DNA of 64,000 bases from Tubulanus polymorphus (Eukaryota; Animalia; Nemertea). Both the position numbers and the translations under genes were made by a program. The notes beneath the pieces are model-generated. The model was not told the origin of the DNA. It made no database searches and saw only the letters and a program-made list of their open reading frames with translations. This document shows, one piece after another, positions 1-64,000 of the stretch; the first letter of the stretch is position 1, and each line of letters begins with the position of its first letter. The stretch lies in assembly GCF_964204645.1 (NCBI RefSeq), contig NC_134031.1, positions 16,727,807 through 16,791,806 on the forward strand, in the 5' to 3' direction.

Positions 1-293
1 GGAAATCAGGGAATTTTTTTTTTTTTCGTTAAAAATGTCAGGGATTTTTGTAAAAAACCTTAACACCTTAAAGTCTTAGTAAATTGATGAGATTGCTAGA
101 TTGTGTGTAAAATCAAACAGTTTCCGTCTATGTCTTATGTATTTGTGTTAGTTGATTGAATTCTTAACAGATCAAGTCAGGGAAAACAATGTGCCTGTCA
201 GGGAACAGTCAGGGGAAAAGAAAAACAAGTAGAAAAAAGCGGCTACCCTTTGTCAGATCGACCAACGAAATATTTATTTGTCATTTATTTCAG

Positions 294-3200
294 ATTTACT
301 CAAAGGCAGTTGAGATGGCGATTACAGCTAGCTTACGTCGCACGCGACGAAAATCAAAATATATTCACGGCCGAACACCTGGCGGCGATTCACAAAATCG
401 AACGCGCCATCATCGAACACAAACAATTTCCCGATTTCTGTTTAAAACTGGGAACTACGGTTAAAAACGACGACCCCGTTTTGCGGCACTATAAAGGCTG
501 CTCGCCGCCGAATTCGTTACTGTCGTATTTCTATCCGTCGAAAGATAAAAACGGCGTGTTGCACTACGACGGTCTCGGCAGTCAACTGATCAACGTCGAG
601 AGCGCGTTACGATTCGCGATGACTCACGATTCGTTTTATTATTTCGTCGGCGACCAGTTCAATTCCACTGAGCGTAAAGGCAATCTTATTCATACGGAGA
701 TCGTGTTCGGCGCTCCTTTGAGAGGTAAGTTTGAGACGTTGTTCCGACTCTTCTCACAGTGCCAGATAGGAAAACTTGGCGTAATTTCGCAATGATATTT
801 TCCTGTTCGGAAATGTGATAGACTTTCCTCTGATCCAGGACCACCCTTTTGAAAATCAGCCACTACCTGAGTGGATGTCAATATACTTTCAATACTGATA
901 ATAAATTGCTGTGAAATATATTGAGCTAATGTGAAAATAGAAGATTACACCAAAGTCAAACGAAAATGTTCGTTTTTTGGGGGGGATTGAAAGCCTTGCT
1001 ACTTCAGCTGCCCCGATGTCATACGCTTAACAATGAATGAAGCCCCTTTAAAAGAATTCCAGCATATGGAGAACACTGGCGTTTGCTATGAATTGATTAA
1101 AAACATCTTTTCTCTAGGTTATCTTGGTATTAGTGATCGAAGAGAGGAACAAGACTCAAGATTCAGGGATTTCATTATAAGTTATATCGATTTATTCAAG
1201 AAAGCTTCAACCGAGTAGGTCCAACTCTTACTGTCTAACGCTATCGAAAACCATATCTACCCAGACCTGACCTACAACTATTCGAGAGTAGTTTCTACCC
1301 TTTCTAAGAGCTCTACTCTCAAAAATATCAAAATACTCTCATAATCAGAATAATTTTTAGTTCAATTAGAATTTAACTATTATTTAGACATTAAAAATAA
1401 CTCTGATTCGTAGTTAAAACTAGTAGAATTAGAAATATCAGGTGTTCTGGTCTGAATCTATACTTCAATTTAAATATTCCAGTCTGCCGAATTTTCGAAT
1501 GTAAATTTTTCATTGTCGTTTGAAATGTTTCAGTAAAGTATTGGTATTGTACGGAGGCGGTGAGATATTTGACTACGAGGTCGATCACACGTTCTGGAAC
1601 GACATGCACCTCGCCGAGTTCAGTTTCGCGTCGATAGTCATCATCATGTTGGCGTTGACGTCGTTTTCGCTGTGGCTCACGTGGTGGGGAATCGTGTCGA
1701 TCGTGCTCAGTTTCCCGATGTCGATATTCTTCTATCGAGTCGTGTTCGGTATTACGTCGTTGGGGATATTGAACGGAGCCGCCGCGTTCGTCATTATAGG
1801 CATCGGTAAGTTCGTAAGCGCTTGTCGGACAAAGGAATCAATTAACATAAATCATACTACGATCATCCTTGAAATAATGGGGCACCGGCATAAACCAGAT
1901 GGCACGACAATACATTCAGTCATATGTAGTGAAAATCAGTTCATTTTCGATGAACTTTCAATTGGACTTTTAGGCTCCGAATGGAAATGTTGTCAAACAT
2001 GTGTTGTCATCACATAGATATAAGATAAACGTTCCCAATATGTGTAGTATTATAGTTTTACTGGAAATTGATTTACTAACCAATTTAATTGAAATGTAGA
2101 AGAAATTAAAGCGCGATAACCCAGTGGCACTAGCGATCCTGGTGGATCCTCACCTGCCATAGGTGGAATCCTCGATTGCCACAATAGCGGTACCACATTG
2201 AATGAAATTGTTTGCTGTCCCTCAGCATGCCGTCCATCATCTTGTGTCTCAGACAAAACTGAGCTTATTTCTGTGCTTGATCCCAAAGGTCTAGGAACTA
2301 TGAGGGAATTTTGGATCCCCTGATCCGTGAGTATCCTGGAATTTTTATCTGTTATCCGTTGAATGAAATGAGTCAAACAACAGATATCTTTCAGGTGTCG
2401 ATGATGTATTTGTGTTTATAAACATATACAGACAACTGAATCATATGAAGAATGACGGTGAGCGTATGTTAAAGACGGTGTGTACGGCTGGAAAGGCTAC
2501 GTTGTTTACGTCCTTCACTACGGCTGCTGCATTCGCGGCCAACGTCGCTTCATCCGTAAGTTACTAAAATTTCAACTTTCACGAACAAATCGAATTCGAT
2601 TCTAGATTTCGTATTTCTTAATGAAGAAAAATCGGATTCTATATATTTGAAAACGATGAAAATTCCTGTTGGGTATTTCGCAATTCGAATGACATTGTCT
2701 GTCGTAGGTTCCTCGAATCTGGAATTCTAAGTATGCTAGATTTATATCGCTGCTTTCTCTTTTCAGATACCGGCGATCCACGATTTCGGTTTGTTTATGG
2801 CGTTAATGGTCGCCTGCTGTTGGATTATGGTTATGCTTATAATGCCGCCTGCCTTGAACATCTGGAGTAAAATGACACCGATGTGGAACAGATGTTTCGA
2901 TAAATGGTAACCTCTAATGTATTGGCATTTTCTCCTCTCGTCGAATCGATGATTTTAACATTTTTGACACGTGTCTTTCGATTAGAATTGTTAAGCTATA
3001 GAAATTTAACAAAAATCTTTCAACGAATGCCATTTCATTTCATTAATGTCCTGTGCATCTAAAGTCTGATATCCTTGATATCTGAAGTGTGTAATCCTAT
3101 CGAATAACCTATGATATATAAAAGTATTTTTCAATTAATCTGATGCATAAGCAATGAATTGGTCCTGGTTATAGAATTTCATACCTGGTAATTCAGTTTT

Positions 3201-6200
3201 TTACCTGCAACACCTCATAATGCAAAAACAAATTTGATTGCCTTGTAAATTGAATACACTGTACTCCCGATCCAGAGTACAAACTGACTATTCATGTCAG
3301 AGTAAATGTAGTTAGTAGCAAAAAATGATGTTGTTTTAACCTTTTAGAGCCTGTATTGTATTATCTAACTGGTATTTTGCAGTTGTGGTCGGGTAGCCTG
3401 TTGTATAAAGAATCCCCTAACGATGGGATTACAGTTGCCCAGGGATATACAACAGTTCCTCAGCACGAACTCAGCCCTAGTCGCTGATGATGATGATGAT
3501 GATTATGATAATGAGGATGGAGAGACAGACGTTCCATTATTGCATATCGAGAATGCAGCAGGGGAGGGTAAGCAATGGATTCGATATTATGATGTATTAC
3601 AGTAGACCTTACTCAATACCAGTCAAAGCCTTGTATTTTACTGAAATTTATTTTGTGAAGTTTTGAACTTTTCCAATTCTCAGCTCGGTATCTGGTCAGT
3701 TTGAGCGATATTTTCAATAAGGCAGAGTCTATTCTTTATTTTGCTGGTAGTTAGGTATAAGTCAATAATACATACAATTGAATGAAATGAATACAATGAA
3801 ATATTGAAATATATATTTAGCAGGGTTAGCCTATTTAAAGTGAGCACTTGTAGCAACAGGTATCCAAATACACACTCCATTCCCTCCCACAAATTCGCAC
3901 ACTCACACACATGGTCTACTGCTATTTCATATATATTTCGTTATTCATATCCCGATCATTACTCCGCGCATTTTCTTCATGTAGAAATTTTCTCTATGTT
4001 TTAGGATTATGGGACAGCGATGAACCGTTGATACAGTTGGAACAGGAATTATTGAGTAATAGCAGTGCTGGTACGAGTAAATGTGATCTAGCTGGTCGTA
4101 TACAAGTGTTGATTTACTATTTCATTGCAATTCCTGTGATAAAGGCACGATGGTTAATATTTGGTAAGTGAGCTCGTTCTGGCATAAAAGAAAAGTCAGC
4201 GTATATTCCTACAATGTACGAGAACACTGCATTCAATAAAAATGCTGATATATCGTTATAGTCAAAATGTACAATGCTTTTATATGAAATGTATGTGAAA
4301 AAAACCGATTGATAAGTACTGGTAGTGAATGGGATGTGCTTTGATATCACCGGGATGCCTGTTCCTTTGTAGGCTGCACGTTATATGTATAGTCTGTTCA
4401 GTATCAGTTGAGGGTAGTTCATCAAGAGAACACATAACATCTCAATATCTTGGTAGTTCCACTTCTGCCATCATTGCCACTACGAGTTATCTCGTATCTG
4501 ACCATTCATTCACTGTTAGTTATTCGCCCTCTGACACAGTTCCTGATTTGCTGGCGATGTGAACAAAGTAATTGCTGCTACGTGGAACCTCATTAGAATG
4601 ACTTCGGATTATGAAATATCAGTTATTATAAACCTAGAATTTTTTTCGAAAATTGGAAAATTGAAACAAGGTTCGATCACAGTCAGGGGTGGACCCTGTG
4701 CCCTCTTGAAAATAGTGTGGCAATATTTTTCAGGGCACTCTTTCCACCCGCAACTTATGATAAGACAGTTGTCCGCAGCATAAAATTTAGCTTTCTCTTG
4801 AATGTCCCTCAAGTACCTTGGTGGAAATTATACGAAAATGCACTGAAGTTTCAAAATTTTCAAGATCCTTGTTTTAGCTGCATGGATACTTAACTCGCCC
4901 TTCTTCAATGTATATGCCCTTTAGATAGAAGCAATGATGGCAGCTAATGTGTTAATGATAAAACTTCAAAATCAGAACTACTCAAGACCCATTGGTGCAC
5001 TCAACTTAATACGCTGGACAGACAAATCCTTGCAATACCAGAATTCCTTGCTTTCTTTGATCTTTCCTTTCAAAGTATCGATATTCCAAATGCAAACTGT
5101 ATAATTGCAGCAATATTTACTATGATATTAATCATCTGCTGTGTCCTCGTGCCTCAACTACACGTAGCTACACATCCACCACAGCTATTCAAACCAACCT
5201 CTAATTTACAACAATTCTATGATCTGAAAGCTAACCTCAGTAATTCGGCAATTCGCTGCGACGATTGCTCCGGACTTTTTACGGTAAGTATATTAAGCCC
5301 GATTTTGCAATACCGCTGATCACAAATTACATATGATTGTCATTGGATTAACTATCGGTACAGTTGAACCCTCGTATTAGAGTTCAGGCTTCAGTACAAA
5401 AAATCCTGCTACAGTCAAACTTGGTGAAGTCACTATCAGATAAATAGTTATAACACATAAGTTGTCTAGTTTTGCGTCCAAATTTGTATTTGTGATTCAA
5501 TTTATTCGGCATAAGTCATAATCATTCAAGTTGTCAGTGTAACAATCTTCGCAACTTCAGCAACTTAACCAAGATTGAGTGTTTTGCATGATTAAAATTT
5601 AGAAAAATTATTTGTCGAATGGTAATCATTGTATTGGGGTTTGACTGTATATTGTTGATGTAAGCCGAATGATTAGATAAAAGTAGATGAGTTAATCAGC
5701 CATTTTAATTGCTGTATAAAATTCCCATTCGAAATATGAAATGATAGCAATATCTTTTGCTCTACAAATGCACAGGTTACAAATGAAGGCACAAAAGATA
5801 AAAAGACTGCAAACAGTGATAAAACCGAAGAGATTAATAAAGATCTTGAAGCGATTTCTAAAAATAAAACCCAACTGAACGTCATCGATGATATACGGAA
5901 CGGGACGCTTAAAGCATCGGAGAAATCGAAACGATTTACGAGTAATAACTCGAATATTATAGAACCTGATCATCATCGGAATGCAGAGTCCACTCCAGCA
6001 GCGTCTGCTAATGTCGCAGACGATCCTGACAACGGTTCGGCGGCGAAAGATTTCAAACCGTGCGGCAAAAATGGAGAGAAATGCAAATATCAAGCGAGTG
6101 CGCCAGTACTCGAAACCGATGCAGCAGTGTTTGTAGTGTTCGGTATACTAGGCATAGATCGTAGTAACGTGTCTACAAATCATGTTCTAACTCAGAAGGT

Positions 6201-8936
6201 TAGTTGAACGCGTCGAAATGGAACGGCAGTAGCAAATATGATTCTTTAGTTTTGAATTGATTCGCGTTATTTCAGGGTAGCGTAATCTACGATAAGAAGT
6301 TCGAAAACGCCTTTAAAGATTTTCCGCGCATGCCTGGCAGCGGCGATGTGATCAAAGATCTGTGTCGAATCTGTAAATTGTTCGCTAACAACACGGAACT
6401 CGTTAAACCGAAAACAGCTCAATGTCTTCCAACCTGTAAGCACTCGGGTTCATTATGAGAACTTCGTAATAAGGATCATTGATTTATTACGTACGCATAA
6501 AATTTGAAAGCGACCCCCCTCCCTGCATGTACGCAAAATCGACCATTTTTTCATTTACATTAACCCTTTCAGTGCGTCTACATCGCAGTGCGGTGTACGA
6601 AGCAGTGATGGATTTTGCTAGTACACCGCACTGTGGTGTATTGATTTAATTAGTAATTACTAATTATCTCTCTTGAAAGATGGCAGCACCTGTCAAACAT
6701 AGTGAAATATTGGTAACTAACGATACACCGCGCTGTGATGTGGACGCATTATAGTGATATTCCCGTTATTTAACACTCTAGGGTGGAATTTTTCAGAATT
6801 TTCAAATTATCTTCAGCACTATAGGGTATTAATTAGCCAGCACTGAAAGGGTTAAGCATTACAGTACGCTATTGCACCGACCCCTCCCCTAATGCGTACG
6901 AAGTAAATCAATGACCCCATAATATGCGTTACAATGTTTAGGCTTGTTTCATGTGTATCGTTATGTGGTTGTTTTTCAGATGGTATTCCGGACTTTATCT
7001 TCAATCAATACGACGAATGCAAAAACTTGCCGAAAAACCATCGAGTATACCACCAACAGTTACCGGTTAGAGCTCTGATGGGATTCAGTAATCACGGAAT
7101 GTTACAATGGATGTCTTTTGCCTTTGAATCGGTAAATAGAATAGTTCGATGTTACAGTTTCGATATAATTTCGACATCGCTCTTTCAGTGTTGATATTCT
7201 TTTTTTTCGAACAGACTACAAAGAAAAGTGAATCGTATTTCGAAGCCTACAAACAGTACTTGAAATGGGAGGAATTCTTGAATCATATCAAAACTAACGT
7301 CCTCACTGCCGATTCTCCGCTGCAGAGCATCTTTCATACATCTAGATTCTGGGAAGATGTAAGTACAATTCAACCGATTTTTTTCGCCGGAATGTCCGTC
7401 TTACGCAATGCTTTCAACTGAATTTCAATTTCGACAGGTATTGAAGGAAATCGTCGCAGTAAGCAGTGCCATCTACGGTTTGATTCTGTCGTTATTCATA
7501 TGTACGGCTGCTGTCGCGATATTTACGGGACACATTGTATTATTAGCGATCATATTCGTTACAATTGTTGGTAAGTAATGATATCTCTACCTCTTTACTC
7601 TTTGGAAAATATGACATGGCAGTTCAAGTGGAGCAAAATCTGTTCGTTTCGACCTGTATACGCCTTATGCCGTAACAGTATAATCTGCTGATTGAAAAAA
7701 GACCAGTAGAGAGTTAGTAATCCAGAATCGCTAATACCTTCGATTGAAACTTGTCTAACACAATCTTATCTTAGATATTGTAATATTTGCAGGAATGATT
7801 TTGTTAGTGGTGGCTATATTTTTTATGTCTGGATGGGAGATGGGTGCGACTGAAGCGGTGTCATTATCTATACTAGTCGGATCATCGGTAGATTATTGTG
7901 TTCACCTAGTGGAAGGGTATTTACTCGCAGGTGTCAATCCACCGCTTCACGCTATGGAGGTATGTATTTATCGTGACACCTCTTAATCTGGATCAGTGTA
8001 ATCTGCATTTCGACCTGATCCACATATTATTCATGGTCCATGAAATGTACTGGTATATAGAATATGTTTAATCCGGATTCTCAGCAGATTCTTTGGTCTA
8101 AAATGATTTGAAGCAGGTTCTTCTGAACTGTAGGGGCAGATCTAGGAAAATTGGAAGGCAGGGGTCAAAAATTTTTTAGATCAAGCTGGGCATCATAAGC
8201 TATTAGTGGGGTCCCACCCTCGCTGTTGGATATTTTCTTAAGAAAAACATCCGAAAATATGCAATTTCGAAGTGGATGAGTCTCAAATTAGCAGGTTTTA
8301 ATGATCTACATGTATGCCTTGATGCTACCTCAATAGAAAAGCAGGGCCCCGGACCCCGAGACCACCCCCTTAATCGGCCCCTGTACTGGTGACAATATTT
8401 TTGAAATATATCCAAATATCACTATCTATAGGATAGTGATACTGTAATATAGATTTTGTCGTCCAGCCGGGTTAAAATAGAAGTGGAGAATGAAAATATT
8501 TACATTTACTCTTTCCATATCAACTTGTGAATTGTACCAGTAGTTATGAATTTTCCCTGAATTTCAGAGCAAACAGAAACTACGCGAATGGAGAACGAAG
8601 GCGGCCGCGAGTCACATCGGCGTATCGATACTGAGCAGCGCCATCACGACCGTAGTCGCCGCGATTCCGTTGACGCAAACGATGATTCAACCGTTCGCGA
8701 AATTCGGTCAGATCGTCACGATGAACACGACCGTATCGATTTTATACACGTTGACCGTGTGCATCGCGTTTCTCGCCATATTCGCGCCGGCGAATTATAC
8801 GAGTTCGTGCAAATCGCGAGTCATTTCGATTCTCGCCACGGGGACTGTAATCGGCGCGTTCGTTTTGGTATTATACGTATTATCGTTGTGCGGCGTAGCT
8901 ATACCGGGACCGAGTGGGGAGAGTTTGTTCGGTTAA
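294..8936 (+). CDS. DISP3: Protein dispatched homolog 3 / patched domain-containing 2 (RND, sterol-sensing domain), multi-exon, 5' part lies outside the window
   Basis: The exon from 294 encodes WRLQLAYVARDENQNIFTAEHLAAIHKIERAIIEHKQFPDFC..CSPPNSLLSYFYP, resembling the DISP3 first luminal loop. SSD motif IIGIG|VDDVFVF spans the 1806/2395 junction, followed by TAGKATLFTSFTTAAAFAAN. Second RND half has SILVGSSVDYCVHLVEGY (~7860-7920) and FAKFGQIV; stop TAA ends at 8936. Introns are GT-AG. Confidence 0.88.
6471..6919. mobile_element. Host MITE with ~26-bp TIRs (Harbinger-like), interrupted by the piggyBac-like MITE
   Basis: Left ggatcattgatttattacgtacgcat matches the reverse complement of right atgcgtacgaagtaaatcaatgaccc; TAA is adjacent to both ends. 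Confidence 0.6.
6564..6851. mobile_element. piggyBac-like MITE (288 bp)
   Basis: TIRs CCCTTTCAGTGC (6564-6575) and GCACTGAAAGGG (6840-6851) are flanked by TTAA on both sides (6560-6563, 6852-6855). Confidence 0.8.
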
Positions 8937-10019
8937 TCGTCAAAAACCACCAAGCGCGAAGATATGTTTTCTAGTCCTAAGTGATTGGTGATTTATCGAG
9001 ATATTGTGATACGGCTCATATTAGATTCAATATGGAATGGATTCAGCTCTGATAAATGATATTAGTATTGGATTTATTGATGTTTTTACTTTATTTGGTT
9101 TTACAAACCATTGATCTTTTTTTTTTAAAGAAATGATAATTTTACAATGACACTGATTAATGATGAATTGAAATAATGGATAGTGCAGTAATGCAAAAAA
9201 GGTCTCCCAACTTTTTGAAATATGATTACACCAGGTACTGTATATGTAAACTTAAACAAGGGTTTTAATGTGTTGCGGATTTTCAGTTACCGAGAATACA
9301 CTCGTGCTATATCAAGTATGTCTCGGACTTTCTTAAATGTAGATACTGAATAAATATGGTGGTTCACTTAGCACAGCATTTAAAAGAAAATGTATTGATG
9401 GTTCTGATTGTGAATTTTGAATATGTTGAAGGAAGTGAAGTAGAATTGATTTTTTAGTTGATTTTGAGAGAGTATTGATGATGTGTATGATATATTTTAA
9501 TGATCACAAGTAATGTCACTGACTGTCTGTCTGTCTGATATTGATTCAATCTCAAATTACATGAAATGTTATGTGTATGAAATAAACGATTCAATCATTC
9601 TAAAAATTATTTCTTACGTCTTGTATTTTCACGTTCGTGGCTCATCGCTTGGTGATTATGAATTTAATTTATGCCATTACCCAAAAGATCACCATTTATC
9701 CATTGGGTGCTCCTTATGTTTATCTGTCCATTAAAACAAATTATCACTGGTCTAATATAAGCGGCGAAAAAGTCTTCAAGGGTAGTTCCAAGCTGCAGAG
9801 TGATACCCGTTCTAGATAGGGGCCTGTATGCTGAAGGAAGCATTAATTTCGATTCCTTATAAATTCAAGGATGTTCCAACAAATTACTCGTAACAGATTA
9901 TGGTATATTTAAATGCGTATGATTATATGAACAGTGTGTACGAATAGTAGCCTCAAAATTCAGACTTTATCTCATAGAAATCGAAGCACAGATGAAAGAA
10001 ATTGATCATTAATTGATGT

Positions 10020-12866
10020 CTATTCAGAGGATAAACCGTCCGGCTTGAAATACCACTTTTTCTGCAGCGTATAAGTTGGATTAGGAGTCATTTTTTCACC
10101 TGTTTCCGTCGTGAAGCTATCAGCAACCTTTTGATTGACCTGTAATGATACAAGTTTGAGTGTATTAGCAAGACGTGCTCTTGCAATGAAACAATTGCCC
10201 ATGGGCCAATAGTTCAATCACTTTCTTTTTAAAATCGAAAGTTGGGCTTTTTTGTATTGTTTGCTCATAAAGAATTGAGTGACGATAAAGTAGGTGATGA
10301 ATTAAATTATTTAAAGAAATTGGCAGTGGACTCATAGTCGAGTCTGACATTAGATCACAACCTTTTTTAGCATTATACTCATTACTTTCCAAGGAGTCAA
10401 CAGTTATAGTCTAAATTGGTTCTTTGCATGATCCGCAGTATCAGACAACAACGGTAAGACAAAACCTGATATAACGATGGTTCATATCTTACTTTAGTCA
10501 ACAAATCCAATGCGTGTTCATCATGAGCATGGGAGCTGAATACCTCGCACAATGCTTGAATATACCAGCTTCCTTTTTCTTTATTACGCCATGAAACATA
10601 ACCTACAAGTATGCAAACAAGTAACACAATACACCGTCAAACATTCTTAATCGTTAACTGCGTTAAGAAATCTAGAGAAAATTCCTACCAGGCAAAGTAG
10701 AGAAGCCAATCAAGAGATCTGTAAAATTAGGCCATTTTTGAGACATCATCTGAACATCATTTTGGCATTTGGAGGTTAGTTTGTTTCTCGGAGGATCTGG
10801 GTCACTATCAGGAAAACCACCGCTACCATCACTATCAGTTGCTTGTACATTTACTATAGTACCACCATCCTTCATACCTGCAATCAATATTTAACATGAC
10901 TGCCATTCGTTAAATGGTAAGGACTTTGTTTCAGTTTTTGTTAACTATAAGTTCTCATTTACTCACCCCCACGACACGCTTGTATGATGAATAACTTCGG
11001 TTTTGTTTTCAAGGCGTCACAATTTCCGAACAAGCCGACTATTCCATTTAACTCGACTGTATCTAAATCAGTTCCGTACACGACATCTTTCGATCCGTGC
11101 GTAAGAATAGCAAACGCACACGAATCAACGAGATTGTGCTGTGGTTTTGAAACAAATTCATTCACTGCTTTCACAATATCCTGAAACATTTAAAAAATAA
11201 ATTTCACGTGAATCAGAGGCCAATTTTGAAGAACTCAAAAGAGCACTTTGATGTCCAAAAGGGCATTATTAGGTGTACTCCCACACTGAGGGGTTTATTT
11301 TGAAGGACTTTTCAAGTTCCGAAAGGGCACTATTAAAGGCAATATTGAGCATACTCACGCACTGAAATGCACCAACAATCATCTTTGTTGAAAAAAGGAA
11401 AAGGGGAACTAAAAAATTTGATAGACTTGCAAAAGTCTCATAAGTCCCCCTGAGAATCTATAAACATAATCAATGATTCAGTGATAGACATATGTATATA
11501 AAAACTTACCACTGCTTTTAGGTTATTTTTAATCACGATTTTGAAACCGAGCTGTGAGAAAAGTGTTTCCAAATTCTTGCAATCGATATCGGTACCATTC
11601 CGATCCCACCCCGAACTGACGAATGTTTTATTATTAATGATCAGCATATATCCTTTAGGTGATGATTCTACTTTATACATCTAGATAGAAATGAAATTCA
11701 CAAATAACTCGATTCCTTCCTGAACTATTTTGCAATTTTAGACTATTGAAGATAGTGATATCTAACAAAAGAACTTACACTTTTACTATCTCTAGAAAGC
11801 TTTTCTCGTAAATCACTAGGAGTTGCAGATACTTTAATAGGCAAAATACCTTGGGTTTTAAAAAGCTCTGTAAAATAGATATGGTTATAGATACACGTTC
11901 AAAGTGAACATCAGGTTTTGTAGTTGGTCTCGTGCGATCATACGAATTTCACAGTGTCGGCCATCTTGGAACAATGTCTGTATCACAGCGAATAGTGAAC
12001 AGTGCAATTGGGCATTCTGACAATCTGAATTTCAGAAAATCTGAACTACAGCCAGAAAATATCCTATTTTCTGGCTATAATTCAGATTGTCAGAAATTCA
12101 CTTAGTTCACTAATTTAACTTAGTTCGCAAATAGTAGACTAACTCCGATAACCGAAGTTCATCACCTGTGAACTGGTGATCACAATTTGAACACTGCGTG
12201 CTTACCATCAGAAGCCTGTATCGGTTTACTAGTATCGGGATCGTCAAATGAACCTCTCTTCTTTCCGCTAAAATCCATTAAACAAAATGAAGGTTCATAA
12301 ATCTTGATTAGATAGTCTTAACCAATATTCTTCAATGTTATACATCAAAATCAATTGCTTTAAGCAAAAAATAGAAGGCAATTCTAGATAAATCAAGTCA
12401 TAGTCATTAAGACTACCTTATTTCAGCTTCTGTACTAAGCAGTTTATCTCGTATGTGACATTGTTCGGACTCTTCTAACGCTTGTAGAAATAGTTCGTAT
12501 GCTTTAGGTCCTCTTGTCGGTAGTTCTGTCAGCATCAATCTCGCCTGATCAACATTCGTCTTTTCTCCCTATAATATGATAAAGATTAATTGTATCAATG
12601 ACGAGGCCTCTGAAAATTGTACCCATACTTTCTAAAAAGTGGATATATCTATGAAGTGTTTACTTCTGTTATTTTATCTTACATCATTGTAAAAATTATA
12701 ATATTAACTAATGTATTAACAAGCTAAGGCCTACCTTGAATTTTTCAATCATGTTGTCACTGAATATACATTTAGAAGGCAGTATATCCCAAAGCAAATC
12801 CATCTCTAGATTTTTTGTCAAATAAGGGCGACATTTTCGAAGAACGTCTTTATGAAGTTTTTCCAT
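10020..12866 (-). CDS. CARD-containing initiator caspase (caspase-9/caspase-2-like), about 9 exons
   Basis: Exon 1 12866-12735 MEKLHKDVLRKCRPYLTKNLEMDLLWDIL.. and exon 2 from 12568 ..QARLMLTELPTRGPKAYELFLQALEES form a CARD. p20: MYKVESSPKGYMLIINN, ILTHG and KPKLFIIQACRG (catalytic His and Cys). p10: DLLIGFSTLPG|YVSWRN..GSWYIQALC. Ends TLQKKWYFKPDGLSSE*. Confidence 0.9.
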
Positions 12867-13401
12867 CAGTACACGGCGAAATTAAAATATCCCAGCAGAA
12901 AGAGGTTTCACTTTCAGTTTGACAGTTGAACTGCTCGACGACCTTCAGAATGCCTCATATGTTTGTATCTGAATCAATTCAATATGAGCCGTCAAGTGCT
13001 GCCGCTATCCTTGGTGGTGAACTGGTGAACTATATTACTCGCATGCCGCAGTAGATACAGTTGTTTGGTGATTTTGACATATTTGCTGGTTTTGTTCGTG
13101 ACCCACACCCGTAAATATTTTTTTTTGAGTTTGTGTCAGTATTTTAGTCGACAAACTGATCAGTAGGAGACTACTCTTCCAAGCCTGGGTGGTGTTTACC
13201 AAGAACGTCCGGACTAAACGGATGATTTTTAGCTTAAATAAAATTTGAATTGAATTGAATCAATCGTTCGGCAAACTCCGTCAATTTCCGTCGATCATTG
13301 TCACTCATTGCGCGAAAGCCCGAATGAACTCAATTTGCCAACTGCATCGCTAACAAAATACGATTTATTCGAACGTTTGTAACGATTAATTAACTACGAA
13401 C
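12867..13401. promoter_or_regulatory. Divergent promoter region, caspase/RCC2
   Basis: Head-to-head start codons are 535 bp apart. Confidence 0.55.
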
Positions 13402-16400
13402 ATGCCACGAGTAAAAAGAAAAGTCGACGATGTTGACAACGGTCCGACGAAAAAGGGTAAAGCAAATAAAAACGGTGACAAGGAAGCCGATCAAAACAGT
13501 GGTGATTGCATTCTAATTCAAGATGTTCCCCCTGAATTATTGATAAACAGCGAAGCTCAACCAGAAGTTGTCGCCAAAAAAGTGGTAAGCTTCACAGTAT
13601 GAAGTCTAACGTTACTTGATGAAGAGAATTACTATTGTCAGAATTCTATTTACGTTCGCCTCATTTCATACTGAATATCATGAACAAACACAAACATTAT
13701 TTTTTGAAATGCCAAATTTCTCCAAAAAGGGCCAAATCCACTCCACTTCACTTGGCTACACTGCCTGGGGCCTTTATGAATAATAAAAAAAGGCTTTTAA
13801 GATTGCTAAGGACTAGATCTCGGCATGGAAATTCAGTGCGAACTAGGCCTATGCGGCTATGAAGTAAAAATTTAAAGAATATTTTTGATTAATTAAAAAG
13901 AATGATACAAATGCCCCAAAAAAGCAATTAGGGGAAACTTGTTCTCGAATACTCCAAAATGCTAAATGAACTAAAATTCACAAAATTGCTCTGCAGTGGA
14001 GACCAGTAGTGAGATGCCTGCAGGCGCGATATCATGATATTGCTTATAAGATACCGGGGACCATGCAGGGAAGTGGGGATCAATGATGAATTGGACTATA
14101 CCGCTACCCCCTTGGCCTTGAACTTGAATCTGCTCAGCGACCAGTGTAGCCCTAATATTGATAACATCATGCACATTTGACTCATACCCCCTAAATAATG
14201 CATTTTAGTTATCTATGGATTTAAGCATTATTGTAACAATTTTTATGGCATCAAAATAGAAGTTCAGCCTGACTCAACAATCTCTCTTTTGGTTTGACAC
14301 TCTAGTATTTATTTGCTACACAAAAATCTCTTCATCTGAATAAATGATTTGTTTGTTGTATTGATTGCAGGTGAACTTCGCCCCGACCAATCACGGGCAG
14401 GTATTATTCACTGGTGGAACTAACTGGGATCTGATTGGACGGAAAGTCACAGCCAAAACCAGTACGTCTATTTTATTTCAACGTAAAATTTTAGCATCAG
14501 CCTCAGACTGAAAAATATATGTCAGGGATGCGATTGATGTGATAAATTTGAAAAATCTTTCTTATAAGTTTAAATATCTGTGGAAAATTTACAAATTTGT
14601 GTGAAATTTTATTTTCAGAAAATCTGTGCTGCAGAATGTTCTTTCTGTTTAACATTTAGAAGCACAGAGGGCCTATGCATGTATCCCTTGTGCTCCTCTT
14701 CATTTAGGCGTATATATTTGGAACTTGAGTCCTTCGATTTCATATACAGGTCCCTATCACTCCTTAAGCTCCTTACTAAATAGAAAACGCTAAATAGAAA
14801 CACCAATAAAGGTGCTTTGAATCTCCCTTAATTTGAGCAAAATGCTTCTGTATAAAGGACCCTGATATACCATGATGGGTTTGCTTCTTATCGTGGCAAC
14901 TGAACACTGTTTTAAGCGCCAGTTTTACTGCTGGTTTTGTCGCACAATACTCAGTTGACTGAAACGCCGGTGAAAGGTTTTAAAAAACGTAAAAACTGGA
15001 TGTGAAAATATGTGAATTCCACATAAAAGTGTTAATTAAATGTCATTGTAATTTATTTTCTTAGGCCTCAAAGTTGGGGGCGGTCCAAATCTTTTGGGGC
15101 CGCATCGATTGTCGACTATTGAAGATTTAGAAGTTCACACGGTTATATCAGGATGTGTGGCCTGTCACAGTGTCGCAATAACTAACAATGGAGCAGCCTA
15201 CACTTGGGGTAAAAGAAATAAATTCAATCTTATTATGCGTCCAGATTATTCAGTTGTAGTACTAATAATCTCTTGAACTTTTATGTAAATTTTGATCTAG
15301 GAATTTAAAGTTTAATATGACGAAAACCCTACGGTAAACCTCGCCTTACTCGGACATGTGCAACTCAGACTTTCAACTCTGACAAAAATGAAATCAATTT
15401 TGTCATTTCCAAACTAACCTTTCCTATCTTTAACTCCGACTTTGCTAACCTTGGACCAATTTTACCAGTACCCGACCAAGTTTACCAGCCCCATACCAGT
15501 ACCAGTCCCAAATTTAAAAGATTTATGACGATGATCTCCGAAGAGATACTGATATGTTGTGTCTTTTATTTTAATTCTCGATAAAAAAATTTTTAATGAC
15601 CCTTTTCAGTTTGTTTTGGCCTATAGTGGGTTTCAATCTCATTTTCTATTCTCCACACCCGAGTTTTGGCTATTTTCCTAAATAGTTGTGAATATCAAAC
15701 GGGAATTTTCGAAGATTGTGAGTAAACCTTTGTTACGCATACGGTAACTTCTTTCAGGACGGAATGAAAAAGGTCAAGTCGGCAACGGAACCATCAAAAG
15801 AGTCGATGAACCAACGTTGTTGAGTTCGATGGAATCGGTAAAATTTGTCTCCGCCGCGTGCGGAAGAAATCACACATTATTATTGACAGGTAAGTGAACA
15901 AAACTCGTTAATTCTTTTAATCATCAAGGAAACACAGACACAATTTTCAATTATTTAATTCTCGAGTAACATTTTAACCTATAAATCTGTGGAACCCGCG
16001 ATGACATCGACGATTCTTATTTATGTTTTTTTAGATACGGGGGAAGTTTATGCAATGGGAGATAATAAAAACGGTCAACTCGGGATCGGAAGCAACTCCG
16101 TCGAAACAGTTCTGACACCTAAAAAGGTAAATTCCACAGTTCTATCCGCGTCTGAATCTTACAGTTGACCCGAGGAAAAGATTAATTTCGTTTTTAGTTG
16201 TCTTTTTGTTGATGACTTATCCGAATGATGACTTACTTTTAGTTATTGCAATTAGAAATTGGGACATAAAAATAAAGACTAATTAAGTGACTTGATGTTT
16301 CAACGGATGACACGTTTACCAAATTCCACTGTAATTCATTTTGTTTAATTCAGATTGATTATAGTGGACACCCGATTGCTAAGGTCGCTTGTGGTGCCGA

Positions 16401-19400
16401 GTTTTCGATGATACTCGATGTAAAAGGAAATCTGTATTCTTTCGGTTTGCCCGAATACGGACAATTAGGTAAACACCGTTTCGCGAGAAATCTTGGCTAA
16501 AATGAAAATCGTTTTTCACTTCACAGTCGTCCATTCTTTCTTTAAGGGCATAATACGAACGGTGAATATTTCGTAACGGCGAGCAGGATGGGTTTCGCTA
16601 GCGAGCTGCGTCCGAGAAGAGTTGTCATATTCATCGAGAAAAGTCGCGACGGTCACGTGACACCGGTGAAAGATGTGACGATAACGGATGTTGCATGCGG
16701 GGCTAATCACACGGTATGTACGTCAGTCAACGTCGAGTTTTTAGCGTGGATTACGCGATGATGCGCAGAGTATTTCTCCTACGAATTAACAGCAATCAAT
16801 AACAAAAATGCCGAAGCTGCATAATATCTGGTTTATAGATGTTTAAATTGCCTTCTTATATATCATGTGGTTACAATTAAAGTCACTTGAAACTAGGCAC
16901 CGTCATTACCGGTAAATGAAGGAGGTCAAACAGTTGGCTCCTATTATATTCTCAGATTTATATGTACTACACTTTTTACATGTACTACACTGGTCTGTCT
17001 TCATACACGCTGTTATAAGTTTTTTCTCCACAAATTTATATACCTGACGGATGACACATAAGGTTTTAGGTAGAAATTGAAAAAAAAATGGGGACGGAAT
17101 AAGTCGAGATGTGGATTTTATTATGTAGGAAGAATTTTGCGGCACAAATGTTAAAAAAAGAGGATTACATTAGTTAGAAATAGGAGCACTATAAATGTAT
17201 ATGCACAGATAAAGCAACTACATTGTACTATACGGTTTAACCGAGAATAGATCAACCAAGCTTGACTTCTCTATCCTTTCAATAAGTAAATGCTCCTAGA
17301 CCTTATATGAAAGTAGGTACTACTATTTCAAGAGCTCAACAACGACCAAAATTTAACCAAAATTTATGGTAAAACTCACAAAATCAGAATGATTTCTGTT
17401 TGTTTTCGATTAAACTAAAACTACTACAAAGAGAGACACCAAGGTAGTCTGTTTTTGTGAAACTTTATAAAGTTCATCAGTTCTTTTATTTGTACATTCC
17501 TCTTCTTTGTTATTAACAGATTGCGATTGATGCGAAGAAGCGACTGTATTCGTGGGGTTTCGGTGGTTACGGTCGGCTGGGTCATTCGTCGCCGAAAGAC
17601 GAAATGGTGCCGCGTTTGTTGTCGTTTTTCGATCGCGCGAAGATGGGTGCCGTCAAAATCGCGGCGGGAACCGCGTTCAATCTGTGCCTCAACGAACTAG
17701 GTATGAACCATTCGCATGAAAAATGAATACATTTTAAACCTAGAGATTTCTCTGATTTACTTGAGTTAAGGGGAGTCTGCTGTATTTTGGATTTGGATAT
17801 TTTTCATCACGTTTCAATCAATGCGCGGCTATTCGACTAATCCCTGACTATTGAAAATTGTAGGTTGTTTGTATCAATGGGGTCAGACTAAATCAGCAGG
17901 CGAAGCAATCATGTATCCTAAACCGGTGAATGATCTCGCTGGTTGGATGGTCAAAAAGTTTTCCTGCGGGTGAGTAAACAGTTTGAATGATAAGCAAAAT
18001 ATGTTTGTGGATTGCCACAATTTTGCTTCAATGACAGAGCTGCGAACTGTTCCTGATTTTCGGTACTTGCTACTTTTTCATTCTGAGAAACACTGATCTG
18101 ATTTGTTTGAAATATGAAATATGTGTAAAGAAATATGAAAGATGTTACTGATGGCCTTAGTGTTGACTACTGATTTATATGAACATTTTCTTTCATATTT
18201 CAATGAAATGTTCAATTTGGTACTGATTGCGCTTTTCAGAGGTTGACATCCCTGCAATGTTGGTTTTCATGATTTTGAATTTGTCAAGTTTTCCGCTTTT
18301 GTAGGAGTCGTTCAATGATAGTTCATGCGGATGACAGCATTATCAGTTGGGCTCCAAGTCCCACGTACGGAGAACTGGTTCGTAAATTTTAATAACTTTT
18401 CTACCCCATTAGATAATTCATATTCAATTTACCTTACTAAGCGCATTACCTTACTAAGCCATGGTAGCCATCGATACTTTTTGGGGCGTGTTTATATCGT
18501 CACGAATTCTATTGATCTTCGCTCGATTCTATACTGGTCTGTCAATATTCTGACAGAACACCTGTTCTCATTGTTTGCCACTTGATTTGTCAAATACTAA
18601 CACTGTGCATAGATTGCCTGATGCACATGCTCGATGATAAGTGCCACTGTTATCAAAATACACTGGAGTGTGCTATTGCAAATAGAAAATCAACCTGTTT
18701 TTAACAACTACGTTAAGCGTTTTATTTGTCGCTTCTATGGTAACTTTTTAAATTCTCCTAGTTATTCCAGTAGAAGCGGCTTCATCGTGTACTCGGTTGT
18801 TCTTTTTAGGACATTTAATTTTCAGAAGTTATAATTTCTGTGAGATATAAATTTGTTTAAGACCCGTATGAGTAATCCTGCGACATCAACTGAACTGAAC
18901 TATATGATGAAAACCCACTATTTACAGATTAAGTATAAAAACCGATAATTTATTGAATCAAAAAATATATGTTAAAAGACACAACGTTTCGATCTCACAC
19001 CTGATGAGGATCTCTAGGTTGAGTACGAAAGTCGTGTCTTTTGATATATTTTTCGATTCAATAAATTATCGGTTTTTAATCTTGTAAATATAGGGTTTTT
19101 ATTACCGGGGTATATCGTCTTCTCTCGACGTTTGATTGTGGCTATTCTACCATGAACTGAACTATACTCGGTATAGGTCGCTGGGTTACTATTTCAGGGG
19201 CGAAATCTGGGGTTAACAACTCGGCCGTGTTTTACGGTAACCGAAAAACAAAACGTCTAAATGTTCGATATCAAGCGCCGTTTATTTTGATTTGTAGGGT
19301 TACGGCGAACATAAACCGAAGTCATCGACGATGCCGTTGGAAGCGAAACCTCTCACCGGACTGAAAATTCTAGACATCGCCGCCGGGTTCGGGCACACGT

Positions 19401-19474
19401 TGTTCGTCGTCAGCAAAGAGACGGACGAAGACAAAGAATTGCTGGAGAAACTTCCCGTATTCAAGAGTACTTAG
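13402..19474 (+). CDS. RCC2: Protein RCC2 (TD-60), RCC1-repeat beta-propeller, multi-exon
   Basis: ATG 13402 with a basic N-terminus. The exon at 14371 has GQVLFTGGTNWDLIGRK (RCC2 signature). RCC1 repeats include YTWG|RNEKGQVG, ACGRNHT, ACGAEFS..SFGLPEYGQLG, YSWGFGGYGRLGH and SWAPSPTYGEL|GYGEHKPKSST. Ends LEKLPVFKST* at 19474. Confidence 0.92.
18910..19100. repeat. Long palindromic element with a hammerhead-like core; relatives at ~28438-28626 and ~29640-29795
   Basis: Arms aaaaccgataatttattgaatc..aaaagacacaacgtttcg and cgaaagtcgtgtctttt..gattcaataaattatcggttttt; centre CTGATGAG..CGAAA. Confidence 0.65.
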
Positions 19475-19969
19475 TCGGTGAGTGAGTGAGTGAAAATCAC
19501 TGTGAGAATCGCGGAGAATTCAAGCATTCCACACTACCTCAAACACAGCTCGCGTGCAATGCTTCGGAAACTTAAAACGTCGACTTCGATGGTCGAAATT
19601 CGGGTATCGTGGACGTCATGTATATACCGGGTATATATACCCTGGGGACATTCGCAGATATTTCTACCTCAGTTTATTCGTGGAGGTTGTCGTGCGTGCA
19701 ATGTCGCCGATTGTTGAAAATATAAGTGTTTCGAAATCGGGAGGATTAATTGATTGATCGTAGAAACGATCGAGCGAGATTTCAACGTGCATTTAAAACT
19801 AGGAAGTTGCTGTAGGGGAAAACTGGGATAAATCACTTCTTTACGATGGATGGAATAGGGTTTTAGGGGGAATATGATTGATTACAATGTGACAACGTCA
19901 GCTCTTACCGAAAATCGCATTTACGGTATGTGAGGCTTAACCCTAGAAGTTCTGTTGCCCAAAATGGTG

Positions 19970-20265
19970 CATCCTCCCTCGGCAGGGAATCAAACCTGAT
20001 GGCATGGCTATAATCAGCCACGGTTGACTGGGCGCACCGCTTTGCCACACGAAAACTTGCGGCACCAATCAGATTGCTTGTTGTATAATCGCTGAGGCAA
20101 ATTTCACGGCGGAACTATAAATGGGAAAACCCGGGCTAAAATAAAACAGGATTCTGATTGTCTAATAATGATATCATCTAAGCTGCACACTCGGTCTAGT
20201 GTGGCAGGGTTTCGCACCGTGGCAATCTCGATGCCATCCGGTTCGAATTCCTGCCGGGGAGGATG
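19970..20265. mobile_element. Mutator-like foldback MITE with 9-bp TSD in the probable RCC2 3'UTR
   Basis: Imperfect TIRs catcctccctcggcaggga.. and ..ttcctgccggggaggatg are flanked by an exact AAAATGGTG direct repeat (19961-19969 and 20266-20274). Confidence 0.8.
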
Positions 20266-21162
20266 AAAATGGTGTTAGTATCAGTACTTTGAGAAATATT
20301 ACTAAGCAATTATCTATAAGAAATCTCTATGCGATATATGTACGCATATTGTAGAGAAAAGTGTTAGTTTAGTTTAGTTAGGATAAGATCCCGAGTCGTA
20401 AGTTATCATTTTATCTTATATATATACAGAGAGTTGATGATATTAAGTTGGCAAAATTCAATTCTTGTCTGCCTAATCTTAATCTAATTTAACTAATGAA
20501 AAAGATCTTTCAAAGTAAACTACTACACGGATATATTTATTCAAGCTAGAGGATGATCCAGGATGTCATTTGCAGTTTCTTTCATGACTTACATTTCGTT
20601 TTAAGACGGGCGCATTCGTTAATTTTTTGTGCTCTTCGAAATTACCGCATCTTAACTTTTTACTTATCGTTTCATATTTAAACTTTTTTTTGTTTTTTCG
20701 AGAAAAAAAACCACTTTTTTGCATTTTGATTGTTTATTAGTAAGTGTTCGATGTTATGTCGTCTGGTGAAAGTGTGCAAATATTATATACATATGATATT
20801 TTTTTGTACCTGTATAGTTTTAAAATCTTGTACTGGCCATAAATATCTATATACATAAATATCACCTGTAATTGACTTGTAAATAATGTTTTTTTTTTGG
20901 AATAAAAACCAAATTCTGTAAAAATTAGATTAAGTGTAGTTAGGGTTGTTTGACTGATATTTCTGAAGGCTGATAAATATTCACAGTTTCAAATGAGAAT
21001 TTAATTAGAAAATTCCTCAGCAGTCAATAACTGCGCGATGCTGCATTCGATTTTAATTGGACAAAAAGATGATTGGATCATGGCACAGATTCTAGGGTCA
21101 TTCTAAGAATGCTTTGTATTGTCTTAAGAGGATCGAAGGACAAATGGTCTATAGGATGTAAT

Positions 21163-21406
21163 GGGGTGGTCGCTTGCCTGGAAATCGGGAAATTTTCTTA
21201 TGTTCAAGGAAATTCAGGGAATTTTGTATGAAAAAGCTAAAAGTCAGGGAAATTCGTTGAGATTGCTAGATCGGGTGTAAAGTCAAACAGTTTCCATCTA
21301 TGTCTTACATATTTGACTTAAATTGTTTGGATTCTTAGCAGATCAAGTCATGGAAAACAATGTACACGTCGGGAAATAGTCTGGGAAAAATAAAAGTTGC
21401 CACCCT
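21163..21406. mobile_element. MITE family with CAGGGTGGC-type ends; further copies at ~1-250, ~32805-33037 and ~42757-43025
   Basis: Shared internal sequence (gagattgctagat..gtgtaaa.tcaaacagtttcc.tctatgtctta..ttctta.cagatcaagtca.ggaaaacaatgt) occurs in both orientations; ends are gggtggtc and gccaccctg. Confidence 0.7.
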
Positions 21407-22004
21407 GTGTTACTTACACAATCAATGTTTTTATGGAGAAACTCTTGGATGACGATGGTGCATGGTAATGGTATATTTATTGGCGAGGCTACAAGTCTAT
21501 TGGATAAACAATGTTTATCATCTCTCCTGCGTAGCTGGTCTTATGACGGTGAGCTCGTGTACTGAACCATTCTCTACATTCTGTTATATATAGCTCTTGA
21601 GAGTAGCAATCATACTACCTCATACTGTATTATCAGTTGCGATGCTTCTCGTTCGATAGAAACATATGTTTCCTTTAAAAAGTGAGGAATTTAGCCGTTA
21701 AAAGTTTCTTCAATGCACAGGTATACGGATGGTAAGTTTCATTCATGCACCGATTTCAATTCCGGCGAAATTTCAGACATTTTAATTGCGAAACATTTTG
21801 TGTGCAATTTATATCTATAGTTAGGTCGCTGAAGTTGCCTTAAAAAAGAGGATTATCGTAAGGACTCGCTGAACTCGGAGAAAAGTCCATGAGGATTATA
21901 CGCGATAGACTGTTTATGCTAGTAGCTTCTATTAGAGGATGCAGTGCTGTGAGTAGAATAAAGTACCGATAGAGTTGAGAAAACGCGAAAGAAGTATTGG
22001 TAAA

Positions 22005-25000
22005 ATGGCCGATGATATGAAATCCGAGTTATTGTGTCCGATCTGTTTGGATTTATACAAAGTACCCATAATTTTGCCGTGTTCGCATATACTGTGTCAC
22101 GAGTGCACGAGTCAGTTGTTTAATCAGAACTTCGTGAAATGTCCGGTTTGTCGCGATCGCTCGTACGTGACCGGCGGCGTCGATACGCTACCGCGCGTTA
22201 TAACCCTCGAAAATATCATACACCGAATTCACCACGGATCGCTGAGCGAAGACGCGTCTACGCGAAGACGAGACGACAGCGGCGGCTCGACCGACGACGA
22301 TCGTGACGAAGCTAGCGACGCTACGATCTCGTGTCAGATGTGCGACGGTAAAACGCCGCGTCGCGCTAAACGGTCGTGTCAGGATTGTAACGCGTCGTAC
22401 TGCTCGGATTGTTTGCAGATATCGCATCCGGCGCGGCCGCCGTTTACCGATCATCGGCTGATCGAACCGTCGTTGCACCCGCGACCGAACGACGCCGTCT
22501 GCACCGAACATAAAGAAAAAGGGAAAGTTTATTGTTCTGATTGTAAGCAGTTAGCGTGTATCGTCTGCGTGGAGTTACGCGTGCACGAAAATCACCAGTT
22601 ATTGTCGCTAGAACAGGCGTTCTTGATGACTAAGGTAAGAAATCTATTTCCTTCAATTTTTCTTATTTCGCTTGGCTTAGAAATTTTCTGCAGCAATTTC
22701 AAGTTCATTCAAGCTAAGTATGAATGAGCGTTAGTTAGTTACCTAATTGTCGTTGGTAGTAAGCTTTTATAATCGAATGGGCTTCGTGAAAATATGCAAT
22801 CGTGAAATTAAACCACAGACCAAGGGACTGACAATAACGAGCAAAAACCACGGTTCATTATTTAACGGTTAATTCTGACAGCTTCGACAGCTTTTGACTA
22901 CTAAACTTTTTTATCAGAGTAATGAAAAAATTGAGTTTCTCTCATTATGAAATTTAGTCAAAACTTTGAAACGTATACCAGTAGAGCAAACTGTTATTTC
23001 ATCAACTGTGGGGTTTGCTCATCAATTCTGTACTGATATTAATAACAGTCTACCTGTCATTAAAGCTATGTATGTTTTGATCTTTTATAATCTTTATCCG
23101 ATCTATGTTGTCATCACGTAAACATTGGCTGAGCATATTTTATATTTAAAGAAAATCACATTTGATTTCGCTTTATTTCAAGATCAGAGGCGATAAAAAG
23201 ACTTTCAAGTATTGGTTTTTACGGCTTGGAAGTGATCAGATCTCTATCATACATGCACTTTTATGAATGGGAAAAAAAGCTTGCCAAGGTGAATGTACTA
23301 TCTTTGTCTTTTCAGGAAGTTGTCACTGAAAATCTGAAGAAATTAGATTCTGTACATATTTCAATCACCGATGCAGTATCCAGACATCAGGAACAACTTA
23401 CAGAATTACAGGTAAGAAAAATATCAGATTTTCAGTTACCAGTAAAAAATTTTTACAGAATCTAAGAATATGAGCAGGAATCAAAGTTATTGGTTGAGAT
23501 ACTCGAGTACTCAGCAACTCTCCCAGGTAACCCGGAAATAATGCACTGCATCATTAACTTGGCTTTCATCCAGTATATAATACTTAATAAGCGCCTTGTT
23601 CTTCTGCCAATTACGTAAAACACTTCCAGCCGAGCTTCCCTGTTCGTATGATTATGTTATTGGCGTAATTTTCACCAACGGAAAGCTAATAAACAATTTC
23701 AAAAAATGCAGCAATTTTCCCTAAATTATATAGGCGCAGTAACTATTCTTAATCAATAGTTTCTCTTGAAAAATGCAGATTGCCTTCTATATGAATGTAT
23801 GATACTGTATGTACATAATGGTAGTCTTAAATCGGGGACAGTTGGATATTTGATTCTATGCTTAAGCAAATTCTTGAAAGATGCTTCTTTATCTATTATT
23901 CATTTTATCATATACGATTAACAGGTTTGATTTTATCATAACATTGATATTGTTATTGTAATGGATTATTGATTATGATTATCGTGATAACTACATTATA
24001 TCATATTATTTTCATCTTTCTTATTTGCTTATTGTTGATATCAGCACTGTCATTGTCATCTTTTTGTAAATCATCCTAAGGCAATGGGCCTCCACTCGAG
24101 TACAACCTCCTGGATTGTCCATTGTCCTTTCCCTTTTTACGCACACATTATCTAATAATACTTTATTTATAGAATTGTGTATAGGTTTGTTGTTATATAG
24201 CAGATGAATTAAGAAATATCATTATTATTACCAAATCGACAGCCACCCCACAGCCACCCCTCCTCCCTGACAGTACATTGTTTTCCCAATTTCTTATTCT
24301 TCTGGGCCTGGTTTTAGACTAGGATTATCTTTAACCGAGGGGTGAACTCAATTGATAATGAATTAGTTAAAGTTGATACTGGGGCCCTGGTCTATTGATT
24401 TAATCTGTTTGATTCACGCAGAAATACGTAAAGTATTGATGATGATTTTGATATTTTCTATTTTCGATAGAAAATGTTCCTGTATCGTAAACCAGATATT
24501 GACTTCTTACCTAAAAAAAAAATCTTACCTATAAAAAAAGTACTGCAAAGGTTGACAGCCTAGTAAACGTTTTTTGTTAGATGCGTCTGTTTTTTCGTGT
24601 ACAGGTGTCGGTTGAGACTCGTCGACAGAAGATCAATCGAGAATGCGATTCATTGATCAGAGAAATCGAGAATAAACGCAGTTATTTCATCGCCGATCTC
24701 GAATATGAAAATCGCAGTAAAACCAACGCCATACAAGACATACAGAACGAATATAAAATCCACTGCACCAAGGTGACTAAACTTGTCCATGTGCGCTAGT
24801 TCCTCTCCGTCCCTGTCCTTAGAAATGATATATCATAAATGTAGATTTGCAATTTGTGGCCGGGTTAAGACAAAAACCGAAATAAGACAAAGCGAACTTG
24901 GATTTATGATTGCCTTCTATTTCTGGTAGTTGTTACCAGTATTTATAAGAGAACGATAATTCTGTGCTGCTTACAAATTCGAAGTAATAAATGGATTCAC

Positions 25001-28000
25001 GCTAGAAATAGATGTTTGAAGTCGGTTTATACCGTATATAATTCAGTCATTCACTGGTAGAAGGCCGGGTGATGGTAGTTAAGTATCTGTGCTTCTAACT
25101 GGTGTTGGGTCTTGTGAATTGTATACCAGCATTTTTGCGAGTCCCAGTAAACCTGTACCAGATGTTGGATCTTCTTATTCCACCAATTGCAAATTTATGA
25201 TTCGTGGCATTGTATATGGCTGTAAAACTGAACTTTGTTGTCTCAACTTACCTTTACTTTTGCTTCTTTTGAGGTTTTCGGTTGTAGTTAAACTGCAGAG
25301 TTAAGACGGAGACCAAAACAAAGAGAACTTTGATTTTGAAAGATTGCCTTGCTGGTAGACCCATACCAGTTTATATTAAGAACAGTAGATAACAGTATTC
25401 CATGCTGTATAACAAATTCAAAGTACCGGTAATGGATAGTTTCACACTAGAAATAGATACTTAAAGTTTGTTAATTCCATCAGTCCCTGGTCTAGAAGGG
25501 TGATGCTGTGGTCGTGAAGTATCTGCGATTGTAACGGCGATTGTAATCGGTGTAGCGTCTCCTGTACCTGCGAGTTGGAGTATAGCGGTACCTGCGCGTA
25601 CCAGTATACCGGCGAGTGGGAATAGTAAATCGTGTGTTGAAACGACGCGTCGGACTTAGGTCACTAGTTGTTCCCGTGTAGCGACGCGTTGTGCTACCCG
25701 TCGTCCGTATTAAACGCTGCGACGATCGTCGTCTGGTATACGACTCACAGTCTGGAAAAATTAAACTGTAAATTAAATTATAACTGTAGAAATATGATTT
25801 TGAAATACTAAGGCCCTTCCCTTTTCTGCCTAGAATCGTCAATAAGTTAGGATATTTTCTACAAAGTATGTGTTGATTCAGCAAGTTCAGTTTTAGTTAA
25901 AAGGCTTACCATGTAAAACAACTGCGATGACTATCAAAACGTATAGCAATACTAACGCGATCTTCATTTTTCGACGTGAGCTCAGTTAGATCTCAGCGAA
26001 GATTATCAAATCCACCCCAATATATATCAATTGTTACGAGCCTCATTTGTTAACTCAGATTTATATGTTTTACACCTGATTAAATTCAGAACAAAGGTAT
26101 TGTTTGTTATATCTGTGGGAAGATTTGTTGACATGCGCGGAATGTGTTTTTTACCTTGTTGAGTTAATTAAATTATGTGTATGAACAGTTGGCTGAGGAA
26201 GAGGAATCGTGGCACCATTTTTGCCCTTCGTTTAATTCCTCTCCATTCGGATCATAAAAAAAATTCCACCATGTTTCTTTCCAGATTTCTTGATCCGAAT
26301 TAATGATTCATAGCATCGAATACCGTTAAAGCTGAACTTCGTATCAACTTACCCGTTATATTTGCTACTTTCGTTTAAATTTTTAGGTTTTCGGCATCGC
26401 TGTCCATAGAAATGAAACCTCATGTTTTCCATACGGACTAACTGTTGTAGTAACATTGCAGGGTTATGACGTAAATGACAATAGAATATTCGTTTAATTC
26501 CTCTCCATTCGGATCATAAAAAAAATTCCACCATGTTTCTTTCCAGATTTCTTGATCCGAATTAATGATTCATAGCATCGAATACCGTTAAAGCTGAACT
26601 TCGTATCAACTTACCCGTTATATTTGCTACTTTTGTTTAAATTTTTAGGTTTTCGGCATCGCTGTCCATAGAAATGAAACCTCATGTTTTCCATACGGAC
26701 TAACTGTTGTAGTAACATTGCAGGGTTATGACGTAAATGACAATAGAATAAGGAGAACTTGGATTTATGATTGCCTTCTATTTCTGGTAATACTGACCAG
26801 TTTCATAAGAGATCAATATTTTTATACTGCTTATACAAATTTCAGGTTATGGATGAATTTAAGCTAGATACATTTTTTGAAGTCAGTTTATATATTGTTC
26901 ATTCGGTCGACGTTCTAGAAGGGCGGTGTTGTGGTTGAGAAGTAATCTTTTTATCTGCGATTACGATCGGTGTATCGTGTCCGAGTATACCGGAACCTGC
27001 GAGTCGGAGTCTGAGTATACCGGAACCTGCGAGTCAACCTGCGGGTCGGAGTCAACCTGCGGGTTGGAGTCAACCTGCGGGTCGGAGTCAACCTGCGGGT
27101 CGGAGTACTCGGGTCAAATCGTATGGTGTAACGACGGTTCGTACTAATGCCACTGCGCGTCCCAGTACGTGTCCCGATTGAGGAACGTGTCCCTATCGAG
27201 GTACGTGTCCCTATCGAAGTACGTGTCCCGATTGAACGACGTCTGTCATACGACTCACAGTCTGCAACAAAGACACAAAAAGAAAATGCATCTTAACCCT
27301 TTTGTACACCGCAGCACGGTGTATAAATCGGTTATGGGCTTAGTTTAGTACACGGCATCATGGTGTATTGATGTTATTAGTTATAAGTTTTTATCTCTAT
27401 GGAAAAATGGCAGGACCTGACAAACATTACCTGAAATATTAGTAACTAACTATACGCTGATGCACTAAAAGGTAGAACACTGGGTTGGAATGTTTTTAAA
27501 TGTTTAAATTATCACCAGCAATTTTGGTTATTAATTAGCCAGTACTGAAAAAGCGTGAAAACTGATTTTTCCAAGCATTGAGCCTCACATATTTCTACTG
27601 TTTTCAGTTTATTCCGCCAGAAAATTATTATTTAAATTATTATTATAGGAAATTCCAGATTTCTGTTCTGTTTGAAACCTACGCAACAGGTTTATAATGA
27701 AAACCAACTTCCATAATCACAAATGAAATATCCAAGTACATACTCTCAGAATTCATGTATGTCTGGCAGAAGGTGTCAAAATGAATTTGTTCTTCTGCTA
27801 AAGTCGAGGACTTACCGTACAAAAGAGCGGCGATGATAATCAAAATACACAGTGTTGCAATCACGATCTTCATCTTTTGCGATCTGAAAACAGTAACTCG
27901 ATTTCCATAGATTTTCGCTCCTTAAATGAATAAAGTATCCAATTTTTCCTAGTACACTCTATTTTATGTACCTCACTTGTGCTCACTCAAAACATCAATG

Positions 28001-31000
28001 TGTTTTTATCCTGGTTTATTGCAGATGAATATTGTTCCTAAGTTGTTATTAGTAATTTTGTCAAGTACATATAATTAGCCTTTGATCGTTTATGCTTAGC
28101 ATTCATCATTATTTCCACGATCGAATAATTACAGCATCTATTTTTGTGTCATCTGTGATTGTTAACATAGTATTCAAACATCGCTTGACATAAAAAGTTC
28201 CTGTGTTGAGCTATTCGTCTGTGTTCACAAATTCACCCTAATTTTTTGATTCCAGAATTACTCATTTTCTCATTTCGTCCCCACTCCCTAATTTGTTTGT
28301 TTGGTTTGTTTTTCCGTAAATAATGTTACACATTTGTACAATGATATTCATCCACATATTGTATTCATGGTTTTAGTAGAATAACCACACTCGAACGTGG
28401 AGAATAGACGATATGGCAAAAACCGACCATGAACAGAACTAAAAGAAAACCAAGAATTTATTTAATCCAAGATTTCAAATGACACGACCTTTTGAACTCT
28501 CTCTAGAGATCATCGTCATATGTGAGGCTAAAGTCTGTCGCACCTGAGGATGATCTCTAGTGAGAATTTGAAATGTCGTGTCATTTTTAATTTTTGATTG
28601 AATGAATTCTTGGTTTTTAATTTAGTAAATTTATAAATTTTTGGTCAAACAGATTCGTAGAATTGATTACACTTGCATTTGAAACATTACAGGTTGAGAA
28701 TCTGATATCATATGCTTACGAATTACTAAAAGAAGAAGATAAAGGAAGATTCCTGCAGTTGTCGGCAACTGTTAACGACCAGTGAGTTATATGTATTTTT
28801 CTCTCAGTTCAAAGGTTCCAAACAATGAATGATATCTGACGCTGTAATACATACAAATTTTATATTTGTTATAGGCTGATGAAAGGAACGACAGTTGGAG
28901 AAGATTTTCCTGTTTTACCTGCCGATGTAGCTCAGTTGAAAACCAAATCTGTTGATTTCCGGAAAGAATGTGTTTTACTGAAAGATCTCAGCTATTTGAC
29001 AGGTTAACTATGATATTAAGAATTGTGTGGGGCTATGTCACCCAGTTTTAATAACTGTTTAGAATTTTGCGGGTACTTCTTCACCCAGACACCACAAGAA
29101 GTTTATTTGCAAGTACCGGGGGTACATTTTGAACTCAACTGTTGCGCATATGCGAAGGCATACAAATGTATGTACATGTATTGAGTAGTGGTCTGAAATC
29201 AGAAAAACATAGATATTTCTTATTTTAGCTCCTTCAACGCCGGTCATTGATGTGTTAAAATGTTCGCGGTCATTTGATACGGTGGTCTTGGTTATACACA
29301 ACAATGATGAAAAAGTAGCGGAAGTCGTCAATTTTTACAATGTTCATTATTGCACTGAACATGAAAAGAGTATGGGCGACCATGTGAGTGATTGTCTTAT
29401 TATAGGTCATCAATGGTTTAAGTAGTTAGTTACCTAATCGTTGGTGGTAAGCTTTTTATAATCAGATGGGCTTATACCATATATGTGGTTTGTGAAAATA
29501 TCCGATCGTGAAACTAAACCACTGTCTGGTTACTGACTATGGTTTAAGCAAAAAGTTTTCAAAATATCAATCTTGATAATCCATGGTTCAAACCCTGGTA
29601 TGGCAGACGCTTTTGCAAATTTCTAGCTGTGAATATCATTGAGAGAATCCCACAATATAAATCTAAAACAACTGTCCACCCATCTTCAGAGTTTTTTTGA
29701 AAATAAACCCTGATGATGGGTGGAATGATTCAACCCCGAAACATAAGGAAAAACAATAGCAGTTTTTCAGATTTATGTTTTGGGTTTCTCTCAATAATCA
29801 ATTGTTCTTTTAGGGCTTTTCACGTTCATGTAATCGTCATACATTCGTGAATGACCATTCGTTCTGTTTTTTTCTCCAGACATTAGCCATTTTCAAGATG
29901 CCTCAGGAAGAGAGAAAATCATTCAGATCAATGGAAAAAGGAAACGCTATGGTTCTCGTTATTACGAACTTGGTCAACAACACTCTTTATTATTTCTGCG
30001 TGAAAGCTGTAAATTCTGCTGGTGAAAGTGATACCTCGAATATCGTTAATTGTACAACTCTGGAAACGAATGACTCTTCAGTGCCTGGTAAAAAATACTG
30101 TTTATGATCTTCAACCTTATAGCTTAGTTCTATTTCCAAAATCTCAATGTATTTACTTAGGCAGCCAACAAAGTTAACCCCAATCAGTCGCTTACTGGTT
30201 CAGGCTGGTCGGAATATTGAATGAACTGGAACTGAAATTTCCAATTATGTACTTCGATTTAAACAAAACATTCTGTAAATTAGACCGCTGATCACACAAC
30301 TATATCCGTACTTCAACTTCTGATTTCAAAATCAAACCCCCTGTTTCACTCCCGGCAGGTGCACCCTAAATCAGACCAAATCTACCAATGAAATAAATGA
30401 AGGGTCAATCCCTATTTCAAGATCAGAAAAGAGATACCAAATCTACCAATGAAATAAATAACTGGTCAATCCCTATTTCTAGATCAAAAATGAAATACTG
30501 TTTTAAAATGTTCTAGGCTTATTCTCACAAACTGTTGAAACTATGATTTATTTTCCAGTTCCTGAAATTGAGAAAAGATTTTGTCGTACGTACACGTCAT
30601 CTATACAGATATATTGTAACACACCTTCTTCGTCAAATCCTCCGAGCGGCGTAAACTTCTATCTGTTATACTGCGAAGCCAACGTACATTCACCGCGAGT
30701 GTGGAAGAGTAAACCGATGTCGCAATACGGAATTTATGAACATCGAGTGTTCGGTCTCGAGCCAAATACCAGGTAATTATGATTGTAGATCATTTTCATA
30801 TCAGCTGACCTAACGGCGACTACCAATTGAGAGTAGTTTCTAGTCATTAAGGGCTTAATTACTCCCTAAGAATAAAGAATACTCTCAAAAAACCAGATAA
30901 TTTCTAGTTCGTTTTCAATGAAACTACTTTTTGGCGTCAAATTACTCTTATTTTTGGTGACAATTACTACAATCGATGGTATAAGGTACCCCTGGTAGTG

Positions 31001-31201
31001 CGATCAGTGTCTGGAACCCTGGACTAGACAACTAGATTAGTATCTGTTACTGCAAAACTGGTGATGGCATTAGTCTATGCCCTTTCTCAACCATTGAACA
31101 TATTCATTTTCAGGTATGAGCTTATGATACTAGCTACTGGATCTAACGGTGCTTGTCAAATATCTGGTTCCATATTCTTAAAAACCAAGGATTCTGCTTA
31201 G
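22005..31201 (+). CDS. Tripartite motif E3 ligase, RING-Bbox1-Bbox2-coiled coil-COS-FN3-FN3, about 591 aa, no SPRY domain
   Basis: Exons 22005-22634, 23316-23411, 24605-24772, 28693-28781, 28875-29002, 29229-29383, 29880-30087, 30559-30772 and 31114-31201 join in frame (1776 nt). RING CPICLDLY..LPCSHILCHEC..CPVCR; B-box1 CQMC..CQDCNASYCSDC..H; B-box2 CTEH..YCSDC..C..C..H..H. FN3 motifs LVNNTLYYFCVKAVNSAGES and GLEPNTRYELMILA. Confidence 0.85.
24890..25220 (-). pseudogene. Degenerate third copy of the nested Arg/Thr-rich peptide gene (exon 2 and 3'UTR remnant)
   Basis: 24890-25070 aligns by eye with the 3' flanks of the two intact copies (26753-26920 and 25321-25500), e.g. gaacttggatttatgattgccttctatttctggta. 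Minus-strand translation gives ..WYRFTGTRKN..TS*KHRYLTTITRPS, versus RYFTTTASPF* in the intact copy. It has an in-frame stop and no signal-peptide exon. Confidence 0.6.
25492..25967 (-). CDS. Nested secreted Arg/Thr/Tyr-rich cationic peptide A (105 aa, 2 exons)
   Basis: Exon 1 25967-25910 (MKIALVLLYVLIVIAVVLH, donor G|GTAAG) and exon 2 25751-25492 (acceptor TTTTTCCAG|) give MKIALVLLYVLIVIAVVLHDCES-YTRRRSSQRLIRTTGSTTRRYTGTTSDLSPTRRFNTRFTIPTRRYTGTRRYRYTPTRRYRRRYTDYNRRYNRRYFTTTASPF*. Typical signal peptide; same exon length and phase as paralog B. Confidence 0.8.
26227..26750. repeat. Near-perfect 262-bp tandem duplication
   Basis: 26227-26488 is repeated at 26489-26750 with one visible substitution (ctttcgttt versus cttttgttt). 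Confidence 0.9.
26951..27873 (-). CDS. Nested secreted Arg/Thr-rich cationic repeat peptide B (122 aa, 2 exons; conserved in-frame tail continues to 26915)
   Basis: Exon 1 27873-27816 (MKIVIATLCILIIIAALLY, donor G|GTAAG) and exon 2 27261-26951 (TTGCAG|) give ..DCES-YDRRR, four SIGTR units, TGTRSGISTNRRYTIRFDPS, (TPTRRL)x4, TRRFRYTQTPTRRFRYTRTRYTDRNRR*. The start of exon 2 (ACTGTGAGTCGTAT) is identical to paralog A. Confidence 0.78.
27293..27553. mobile_element. Diverged copy of the piggyBac-like MITE inside the intron of nested peptide gene B
   Basis: Starts TTAACCCTTT and shares internal blocks with 6564-6851 (tagtacac.gca, tggtgtattgat, atggcag.acctg.caaacat, tgaaatatt.gtaactaac, tattaattagccag.actgaaa). 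Confidence 0.7.
29421..29540. mobile_element. ~120-bp MITE family; further copies at ~22730-22830, ~44685-44780 and ~48220-48355
   Basis: Recurrent core agttacctaatcgt.ggtggtaagctttt..gatgggctt..gtgaaaatatccgatcgtgaaactaaaccac with inverted ends gtagttagttacc and ggttactgactac. Confidence 0.7.
30377..30495. repeat. 60-bp imperfect tandem duplication in a TRIM intron
   Basis: ccaaatctaccaatgaaataaat....ggtcaatccctatttc.agatca.aaa occurs twice. Confidence 0.75.
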
Positions 31202-32562
31202 AAGACAAATTAAGAAAACAGCACACATTTATTGTTTTTAGTCAGATTGTCAGAAATATACTTTTAAATGGTGAATTGAACTAAACTGTTGATACCTGTG
31301 TGTATTCCATATCAATCTGTATGATACAGTATATGTACCGTAGTATTATCCTCAAAAATTGAATACTTTTGTTCATTGACTGTTTTTCAAAATGTCTTCA
31401 TTGCGGATTCAGAATATGAATCCTGTGAAGAAATAAGATAGCTGTACATTTTGTTTGAATTTATTACATTCAAGGATTGACTTGATAAACCTGGTTTGTT
31501 TAGTATGGTAGACCCGCGCGTGACAACCTGTACTATAATATACCATTCATATATCATCCAATATTGTGTAATTACTTTTCTATTTGAATATTTGATAATA
31601 AAATTTGTTTTTCAATTTACTACAATAGTTATTTTTCTGTGCCAAATCTCGATTTCCCCGGTTATACTTTAGGTAGAGAGTCAAATGAACAATATTCTAA
31701 ACAAAGACGAAATTCATCCTTGTGTGATGATCGTAATATATATTATTTTCAAGGAAGAATTTCGTTTTAGTTGTGATTCTGTTGCAGATATTCCCGATTA
31801 TCTCCTTAACATGTACATCTGATCTCTCATCATGTCTCCAACAATCAAAAAGCAGACGAACTCGAAAACAAAGAAATATTGAAACTTTCTAAATTTTAAA
31901 TCAATTTATTGACAAACATAATATCAGATCAATAACTTATGGCAAATCATATTTAATAAAACAAGTTAAGTTTTCACAATATTTCTTCCTATCTCCTTTC
32001 ATTAAAGGAAGCTTTACTGGTTCATCTCAACAGATTCATAAATCTTCGGTAATTGATAGCAGTAGTATTTCAATAATATTCTAAAACCAAAATAATTAAT
32101 ACGCTTTTTAAGGAATGTCACTTATTTGTGAGTCTCGATGATCCTTAGTCCTAAACATACATATACTAACAGTTTTATCAGACAATTCACATTCGCAATA
32201 AAAAAATCTACTTAAAAAGGGTTTTACGTACATCTGTATTCAATCTGTTTTTACTATGTTTGACAAAAGTAACATTTTGCAATACGAATCATCTAGCAAA
32301 AACAGCAGTCAGAAGAGAAGAAAATCTCACAAAATGACACATAGAGCTGAGTAGAACATAATCACCATGGCAAGATGATAAAACCTTTTAATTATGAACT
32401 ATAATTTTCGGATTGTCCGCAGAATTTTTCGCGAAAACTGTCGAAATTGTTTCGCGCAACTCTGAACCGCAGACGATGAAATACAACCGGTTTTTACCGC
32501 GATGTCGTTTATAAATTCGTAATCGGACGTTATTTCAGAATTTAAAATAACGTCTGCAATGA

Positions 32563-35500
32563 TCACTCGACGCGTATTAACAAGTCAACTAACATGGTGG
32601 CGCCGCGTTCCTTCGTGCACCATTCGATTTCGTGATTTCCGATTCGCGGATCGATTTGTTCGTTCGCCTCCACTGATTGACTACTAACGCGATATGAGCC
32701 CGGTTTCATACGAACTTGGAATGCTAACTTCGCTTGATATGATTTCTTCGTTTTCGGATCGCGAAATCTAAAATGAGAAAATGCGTACGATAAGTATTTC
32801 GGGTGGCAAATATTCCCTGACATGCACATTGTTTTCCCTGACTTGATCAGCCAAGAATTCAACCAATTAACGCAGTCAAATACGTAGACACAGATGGAAA
32901 CGGTCTAATTTACGAGAGACCTAGCAATGTCAACAGATTTTCCTGATTTTGGGCTCTTTAACATAATTCTCTGACTTTTTCCCCTTAATTTTTTAAGAAA
33001 AGAAAATTCCCTGACTTTCAGGCAAGCAGCCATCCTGCTATAACGTGGCAAGTAAATGAGGGGAGAGGGGAAAGATATGGTACTGTTCTAATAGTTCAGT
33101 GCATAAGATAAAGTCAGACAAATTTTCTAACATTCATGAAACGTAGTCTTAAACGTAGACTTGACATGCCCCACATATACCAGTATACATATTATACCGA
33201 CACCAAAAACAGTAGCAGTAATTGATTGCATGCACGCGCGCGCAACTGGTGTAATCAGTTAACGGTACTTACTCGTGTCTGGGTGCGTACGTATCACACG
33301 CCGCGTAACGTATCGAAGGCGACAAAATAATCTGTTTCACGTCGCAATCTTCCGGTTTACGTTTCTCTGAGAATAGATCGTGTTGAGCTGCCAGAATCGC
33401 CGACCCCATCACATCACCTAACAAACGATGACAATCGCCGCGTGGTTAGAATGTTTTTGAATTTCAAAACGAAACTGATGAACGTGACGACAGGTAGTGC
33501 TTTTTAGGTAAACTGGTTATGATCTCATGCTACGAGTGTAAAATGATTTCATCAGGTAAATGAATGAAATCTATGAAGAAACAACAGTTATTAATTATAT
33601 ATATCTTACTCCATCGATTTCAATTATTAACCAGATGAACCTAAAACCTCAATAAAATACTACCTATCTTCACATCTATAATTGATTTGATACCAGGGCA
33701 AAACGGCTTTTCTACGAAACAGTATTGACTGAAATGACTTACTTGGCATGTGTAATTCACCGTAATCTAAAATTTTTCTAATAGCACCAACTTGCGTGCC
33801 ATGATAGGCTATGTGCCATTTGTCGAAAACATTTAGCGCCTCCGCTTTGGATGGTAACCTGAATAGAAAAAGATTACTCTGAAATTCTATATAACTGTTT
33901 TCCCTATTATCGATGCCATAATGAATGCTTTGTCATTGCAATCAAAATGTTCTACTTCATTGTCAAGTAAGAGAACCTCTCTACAATAAGCAACTCTCTA
34001 CACCACAAACAGTTAACACTTTTTTCTGGTACCAAGTGAACATTTGACCACTCTACAGCAAACAATACCCATGCGGTGGTTAAAAGTTGTTAATTGATTT
34101 GTTTTCACTGTGATAGTGTTTTCACTCATCATTACACGTGGGTAACTACTGAGAAATTCTATTGAATGGTTGCATATGTTTGGGACTGATTGACTTGAGC
34201 ATTTGGGAAATTAATGACCTAATTGGCAACTAGGTTCGTACCTCTCCATAGCAAAGCCTCTCCACAGTGAACGTTTTGCCCAGATTCAAAAGCTTTTTTG
34301 CAGAGAGGTTTTACCGTATGCATTTTACCAAAAATTCATAAAAACTATATGACTTTTTGGTTTTACTGACCTGAGTGAAAATCTGCACCAACCGAACGGT
34401 ATTCCGTACTCTTTCGGCGGTTCACCTTGACGACAATAGGCCTCGTCTGCTCGGACTTTATGACAAGATTCGCAATAACAGACGCTGTACGATTCAGTGC
34501 TGAAATATCCGTCTGCAATCAGAACAAACCCAATCAAATGAACAACTCATAGACTTTCTAAACGATTGAAAATGATTGCATAATTAACAGCTTTATCTTT
34601 AAACCAGTTTTATCCGATATATTCAATTAGTTTTCCCCGACTTAACCTTCTAAGAACCCAATCAATTTTCACATTAAAATAATATGTAAGACATAGATGG
34701 AAACTGTTAGATTATTAAGCGCGATTCATTTTGACAAATTTCCCTGACTTTTGCTGATTTTTAGATTTACACAAAATTCCCCTGACATTTCAAAAGAGAA
34801 GGAAATTCCCTGATTTTTCCCAGATACTAAAGATATTCACACACGGAAGAAAAATCAACTAAATTCGAAACCGCAATGAGCAGTGGAGTTTATCTTACCA
34901 GGAAGACCTAAAGATGACTTATATCTAGTACACAGTTTTTGGTAATCACAGTTTTTAATGAGATTACTAGAATCCGCTGGGGATGAACAGATCATTTTTT
35001 CCTTGACGCCGTCCTCCATGTCGGCTTTTTCGCGATAGTCCGGCGACGGAGAATGAACGGGACTCTCGTTGCCGGCGACGATCGTCACTTGTTCGCATTG
35101 TCCATATAAATCGACGATCGCGTAGCAAACGTTCGGCAGGTCCTTCGCCGCGATTCCCTGATCGACGTCGTTTACGTATAAATGTAAACACGAATCGTCG
35201 TCTATTAGAATACCGACCACTGAGCCGACGCCTACGCTGTCGAGATTTTGTCCGTACAACGTTTTCATCTGCAATATCGTAGCAAAGGATGTTTTGAATT
35301 TGACAATTGATTCTGTTTAACTTGCTACCATGCTAGGAATGAATGTAATTTTAAAGGCCTGTTACTGCGTCCTTCCAGATCAGTCATTCCTGGATATACA
35401 GCAACGAAATTTAAAAGAGAAAATTTTGAAGAAGTGTCTGCATCACTTTTATATCCCAATTACAGTAAACTCCTACTAAATCAGTACTGTTTATCTCGGT

Positions 35501-38500
35501 AAACCATTAATTTGGCGGGATTGTAAGCAATTATTATCTTTTACACCACTAATCTCTGTTTCTCTATTTTCGGTAACTGCCTAATTGGGTAAAAAAAATC
35601 CAAGTTTTTTTTACATCTATAAACATTTCTCATTGCCTATTTCTCAAAATTGAAAGAGTTTTAAAGGAGTTTCAGGCGTTTTGTTCAAATTAAAGGAGTT
35701 TCGAGCACCTTTAAAAGCATATTCTGTTTAAAAGGAGTTTTTAAGGAGTCGGTAGGGACCCTGTCTTACCTTCGTGCCGGAGTGAAAAACAGAATCCGTC
35801 TGCACGATCCAACTCGGTTTCTTGATGCCGACGGCAGAAACCGGAAACGAACATTTATCTGGCTGAAATGCGATAACGCCGAGCATCAACGACGAAGTCC
35901 AACGGGTCGAAACACAATCTACTTTTACCTGAGAAAAGAACAAGTGTTAACGTGCTATCGATGTCATAGCATTCGAAAAGCTTCATCATCAAAACTAAAC
36001 AAACAAAACGCTTACTTTGAATATATAATTCTTTGGTAGAGGCTTATTGCTGACCACTATACCCTGGTTGTAGCTGGCCGTACGACGCGCCGTCAAATTA
36101 TGGTTGTTCAACGAAATATTTTTGCCGTGATTCGAATGAAAATCTAGCAGTAAACTGTTCGCCGTGTCCTGGTCTTGGTCGTTCTACAAAAATTTTAAAC
36201 GAATCGGTAAATCGAATCGGTGAATCGGAATTTCATTTTCCCGATCGGTCATCGAACGATCGACTTACGTCGGCGTTGTTTACGTCTGCCAAGTCGGAAT
36301 AGATGAGTTGAGGTTGCGAAGTGATCGGTTGATCTAACGACGATGAACTGGTTATCGTGATGACTTCGACCATTCCGTACAAATCGATCACCGCGAACAC
36401 GTTCTTCGGTATATTAGTAGCGGCCACGCCCATATCTTCGCCATTGATGTGGATGCGCATTTCACCGTTAGTTGTTCGCCGTACACCGATCCTATCGCCG
36501 ACCTAAAACAACAATTTTGTCGGATAAAGCTACGGTACATTCACCGCGTACAGGCGCCAGTTGCATTATCATAAGACCAACTTAGTTCTATAGCCAATCT
36601 GACAACTTAAGACCAGTCTTAAGATTTGAGACCACTTTTGGACTTAAGGCACGACTGTGCAACTTGCCCTTGAGTCTAAATCAGTTCATATCAATATTTC
36701 AAATTTAGGTTACTACTGTGAAACTGAAGCCTCAGGACCCAGTTCCACGGTTCTGAGTTAAGATTTGACTCTGAGTTAACTCATTGAAAATGAACTTATT
36801 TCAACTCAGAGTTAACTAGAACTCACAACTGTGGAACTGGGTCTTGATCTGCTAAAATATTAGGCTTTTATATTCAAGCCGTGGAATTTCTATTTTAAAG
36901 AGAAGTAAGTTAAAAAGACTTTAAATTACATCCAATCTTTCCAATGGAGGGACATAATTTTCGTTGATGACGACGCCGTTTTTAAGAACGGTAGTTCCCG
37001 CTACGAGCCAGATCGGTTTCGTTGTCATTTCCATCGCAGACGCCGGTATGTTAGCGATCGGTGTACTGTCGGATATCGCCATACTCGTCAAACCAATCAT
37101 CAAAGAGCCCGACCACTGTTGAGACATACGATCTATTTGTACCTAGGAAACAAGAGCAATATTCTGTGATGCACAGCAGGGGTACATCTAGGGCAAAGAT
37201 CTAAAGGTATTGCCAAATTCTTTAAGGGTAAATTTATCAACAAAATACATCGTTTTCCGCATTTTTTGCAAGGAAATACATTCTTTTCCACATTTTTTGC
37301 AGAAAGTGCAATTTTCAGATTTTTTTCATCAAAATTGTGCCCTATATGACATTGAGTGTCTTAAACTATAGATAAAGGGGCACTCAAAAATTTCAGAAGA
37401 CCCTCGGGATCCATCCTCTTCGTAGGACATTCAACTCATAGGTTCTAACCGTCTTAATACTAGTTAATTCAAACTTTTTTATACAGTTCATTTGGAGAAT
37501 CATAAATTACACGTATTCACGTACCTCAAACATTTCATCAGCTCTTAACGGATCGCAACTGAATACAATGCCGTAATTAAAATTCTGCGTACGTTGCGCT
37601 ATGCAACCATTCCTCGTGTTCTTCAACGTAACGTGTTTACCACAACACTGACTAAATCTGTGAACTGTCAATTCTATATTCATGACAAAAAAAAACCAAG
37701 AGTCCATCATTTGCTGGTAACAAATATTTCACTAGATCCGGGGTAAGATTGATAAACTCTGAAATTTTCACGTTCTTTCACATCCTAACAATCTGCAATT
37801 TTCACAATAAAATTTCAGGATTTTTTATGTATTATTCATTCACACAATTTGACCCCTACTAGATACTGATATTCGAAAGATAAATTTTTGTACAAACCTG
37901 AATTGGCGGGCGTTACTATCTGAGGGATGGTGGTCAAAACTGGTTCATCTAATAGTCTATTACTCAATGGTTGGATACCAGATCCATTAGTGATAGAAAC
38001 CTGTGCACATTGCCCGTACAAATCAACAACAGCAAAAATACCTGAAACACAAACGTAGATTGCTATAAAAGTAGGGTCGATGCCTTCTTCTAAAACATCC
38101 CTTAACGCTAAGAAATGCAGTTACGTACCTCGTGGAATATAATTACAAGCGATTCCCTGATCAATTCCGTCGAGATAATAGTGTAACGATCCGTCTGATT
38201 TACGCATCATTCCAACTCGTGATCCGGTAATCAACGTATCCAAATCGCAAGAATAACCGTTATGTACGGTCGAACCATCCTTCATTATAGCAGATCCACT
38301 GAAACAATCAACAGGGTTCCTTTAGATCAGGGAATCCGAGATTTCCACACGCGGTGTATTTTCGGAACCTACACCAAAAATTCCTGATTGACTTTTAAGA
38401 TATTGTCAGTGGGGGCTGTTTCTGCTGCCACTCATCACCGGCAAGAATGACAAGGTACCAAAATTCAAATTTCCTGACATTCCCCTGATTTTCAAGTGAT

Positions 38501-41500
38501 AATTCGCTATGCAAAAAATAAATCTGAAATTCCCTGATTTTCTCTATTCACTCTGCTGGTCCCTCCTAACCTATTTCAGTAACGTATATCGTATTCACTT
38601 AATGATTCATTTATGCATTTAATATATCATTAATTCATTCATCCAAATATATACCAGGGTCCGGTTTCATAGACTGAGTATCAAAGTTATCCTTAGGGGT
38701 AAATCCTCAATTTGGGTGACAACCTGTGCCCAGGACTGGGTTTCATAGACGTGGAAGCAAAATAATCCCTGGGAAAATTTTGAAATTTGTCAGTTACATC
38801 CATGGTTTCTCATTGTTACTACATTGGTTGTTACCCAGATTAAGAAGTTACCCCTAGGGATAACTTTGATACCAGCCTATGAAAACGGGCCCAGCATTAC
38901 AAAGTCATTATGCTAACTAATCATGTTTAATTACCTATAACAGACATTAAAGAAGCGAATAAAGATAATAAATACCTCAACATCCACGTATCGTATTCGA
39001 TATCAGTCATCGTGTTCGGGAATTCGATTTCTTCGGGACGAATCATCGTGACGCCGGCTTCGATCGAGCCCGACCACCGATCGACCATCTTATCGATGAT
39101 CACCTCGAACAGTTCGTTATCGCGTAACGCTCGACTGCTCATGACGATCGCGTCGTTGAACTCGCCGCGCGCGTTCGGTCGTTGCGCCGTGCGTCCGTTG
39201 TTGACGATGATCGCGTTTTTGCCGTGCACTGTGTGGAAGAGGAGGTCGTCGGCTTCGACGATGACCGGACTGCCGAGTTCGCTCGCTGAATCCAACTCCG
39301 GAACTAAATTCATCAAATAAAACCACTTCAGTGTTCTCAACAACAGGTTTTAGAGGGGCGGCCACCACTTTCATTTTTACATACAACCCTCTAAAAATCA
39401 GCCACCCCTTATAAAATATCTTCTGCCCCTACTAGAATTGATGTCAATATTCTATCAATGCTGATAATTGAATGTGAAAAATATAAGATTACACGAAAAT
39501 TAAGCTTAGATTTTCTGTACTTTTTGGGGGATTGAAAGCCTTGCTACATTAGCAGTCATGATGTTATACACTGATCAATGAATGCGGCCTCTTAAGAATT
39601 CCCATCCCAATGAATATGAAATGCCCTTTAGCCCCTTAAAGGTATTGCAGGTATAATTGGAGACATCTTTTTTCACAGTGTATTTTGGGCATATATCGCA
39701 GGTAGAAATACCAGGGGGATGTCATTACACCGAAATTTCATCCAAACATTTTTGATGCAATTATACATTCTCGATATTATTTCATATGCCTTTAAATTCT
39801 AAAAATCGCCAACTTAGTTTACAGAGAAATGAATATCTTACTCGTAGCAGCAGCTGCTATCGCTCCCTGGTCGACTATCGTAGCTTGCGCCGCTTGGCCG
39901 TACAGGTCAATAACGCCGTAGATGTTCGACGGTACGTTGGACGCCGCTAAGCCCTGATCGATTCCGTTCACGTAGAAATTCAGCGTGCCGTTCTCCTTCC
40001 GGCAAACGCTGACTCTATCTCCGCACTGAAATCCGAATAACATTTCTTCTAATCGTTCCTAGATTTAACAAGATCCAACGATCAATGCCTGCTCGTCATT
40101 CAGTGTCAATCTGAGCCAGGCATAGCGCCTTCTCATACTCTACCCCCAATACCTGTACTCCGAAATACCTATACCCCATTACCTATACTACGGACAAATT
40201 AATACTTTATCTAGTCCAATCAAATCTCGTCTTTCAATCAACATTTTTATATCAAATTCAAAACCCATTTGTGCATCGAAGCTTTCAATCAAAATCAAAT
40301 TAAGTTTTCCCTGTTCTCTTTGTATCATGTAAATAAAGTCGTGGGCTGATTTTATATGGATTTCAGGCTCAACAAATCATAATAGTATAAGTAGTATCAT
40401 TCCAGGGTTCTATCAGATAAGGAAAATTCCCTGTATTTCCTCGCAGCAAAAAAATGAATCCAGATTTTGCTGATTTTCCCGATCTGATAAGAACCCTATA
40501 TAGGCCTAACCATCGATGTAATAATAATAATTGTCATTTATATAGTGCAGGTATCCAAACTAGTCGGTTAAAATGCGCTCCAAATTTGGTATTATCACCC
40601 AAGCCTATAACTCTATGTATCAGTCTCCCAGGGGAGAAATAACACTTTTTTACCTTCAATCGATCTAAATTTTGTCCGTATTCATCGATGACCGTCGTTC
40701 CGTTGTGCATGACCCCGTTCCCGGTCATCATCCACGTTCCCGAGCGAATGTTCGTCATCGTCGACGGAAAGTCTAAATCGGCCGCCGAATGCGTCGTCAC
40801 GCCGATCTCAATCGACCCCGCCCACTTATCGACGATTTTATCGATTCGAACTTCGAACATTTCGCCGGCTCTGAGGGGTCGGTTCGTCAGAACGACACCG
40901 TTATTAAAATCATCCGTTGCGCTGAAATAAAAACAATCCAAAAATAAATATAATTAAATGAAACCTTTGCGATGAATAATTACACTGAACTGTACTGCCA
41001 ATCATTTATAAATATCTCAATGTTATTGAGTTATTTTTGAAAGTTTTCTTTTCATTTCAATTGCAGCCTGGGTAGAGATTGCTGTCAGATTGTTGAATGA
41101 AATTTTCACATTCTTCCATTTCTTTCACAACAAAATACCAGCATTTTTCACACTCTAACGCATAATTCTTCCAAAATTTCTTTAACTTAAACACAGATTT
41201 TGCATAATTTCTGGGCTCAACAGTGTATAGCATACAAAGACAAGGACCAAAATATTTTGTCAAGCATTTTTCTTGAATTTTGAACACATTTTCTGGATTT
41301 TTTTCTTTTTCCAATTTTTTTTCACAATTTTGATTGAGGTTTTCAATTTTCCAGTTTTTTAGACCAATATGACTGACTACTGCATTTGTTGGATTTTATG
41401 GAAAAATGTGCTTCTATCTGTATGCAAATCAATGTACTGATAAATACTTACTTCGGTCGGTAAGCCGTTTTCTGACCATTACTGACAGCCGAATGAGATC

Positions 41501-44382
41501 CACATCTATTGTCGAACAATAACGGGCCCGCATCGCCAGCACCATCTATCATCAAGAAATTAAAACAAAATATAGGAATTTGAAGATTCACTATATCGAT
41601 TAAATTAGCGACAGTCGGCATGCGGCTGACCTGGATCGTCGAGATACATGTCTCTGAATTGTCGGAACACGTTTTTAACGCGACGGTCGATATTCTGCTG
41701 CTGTTCGAGGTGTAATGAATCGTCCGCGCGGTCGATGATTTCTACTTTCACGGCCATTCCGTACAGATCGACGACGCCCCAGACGACGGACGGAGTACGA
41801 CTCGCCGCCACTCCCTGATCCATTCCGTTGATGTAATAGTGCAACGTGCCGTTCGATTTTCTCATCAATCCGATTCGATCGTTTTCCTAAACGTCACGAG
41901 ACACGATTTAAAATCAGGGTTATGCAAAACTCTATTAAACTCATTTCAAACAGGAGCCAGTTGGTCAAAGTTTACTAGTGGATAGTTGACATTATCAAAA
42001 CTTCATCACTTCAATGGTATATATCTGATTGTTAGCTAAACTGGCCCCTGATAAAAACAGTGAATTCTCCCTCACTCGTGTTAGCATGGCGACCAAAAAA
42101 ATATCGAGATCACTGGAGTTCATATTCACAACAATGTTTTTCCAAACAAATGCTACCAAAATTAACTCAGACTTGAGCTGTTTACCTAGTTACCAGTAGC
42201 CTGCTGAGTTAAGGAATAGTCTACTAACAGATTGTGAGCTCCTGGCTGTATAGAAGAAAATATAAAGAAAAACTTACGACGAGTTCATCCAGATTATATT
42301 CTCCATATTCACGACGCGTGCCTTTACCATTAGTTAATATTCCACAACCACTCATCATTATTGTACCAGCTGAAATACAGAGTTAAACATCAGCCCAATG
42401 ATTATGAGTTTCTGATCTGACTATCAGAAAAATTGGAGTGAGAGATGATATTAGATCAGAATGAACGAGAGGGAGAAATGATTTTTTACTTACCAGATCT
42501 CATGTTTGTCATCGTAGCCGGGAAATCTAATGTCGAAGGGTTATGAGTAGTGATTCCCACTTCTATCGATCCCGACCACTTATCAACCAATCGAACTAAC
42601 CTTATCTACAGGAGAAAAACACAACAGAAATATTTTCAATTCATTCCTCTCTGATTTTCTCAAGATAATTTGGTTTTTGATATCTAAAATTTATATACAG
42701 TTAGCTTTAATTGGATCGTCTATTCTCCATGTCTGAGTGAAGATGAATTCAACCATAGGGTGGTCAATTTCATTTGACTTGCTTTTCCCTGACTGACTTT
42801 TCCCTGACATGCATGTTGCTTTCCCTAACTTGATATGCTAAGAATCCAAGCACAATTAAATACATAAGATGTAGACAGAAACTAAATAAGGAATCTAGGA
42901 ATCTCAACTAATTCCCCTGAGCTTTTAGCTTTCTTTTTCTAAATTCCCAGACTATCCCCTGACTTTTACAAAGCAAAGAAAATACCCTGAATTTTACCTG
43001 ATTCCAAGTAAAGTGGCCACCCTGACTCTGGAAAGATAAAATTCCTTACCTCGAATAATTCATCGTCGTTAAGAGGCCTGTTCGTCATGACGACGCCGTT
43101 GTTGAATTCGTCCATTGGACGGCGTCGTTCGGCCGATCGACGATTGTTGCCTAATTTCACCAAACTGCCGCATCTCTCGTGGAACGTGAGCAGTTCGTTC
43201 GAATGTAAACACGACGCTTCGTAAATAGCCTCATTCGCCAGTTCGTTACTTATTGCTGCAAAATAGATTCGAATTTTAGCCCGAGTGGTAAATCTTCAAC
43301 CTGGTCGACTAACACCACACTTACAACGAGAAACCATGGTAATAACTGACAAATTTCAAAATTTTCTTAGCTAGGATTATTCTGACCACACACAGGGTGG
43401 GACCACCTTCCACCCATTTACAAATCCCCGAGTTTTCAATATGAGTACAAAAAAATTCCCTGAGTGAATTAGAGAAATATCTAAGCTTTAAATCTAAGAA
43501 TTCATCCAATTTTAATTGAATTACGTATTGATAAAGACACAGTTTCCCAGGTTTTTGGTAAAATTTGTCAAATTCCCTGAGTTTGGCATATTTTCCAGGG
43601 GCCAGATGCTTAATAAAAGTTGGTTAAGAGTTATCCAGTGGATAGTAGACATAGTGACAATTGAAATTTCATTGACCCCTGGTCAGTAGCCAACCGGCCA
43701 TATAAAACTCAGCCTTAGGAAAACATAAGTGATTACCGTAAATACTAACCGTTTACGACCATATCCTGTTGACTGTTATCATCTACGACCGTGATCTGCG
43801 AACATTTTCCGTACATATCGATGACCGCGTAAATTTTACTGGGAATGTTCGTCGCCGCGACGCCCTGGTCTTCGCCGTTCACGAAAAAATGTAACGATCC
43901 GTTCGACGTTCGTAAAACTCCGACGCGATCGTTCTCGCCGAGTTGATCTAAATCTCGGCCGTATTCCTCGATGTGAGAGTGTCCGTCTTTTAGCACGGAA
44001 CTGCCCGACATCACCCACGTGCCTTCTCGGAATCCGGTGGCGCTCGTCGGGAAATTCAAATGTTGCGGATCGCATGTCGTCACGCCGACTTCAATAGATC
44101 CACTCCATGAATTAATCTAAATATCAATTAGTTAATACATTTATTACCCTAGACTCGATCTTATGATCTACCTTCTACTGAATTCACCAACACCAACGTA
44201 TAACAGACAGACTATTATGTTACCTTTTTGTCGATTCTGACTTCGAATAATTGGTTATCTTTCAGCGGTTGGCTGCTCAGAACTACCCCATTGTTGAACT
44301 CCTGCGCCGGGAAATTTCTCTGCGCCGTTTTATTGCCGTTTGAAAGTTGAACGAGGGAACCAGTGCGGGGATGCAACAACAT
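32563..44382 (-). CDS. NEURL4: Neuralized-like protein 4 (tandem NHR domains plus C-terminal ADP-ribosyltransferase-like domain), multi-exon
   Basis: Starts [40 protein letters not shown]. Repeated NHR motifs ([44 protein letters not shown]) occur in about six copies. C-terminus [62 protein letters not shown]. Confidence 0.93.
38658..38891. mobile_element. Harbinger-like MITE with long TIRs and CAG flanks; related foldback at ~36735-36845
   Basis: ggtccggtttcatagactgagtatcaaagttatccttaggggtaa versus ttacccctagggataactttgataccagcctatgaaaacgggcc (inverted); CAG on both sides. Confidence 0.65.
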
Positions 44383-45429
44383 TACAACGTCATATTATTA
44401 TTTATTTCATTGGGAAAAACTGACAAATCGAAACGACGGCCATTACGAACATAGGTGTCTACAATAGCTGAACTTTGTATTCGATACAGTTGGTAGGGTG
44501 TTTACCACGGCCGCGGGCCGGTGGGCGATTTGATTGCAAATGAATGACGGACAGTTTCACTAAACACCGTTTAGGGGCTCAAGACCCCAGTGACACCTAA
44601 ACATGAAGCATGACTGATGGATGATAAATCCAGTGATGACCTACCCCAGTATTGTTAAAAGGAAACTTAGTTGAAGCTTTGTCCTTTTGGCGGTAAAGAT
44701 CGAATGGGCTTATACCAACTTATGTGGTTTATGAAAATATCCGATCGTGAAACTAAACCACAGACAGGTTACTGACTACAGTCCTTCGGGCTTCCAGGGG
44801 TCCCCAGCCTGGCCGATGTCGAAGGTCTGGAGGGTGTTAAGTTGCTACTTTTTCCATTGTACAGAGATACCGCCGGGGTTGGTCATTGATGCTGGGTTTT
44901 ATTCAAGATGAATTGTGAAAATTCTCTGTGGGATTATGTTGCAAGGACTCTACGATGAGACAATTGTAGAGGACATCTCTTCAGTGTAGATAAATGATGC
45001 TGGGTGCATAACATATTTCAAATTTCGTATTGACTGCACTTGTCGAAGCAACCAGTACCATTGCTGAATTTCTGAAAATCCAGTGTCAAGAAGACGGGAA
45101 CCACACCAGAGCCATAAATCAATCATAGTGAAAACAACATTCATAAACAAATCGGTGTATTTATTTACTATATCTAACAAACTTAGGACCTCCAGCATTC
45201 AATACAATGAAAAAGAAAATCCATTTTCAATCAGATATTCAAGTCATGTTAAAACCTATAATTAAACATGATTTTAATTGGTCAAACTTTCGAATATTAC
45301 AAGATGAAAAACTGCACAATTCAATAGAATACTGGTTTTAATGCATCGCACATAGTCCTCGCGAAGGACTCCCTCCGATTGTAGTTCTCGTCCAACTTCA
45401 CAGTATACATATTTCTATCTAAAAATCTC

Positions 45430-47376
45430 CTATTTCTTCTTCGGCAGCAATTTCTCTAGATTCTTATCGAAATCCGACTCGTTAATGTTCATCATAAGAG
45501 TACCGGCGTTAAGATACACCCTGTTCTGCGAGTTTGCGATCTACAAATAAATGCGTAACATTCACTATTCACTTGATTCACGAGATTAGGCAGAAATTTC
45601 AACCGAACCGATGTGATAAACTTACAGTTCTGGCAATGTTCTGCGCAGCTCGAATTTTACGTAGTTTAAGGTAACCAGGATTAGCAGTAATAGCTTCACC
45701 GATCAGTTTAGCAGCTTGAGCTTCACCCTCGGCTTGCACTACTTTTTGTTGTTTCTCCTGTTTGGCAATCTCGACGACCAATTGAGCTCTTTGAGCTTCT
45801 TGTTGAGCGACCTAATAATCACGAACACACGAATATAGTTATGTTGCTTCGAACAAAGCAAGCCTACAAGTACTGACCAAGTACCACATGTGATATATGT
45901 CTCAATCTTTAAACCGAATTCCACCGATCAACAAAACTGGGTCCAGATGACATTTAATTACATAAATTCTTAAATGGTTTCTCATGGGCGGTTGGAAAAT
46001 AAATGAATGATCCCTTACATATCTTTCAAAATTCCCAATTTTTGTATTTTCGTGGAGAAAGGCTTTCAATTCAAACATTCAAAATCAGACCTAAAGTCAC
46101 TGGTTAATTTCACGAGATCTGGACTGTAACTGACCTGCTTTGATTCGACGGCTGCCGTATACTCTTTTCCGAAACTCAATTCAGTGATGGAAACGTCGTC
46201 GACGATTAGACGGAAATCTTTCGCGCGTTCGGTCAGTTCACTACGAATGAGTAACGAAACCTGCTGTCGTTGTGTGATCAATTGTGAAGCGTTGAATTTA
46301 GCTACGACCGCTTTCAAAACCTTGAAATATGAAAAAAATCGAATTTGGTTTTTTCCATCATTCGTTTTCTACGCAACATGAGACATCGACCAGGATTCAT
46401 AAATTCATGACATTACCTCATTCACAATTGAAGGTAACACTCGGTCATCATAGTCCGTTCCCAGTTGACGATACATATTCGGTAATTGCATTGCATCTGG
46501 TCTGGCTAACACACGTAGTGAAATATTAACCATTTGTAAATCTGAAAAATGTATACATTGAATCATTGCATCAACACAATTAACTGACTAATTTGTAAAA
46601 ATAACGCATATAAAAGTATCAATCGTTTGCCTATTACCTTTGCTACCAGTTGGTGAGGTAATTTTTCTTGGCCTCGATCGAATGTCATAGATTATTGGAT
46701 AATGAAACCACGGAACTCTGTAAATGAAACATATTTCAATTTGCAATCAACTCGTACAGGGGCTGCGCAGTGACCTCCAGATTGGGAGGGGGTTAATTTG
46801 CAATGTACTTCTAGCTAGGATCAAAAGAACTGAAAGTGCTCATTTGCAATCAACTCGTACAGGGGCTGCGCAGTGACCTCCAGATTGGGAGGGGGTTAAT
46901 TGGCAATGTAGTTCTAGCTAGGATCAAAAGAACTGAAAGTGCTCAATAAGGGATCCAGGGTCCATGCTTAAAAACTGAAACTTTTTGGGGAGAGCCCTGG
47001 TTGACACATACTGTCACTAGGAAAAGGAGACTGGCTGCTGGGGCGAATGTTTTCAACTACTAACCGGAAATGAAGTCCTTCTGTATAAACATCATTTTTC
47101 ACGCCACCGATTCTGCTGAAAATAATAGCACGGTGACCACCATCGACTGTAAAGAATAATCAACAATTGTGTAACTGTTGTTGCATCAGTAGGTTTTACA
47201 AGTTACATGACATTACAGCGCCATCTGGTGATAGAAATCTTACCGGTGTAAAACGAGTGTGCGGCTCCATATGCGAGTCCAGCTGCGGCTGCCAGCAGCC
47301 CTACACCTTTACCCAAACCTTTGCCACCCTTGCTTAACCTTCCAGCGAGGTCGTTCATCATGTTCTTACCCTCCAT
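45430..47376 (-). CDS. PHB2: Prohibitin-2, 7 exons
   Basis: [41 protein letters not shown]|[27 protein letters not shown]|[37 protein letters not shown]|[28 protein letters not shown]|[13 protein letters not shown]. Confidence 0.95.
46739..46944. repeat. 103-bp tandem duplication in PHB2 intron 2
   Basis: atttgcaatcaactcgtacaggggctgcgcagtgacc..gaaagtgctc occurs twice, with about 2 mismatches. Confidence 0.85.
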
Positions 47377-47553
47377 TACCAGTTTCTATTCGACTGCGCA
47401 GAGTTAAAAGTGAACCCGGAAGTAAGCCGGTACCTATACCACGTGGTTTCAGATCGAAAAAAGGTCGCTAGCTTTCACGGTTCGGATGCCGGACCGGGCT
47501 CGCGCAGCGGTCGCTCGCTTGATTGTCAAATTTCACTTCCTGGTTTGAAAAAG
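47377..47553. promoter_or_regulatory. Bidirectional promoter PHB2/TRAPPC13
   Basis: Divergent start codons are 177 bp apart; the region is CpG-rich, with ETS/GABP-type sites CCGGAAGT (~47416-47423) and CACTTCC (~47534). Confidence 0.7.
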
Positions 47554-49408
47554 ATGGAAGGCAGCAGGGAAAGGGAGCAGCTTCTGGCTTTGAAAGTGAT
47601 GCGTCTGACGAAACCGTCGTTGATGTTGGGTCACAATGTTATCTGTGATAGTTATGATCTACCCAAGGATGCGTTCAATACGGTTCAGTTGCCTGATTTA
47701 GCCACTGTTCAGGGCGAACAGAAATTGGGCCTCAGCGAACTGTTGACTTTACCCCAGAATTTTGGCAATATATTCTTAGGCGAAACGTTCGCCAGCTACA
47801 TCAGCGTTCACAACGACAGCAATCAAGTGTGCAGAGATGTCCACGTTAAAGCAGACCTACAAACTAGTCTGCAGAGGCTCCCCCTATCAGGTGCGATCTT
47901 CGTCATGTCCGTCATTTGGCTTTCTGAAGAACTAGCTTTTTTAATGCCTTATATCACAGGCACTCGCCGATGGGCTTGGGATACAGTTGCTGGGGTTTTC
48001 GATAGTGTATTTGTGTTTTCACTCGTTATTCTGCAATAAATCCGAGAAAAAACGTCTCGATACTAGGTCACACGGGCACCTGCTACAAGTATTCCCAAGT
48101 ATTCTTAACTACCTTTTCTTTTATCTCCCAGCTACATTTATGCCTGTCCCGACATGGGCCCTAGTAGCTTGTTTACTATTGATTGCCTTATCTTCGCTCA
48201 TGACCTACTCTTAAAACCCTAGTTAAGTTACCTAATCGTCGGTGGTAAGCTTTTATAATTAGATGGGCTTATAGGCCTACCAAGAAAATATAAGAAATGC
48301 GGTTTGTGAAAATATCCGATCGTGAAACTAAACCACAGACAGGTAACTGACTACTATAACCCTAGACCCTAAATTCTGCAAACTTTCCCTTTTGAATAGA
48401 TATGGAAGAAGATGTAGGAAATGGCAGGGATTTTTTTCTACAAAACATGTCAAAATAGCCATTTGAATAATAATAGATTCGCTCTTCATTTCAGGGGCTA
48501 CGACTGATGTCGTTCAGGAATTGAACCCAGATTGCAGCATAGACGACGTCATTCAACACGAGGTTAAAGAACTCGGCACTCATATTCTGGTATGCGCCGT
48601 CAGTTATTTAACCATGTCCGGCGAGAAAATGTATTTTCGCAAATTTTTCAAGTTCCAAGTTTTGAAGCCGCTGGACTTGAAACCGAAATTCTATAACGCC
48701 GAATCCGATGAAGTTTACCTCGAGGCTCAGATCCAGAATTTGACGCCGATGCCGATATTTCTGGAGAAAGTCTCGATGGAACCGTCGCTGGAGTACACGG
48801 CGACCGAACTGAACACTCATACCATAAACGAGGATAAAGATCGATACGTATTCGGGAAAATAAACATGTTGAACCCGATGGACACGCGACAGTATTTGTA
48901 TTGTCTAGTTCCGAAGCCGGAATTGTACGGAGAGTCGAAAGTCATAAAGGGCGTAACGAACATCGGAAAACTGGACATCGTTTGGAAAACGAGCATGGCC
49001 GAAAAAGGCCGCCTTCAAACTAGTCCGTTACAACGCGTAGCCCCCGGTTACGGAGACGTGCGACTGGCGATCGAGTATATGCCGGACGCGATCGCGCTCG
49101 AGAAACCGTTCAACGTTACGTATAAAGTTACGAACTGCAGCGAACGTACGATGGACTTGACACTGGCGCTCGAGAACAGCCCGTCGTCGGGGTTAATGTG
49201 GTGCGGTATATCCGGTCGTCAGCTCGGGAAAATCAGCGCGAACGAGAGCCGCAAAATTAATCTCAGTCTCATCGGAATCGTTCCCGGTTTGCAAACTGTG
49301 TCCGGATTGAAATTGATCGATACATTCCTGAAGCGTACGTACGAACACGACGACATGGCGCAGATTTTCATCTTTTCGGCGAATAACAAAAACGGTTCAG
49401 TAAATTAA
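47554..49408 (+). CDS. TRAPPC13: Trafficking protein particle complex subunit 13, 2 coding exons, 416 aa
   Basis: Exons 47554-47890 and 48495-49408 join in frame. [108 protein letters not shown]. Confidence 0.93.
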
Positions 49409-49964
49409 AGATTATATCCGCATCTTCTCTTCATTTCAAACTGATTGTATTTAGCATGTATGTTATAATATATCACAAATAAAGATTGATGGGCTCTGTT
49501 GAAAGTTTCAAATTTATATTTCTTGGCTTGTTCACAATAGTGACTATGGTCAACTGGTTAATAACAACTCGAGCAATCTTCTTGACAAATAGTGATGATA
49601 ATTGGGATGACGGACATGCAATTTATCTATTATTTCTAATCTTCATAATCTATGTGACCCTAGTTGAACCTGGCCCGCAAGATTTGAGCCCGTAGCCCGC
49701 ATAGATTGCCTTCTTTAAACCGTCTTATGCTGCCATCTACATACATTAGTCAATCGGTTGTATTCTATTGTACTAATACGTATATGCCTGTAGCAAAATG
49801 ATTGAAAATTATGTTTAGAAAATAGATAAATTGATCATCTGGGTATCTGTACAAAGAGAAAAAGCTTAAATCTTTCTCGACAGAGCGTATTTTGAAGTTT
49901 TGAAAAATTGTCTAATATCGTCATTTCGGTTTGAAATTCTGCTCGATTGGATTGAATTTGCAAC

Positions 49965-52900
49965 ATGGCGGCCGGTCCGATCGCTGAACGTAATCAAGGT
50001 AAGATTTTCTTTTAATTTAACCGATTTCCTTGCATTAATTATCTTTCATAACTCTACACAATTGTATATGAACAGCCACCATTTAAAATAACAAAAAATT
50101 CAATCATTCACCACCTGAATTGTCGGAATTTAGTGCGTTTAGGTGTGCTCAAATTCCAATTCAATTAAAAGACTCACTTACCAGAGGCAGCGCCAGTAAA
50201 GAAAGTAGCCGATTTATTTTTTATTTTTAATACTTAGATGCCACGGTTTATGTTGGTGGTCTTGATGATAAAGTATCAGAAGCAATTTTGTGGGAATTGT
50301 TTTTACAATCAGGACCAGTCGGTAAGGATATTTCAAGATCTTGATGAATCTGCCAATTTATATTTTTTTCCGTTCGTAAAATGTACACTTTTCTGTTTCA
50401 CAGTAAATGTTCATATGCCAAAAGACAGAATTACTCAGTCACATCAAGGTTATGGATTTGTGGAGTTCATGAGCGAAGAAGATGCAGATTACGCGATCAA
50501 AATAATGAATATGATAAAACTATATGGAAAGCCTGTACGGGTGAATAAGGTAAACATCTTTCAATCCCGTTAAAAATGCAAAAGAATCATATTTTTGTAT
50601 AATCCTACATGAATAATCATCTAATTACAGGCGTCGGCTCATCAGAAAAATCTTGACGTCGGCGCGAATATATTCATCGGAAATCTTGATCCGGAAGTCG
50701 ATGAGAAACTGTTGTACGATACGTTCAGTGCATTCGGTGTCATTTTACAAACTCCTAAAGTAAGTTCAATGTCTTACAGGATGTAATTCCACATTTGTTT
50801 CAGGGGATTGGGACTCTTTTCTTGAAAATTAGGAAAAAAACGGGAATTTTAATTTTGGGTCATCAAGGCTTTCACAGGAAAATTTTGTGATTTTGTGACT
50901 CTTCTTGGAAAAATTGACAGGGAATGTCAGGGAATTCAAATGAATTTTTGGTGTCTCTTTCCTGCTGGTGACGAGTAGTTCAACTGCCTGTAGGCCGACA
51001 ATTCAATGAACTTCACTGACAGCTCGTGGAACCTCTTGAGAAAATAGCTTCCACTGAGGATGTTTGATCGATTATTCAATCATTGTTATAAAGAATTTGA
51101 TAGATTTCTTATTTTCTTCCATATTTCGTTAACAGATTATGAGAGACCCAGAAACAGGAAATTCAAAAGGTTTCGCGTTCATCAATTTCGCCAGTTTTGA
51201 AGCGTCCGACGCATCAATCGAAGCTATGAACGGACAATATTTATGTAATAGACCTATCTCCATATCGTACGCATTTAAAAAAGATTCAAAAGGCGAACGC
51301 CACGGATCTGCTGCCGGTAAATATTAACTCTTCTTGATAATCAGTAATTTCTTTTAGAATCACTAAAGAGTTATTGATTTCCAAATAGAATTATACAAAA
51401 TTATAAGATAAAAAGTTCATTCATCAAAGTAAAGACAACGTTTTGGACTTTCTCTATAGAGACCATGGTCATATCTTTTTGATTTAAAATTTTGAAAAAT
51501 TAATTTTGTTTTCAATCTTCTATTTTTGTATACCAGTATAGTAGGTTAAATTCTCCGACTCTACTATTGATTTGTTATGATTGTTTTCCTATTTTCAGAA
51601 CGCCTGCTAGCCCAACAGAATCCGCTGTCGCAAGCCGACCGACCTCATCAGCTATTCGCCGATGCTCCGCCTACTGCGCAATCGATGAATCAAATGTCGA
51701 TGAGTTCAATGATATCGCCGATGGCACCGCCCCCACCCCCTCCATCAGGTTAGTATGGCGCTTAAATTGGCCATGCCTTGTATTTGATAATATAGAATAC
51801 CACACGAAGAATGAAAAACAGCATGCAAGAAATTTTCTTCATCTAGTAGTTCATTTAGAATTTTGCCTATGTCTTGATAGTGATTTTCAGGTGTAGTAAT
51901 ATACAGCATAAAAACAGTTTACAAACTACCGTAATCAAGCAGTCGGCTATGACATAGTTGTGAAGAGCAAAAGTGAAAAAATATGATATAATGAGGGGGC
52001 AATTAATGAGTGAAAATGAATGACATGCATGATGTATTGAGTTAAACCAAATTGCAGAGGAATTAAGACATAAGTTTGCTGTGAGCGGAAAAGCAATTGT
52101 TGAGATTGACACAGTTTTTTTGGATTTATGAATTTTTGATTGTCAATTCAGATTCTTTAGATGCGTCTATTTTTATTAGGGTCACGCTATCGAGGGTAGA
52201 TTGATTCACCGTTTACTAAGTCAAGACTTTCATTTGAATTTCCGCTTTGTTTCTGTCTTATTTAAAATATAATGAATGTAATAATGTACTCGTTACAGGA
52301 ATGCCGGGATCTCACATGCCGCACCCAGTTCCACCTCCCGGCGGTATACCTCCACCCCCATCAATGCCTCCACCTCCTATGCCTCCAATGGGAGGTAATA
52401 TGCCATTCATGCCGCCTCCAGGCATGCATCCTCCTGGTAAGTATGAGTATGTCTAGCATCATTTACGAAGTCATATATATATATTGTCGGATCAATAACG
52501 ATTGGTGTACTGTATTACTGTATTCTAGGAATGGGTATGCCTAGGCCACCACCCCCACCATCTGGAGATTCAAGCCAAGATCACATGGGTAAGATGTTTC
52601 AATGTTATCACCTTCAAATAGAATTTCTTCAAGATGTTTGAAATGGAAATATATATTGATTTTCAAAATTTATATATTTCAGGGCCGATGGGAATGCCTC
52701 CACCTCCACCGCCTCCAGGGATGCGATTCCCTCCGCCTCCACCGGGATGGAGAGGACCTCCTCCAAGAGGACCGCCACCATTCGGTAAGTTATGAACCTG
52801 CTTATCTGGATCACTGTAATCCGTATTCTCAGAAAACTTGCATGCTGTCAAGCAGCCCTACGCTTCCTACTTCCATGTCAACAATTGATCTCGCTACAAA

Positions 52901-53537
52901 TAATTCGTAATTTTAAAAAGGTGAAAGGATCCTTTTTCCCGGCTTTTCCCAAAAAAATTCCAGGCCACGTCTGTGTTAGACTGTCACAAATCATCTGAAA
53001 TTCTTATGTTAGTGTGTTCCAGATCCCATACCCTTGGTATTAGTTCTGGTACTGTCATCTAATTTGATGCCGATTCCTGTTGAAATGTATCATGTTTTGA
53101 TGGTGGAAGTATTGGAAAATAATTGTCACATTCCTGTAGCAAAGTAAAACAGGAAATTAGGCCCATTAGGAAAATATCCTGTCCAGCAATTTAAAAATCC
53201 CTACTTGAGAGCCCTGCCAAGAATGAAGTTTGATCCTATTTTCTCCCTGCTTGACTGCCTAAACTTGGGGCAGTTCCTTACTTATGGATTGTCGGCATTC
53301 TTGCATTGATAATAATGGACATGTTTTATATTTTTAGGTCGAATGCCGATGCCGCCTCGAGGTCCACCACCGCGAGGTATGCGACCACCTCCTCCGAGAG
53401 GTATGCGACCTCCACCGCCGCCTCCGCCTAGGTATGACTATAGCGAAGGTTACTCCGAAGGTTACGATAATACGTATGATGGCAGCTATGACGGTAGCTA
53501 CGATAACAGCTACGAAAACTACAGCGAAAGTTATTAA
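49965..53537 (+). CDS. SF3B4: Splicing factor 3B subunit 4 (SAP49), 2 RRMs plus Pro-rich tail, multi-exon
   Basis: [11 protein letters not shown]|[28 protein letters not shown]|[49 protein letters not shown]|[44 protein letters not shown]|ERLLA, then Pro/Met/Gly-rich exons. AATAAA near 53636. Confidence 0.96.
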
Positions 53538-54493
53538 GCAGCTAATAACAATCGACGCTGGTGCTTTTTGAATCGAATTTATTTAATTGTACAGTTTTGT
53601 AATCATGCGAATCGGTGTAATGTCTAAATTATGTAAATAAAGTGAAAAAAGATATTTAGAAAATGAACTTGAATTGTATTTTTATGGAGCGGAGTACCGG
53701 TATTCAATTTTTCGGAATGTGTAATCGACGTATTTTCTGAACTCTGGCTGTTCTTTTGTGGGGAAAAAATAACTTCGCCAGGTCGCTTCATTATTCGGGA
53801 TTCGAACCCGCTGAGTAAGCCGAACGCTTAAGGTTCAAGATGGGGGGTATTCGATTGTGTTATCGTTTAAATCTAGCCTGTGGACAATCCTTCTAAATTT
53901 ATAGATCAATTAATCGCAATAATTACGAATATAATTACAAAATCATAATAAGTCCTATTGAATATATCTAATTTAAAAGCTAGCATTGAGTCCAGCTGAG
54001 ACGTGGAATAAAGCAGTGAATTCGACGCGACGTTTCGTTTCGTCAGTTAATCAATAACTATCACACGTAAGCGATGCGGAAGAGAAATATGTCAACATTT
54101 CCAGATGCATCTGTTGTGTATTTCACGCTTGATTTAATTGGATTCTAAATCGGAATATCTACCCGGGACGATAATCTAAACATTGAGATTATGTACGCGT
54201 TGTTTTAATCGCGGTTTTATAACTTCGAAGGCCATTCTAATCGAACATTTCCAGTTTCTTAGACTTCTTAAAAATTCGTTTGCTCATCGTGACATTGACA
54301 AAATAGCGTAGGCCTACTCCCCCTTTGCCTAACATAAATGAAAAGGATTGTGGTTGAGATAGGGTTATATCTAACAACTATCAAATGGCTTGAGAAGCGC
54401 AATTAAATCTGTTAATGTTCAAATTTCACTGTTTCCCTCTAGCTAGGCCTGTATCTGTATGTCAATCCATATTTTGTTTATTTGCAGTTCAGC

Positions 54494-57400
54494 ATGAGCC
54501 AAAACGCGCCATGGCAGGTCCAAGAAAATCAGCATCAGAAGGGCCAAGTTCAGATGTTCGACCCGACGCAGTTCAGTCAACCAGCTGCGGCACCTGGTGG
54601 ACCAGCTACATCGCCTGGCCAGCAGCAACAACAACAACAGAATTCATCTAATAACGTGAACGGCGATGGATGGGATAACAGTTGGAATTGGGGGGATGAA
54701 AACCAACCAAACGCCGGTCAACAGAATAATCACCAACAGCAACAACAATGGCAATACGACCAGCAACAAAACTGGAATAATTATTACAGTACTCAACAGC
54801 AGTATGGATACAGCGCTGATAGTACTGTCGGGCAGAATTATAACGATACATCCAACCAAAATTACGGAGATACCGGATCTTTTAATCAGAGTTGGAATAA
54901 TCCGGAGCAAGCCGCGAACGATTGGAGCAATATTAATCAACAGCAGTGGTACGCTCAACAGCCGGTAGGCGGCGCCGATAGTTTCAATTACGCGAATACC
55001 GCCGTCGATCAGGCGGGAGCGGTAACCTACGGCGACGATCGTAATACGAATAACGTCGATCCGTCTGCCGCGGCGTCGACGACGATGAACTATCAACAAT
55101 ACGACGGATTTCAAGGCGTCGTCGATTATACGTCGTCGGCTCAACCGAATCACATCGATGCTCGGTACGACCATGACGACGGAGGAACCGCGTCGGCGTT
55201 CTTCGGTAAAAATGATGATTACGATGACTCCGGTATCGTTAACGCTGCTCCGCCGCCACAGCCATCATCGACTGCTGACCAAATGCAAGATATAAATTTA
55301 GGCGACGATTCGACGGGTAACAACGAATCGGGGAATTCGGACGCGTTCGGAGAACACAGTCGACAGAGTTCGTACGGCGGAGGCGCGTCATTCGTAATCG
55401 GATCCGGGCCGAACAGTCGTCGAACGTCTGCTTTACCCGACGACGTGCAAACTTTTACCCCGTCTAATCCGGCGGTTGAATCGGCTCAAATACCGGCGCA
55501 GACGACGAGCTTATTGTCGGAAAACGTCGCGGTGAACGAATCGTTTCAAACGCGGTCTTACGGCGATTCTTATCATCAAGATTCGTTTCAAGGTCAACGT
55601 TATCAATCGCAGACGTCGGTCGATTCGTTTAATTCGGAACGCGCCGCCGTGCTCGATTCGTTCGCCCCGAATCAGAACCATTCTCGTCCGGCGAGCGCGG
55701 TCGAACAAAACGCTCGTCCGATCGGTCTGTTCGATCCGGCATCTCAGTCGCTACCCGCGTCTCCGCATCCGGCTAGTCGCGCCACTCCGACGAGTCCAGC
55801 TGCCGGATATTTTCAACAACCGGCGCAGATTCCGGCGTCGGAGCCGAGTCGATCGAGACCGCCGTCGTCTCATTCGACGAAAAGTCACGACAGTTTCGTC
55901 GCGTCGTCGGTTCATTCCGATTCGATGCCGACGACGAATCGGTCGCCGGCTTCGACTCCGTATTCGGGAAGTATCCGCGGTCCGAGTCCGCTGGCGCGTG
56001 ACATGTCGCCCGTGCAGAAATCCAACGACAACGCTGCTCATCATCAACATCACAATCATCCGCCGCGTAATCTACCGGCGATGCAAGCTTTACAAGAACA
56101 CGGCTCGGAAACTATTCTGAACGACGCTGCGTCTATTGGGGTGCAGTCGCAGCCCATTAACATTCCTGGTCAGCCGCCGACTGATTTACCTATATCGCCT
56201 AACGAGCACGCCATGAGTATCTATCACAGTCCGATACAACCTCATCCGAACAGTCTGTTCAGACCGGTCGGTAAGGTGGTTACGCCGACCGAACCGGATC
56301 AGAATCGAAAGCTCGGAGGCTCGACGGAGAATGTCGCAAATGTCGAGACCGATCAGCCGGGAATGACGACGACTCAACCACCTCCAGTGAGGCTACCGCA
56401 GATGGACCAACATCAACAGGCAGGACCAGCCAGTAGTCATACACCTCAGCCGCAAACAATGTTTGATCCTCATCAAGCCTCACTCTCTACTACCACTCCT
56501 CAGCAAGTACCAATAGCGGTTTCTCTACAGATGCAGTCATTAACTTCTGCTAGCCAGCCTCATCTGGTACAACCAGCTGGACCACCCGAACAACTGCCAC
56601 CAGCCAATCAGCCTCAGCAAGTTCAGCCGGTTACTTCTGTGCCTCAGAATATGGTGAGCAGCGCTCAACACGTAGCTCCCTCACCACCAGCCCAGCCTGT
56701 CAACCTTCAACAGACTCCGGTGGAAAGTATCAACGAGGGGCCACTAATTCACAGCTCCGATCATCCTCAGAATGTATCCGCGCCGCAGCAGTCGGTACCT
56801 GCACCGGTTATCACCGCAGCACCTGCTGCCCAATCGGCGAGCGATGTCGATTCTCAAGCTCCGATGTCGCCGTCGAGATCGGTTCTAATGAGACAGCGTT
56901 ACCGCGAAGGTAACAGTCTATCTCCGGCGGCTACGCTGTGGGATAACCCGGTCAGCGCTAACGTCGTACTAGCAGCTCCCATAAAACAGCCAGCTTCTAC
57001 TAGTTCTACTGCCGGTCTGTTCGAAAATCCTAGTCAGAATGGAACGACGTCTTCGGCCTCGACCGCTGGCTACTTTCCACCTCCTGGTCAGAGCGCCGAC
57101 AGCGGCACGGCTGCTCCAAACCCTCGACAACAACAGCCAGTAGTTACACAAGCTCAGCAACCAACTTTTACGCAACCGAAACCATTGAAGGATGCTAATT
57201 TGGCACCGATCATTGATCAGGGTAATACACAAGATCCTATAAATAAGCATAATGAACCGAGTCCTTCAGTTCAAAACGAACCTGTAGGAGACAGACCAGT
57301 TTATAAAGGCGAGTTTCGGTCAATGAAGTCTCCTAATACAGACCAACTGGCATCTAATACTGGTGGTCAAGTCAACCAAGGTTTGAATAATACATCCATC

Positions 57401-60400
57401 GCTGAGACTTCGCGTATACCTAATGATAATATCGGTAATCTTCAACAAGTTCGCGGCCCCGATGAAAGCAGTTCCGCACCTTTATATCAAGAAAGTCGTC
57501 AGGAACAAGCGGTTGTTACCAATCAGCCTGGTACACCACAGCCACAGCAGCAGCGACCCGATAATTTGACGATGTCGCGTAGTTTCGATACGCCGGGCGG
57601 TAGTTCTCAGACTAGTAGCACGCCGGCTAGACGCCGCAGTGATGATCAATCACGAGACCCAAAAGACCGTGATGATGACAGACGTTACGGCAGACGTGAT
57701 GACGACAGGTCGGACAGCAGACGTGATGACGACAGACGCGATAACGACAGACGTGATGACCGACGAGACAGCAGACGCGATGACGACAGGTCGGACAGCA
57801 GACGCGTTGACGACAGACGCGATGATCGCGGTTATAGAGGGCGTGATCGTAGATACAACGACCGATCGCGATACGACGATGACGACCGTCGTGACGATTA
57901 TTACGATCGCGATTACCGATATCGACCGACGACACCGTCTAGGGATTACGAGGACGGCGGTCGTGATCGTCCGCGTACGCCGAGTCGGGAAGATCCATCG
58001 AGGCGACCGACTACTCCGTCGCGGGAATATGACTACGATCGGCGATACGGAGACTCGAGAGACAGGTAAAAACCATCTTACATTCACATGTAGATATAAC
58101 AATACTATACAACGAAATACCACATTATAAAAGAAAAACTGAAATTTTTCCTTGAGCTATTATTTATATGATGTTTCAACCATCCTCCCTCGGCAGAGAT
58201 TTGAACCTAATGGCATTGAGACTTGTCACATTACAAAACCCAGCCACACTACCCCGAGTGTGGTAGGGTTTTGTCCCGTGGCTGAGTCTCAGGCGATGCC
58301 ATCAGGTTCGAACCCCTGCCGAGGGAGAATGTGTTTCAAATGCCATCCTTATAGTCATCTTCAGAAATACTGTATTCAATTCCTTAGGATAAAGTCAAAA
58401 CGTCGAAAGTATCACCTCAAGGAAACTTTTCGTACTTGTTTTTCTTAAATATTGCGGGATTATATCGTGAAGATCAACGTCTGCTTAACACTTTCTCATG
58501 CTTAAAACTCGTTAAGAAAAAAGTTATGCGAATTCAATTCAATATTGAAGGTACAAAATTATTTGATTTTAGACCTTATAAAATCTAATGTTGATTATTG
58601 AGCTCAATTAGATCGGGGGTATCCGTGTAGTTTTGGATCAATATTAGAAGTGTTTCGTTGTATTGTGTGTCAGTGACAGCTGTTTTAACTCACAGATGGC
58701 AGCAGTAATCAGTCTCTACTGACGTGTAGACACTCTAGTTCTCTGTACTATATCTTATATATACGTCCATTTTTTGGTGAAATCTATTAGCGGCAGTTAG
58801 TCTCATTGTTAGAAGACACGCGTAGATTTCTACTTTTAGATATAGATGAAATTTGATAAGTATAGTCAGTTATTATGAAGTGCGCACCGAGGATTAATAT
58901 TAGAAAGGATGTAATTTAGATTTATGGAGGTATATTTGAATATCACTTATGAGATTTCATAAATTTAGCTCTTCACCCTTCTTTCTATACCTCCCCCGCT
59001 AAATCTCCGTTAGTGAGATCGCGTACATTCAGCCCCCCCCTCAAAGTTCTTGAGTTCATTAGAATATTCCGACAATTCGTTAATCAGAACGTCTGTTGTT
59101 TTACAGGTGGTATGATAGAGATTATTATGATCGATACGGTGAACGACCCTCCAGTCGTCAATCACAGGACTACCGCGACTCACGTGATCAGTATGAACGA
59201 CCCAGGTCTAGACAGGGACAGGGTATGTAATGCTAGTGGATTTTCTTGTCCTGACGGAATCGTGTCAATTACGCTGTTGCATGTGCGGTTCACTTTTATG
59301 GATGTCCGGTTTACATTTGGGAAAATTGAAAAATCACCCTTGAAATATACTAGGGAAAAACTTGGGAATTTTTAATTCATGTTACTGTGGGCGTAGTGTT
59401 ATCGTTTTACTCCGTGATTCTAGGTGAAGTAGAAACGCAGCAGAGATCCCCGTCTAGAGGTAGTCAGAGTGAAATGGAGCGCCCTCGATCCAGAGGAGCT
59501 CATGATGATTATTACAGGGATTATTATCGACAAGCGGGTAAGAGCTCTTTAATGGCGGGTTCATCATTCAATGTATTACTACCTGGTGGTCATCCTATAA
59601 ATACTAGAGAAATGCCACAATAGTTCAGCCAAAGGCGTAAAGTTTTTGAATAAAGGTTTATATATCTGAGCAATGTTTTGGCTAAGGACGATTAGCAATA
59701 ATCAGACTCATATTCATTTTACACATATATTGTGAACCAGATCTTCTCGTTTTATCCTATAAATGATTTTAAGCAGATAAATCCTTGAAATTCTGGGTAT
59801 CCACCTCGACCGTGTTAATTGAGCGTGTAAATGGGATTTGTTTCATAATTCAATATCTTCGATTGCAGAATATGATCGTTACTATGGCTATGGCAGACGC
59901 GACTCTCATTACTACGACGACCGATATTACGAGGATTACTATAACTACCAGAGACAGGATCGGTATAATCGCGGTTACTATGAAGAAATGCAATATTATG
60001 GCCAGCAATACGCCGACGATCGGTAGGAAAAAATAGTCATTCGCAAGTTACTACGTAGTTTCTCTCCTTAAAAAAGTGGTCCACATCAGAATCCCTTTCC
60101 TTTACGCATCTTGTTAAAAAACCTTTAGAGGTTGTTTTTGTGTTTAGTTGCTTCGTTCAATTGTCGAAATTGAAATGCTTCACTTGTATCGTTTATTCGC
60201 ACATTAGCTCAAGTTTTATTCAAAGATAGATTACCTACCTACCGGTACTTATTGCTTTTCTTAGTCTTTCGGGAATGTTGTGATTTCATCTTTCAAATCG
60301 ATGATATATGTAGGAGTAGTAACATCTTTGACAAAATCTTGCTTTATCTAAAGCGCATTTGTTCAAAAGCAAACTGATTACTCGGTTTAGAAGCCATTAG

Positions 60401-63400
60401 AACCCAGTTTACATGAAGTATGCAACAATGTAAGATGGCGGTCAATTACTTCTCTTGGTTTAGTTAATTCCATTAAACCGCTTCTCGGGCGGTTTAGTCG
60501 GTTTACTTCTTTTCCAGGGCATTCCCCTTTATTGATCCAGCCTTTAGGCTTTGGAATCTCATCAACTATTTAGGATAGGTATAATTGGTAAACGAACAAT
60601 TTTATCGCACTCTTACATATTGATAAATGAATTATTATTTCTTTCTCAAAACCACTGCAACAAAGCAGATTTGTAAGACAAATCATTTTACAAACTGGTC
60701 TAAACAAATGCTGCTTTTCACAGTGAACCTAATCGCTTTGCTCTAAACAAATGCGCTGTTAGTGTCGTATAGTTTAGATATAACGTTTATATGTTTGTTT
60801 TCTGTATGTACGCTGCAGGTATCGGGATTACTATCGCAACGGACACAATTACGTCGGGTCGGATCGTGGTAGCCAATATTCGTCGTCGCATTCTAGAGGC
60901 GCCACGCCGTCGCACTCGAGAGGTGCCACGCCTTCCCCGAATGACGATGATAGTCTGTACGTGTAACCCGCGTTAACATTGTTACAGTATCACCACACAT
61001 AGTAATAAATGAAAACACTTTTTGAAATCGATTCGAACTGTTGCTTTATACTGAAATTATCAAATTTCATCGCTACAATGGAATTTTTCTTCAAATATTC
61101 CAATAATAATATGTTAACTGTTTGACTTGAAAAATGGTCCGCTTATTCCAACCTATGCACGATACCCGCATGCAAATAGTGTTATTAGTAGAATAAGACA
61201 TATATAGTATCTAGTATATAGTATAGTTTATCTCAGAATCTTGATGCTTCAATTTATACGCAAACTTAAAGCATAAACGTCGCGTTTTCAGAGCCCGGGT
61301 CATCGACTATCGACATCAACAATCGTACGAACAGCAGACGCCTCAACAGCAGCAGCCACAGCAGCAGCAAAGGTCAAGGCCGTCTAGTCGGCAATCGTAC
61401 CACGACGAATACGACGGTTACTATCGTCGTGACGATGAGCGTCGTTATAGTTACGGACGGTCGCATAGTTACGACAGCTATGGCGAACAGAACTGGCAAC
61501 AATCGAAACAATCGGGTAAGGGTCGGATTATTTCGAATTAATAAAAAATGGGGGAACTTCGATATAAGCTATCCCAGCTTATAGGGAGTAGAGCACTCAG
61601 TCTTAACATTGTCAAAATTAGTTCATTATCAATCAACCTTGGCTCCCAAATCCAGGACCTACCAGATATACATTGAATTCATATTATGCTCAGTTATTGG
61701 TATAGTTTAAATAAATTGATTATTGATTTATTTAAGTTAAAAGTTCACTTGACTTTGATTGAAATGTAGAAGAAATTGAACTGGGAGACTGAGCCCGGTG
61801 GATCCCTGCTGTCATGAGAGGGATCCCTAATCGCTGCAGTAGCGTTGAAGGTTCCCTTGGATTCGGATATAATTGATGAATTATTAAGCAATATTATTTG
61901 TAGAAGGTCGTATGACGCCGGTGAAGTATGCCATGCCGCATGTTCGAGCATTTTTTGGTCCGTGTGGTCAGCTGATAAAGGTTCTGCCCAATCGGCCGGC
62001 AGACGGACAGCCTGCTACGGTTGAAATACATGATCTTGAAAACATGTTCGCCGATACGTCCGAAGTAGAAACGCTTAGAACATTCCCCGGTCCTCTAGTC
62101 AAGTGAGTAATAGAAAGGTGTCTGTTTTCGCCTTCAGAGCTGATGCTTTACGAACCATTTTGAGGGTTGATCGAATTACAAATACGTTTATTTTCAGTAT
62201 TGAAACTCATAAGAATGACGTGCTATCGTTCTGTCACCACCAAGCGCGAATGCACCACGAAAATGTTAACATGATCGATCGTAGCTCGGCGGAATTATTG
62301 TGGAAATATCTGGAATTACTCATCAAACAAAACGGAGTGAGTACAAAAAAACATCTCGAGTTTCTAATTAAAGATCTAACGATAAATCGATGAAGTTTAT
62401 TTCTCAAATATATATGAATATGAATATAAGTATGAATATGAATGTTCAATTGCATATCAATTTGAAACTTTTAACATTTGAGGAGGACACCTCTGAGCCC
62501 TCAGAGCTGTTATAAAGATAGATAAATAAATGGATAAAAAAAGGTGCTTAAGGCGATGATGATAGTAGAAATAATACTGTGGTAATAAAAAATGGAGAAA
62601 CAAGAAAAAATATTGATAATGAATAATTAGAATAACAAAATAAGAAAAACGATGAAAATCATGAAAATAAACTGATATTTTATTTTTGCGGTATAGACTG
62701 TGATAGGCACTGATATTGCTGAATTACTGCTGGATGGACACATGCCGTCGTCCGATGAATTTCGACGTACCGGTATACCGATCGTGATGAGTCACGCGAA
62801 CCTGCAGGATCTACAGGCGTCCGGTATGGTCGAACTGCAGGAGGATAATCTCGTCGTGACTAACGACCGCGCGTCGGTGAACGCTGCGCCGGCGACGACG
62901 CGGGGTCAGCTGTCGATCGACGATGCCACCGATCGATTCAGACATTTACTCTTATATGGCCGGAAAAAGGTGCGTCGCCGAGAAATATTGCAAATTTTTG
63001 GAATGAGATTCTGGTACATAATAGATGGCGCAATGATACGTTACTTGTAGTTGAAATCGGTTCATTTTCGATGATATTTGAACTGTGTCTTTTAAAGCTC
63101 CCAAATTCGAATATTATCAAACTACTAACCATCCAACCAACCAACTACTCGCTTGCTGCAGTAGCAGTGCTGGTATCACCTTAATTTGAAATCCTGTGAT
63201 ATGCATACAGTTAAACCTTAGATCGTTCGATACTGATAAATTTATATAATACAATTACATCAGGTATAGTGCAGCAGCTGGGGTCAAATTTTGACAGAAT
63301 AGTTAGTATAGTATAGTTTATTTTGCATAATAGATTGATACAAAGATATGTAATTATACAATATGATACAGTGTGAAGATATAATAACAATCAATCATGA

Positions 63401-63928
63401 ATCCATGAATTTTGGCTCAAGGTCTGAAAGTTTCACAATTAGAAGAAAAGTCGGATGGTTCTGAAAAATATGGAACACAGCGCCAAGCAAGAATACCGTA
63501 TTTGAGAAGTGCTTAGTATTGTTTTGTTATCTGTTTTAGGATGCATTAGAATCGGCCGTGAAGAATCACCTATGGGGTCACGCTCTTTTCCTTGCATCGA
63601 AAATGGACACTAGAACATACGCTAATATTTTAACTCGGTAAGTGTCGTATTCTCATTGAAATATAACGGTTTTCTCATTCTTTCCGTCGTGAAATATTAC
63701 TAAAAGTCGAAAACATTTTCAGATTCGCGAATAATTCAATGAAGATGAACGACCCGTTGCAGACGCTGTATCAGATAATGTCTGGTCGTCAGCCGTCTGC
63801 CGTAACCGGCGTATCGGATGATAGATGGGGGGACTGGCGTCCGCATCTGGCGATGATTTTATCGAATCAATCCATATCGAAACCGGAACTGGATAAGAAA
63901 AGTATTTCTTCATTAGGAGATACGTTAG
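54494..63928 (+). CDS. SEC16A: Protein transport protein Sec16 (ER exit site scaffold), 3' part lies outside the window
   Basis: A 3.6-kb low-complexity first coding exon is followed by Arg/Asp/Tyr-rich exons and the Sec16 central conserved domain: [83 protein letters not shown]|[49 protein letters not shown]. Confidence 0.92.
58181..58331. mobile_element. Shorter copy of the same Mutator-like foldback MITE (SEC16 intron)
   Basis: Same TIRs (catcctccctcggcag / ctgccgagggagaatg), almost entirely palindromic; flanks tgtttcaac and tgtttcaaa match at 8 of 9 positions. Confidence 0.78.
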
Positions 63929-64000
63929 GTAAGAGTTTCTGGAGCAGACGCACGGCAGATTTGGACAGGAGCGCTAAGAAATGCGAGAGGCATATCGTTA

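Follow-up and report, generated by a model that had tools for sequence, protein, structure and literature searches.

A predicted secreted, arginine-rich orphan peptide family interleaved with a TRIM gene in the ribbon worm Tubulanus polymorphus

The window analyzed here is a 64,000-nucleotide stretch of the Tubulanus polymorphus genome (contig NC_134031.1, positions 16,727,807 to 16,791,806 of the forward strand), and all coordinates given below are positions within it. A neighboring gene shows 98% identity to T. polymorphus, which is a palaeonemertean. An orphan peptide family, which is real and expressed, lies on its minus strand opposite a TRIM gene. The features of the locus are as follows:

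24773..28692 (+), TRIM intron with a spliced GT..AG joint in X4 contigs, containing every coding exon of the peptide family
24860..25160 (-), remnant of a third copy: the final third of exon 2, in which there is a stop, plus 3' flank, and no signal exon
25346..25751 (-), exon 2 of gene A (coding 25751-25492), spliced behind the B 3' UTR in X4
25910..25967 (-), signal-peptide exon of A, with ATG, hydrophobic core and GTAAG donor all intact; skipped in the RNA contig seen
26227..26750 (no strand assigned), 262-bp tandem duplication holding the B 3' donor twice
26615..27261 (-), exon 2 of gene B: DCES (predicted signal end), Arg/Thr/Tyr mature region, stop, 3' UTR and GTAAGT donor
27816..27883 (-), signal exon of B: acceptor at 27884, ATG at 27873 and 19 codons of predicted signal peptide
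28693-28781, 28875-29002, 29229-29383 and 29880-30087 (+), TRIM exons inside the first intron of B
30559-30772 (+), TRIM exon overlapping the B 5' exon
30625..30654 (-), non-coding 5' exon of B, antisense within TRIM exon 30559-30772; its 3' end is exact and its 5' end lies farther upstream

The coding exons were found where a sequence-only reading had placed them, with ATG exons of 58 nt (A, 25967-25910; B, 27873-27816), phase-1 GT-AG introns of 158 nt in A and 554 nt in B, and a second exon opening with DCESY in both. Once joined, the frames are open over 105 aa (A) and 122 aa (B). A scan of both strands of the 64 kb for an ATG, a basic residue, a hydrophobic core and a phase-1 GT returned two exons, those of A and B only, against none in each of 20 block shuffles; thus, the pair is not a chance occurrence.

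RNA evidence consists of assembled contigs from one sample of one study (run X4), which was taken as RNA because its contigs are spliced. Three minus-strand GT-AG joints are present in these contigs (27261/27816, 25751/26615 and 27883/30625), none of which is among the joints listed for runs X1 to X3 where contigs of these were aligned. Both the B junction 27816/27261 and the TRIM intron 24773-28692, as proposed from the sequence, are bridged by spliced X4 contigs. The loose end of an X4 contig matches 30625-30654 exactly, and the corresponding joint, 27883/30625, reads CT..AC on the forward strand with the donor AAG/GTGTGT. The B transcript therefore has a 5' exon 2.7 kb upstream and starts at or above 30654; a spliced leader as the source of these 5' letters was ruled out, as they map to 30625-30654. 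We infer a single continuous B mRNA, since a gap separates its 5' and 3' contigs at 27049-27070. The two peptide contigs had depths of 459 and 258 and the TRIM contig one of 38, figures from which no ranking of expression was drawn.

The TRIM gene encodes RING and B-box domains upstream of intron 24773-28692 and a weak fn3 domain downstream. Exons 28693-28781 and 28875-29002 are bridged by a contig, and the other downstream exons were derived from splice sites, from a single open frame and from the lengths of the contigs. The break in the TRIM contig coincides to the base with the B 5' exon, with 461/461 nt accounted for. The earlier description of two intact genes nested in one intron is not supported as worded: only the coding exons lie in that intron, and B is interleaved with TRIM and not simply nested, because its first, non-coding exon runs antisense within one of the TRIM coding exons. 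The locus is thus a peptide gene running antisense through five TRIM exons.

The joint 26615/25751 in X4 connects the B 3' UTR to exon 2 of A, bypassing the A signal exon; its shorter side spans at least 255 nt. A GTAAGT donor closes each unit, being used after B and conserved after A. In the RNA seen, exon 2 of A is only 3' UTR, produced by read-through beyond the B 3' end; because the splice donor sits in the B 3' UTR, the B protein is unchanged while the coding exon of A becomes UTR. A fused B-A protein was ruled out by stops and by the lack of an in-frame ATG ahead of A exon 2. Of the two genes proposed, B is supported by spliced minus-strand RNA; for A the predicted junction 25910/25751 is not among the joints listed, and the RNA runs from B into A exon 2 across A exon 1. 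Contig assembly loses short or rare branches, so that absence of an A-only junction is not provable from contigs, and the lack of X4 cover over the A exon 1 bin and beyond 25346 is likewise not proof of absence. An AATATA hexamer at 25377 in A has no counterpart at the homologous place in B, though B has other candidate hexamers; this difference might, as a guess, explain the read-through.

The B-to-A message resembles tandem read-through chimeric RNAs, in which adjacent same-strand genes are spliced together, the splice from the first gene entering its downstream neighbor at exon 2. Omission of the first exon of the downstream gene is among the commonest human read-through patterns (PMC4136775, in part). 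The locus differs in that the partners are paralogues and in that the last exon of B is kept whole and spliced from a 3' UTR donor. In this message the last junction comes 336 nt after the B stop, an arrangement that would be expected to attract nonsense-mediated decay (PMC13501980, in part).

Gene A arose by tandem duplication and probably still yields protein, from a message other than the RNA seen; this could come from its own promoter or from the B signal exon spliced in frame to A exon 2, both being phase 1. The alternative that only B is functional and that A is a young pseudogene, its exon 2 turned into B 3' UTR, concerns A alone and fits any function of B. It agrees with the skipping of exon 1 by the RNA contig and with the lack of an AG where B has its acceptor, the two nearest AGs being weak GAG sites. 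Against this, a CAG resembling an acceptor is found about 110 nt ahead of the A ATG, and A keeps an intact frame, start codon, hydrophobic core and donor at 39/58 nt of identity between the A and B signal exons. Of the five allele differences listed for A exon 2, four are synonymous, compared with 26 to 30% expected (P 0.019-0.031), so that this exon looks constrained as protein. With short or rare branches also dropped by contig assembly, a pseudogene A is rather unlikely. Selection on the signal peptides, as had been suggested, is supported by the finding that 8 of 10 A-B replacements exchange one hydrophobic residue for another.

In B, one of two listed sense allele differences changes a residue, and across the SIGTRT and LTPTRR units 4/5 variable columns are silent, one silent column sharing a codon with the sole replacement. 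All six Arg codons are in use, and the Arg richness is therefore not that of one expanded nucleotide repeat. The window carries the shorter B allele (stop at 26953-26951), and the X2, X3 and X4 contigs lack this stop. In the longer allele (stop at 26917-26915) the frame continues for 12 residues into a tail homologous to that of A. RNA editing was ruled out as its origin, as unspliced X2 and X3 contigs from the same sample carry the allele. The 262-bp tandem duplication is absent from the X2 and X3 contigs. The decayed third copy described previously is present as a remnant that comprises only the end of exon 2 and its 3' flank, with 183/258 aligned bases identical to B.

No described family was matched in the searches made, which supports a lineage-specific family that arose by local duplication, as the sequence-only reading had proposed. 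Pfam gave 0 families for the peptides, PDB sequences gave 0 matches for A, and the ESM Atlas gave no usable match for A or B. Exon 2 products searched without the signal exon against predicted proteins of near length gave 0/62 (A) and 0/3718 (B) candidates at E<=10. Two matches from a profile search of 1.84 billion representatives were rejected, being long tandem-repeat proteins without a signal or common motif. Four peptide motifs occurred in none of the papers of the collection searched. X1 depth was about 23 to 50 over the peptide exons, compared with hundreds to thousands at neighboring repeats, and Rfam gave 0/4 matches at gathering score; both results speak against a transposon or structured RNA. 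The X1 depth speaks only against close extra copies (88% or more identical).

Residue counts of the mature regions agree with those reported earlier: A has 82 aa, with 24 Arg, 20 Thr, 10 Tyr and 2 Asp, and B has 99 aa, with 30 Arg, 3 Asp and 5 Tyr, both without Lys or Cys. Their masses are 10.3 and 11.9 kDa and their pI 11.9-12.0, and they are built from tandem hexapeptide units (SIGTRT, LTPTRR and RRFRYT in B). Arg makes up 29-30% of residues, Thr+Ser 32-33%, Tyr+Phe 8-17%, Gly 4-6% and aliphatic residues 5-10%. There are 12 and 9 Arg-aromatic adjacencies, 11 and 10 RR pairs and 2 and 5 [ST]PxR motifs in A and B, respectively; neither peptide contains Trp, and in both an RRR stands two residues past the predicted signal cleavage. 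Secretion is predicted because the signal-type exons have a hydrophobic core (mean Kyte-Doolittle 3.35-3.49) and a C-x-S pattern. The mature peptides are predicted to be disordered polycations, the structure model having no fold (mean pLDDT 45 and pTM 0.10, weak evidence from a two-sequence alignment).

From the sequence, the B product may be read as a predicted secreted, disordered polycation serving in the matrix of the mucus or of a secreted tube, a tentative assignment to which we give a little less than even confidence. T. polymorphus is itself a tube builder. The peptide would originate in gland cells, be cleaved after DCES (about residue 23) and be secreted, whereupon it would coacervate through Arg-aromatic contacts. 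In seawater, Arg and aromatic residues would condense mutually and with anionic mucus polymers, and the third of the chain made up of Thr and Ser would act as spacers, which may be glycosylated or phosphorylated. A size of 10-12 kDa, hexapeptide repeats, high Arg and Thr+Ser, Arg-aromatic adjacencies and few aliphatics are material-like traits. Salt-induced coacervation of a tick cement protein is driven by Arg and aromatic residues (PMC11794139, in part). That glycine-rich protein and the mussel protein Mfp-3 are likewise small, secreted and cationic, with aromatic residues able to form cation-pi contacts, as far as the source excerpts go; here, however, Thr/Ser and not Gly provides the spacer. 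Mfp-3 is about 6 kDa with Trp and 10-20 mol% Dopa, and its likeness to the larger, Trp-free peptides does not extend to sequence homology, given the null protein searches. Tyr amounts to 10/82 residues in A; its low number in B (5/99) and the absence from both peptides of the Trp seen in Mfp-3 count against a matrix role. The reading is further weakened in that duplication in tandem, pseudogene fragments and nonsense alleles are also typical of defence-peptide families (PMC5577615, in part).

A role as linear cationic host-defence peptides resembling myticalins, which would be secreted to mucus or body fluid and bind bacterial surfaces or nucleic acids, either whole or as RR-cut pieces, is somewhat unlikely. 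In the parts of the sources available, myticalins and modiocalins have Cys-free mature regions rich in Arg with Tyr, Thr or Pro, a pI above 11 and over 10% Arg (here about 12 and 30%), and their family also has pseudogenes and nonsense alleles (PMC5577615). They further have a 23-residue signal, whose myticalin consensus ends in E-C-E-G, against 23 residues ending in D-C-E-S here (compared by eye, the rest being generic hydrophobic), and a 5' UTR-only first exon whose intron stops shortly ahead of the ATG, a layout shared by B, where the acceptor lies 10 nt before it. Predicted antimicrobial peptides are present in Cephalothrix mucus (PMC12846013, in part). The mature regions here are nevertheless 2 to 4 times longer (82 and 99 aa versus 23-42) and composed of tandem hexapeptides, without Lys and so without a Lys-Arg site, and without an anionic C-terminal propeptide. 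Here the predicted signal is split at codon 20 by the phase-1 intron, which in myticalins and modiocalins sits in the C-terminal extension. Myticalins also belong to another phylum, with no sequence match, and the listed A allele differences are mostly silent rather than diversifying. A C-E-small signal ending is common in secreted peptides, and membrane lysis is unlikely because aliphatic residues are few.

The composition of A and B, with Arg but no Lys and the [ST]PxR motifs, resembles that of sperm basic proteins, and a secretion with a reproductive role (in the egg coat, in spawning mucus or associated with sperm) could use such protamine-like polycation chemistry extracellularly. Sperm nuclear proteins lack signal peptides, and the hydrophobic exon conserved in A and B makes this reading improbable. 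A precursor of several peptides (neuropeptide, hormone or pheromone) released at RR sites, for which the RR pairs and the RRR past the cleavage site speak, fits more poorly still, as no amidation Gly precedes a basic pair, KR is absent, and the predicted fragments are mostly of 1-13 residues with no motif common to A and B, unlike the repeated conserved peptides of neuropeptide precursors. TPTRR, DCESY and SIGTR had no occurrence in a nemertean neuropeptidomics supplement naming Tubulanus 317 times (PMC8557429). Least probable, with only a slight chance, is a defensive or predatory toxin. Peptide toxins confined to particular lineages are indeed secreted by nemerteans in the mucus and the proboscis (PMC12846013 and PMC6410017, in part), and nemertean cysteine-rich knottins and cytolysins are, like A and B, small and secreted products of the same phylum. 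With 0 Cys in both mature regions there is no disulfide framework, no fold is predicted, and there was no match in Pfam or, for A, in the PDB; three motifs also had 0 occurrences in the portion searched of a nemertean toxin supplement (PMC9415933).

The bolder proposal that these are the first candidate proteins of a tubulanid tube or mucus cement, and members of a splice-chained array off one antisense promoter, is quite unlikely. If cement, they would represent a new coacervating chemistry, based on Arg, Thr and Tyr, that has no Lys or Cys and little Gly. If an array, the antisense promoter in the TRIM exon could feed several peptide exons, and the B signal exon could alternatively be joined in frame to the mature exon of A. 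The literature searches made turned up nothing on the molecules of the ribbon-worm tube, for which A and B offer two concrete, synthesizable candidates, or else a new linear antimicrobial family. Nemertea are known mainly for cysteine-rich toxins, from which a linear Cys-free family would differ. Short spliced low-complexity genes of this type may escape annotation, because the peptides were not found among predicted proteins in a collection containing other T. polymorphus proteins. The B-to-A locus also offers a spiralian example in which read-through splicing and nonsense-mediated decay could be tested directly.

Four sequencing runs from one study (X1 to X4), compared with the window as assembled contigs, cover the stretch, and none is recorded as RNA. 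X4 was taken as RNA because its contigs are spliced at introns of TRIM, the plus-strand host gene (RING and B-box domains, with a weak fn3 match), and of NEURL4; X1 to X3 were read as DNA because the introns are covered. The RNA basis is one sample in the form of contigs, from which minor isoforms can drop out during assembly. The features around the two minus-strand paralogs, A and B, are as follows.

24773-28692 (plus), TRIM intron
27873-27816 (minus), ATG exon of B
27261-26615 (minus), exon 2 of B
25967-25910 (minus), exon 1 of A
25751-25492 (minus), exon 2 of A, coding part
24860..25160 (minus), decayed third copy
27283-27439 and 28382-28695, high-copy repeats

When joined, the exons leave open frames, 105 aa long in A and 122 aa in B, reproducing the residue counts of the sequence-only reading. 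Only two signal-like phase-1 exons, those of A and B, came out of a scan of the whole window, and none out of 20 shuffles. Across the 19 codons of exon 1, A and B have 5 identical codons, 4 silent differences, and 10 replacements, 8 of which exchange one hydrophobic residue for another. The residues DCES fit a predicted signal-peptide end, with Cys at -3 and Ser at -1. The third copy, previously described as decayed, is indeed a fragment comprising the final third of exon 2, which contains a stop, and 3' flank. The segment at 28446-28617 is an imperfect, MITE-like inverted repeat whose miRNA matches were all subthreshold.

Contigs from X4 bridge both the TRIM intron and the B intron, bearing out the predicted splicing of B. 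In an extra junction, the 3' end of a 5' exon, at 30625, is spliced to an acceptor that precedes the B ATG by 10 nt; A has no AG at the position matching the B acceptor. TRIM exon 30559-30772 contains this 5' exon on the opposite strand, and the first intron of B takes in four whole TRIM exons. The proposed nesting within a TRIM intron therefore holds for the coding exons but not for the B transcript. The B contig carries only 30 nt of the 5' exon and the TRIM contig is broken at the same base (461/461 nt accounted for), indicating that the exon extends further upstream. The two B contigs stay separate across a repeat at 27049-27070. TRIM and the NEURL4-like gene (minus), which encodes neuralized repeats, converge tail to tail at ~31100-32000. 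The NEURL4-like contig ends at 31993, with the B 5' exon ~1.3 kb beyond on the same strand, making NEURL4-like read-through a possible source of the B transcript.

A second extra X4 junction runs from the B 3' UTR, at a GTAAGT donor at 26614, to the acceptor of A exon 2, skipping the A signal exon. As no in-frame ATG leads into A exon 2 on this path, it serves as 3' UTR in the B-to-A message, where 336 nt separate the B stop from the final junction. The same omission of the downstream gene's first exon is usual among read-through chimeras (PMC4136775). The donor that serves B (GTAAGTTGA) has a conserved counterpart after A at ~25240-25251 (minus), identical in 11 of 14 aligned bases as against 133 of 206 across the surrounding flank; no splicing from this counterpart was seen. 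A 262-bp tandem duplication (26227-26750; copies 261/262 identical) doubles the B 3' donor, and X2 and X3 contigs carry a single copy. This interleaved, read-through transcript layout is unusual.

The B stop of the window is absent from X2, X3, and X4 contigs, in which the frame extends 12 residues to YFSTTTPPF (codon at the window stop read as X), matching the A tail YFTTTASPF. X1 shares the stop, ruling out an assembly error and making it a polymorphism. Four of the five listed allele differences in A exon 2 are synonymous (chance probability, 0.019-0.031), the other being Gln to Arg; one of the two listed sense differences in B is synonymous, as are four of five variable columns among B repeat units. 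These comparisons favor selection on both predicted proteins, by which a message for A would exist, though the X4 sample showed none. An X1 contig has ~46 nt matching the B intron (27708-27753) inside the A intron (25881-25885). This suggests that the other haplotype underwent gene conversion or kept an ancestral segment.

Among the neighbors, a TRAPPC13 ORF shares 98% identity with a T. polymorphus protein, followed by Lineus longissimus at 76% (1013 matches), which assigns the window to this palaeonemertean ribbon worm or one very closely related. The TRAPPC13-like gene (47338-49408, plus) lies in a pair of long ORFs, measuring 233 and 313 aa between stops, and hence has few introns where its neighbors are intron-rich; intron loss or a retrocopy is possible. 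A 1208-aa low-complexity exon (54443-58069, plus), Gln/Pro-rich and then with Arg/Asp repeats, had no Pfam match and presumably resembles a SEC16-type N-terminal region.

Searches agreed with the earlier view that the peptides belong to no known family, although the queries were exon 2 products and low complexity weakens every such negative: Pfam gave no family for A or B, word-based searches matched 0 of 62 (A) and 0 of 3718 (B) candidates, the ESM Atlas gave no match for either, and the PDB none for A. A full HMMER scan returned two matches, both unrelated repeat proteins. A literature text search for four peptide motifs found no match, and three motifs were absent from a nemertean neuropeptide supplement and from the accessible part of a toxin supplement. 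Neither a transposon nor a structured RNA is likely, judging from X1 depth and an Rfam scan.

The predicted mature chains (10.3 kDa for A and 11.9 kDa for B; pI, ~12) carry net charges of ~+22 and ~+27. Thr/Ser make up one third, aliphatic residues are few, and Arg adjoins Tyr or Phe 12 times in A and 9 times in B; no fold is predicted for them. The layout is of the sticker-and-spacer type, in which Arg and aromatic residues would be the stickers and Thr/Ser the spacers. The main rival, a myticalin-like antimicrobial peptide, appears rather unlikely: the signal peptides end alike by eye, B shares a first exon of 5' UTR only, and the Arg/Tyr/Thr content is similar, but A and B lack an anionic propeptide, differ in their intron, and have a much longer mature region, differences that rule out true myticalins (PMC5577615). 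A reproductive secretion fits less well and is improbable, a multipeptide precursor slightly more so, and a toxin very improbable.

A and B are a real orphan family of secreted-type polycations, expressed at least in the case of B and probably under selection. We tentatively propose that they may act in a mucus or tube matrix, a role favored because their layout resembles that of a tick cement protein whose coacervation in salt is Arg/aromatic driven (PMC11794139) and because a Tubulanus congener secretes cellophane-like tubes (PMC11167275).
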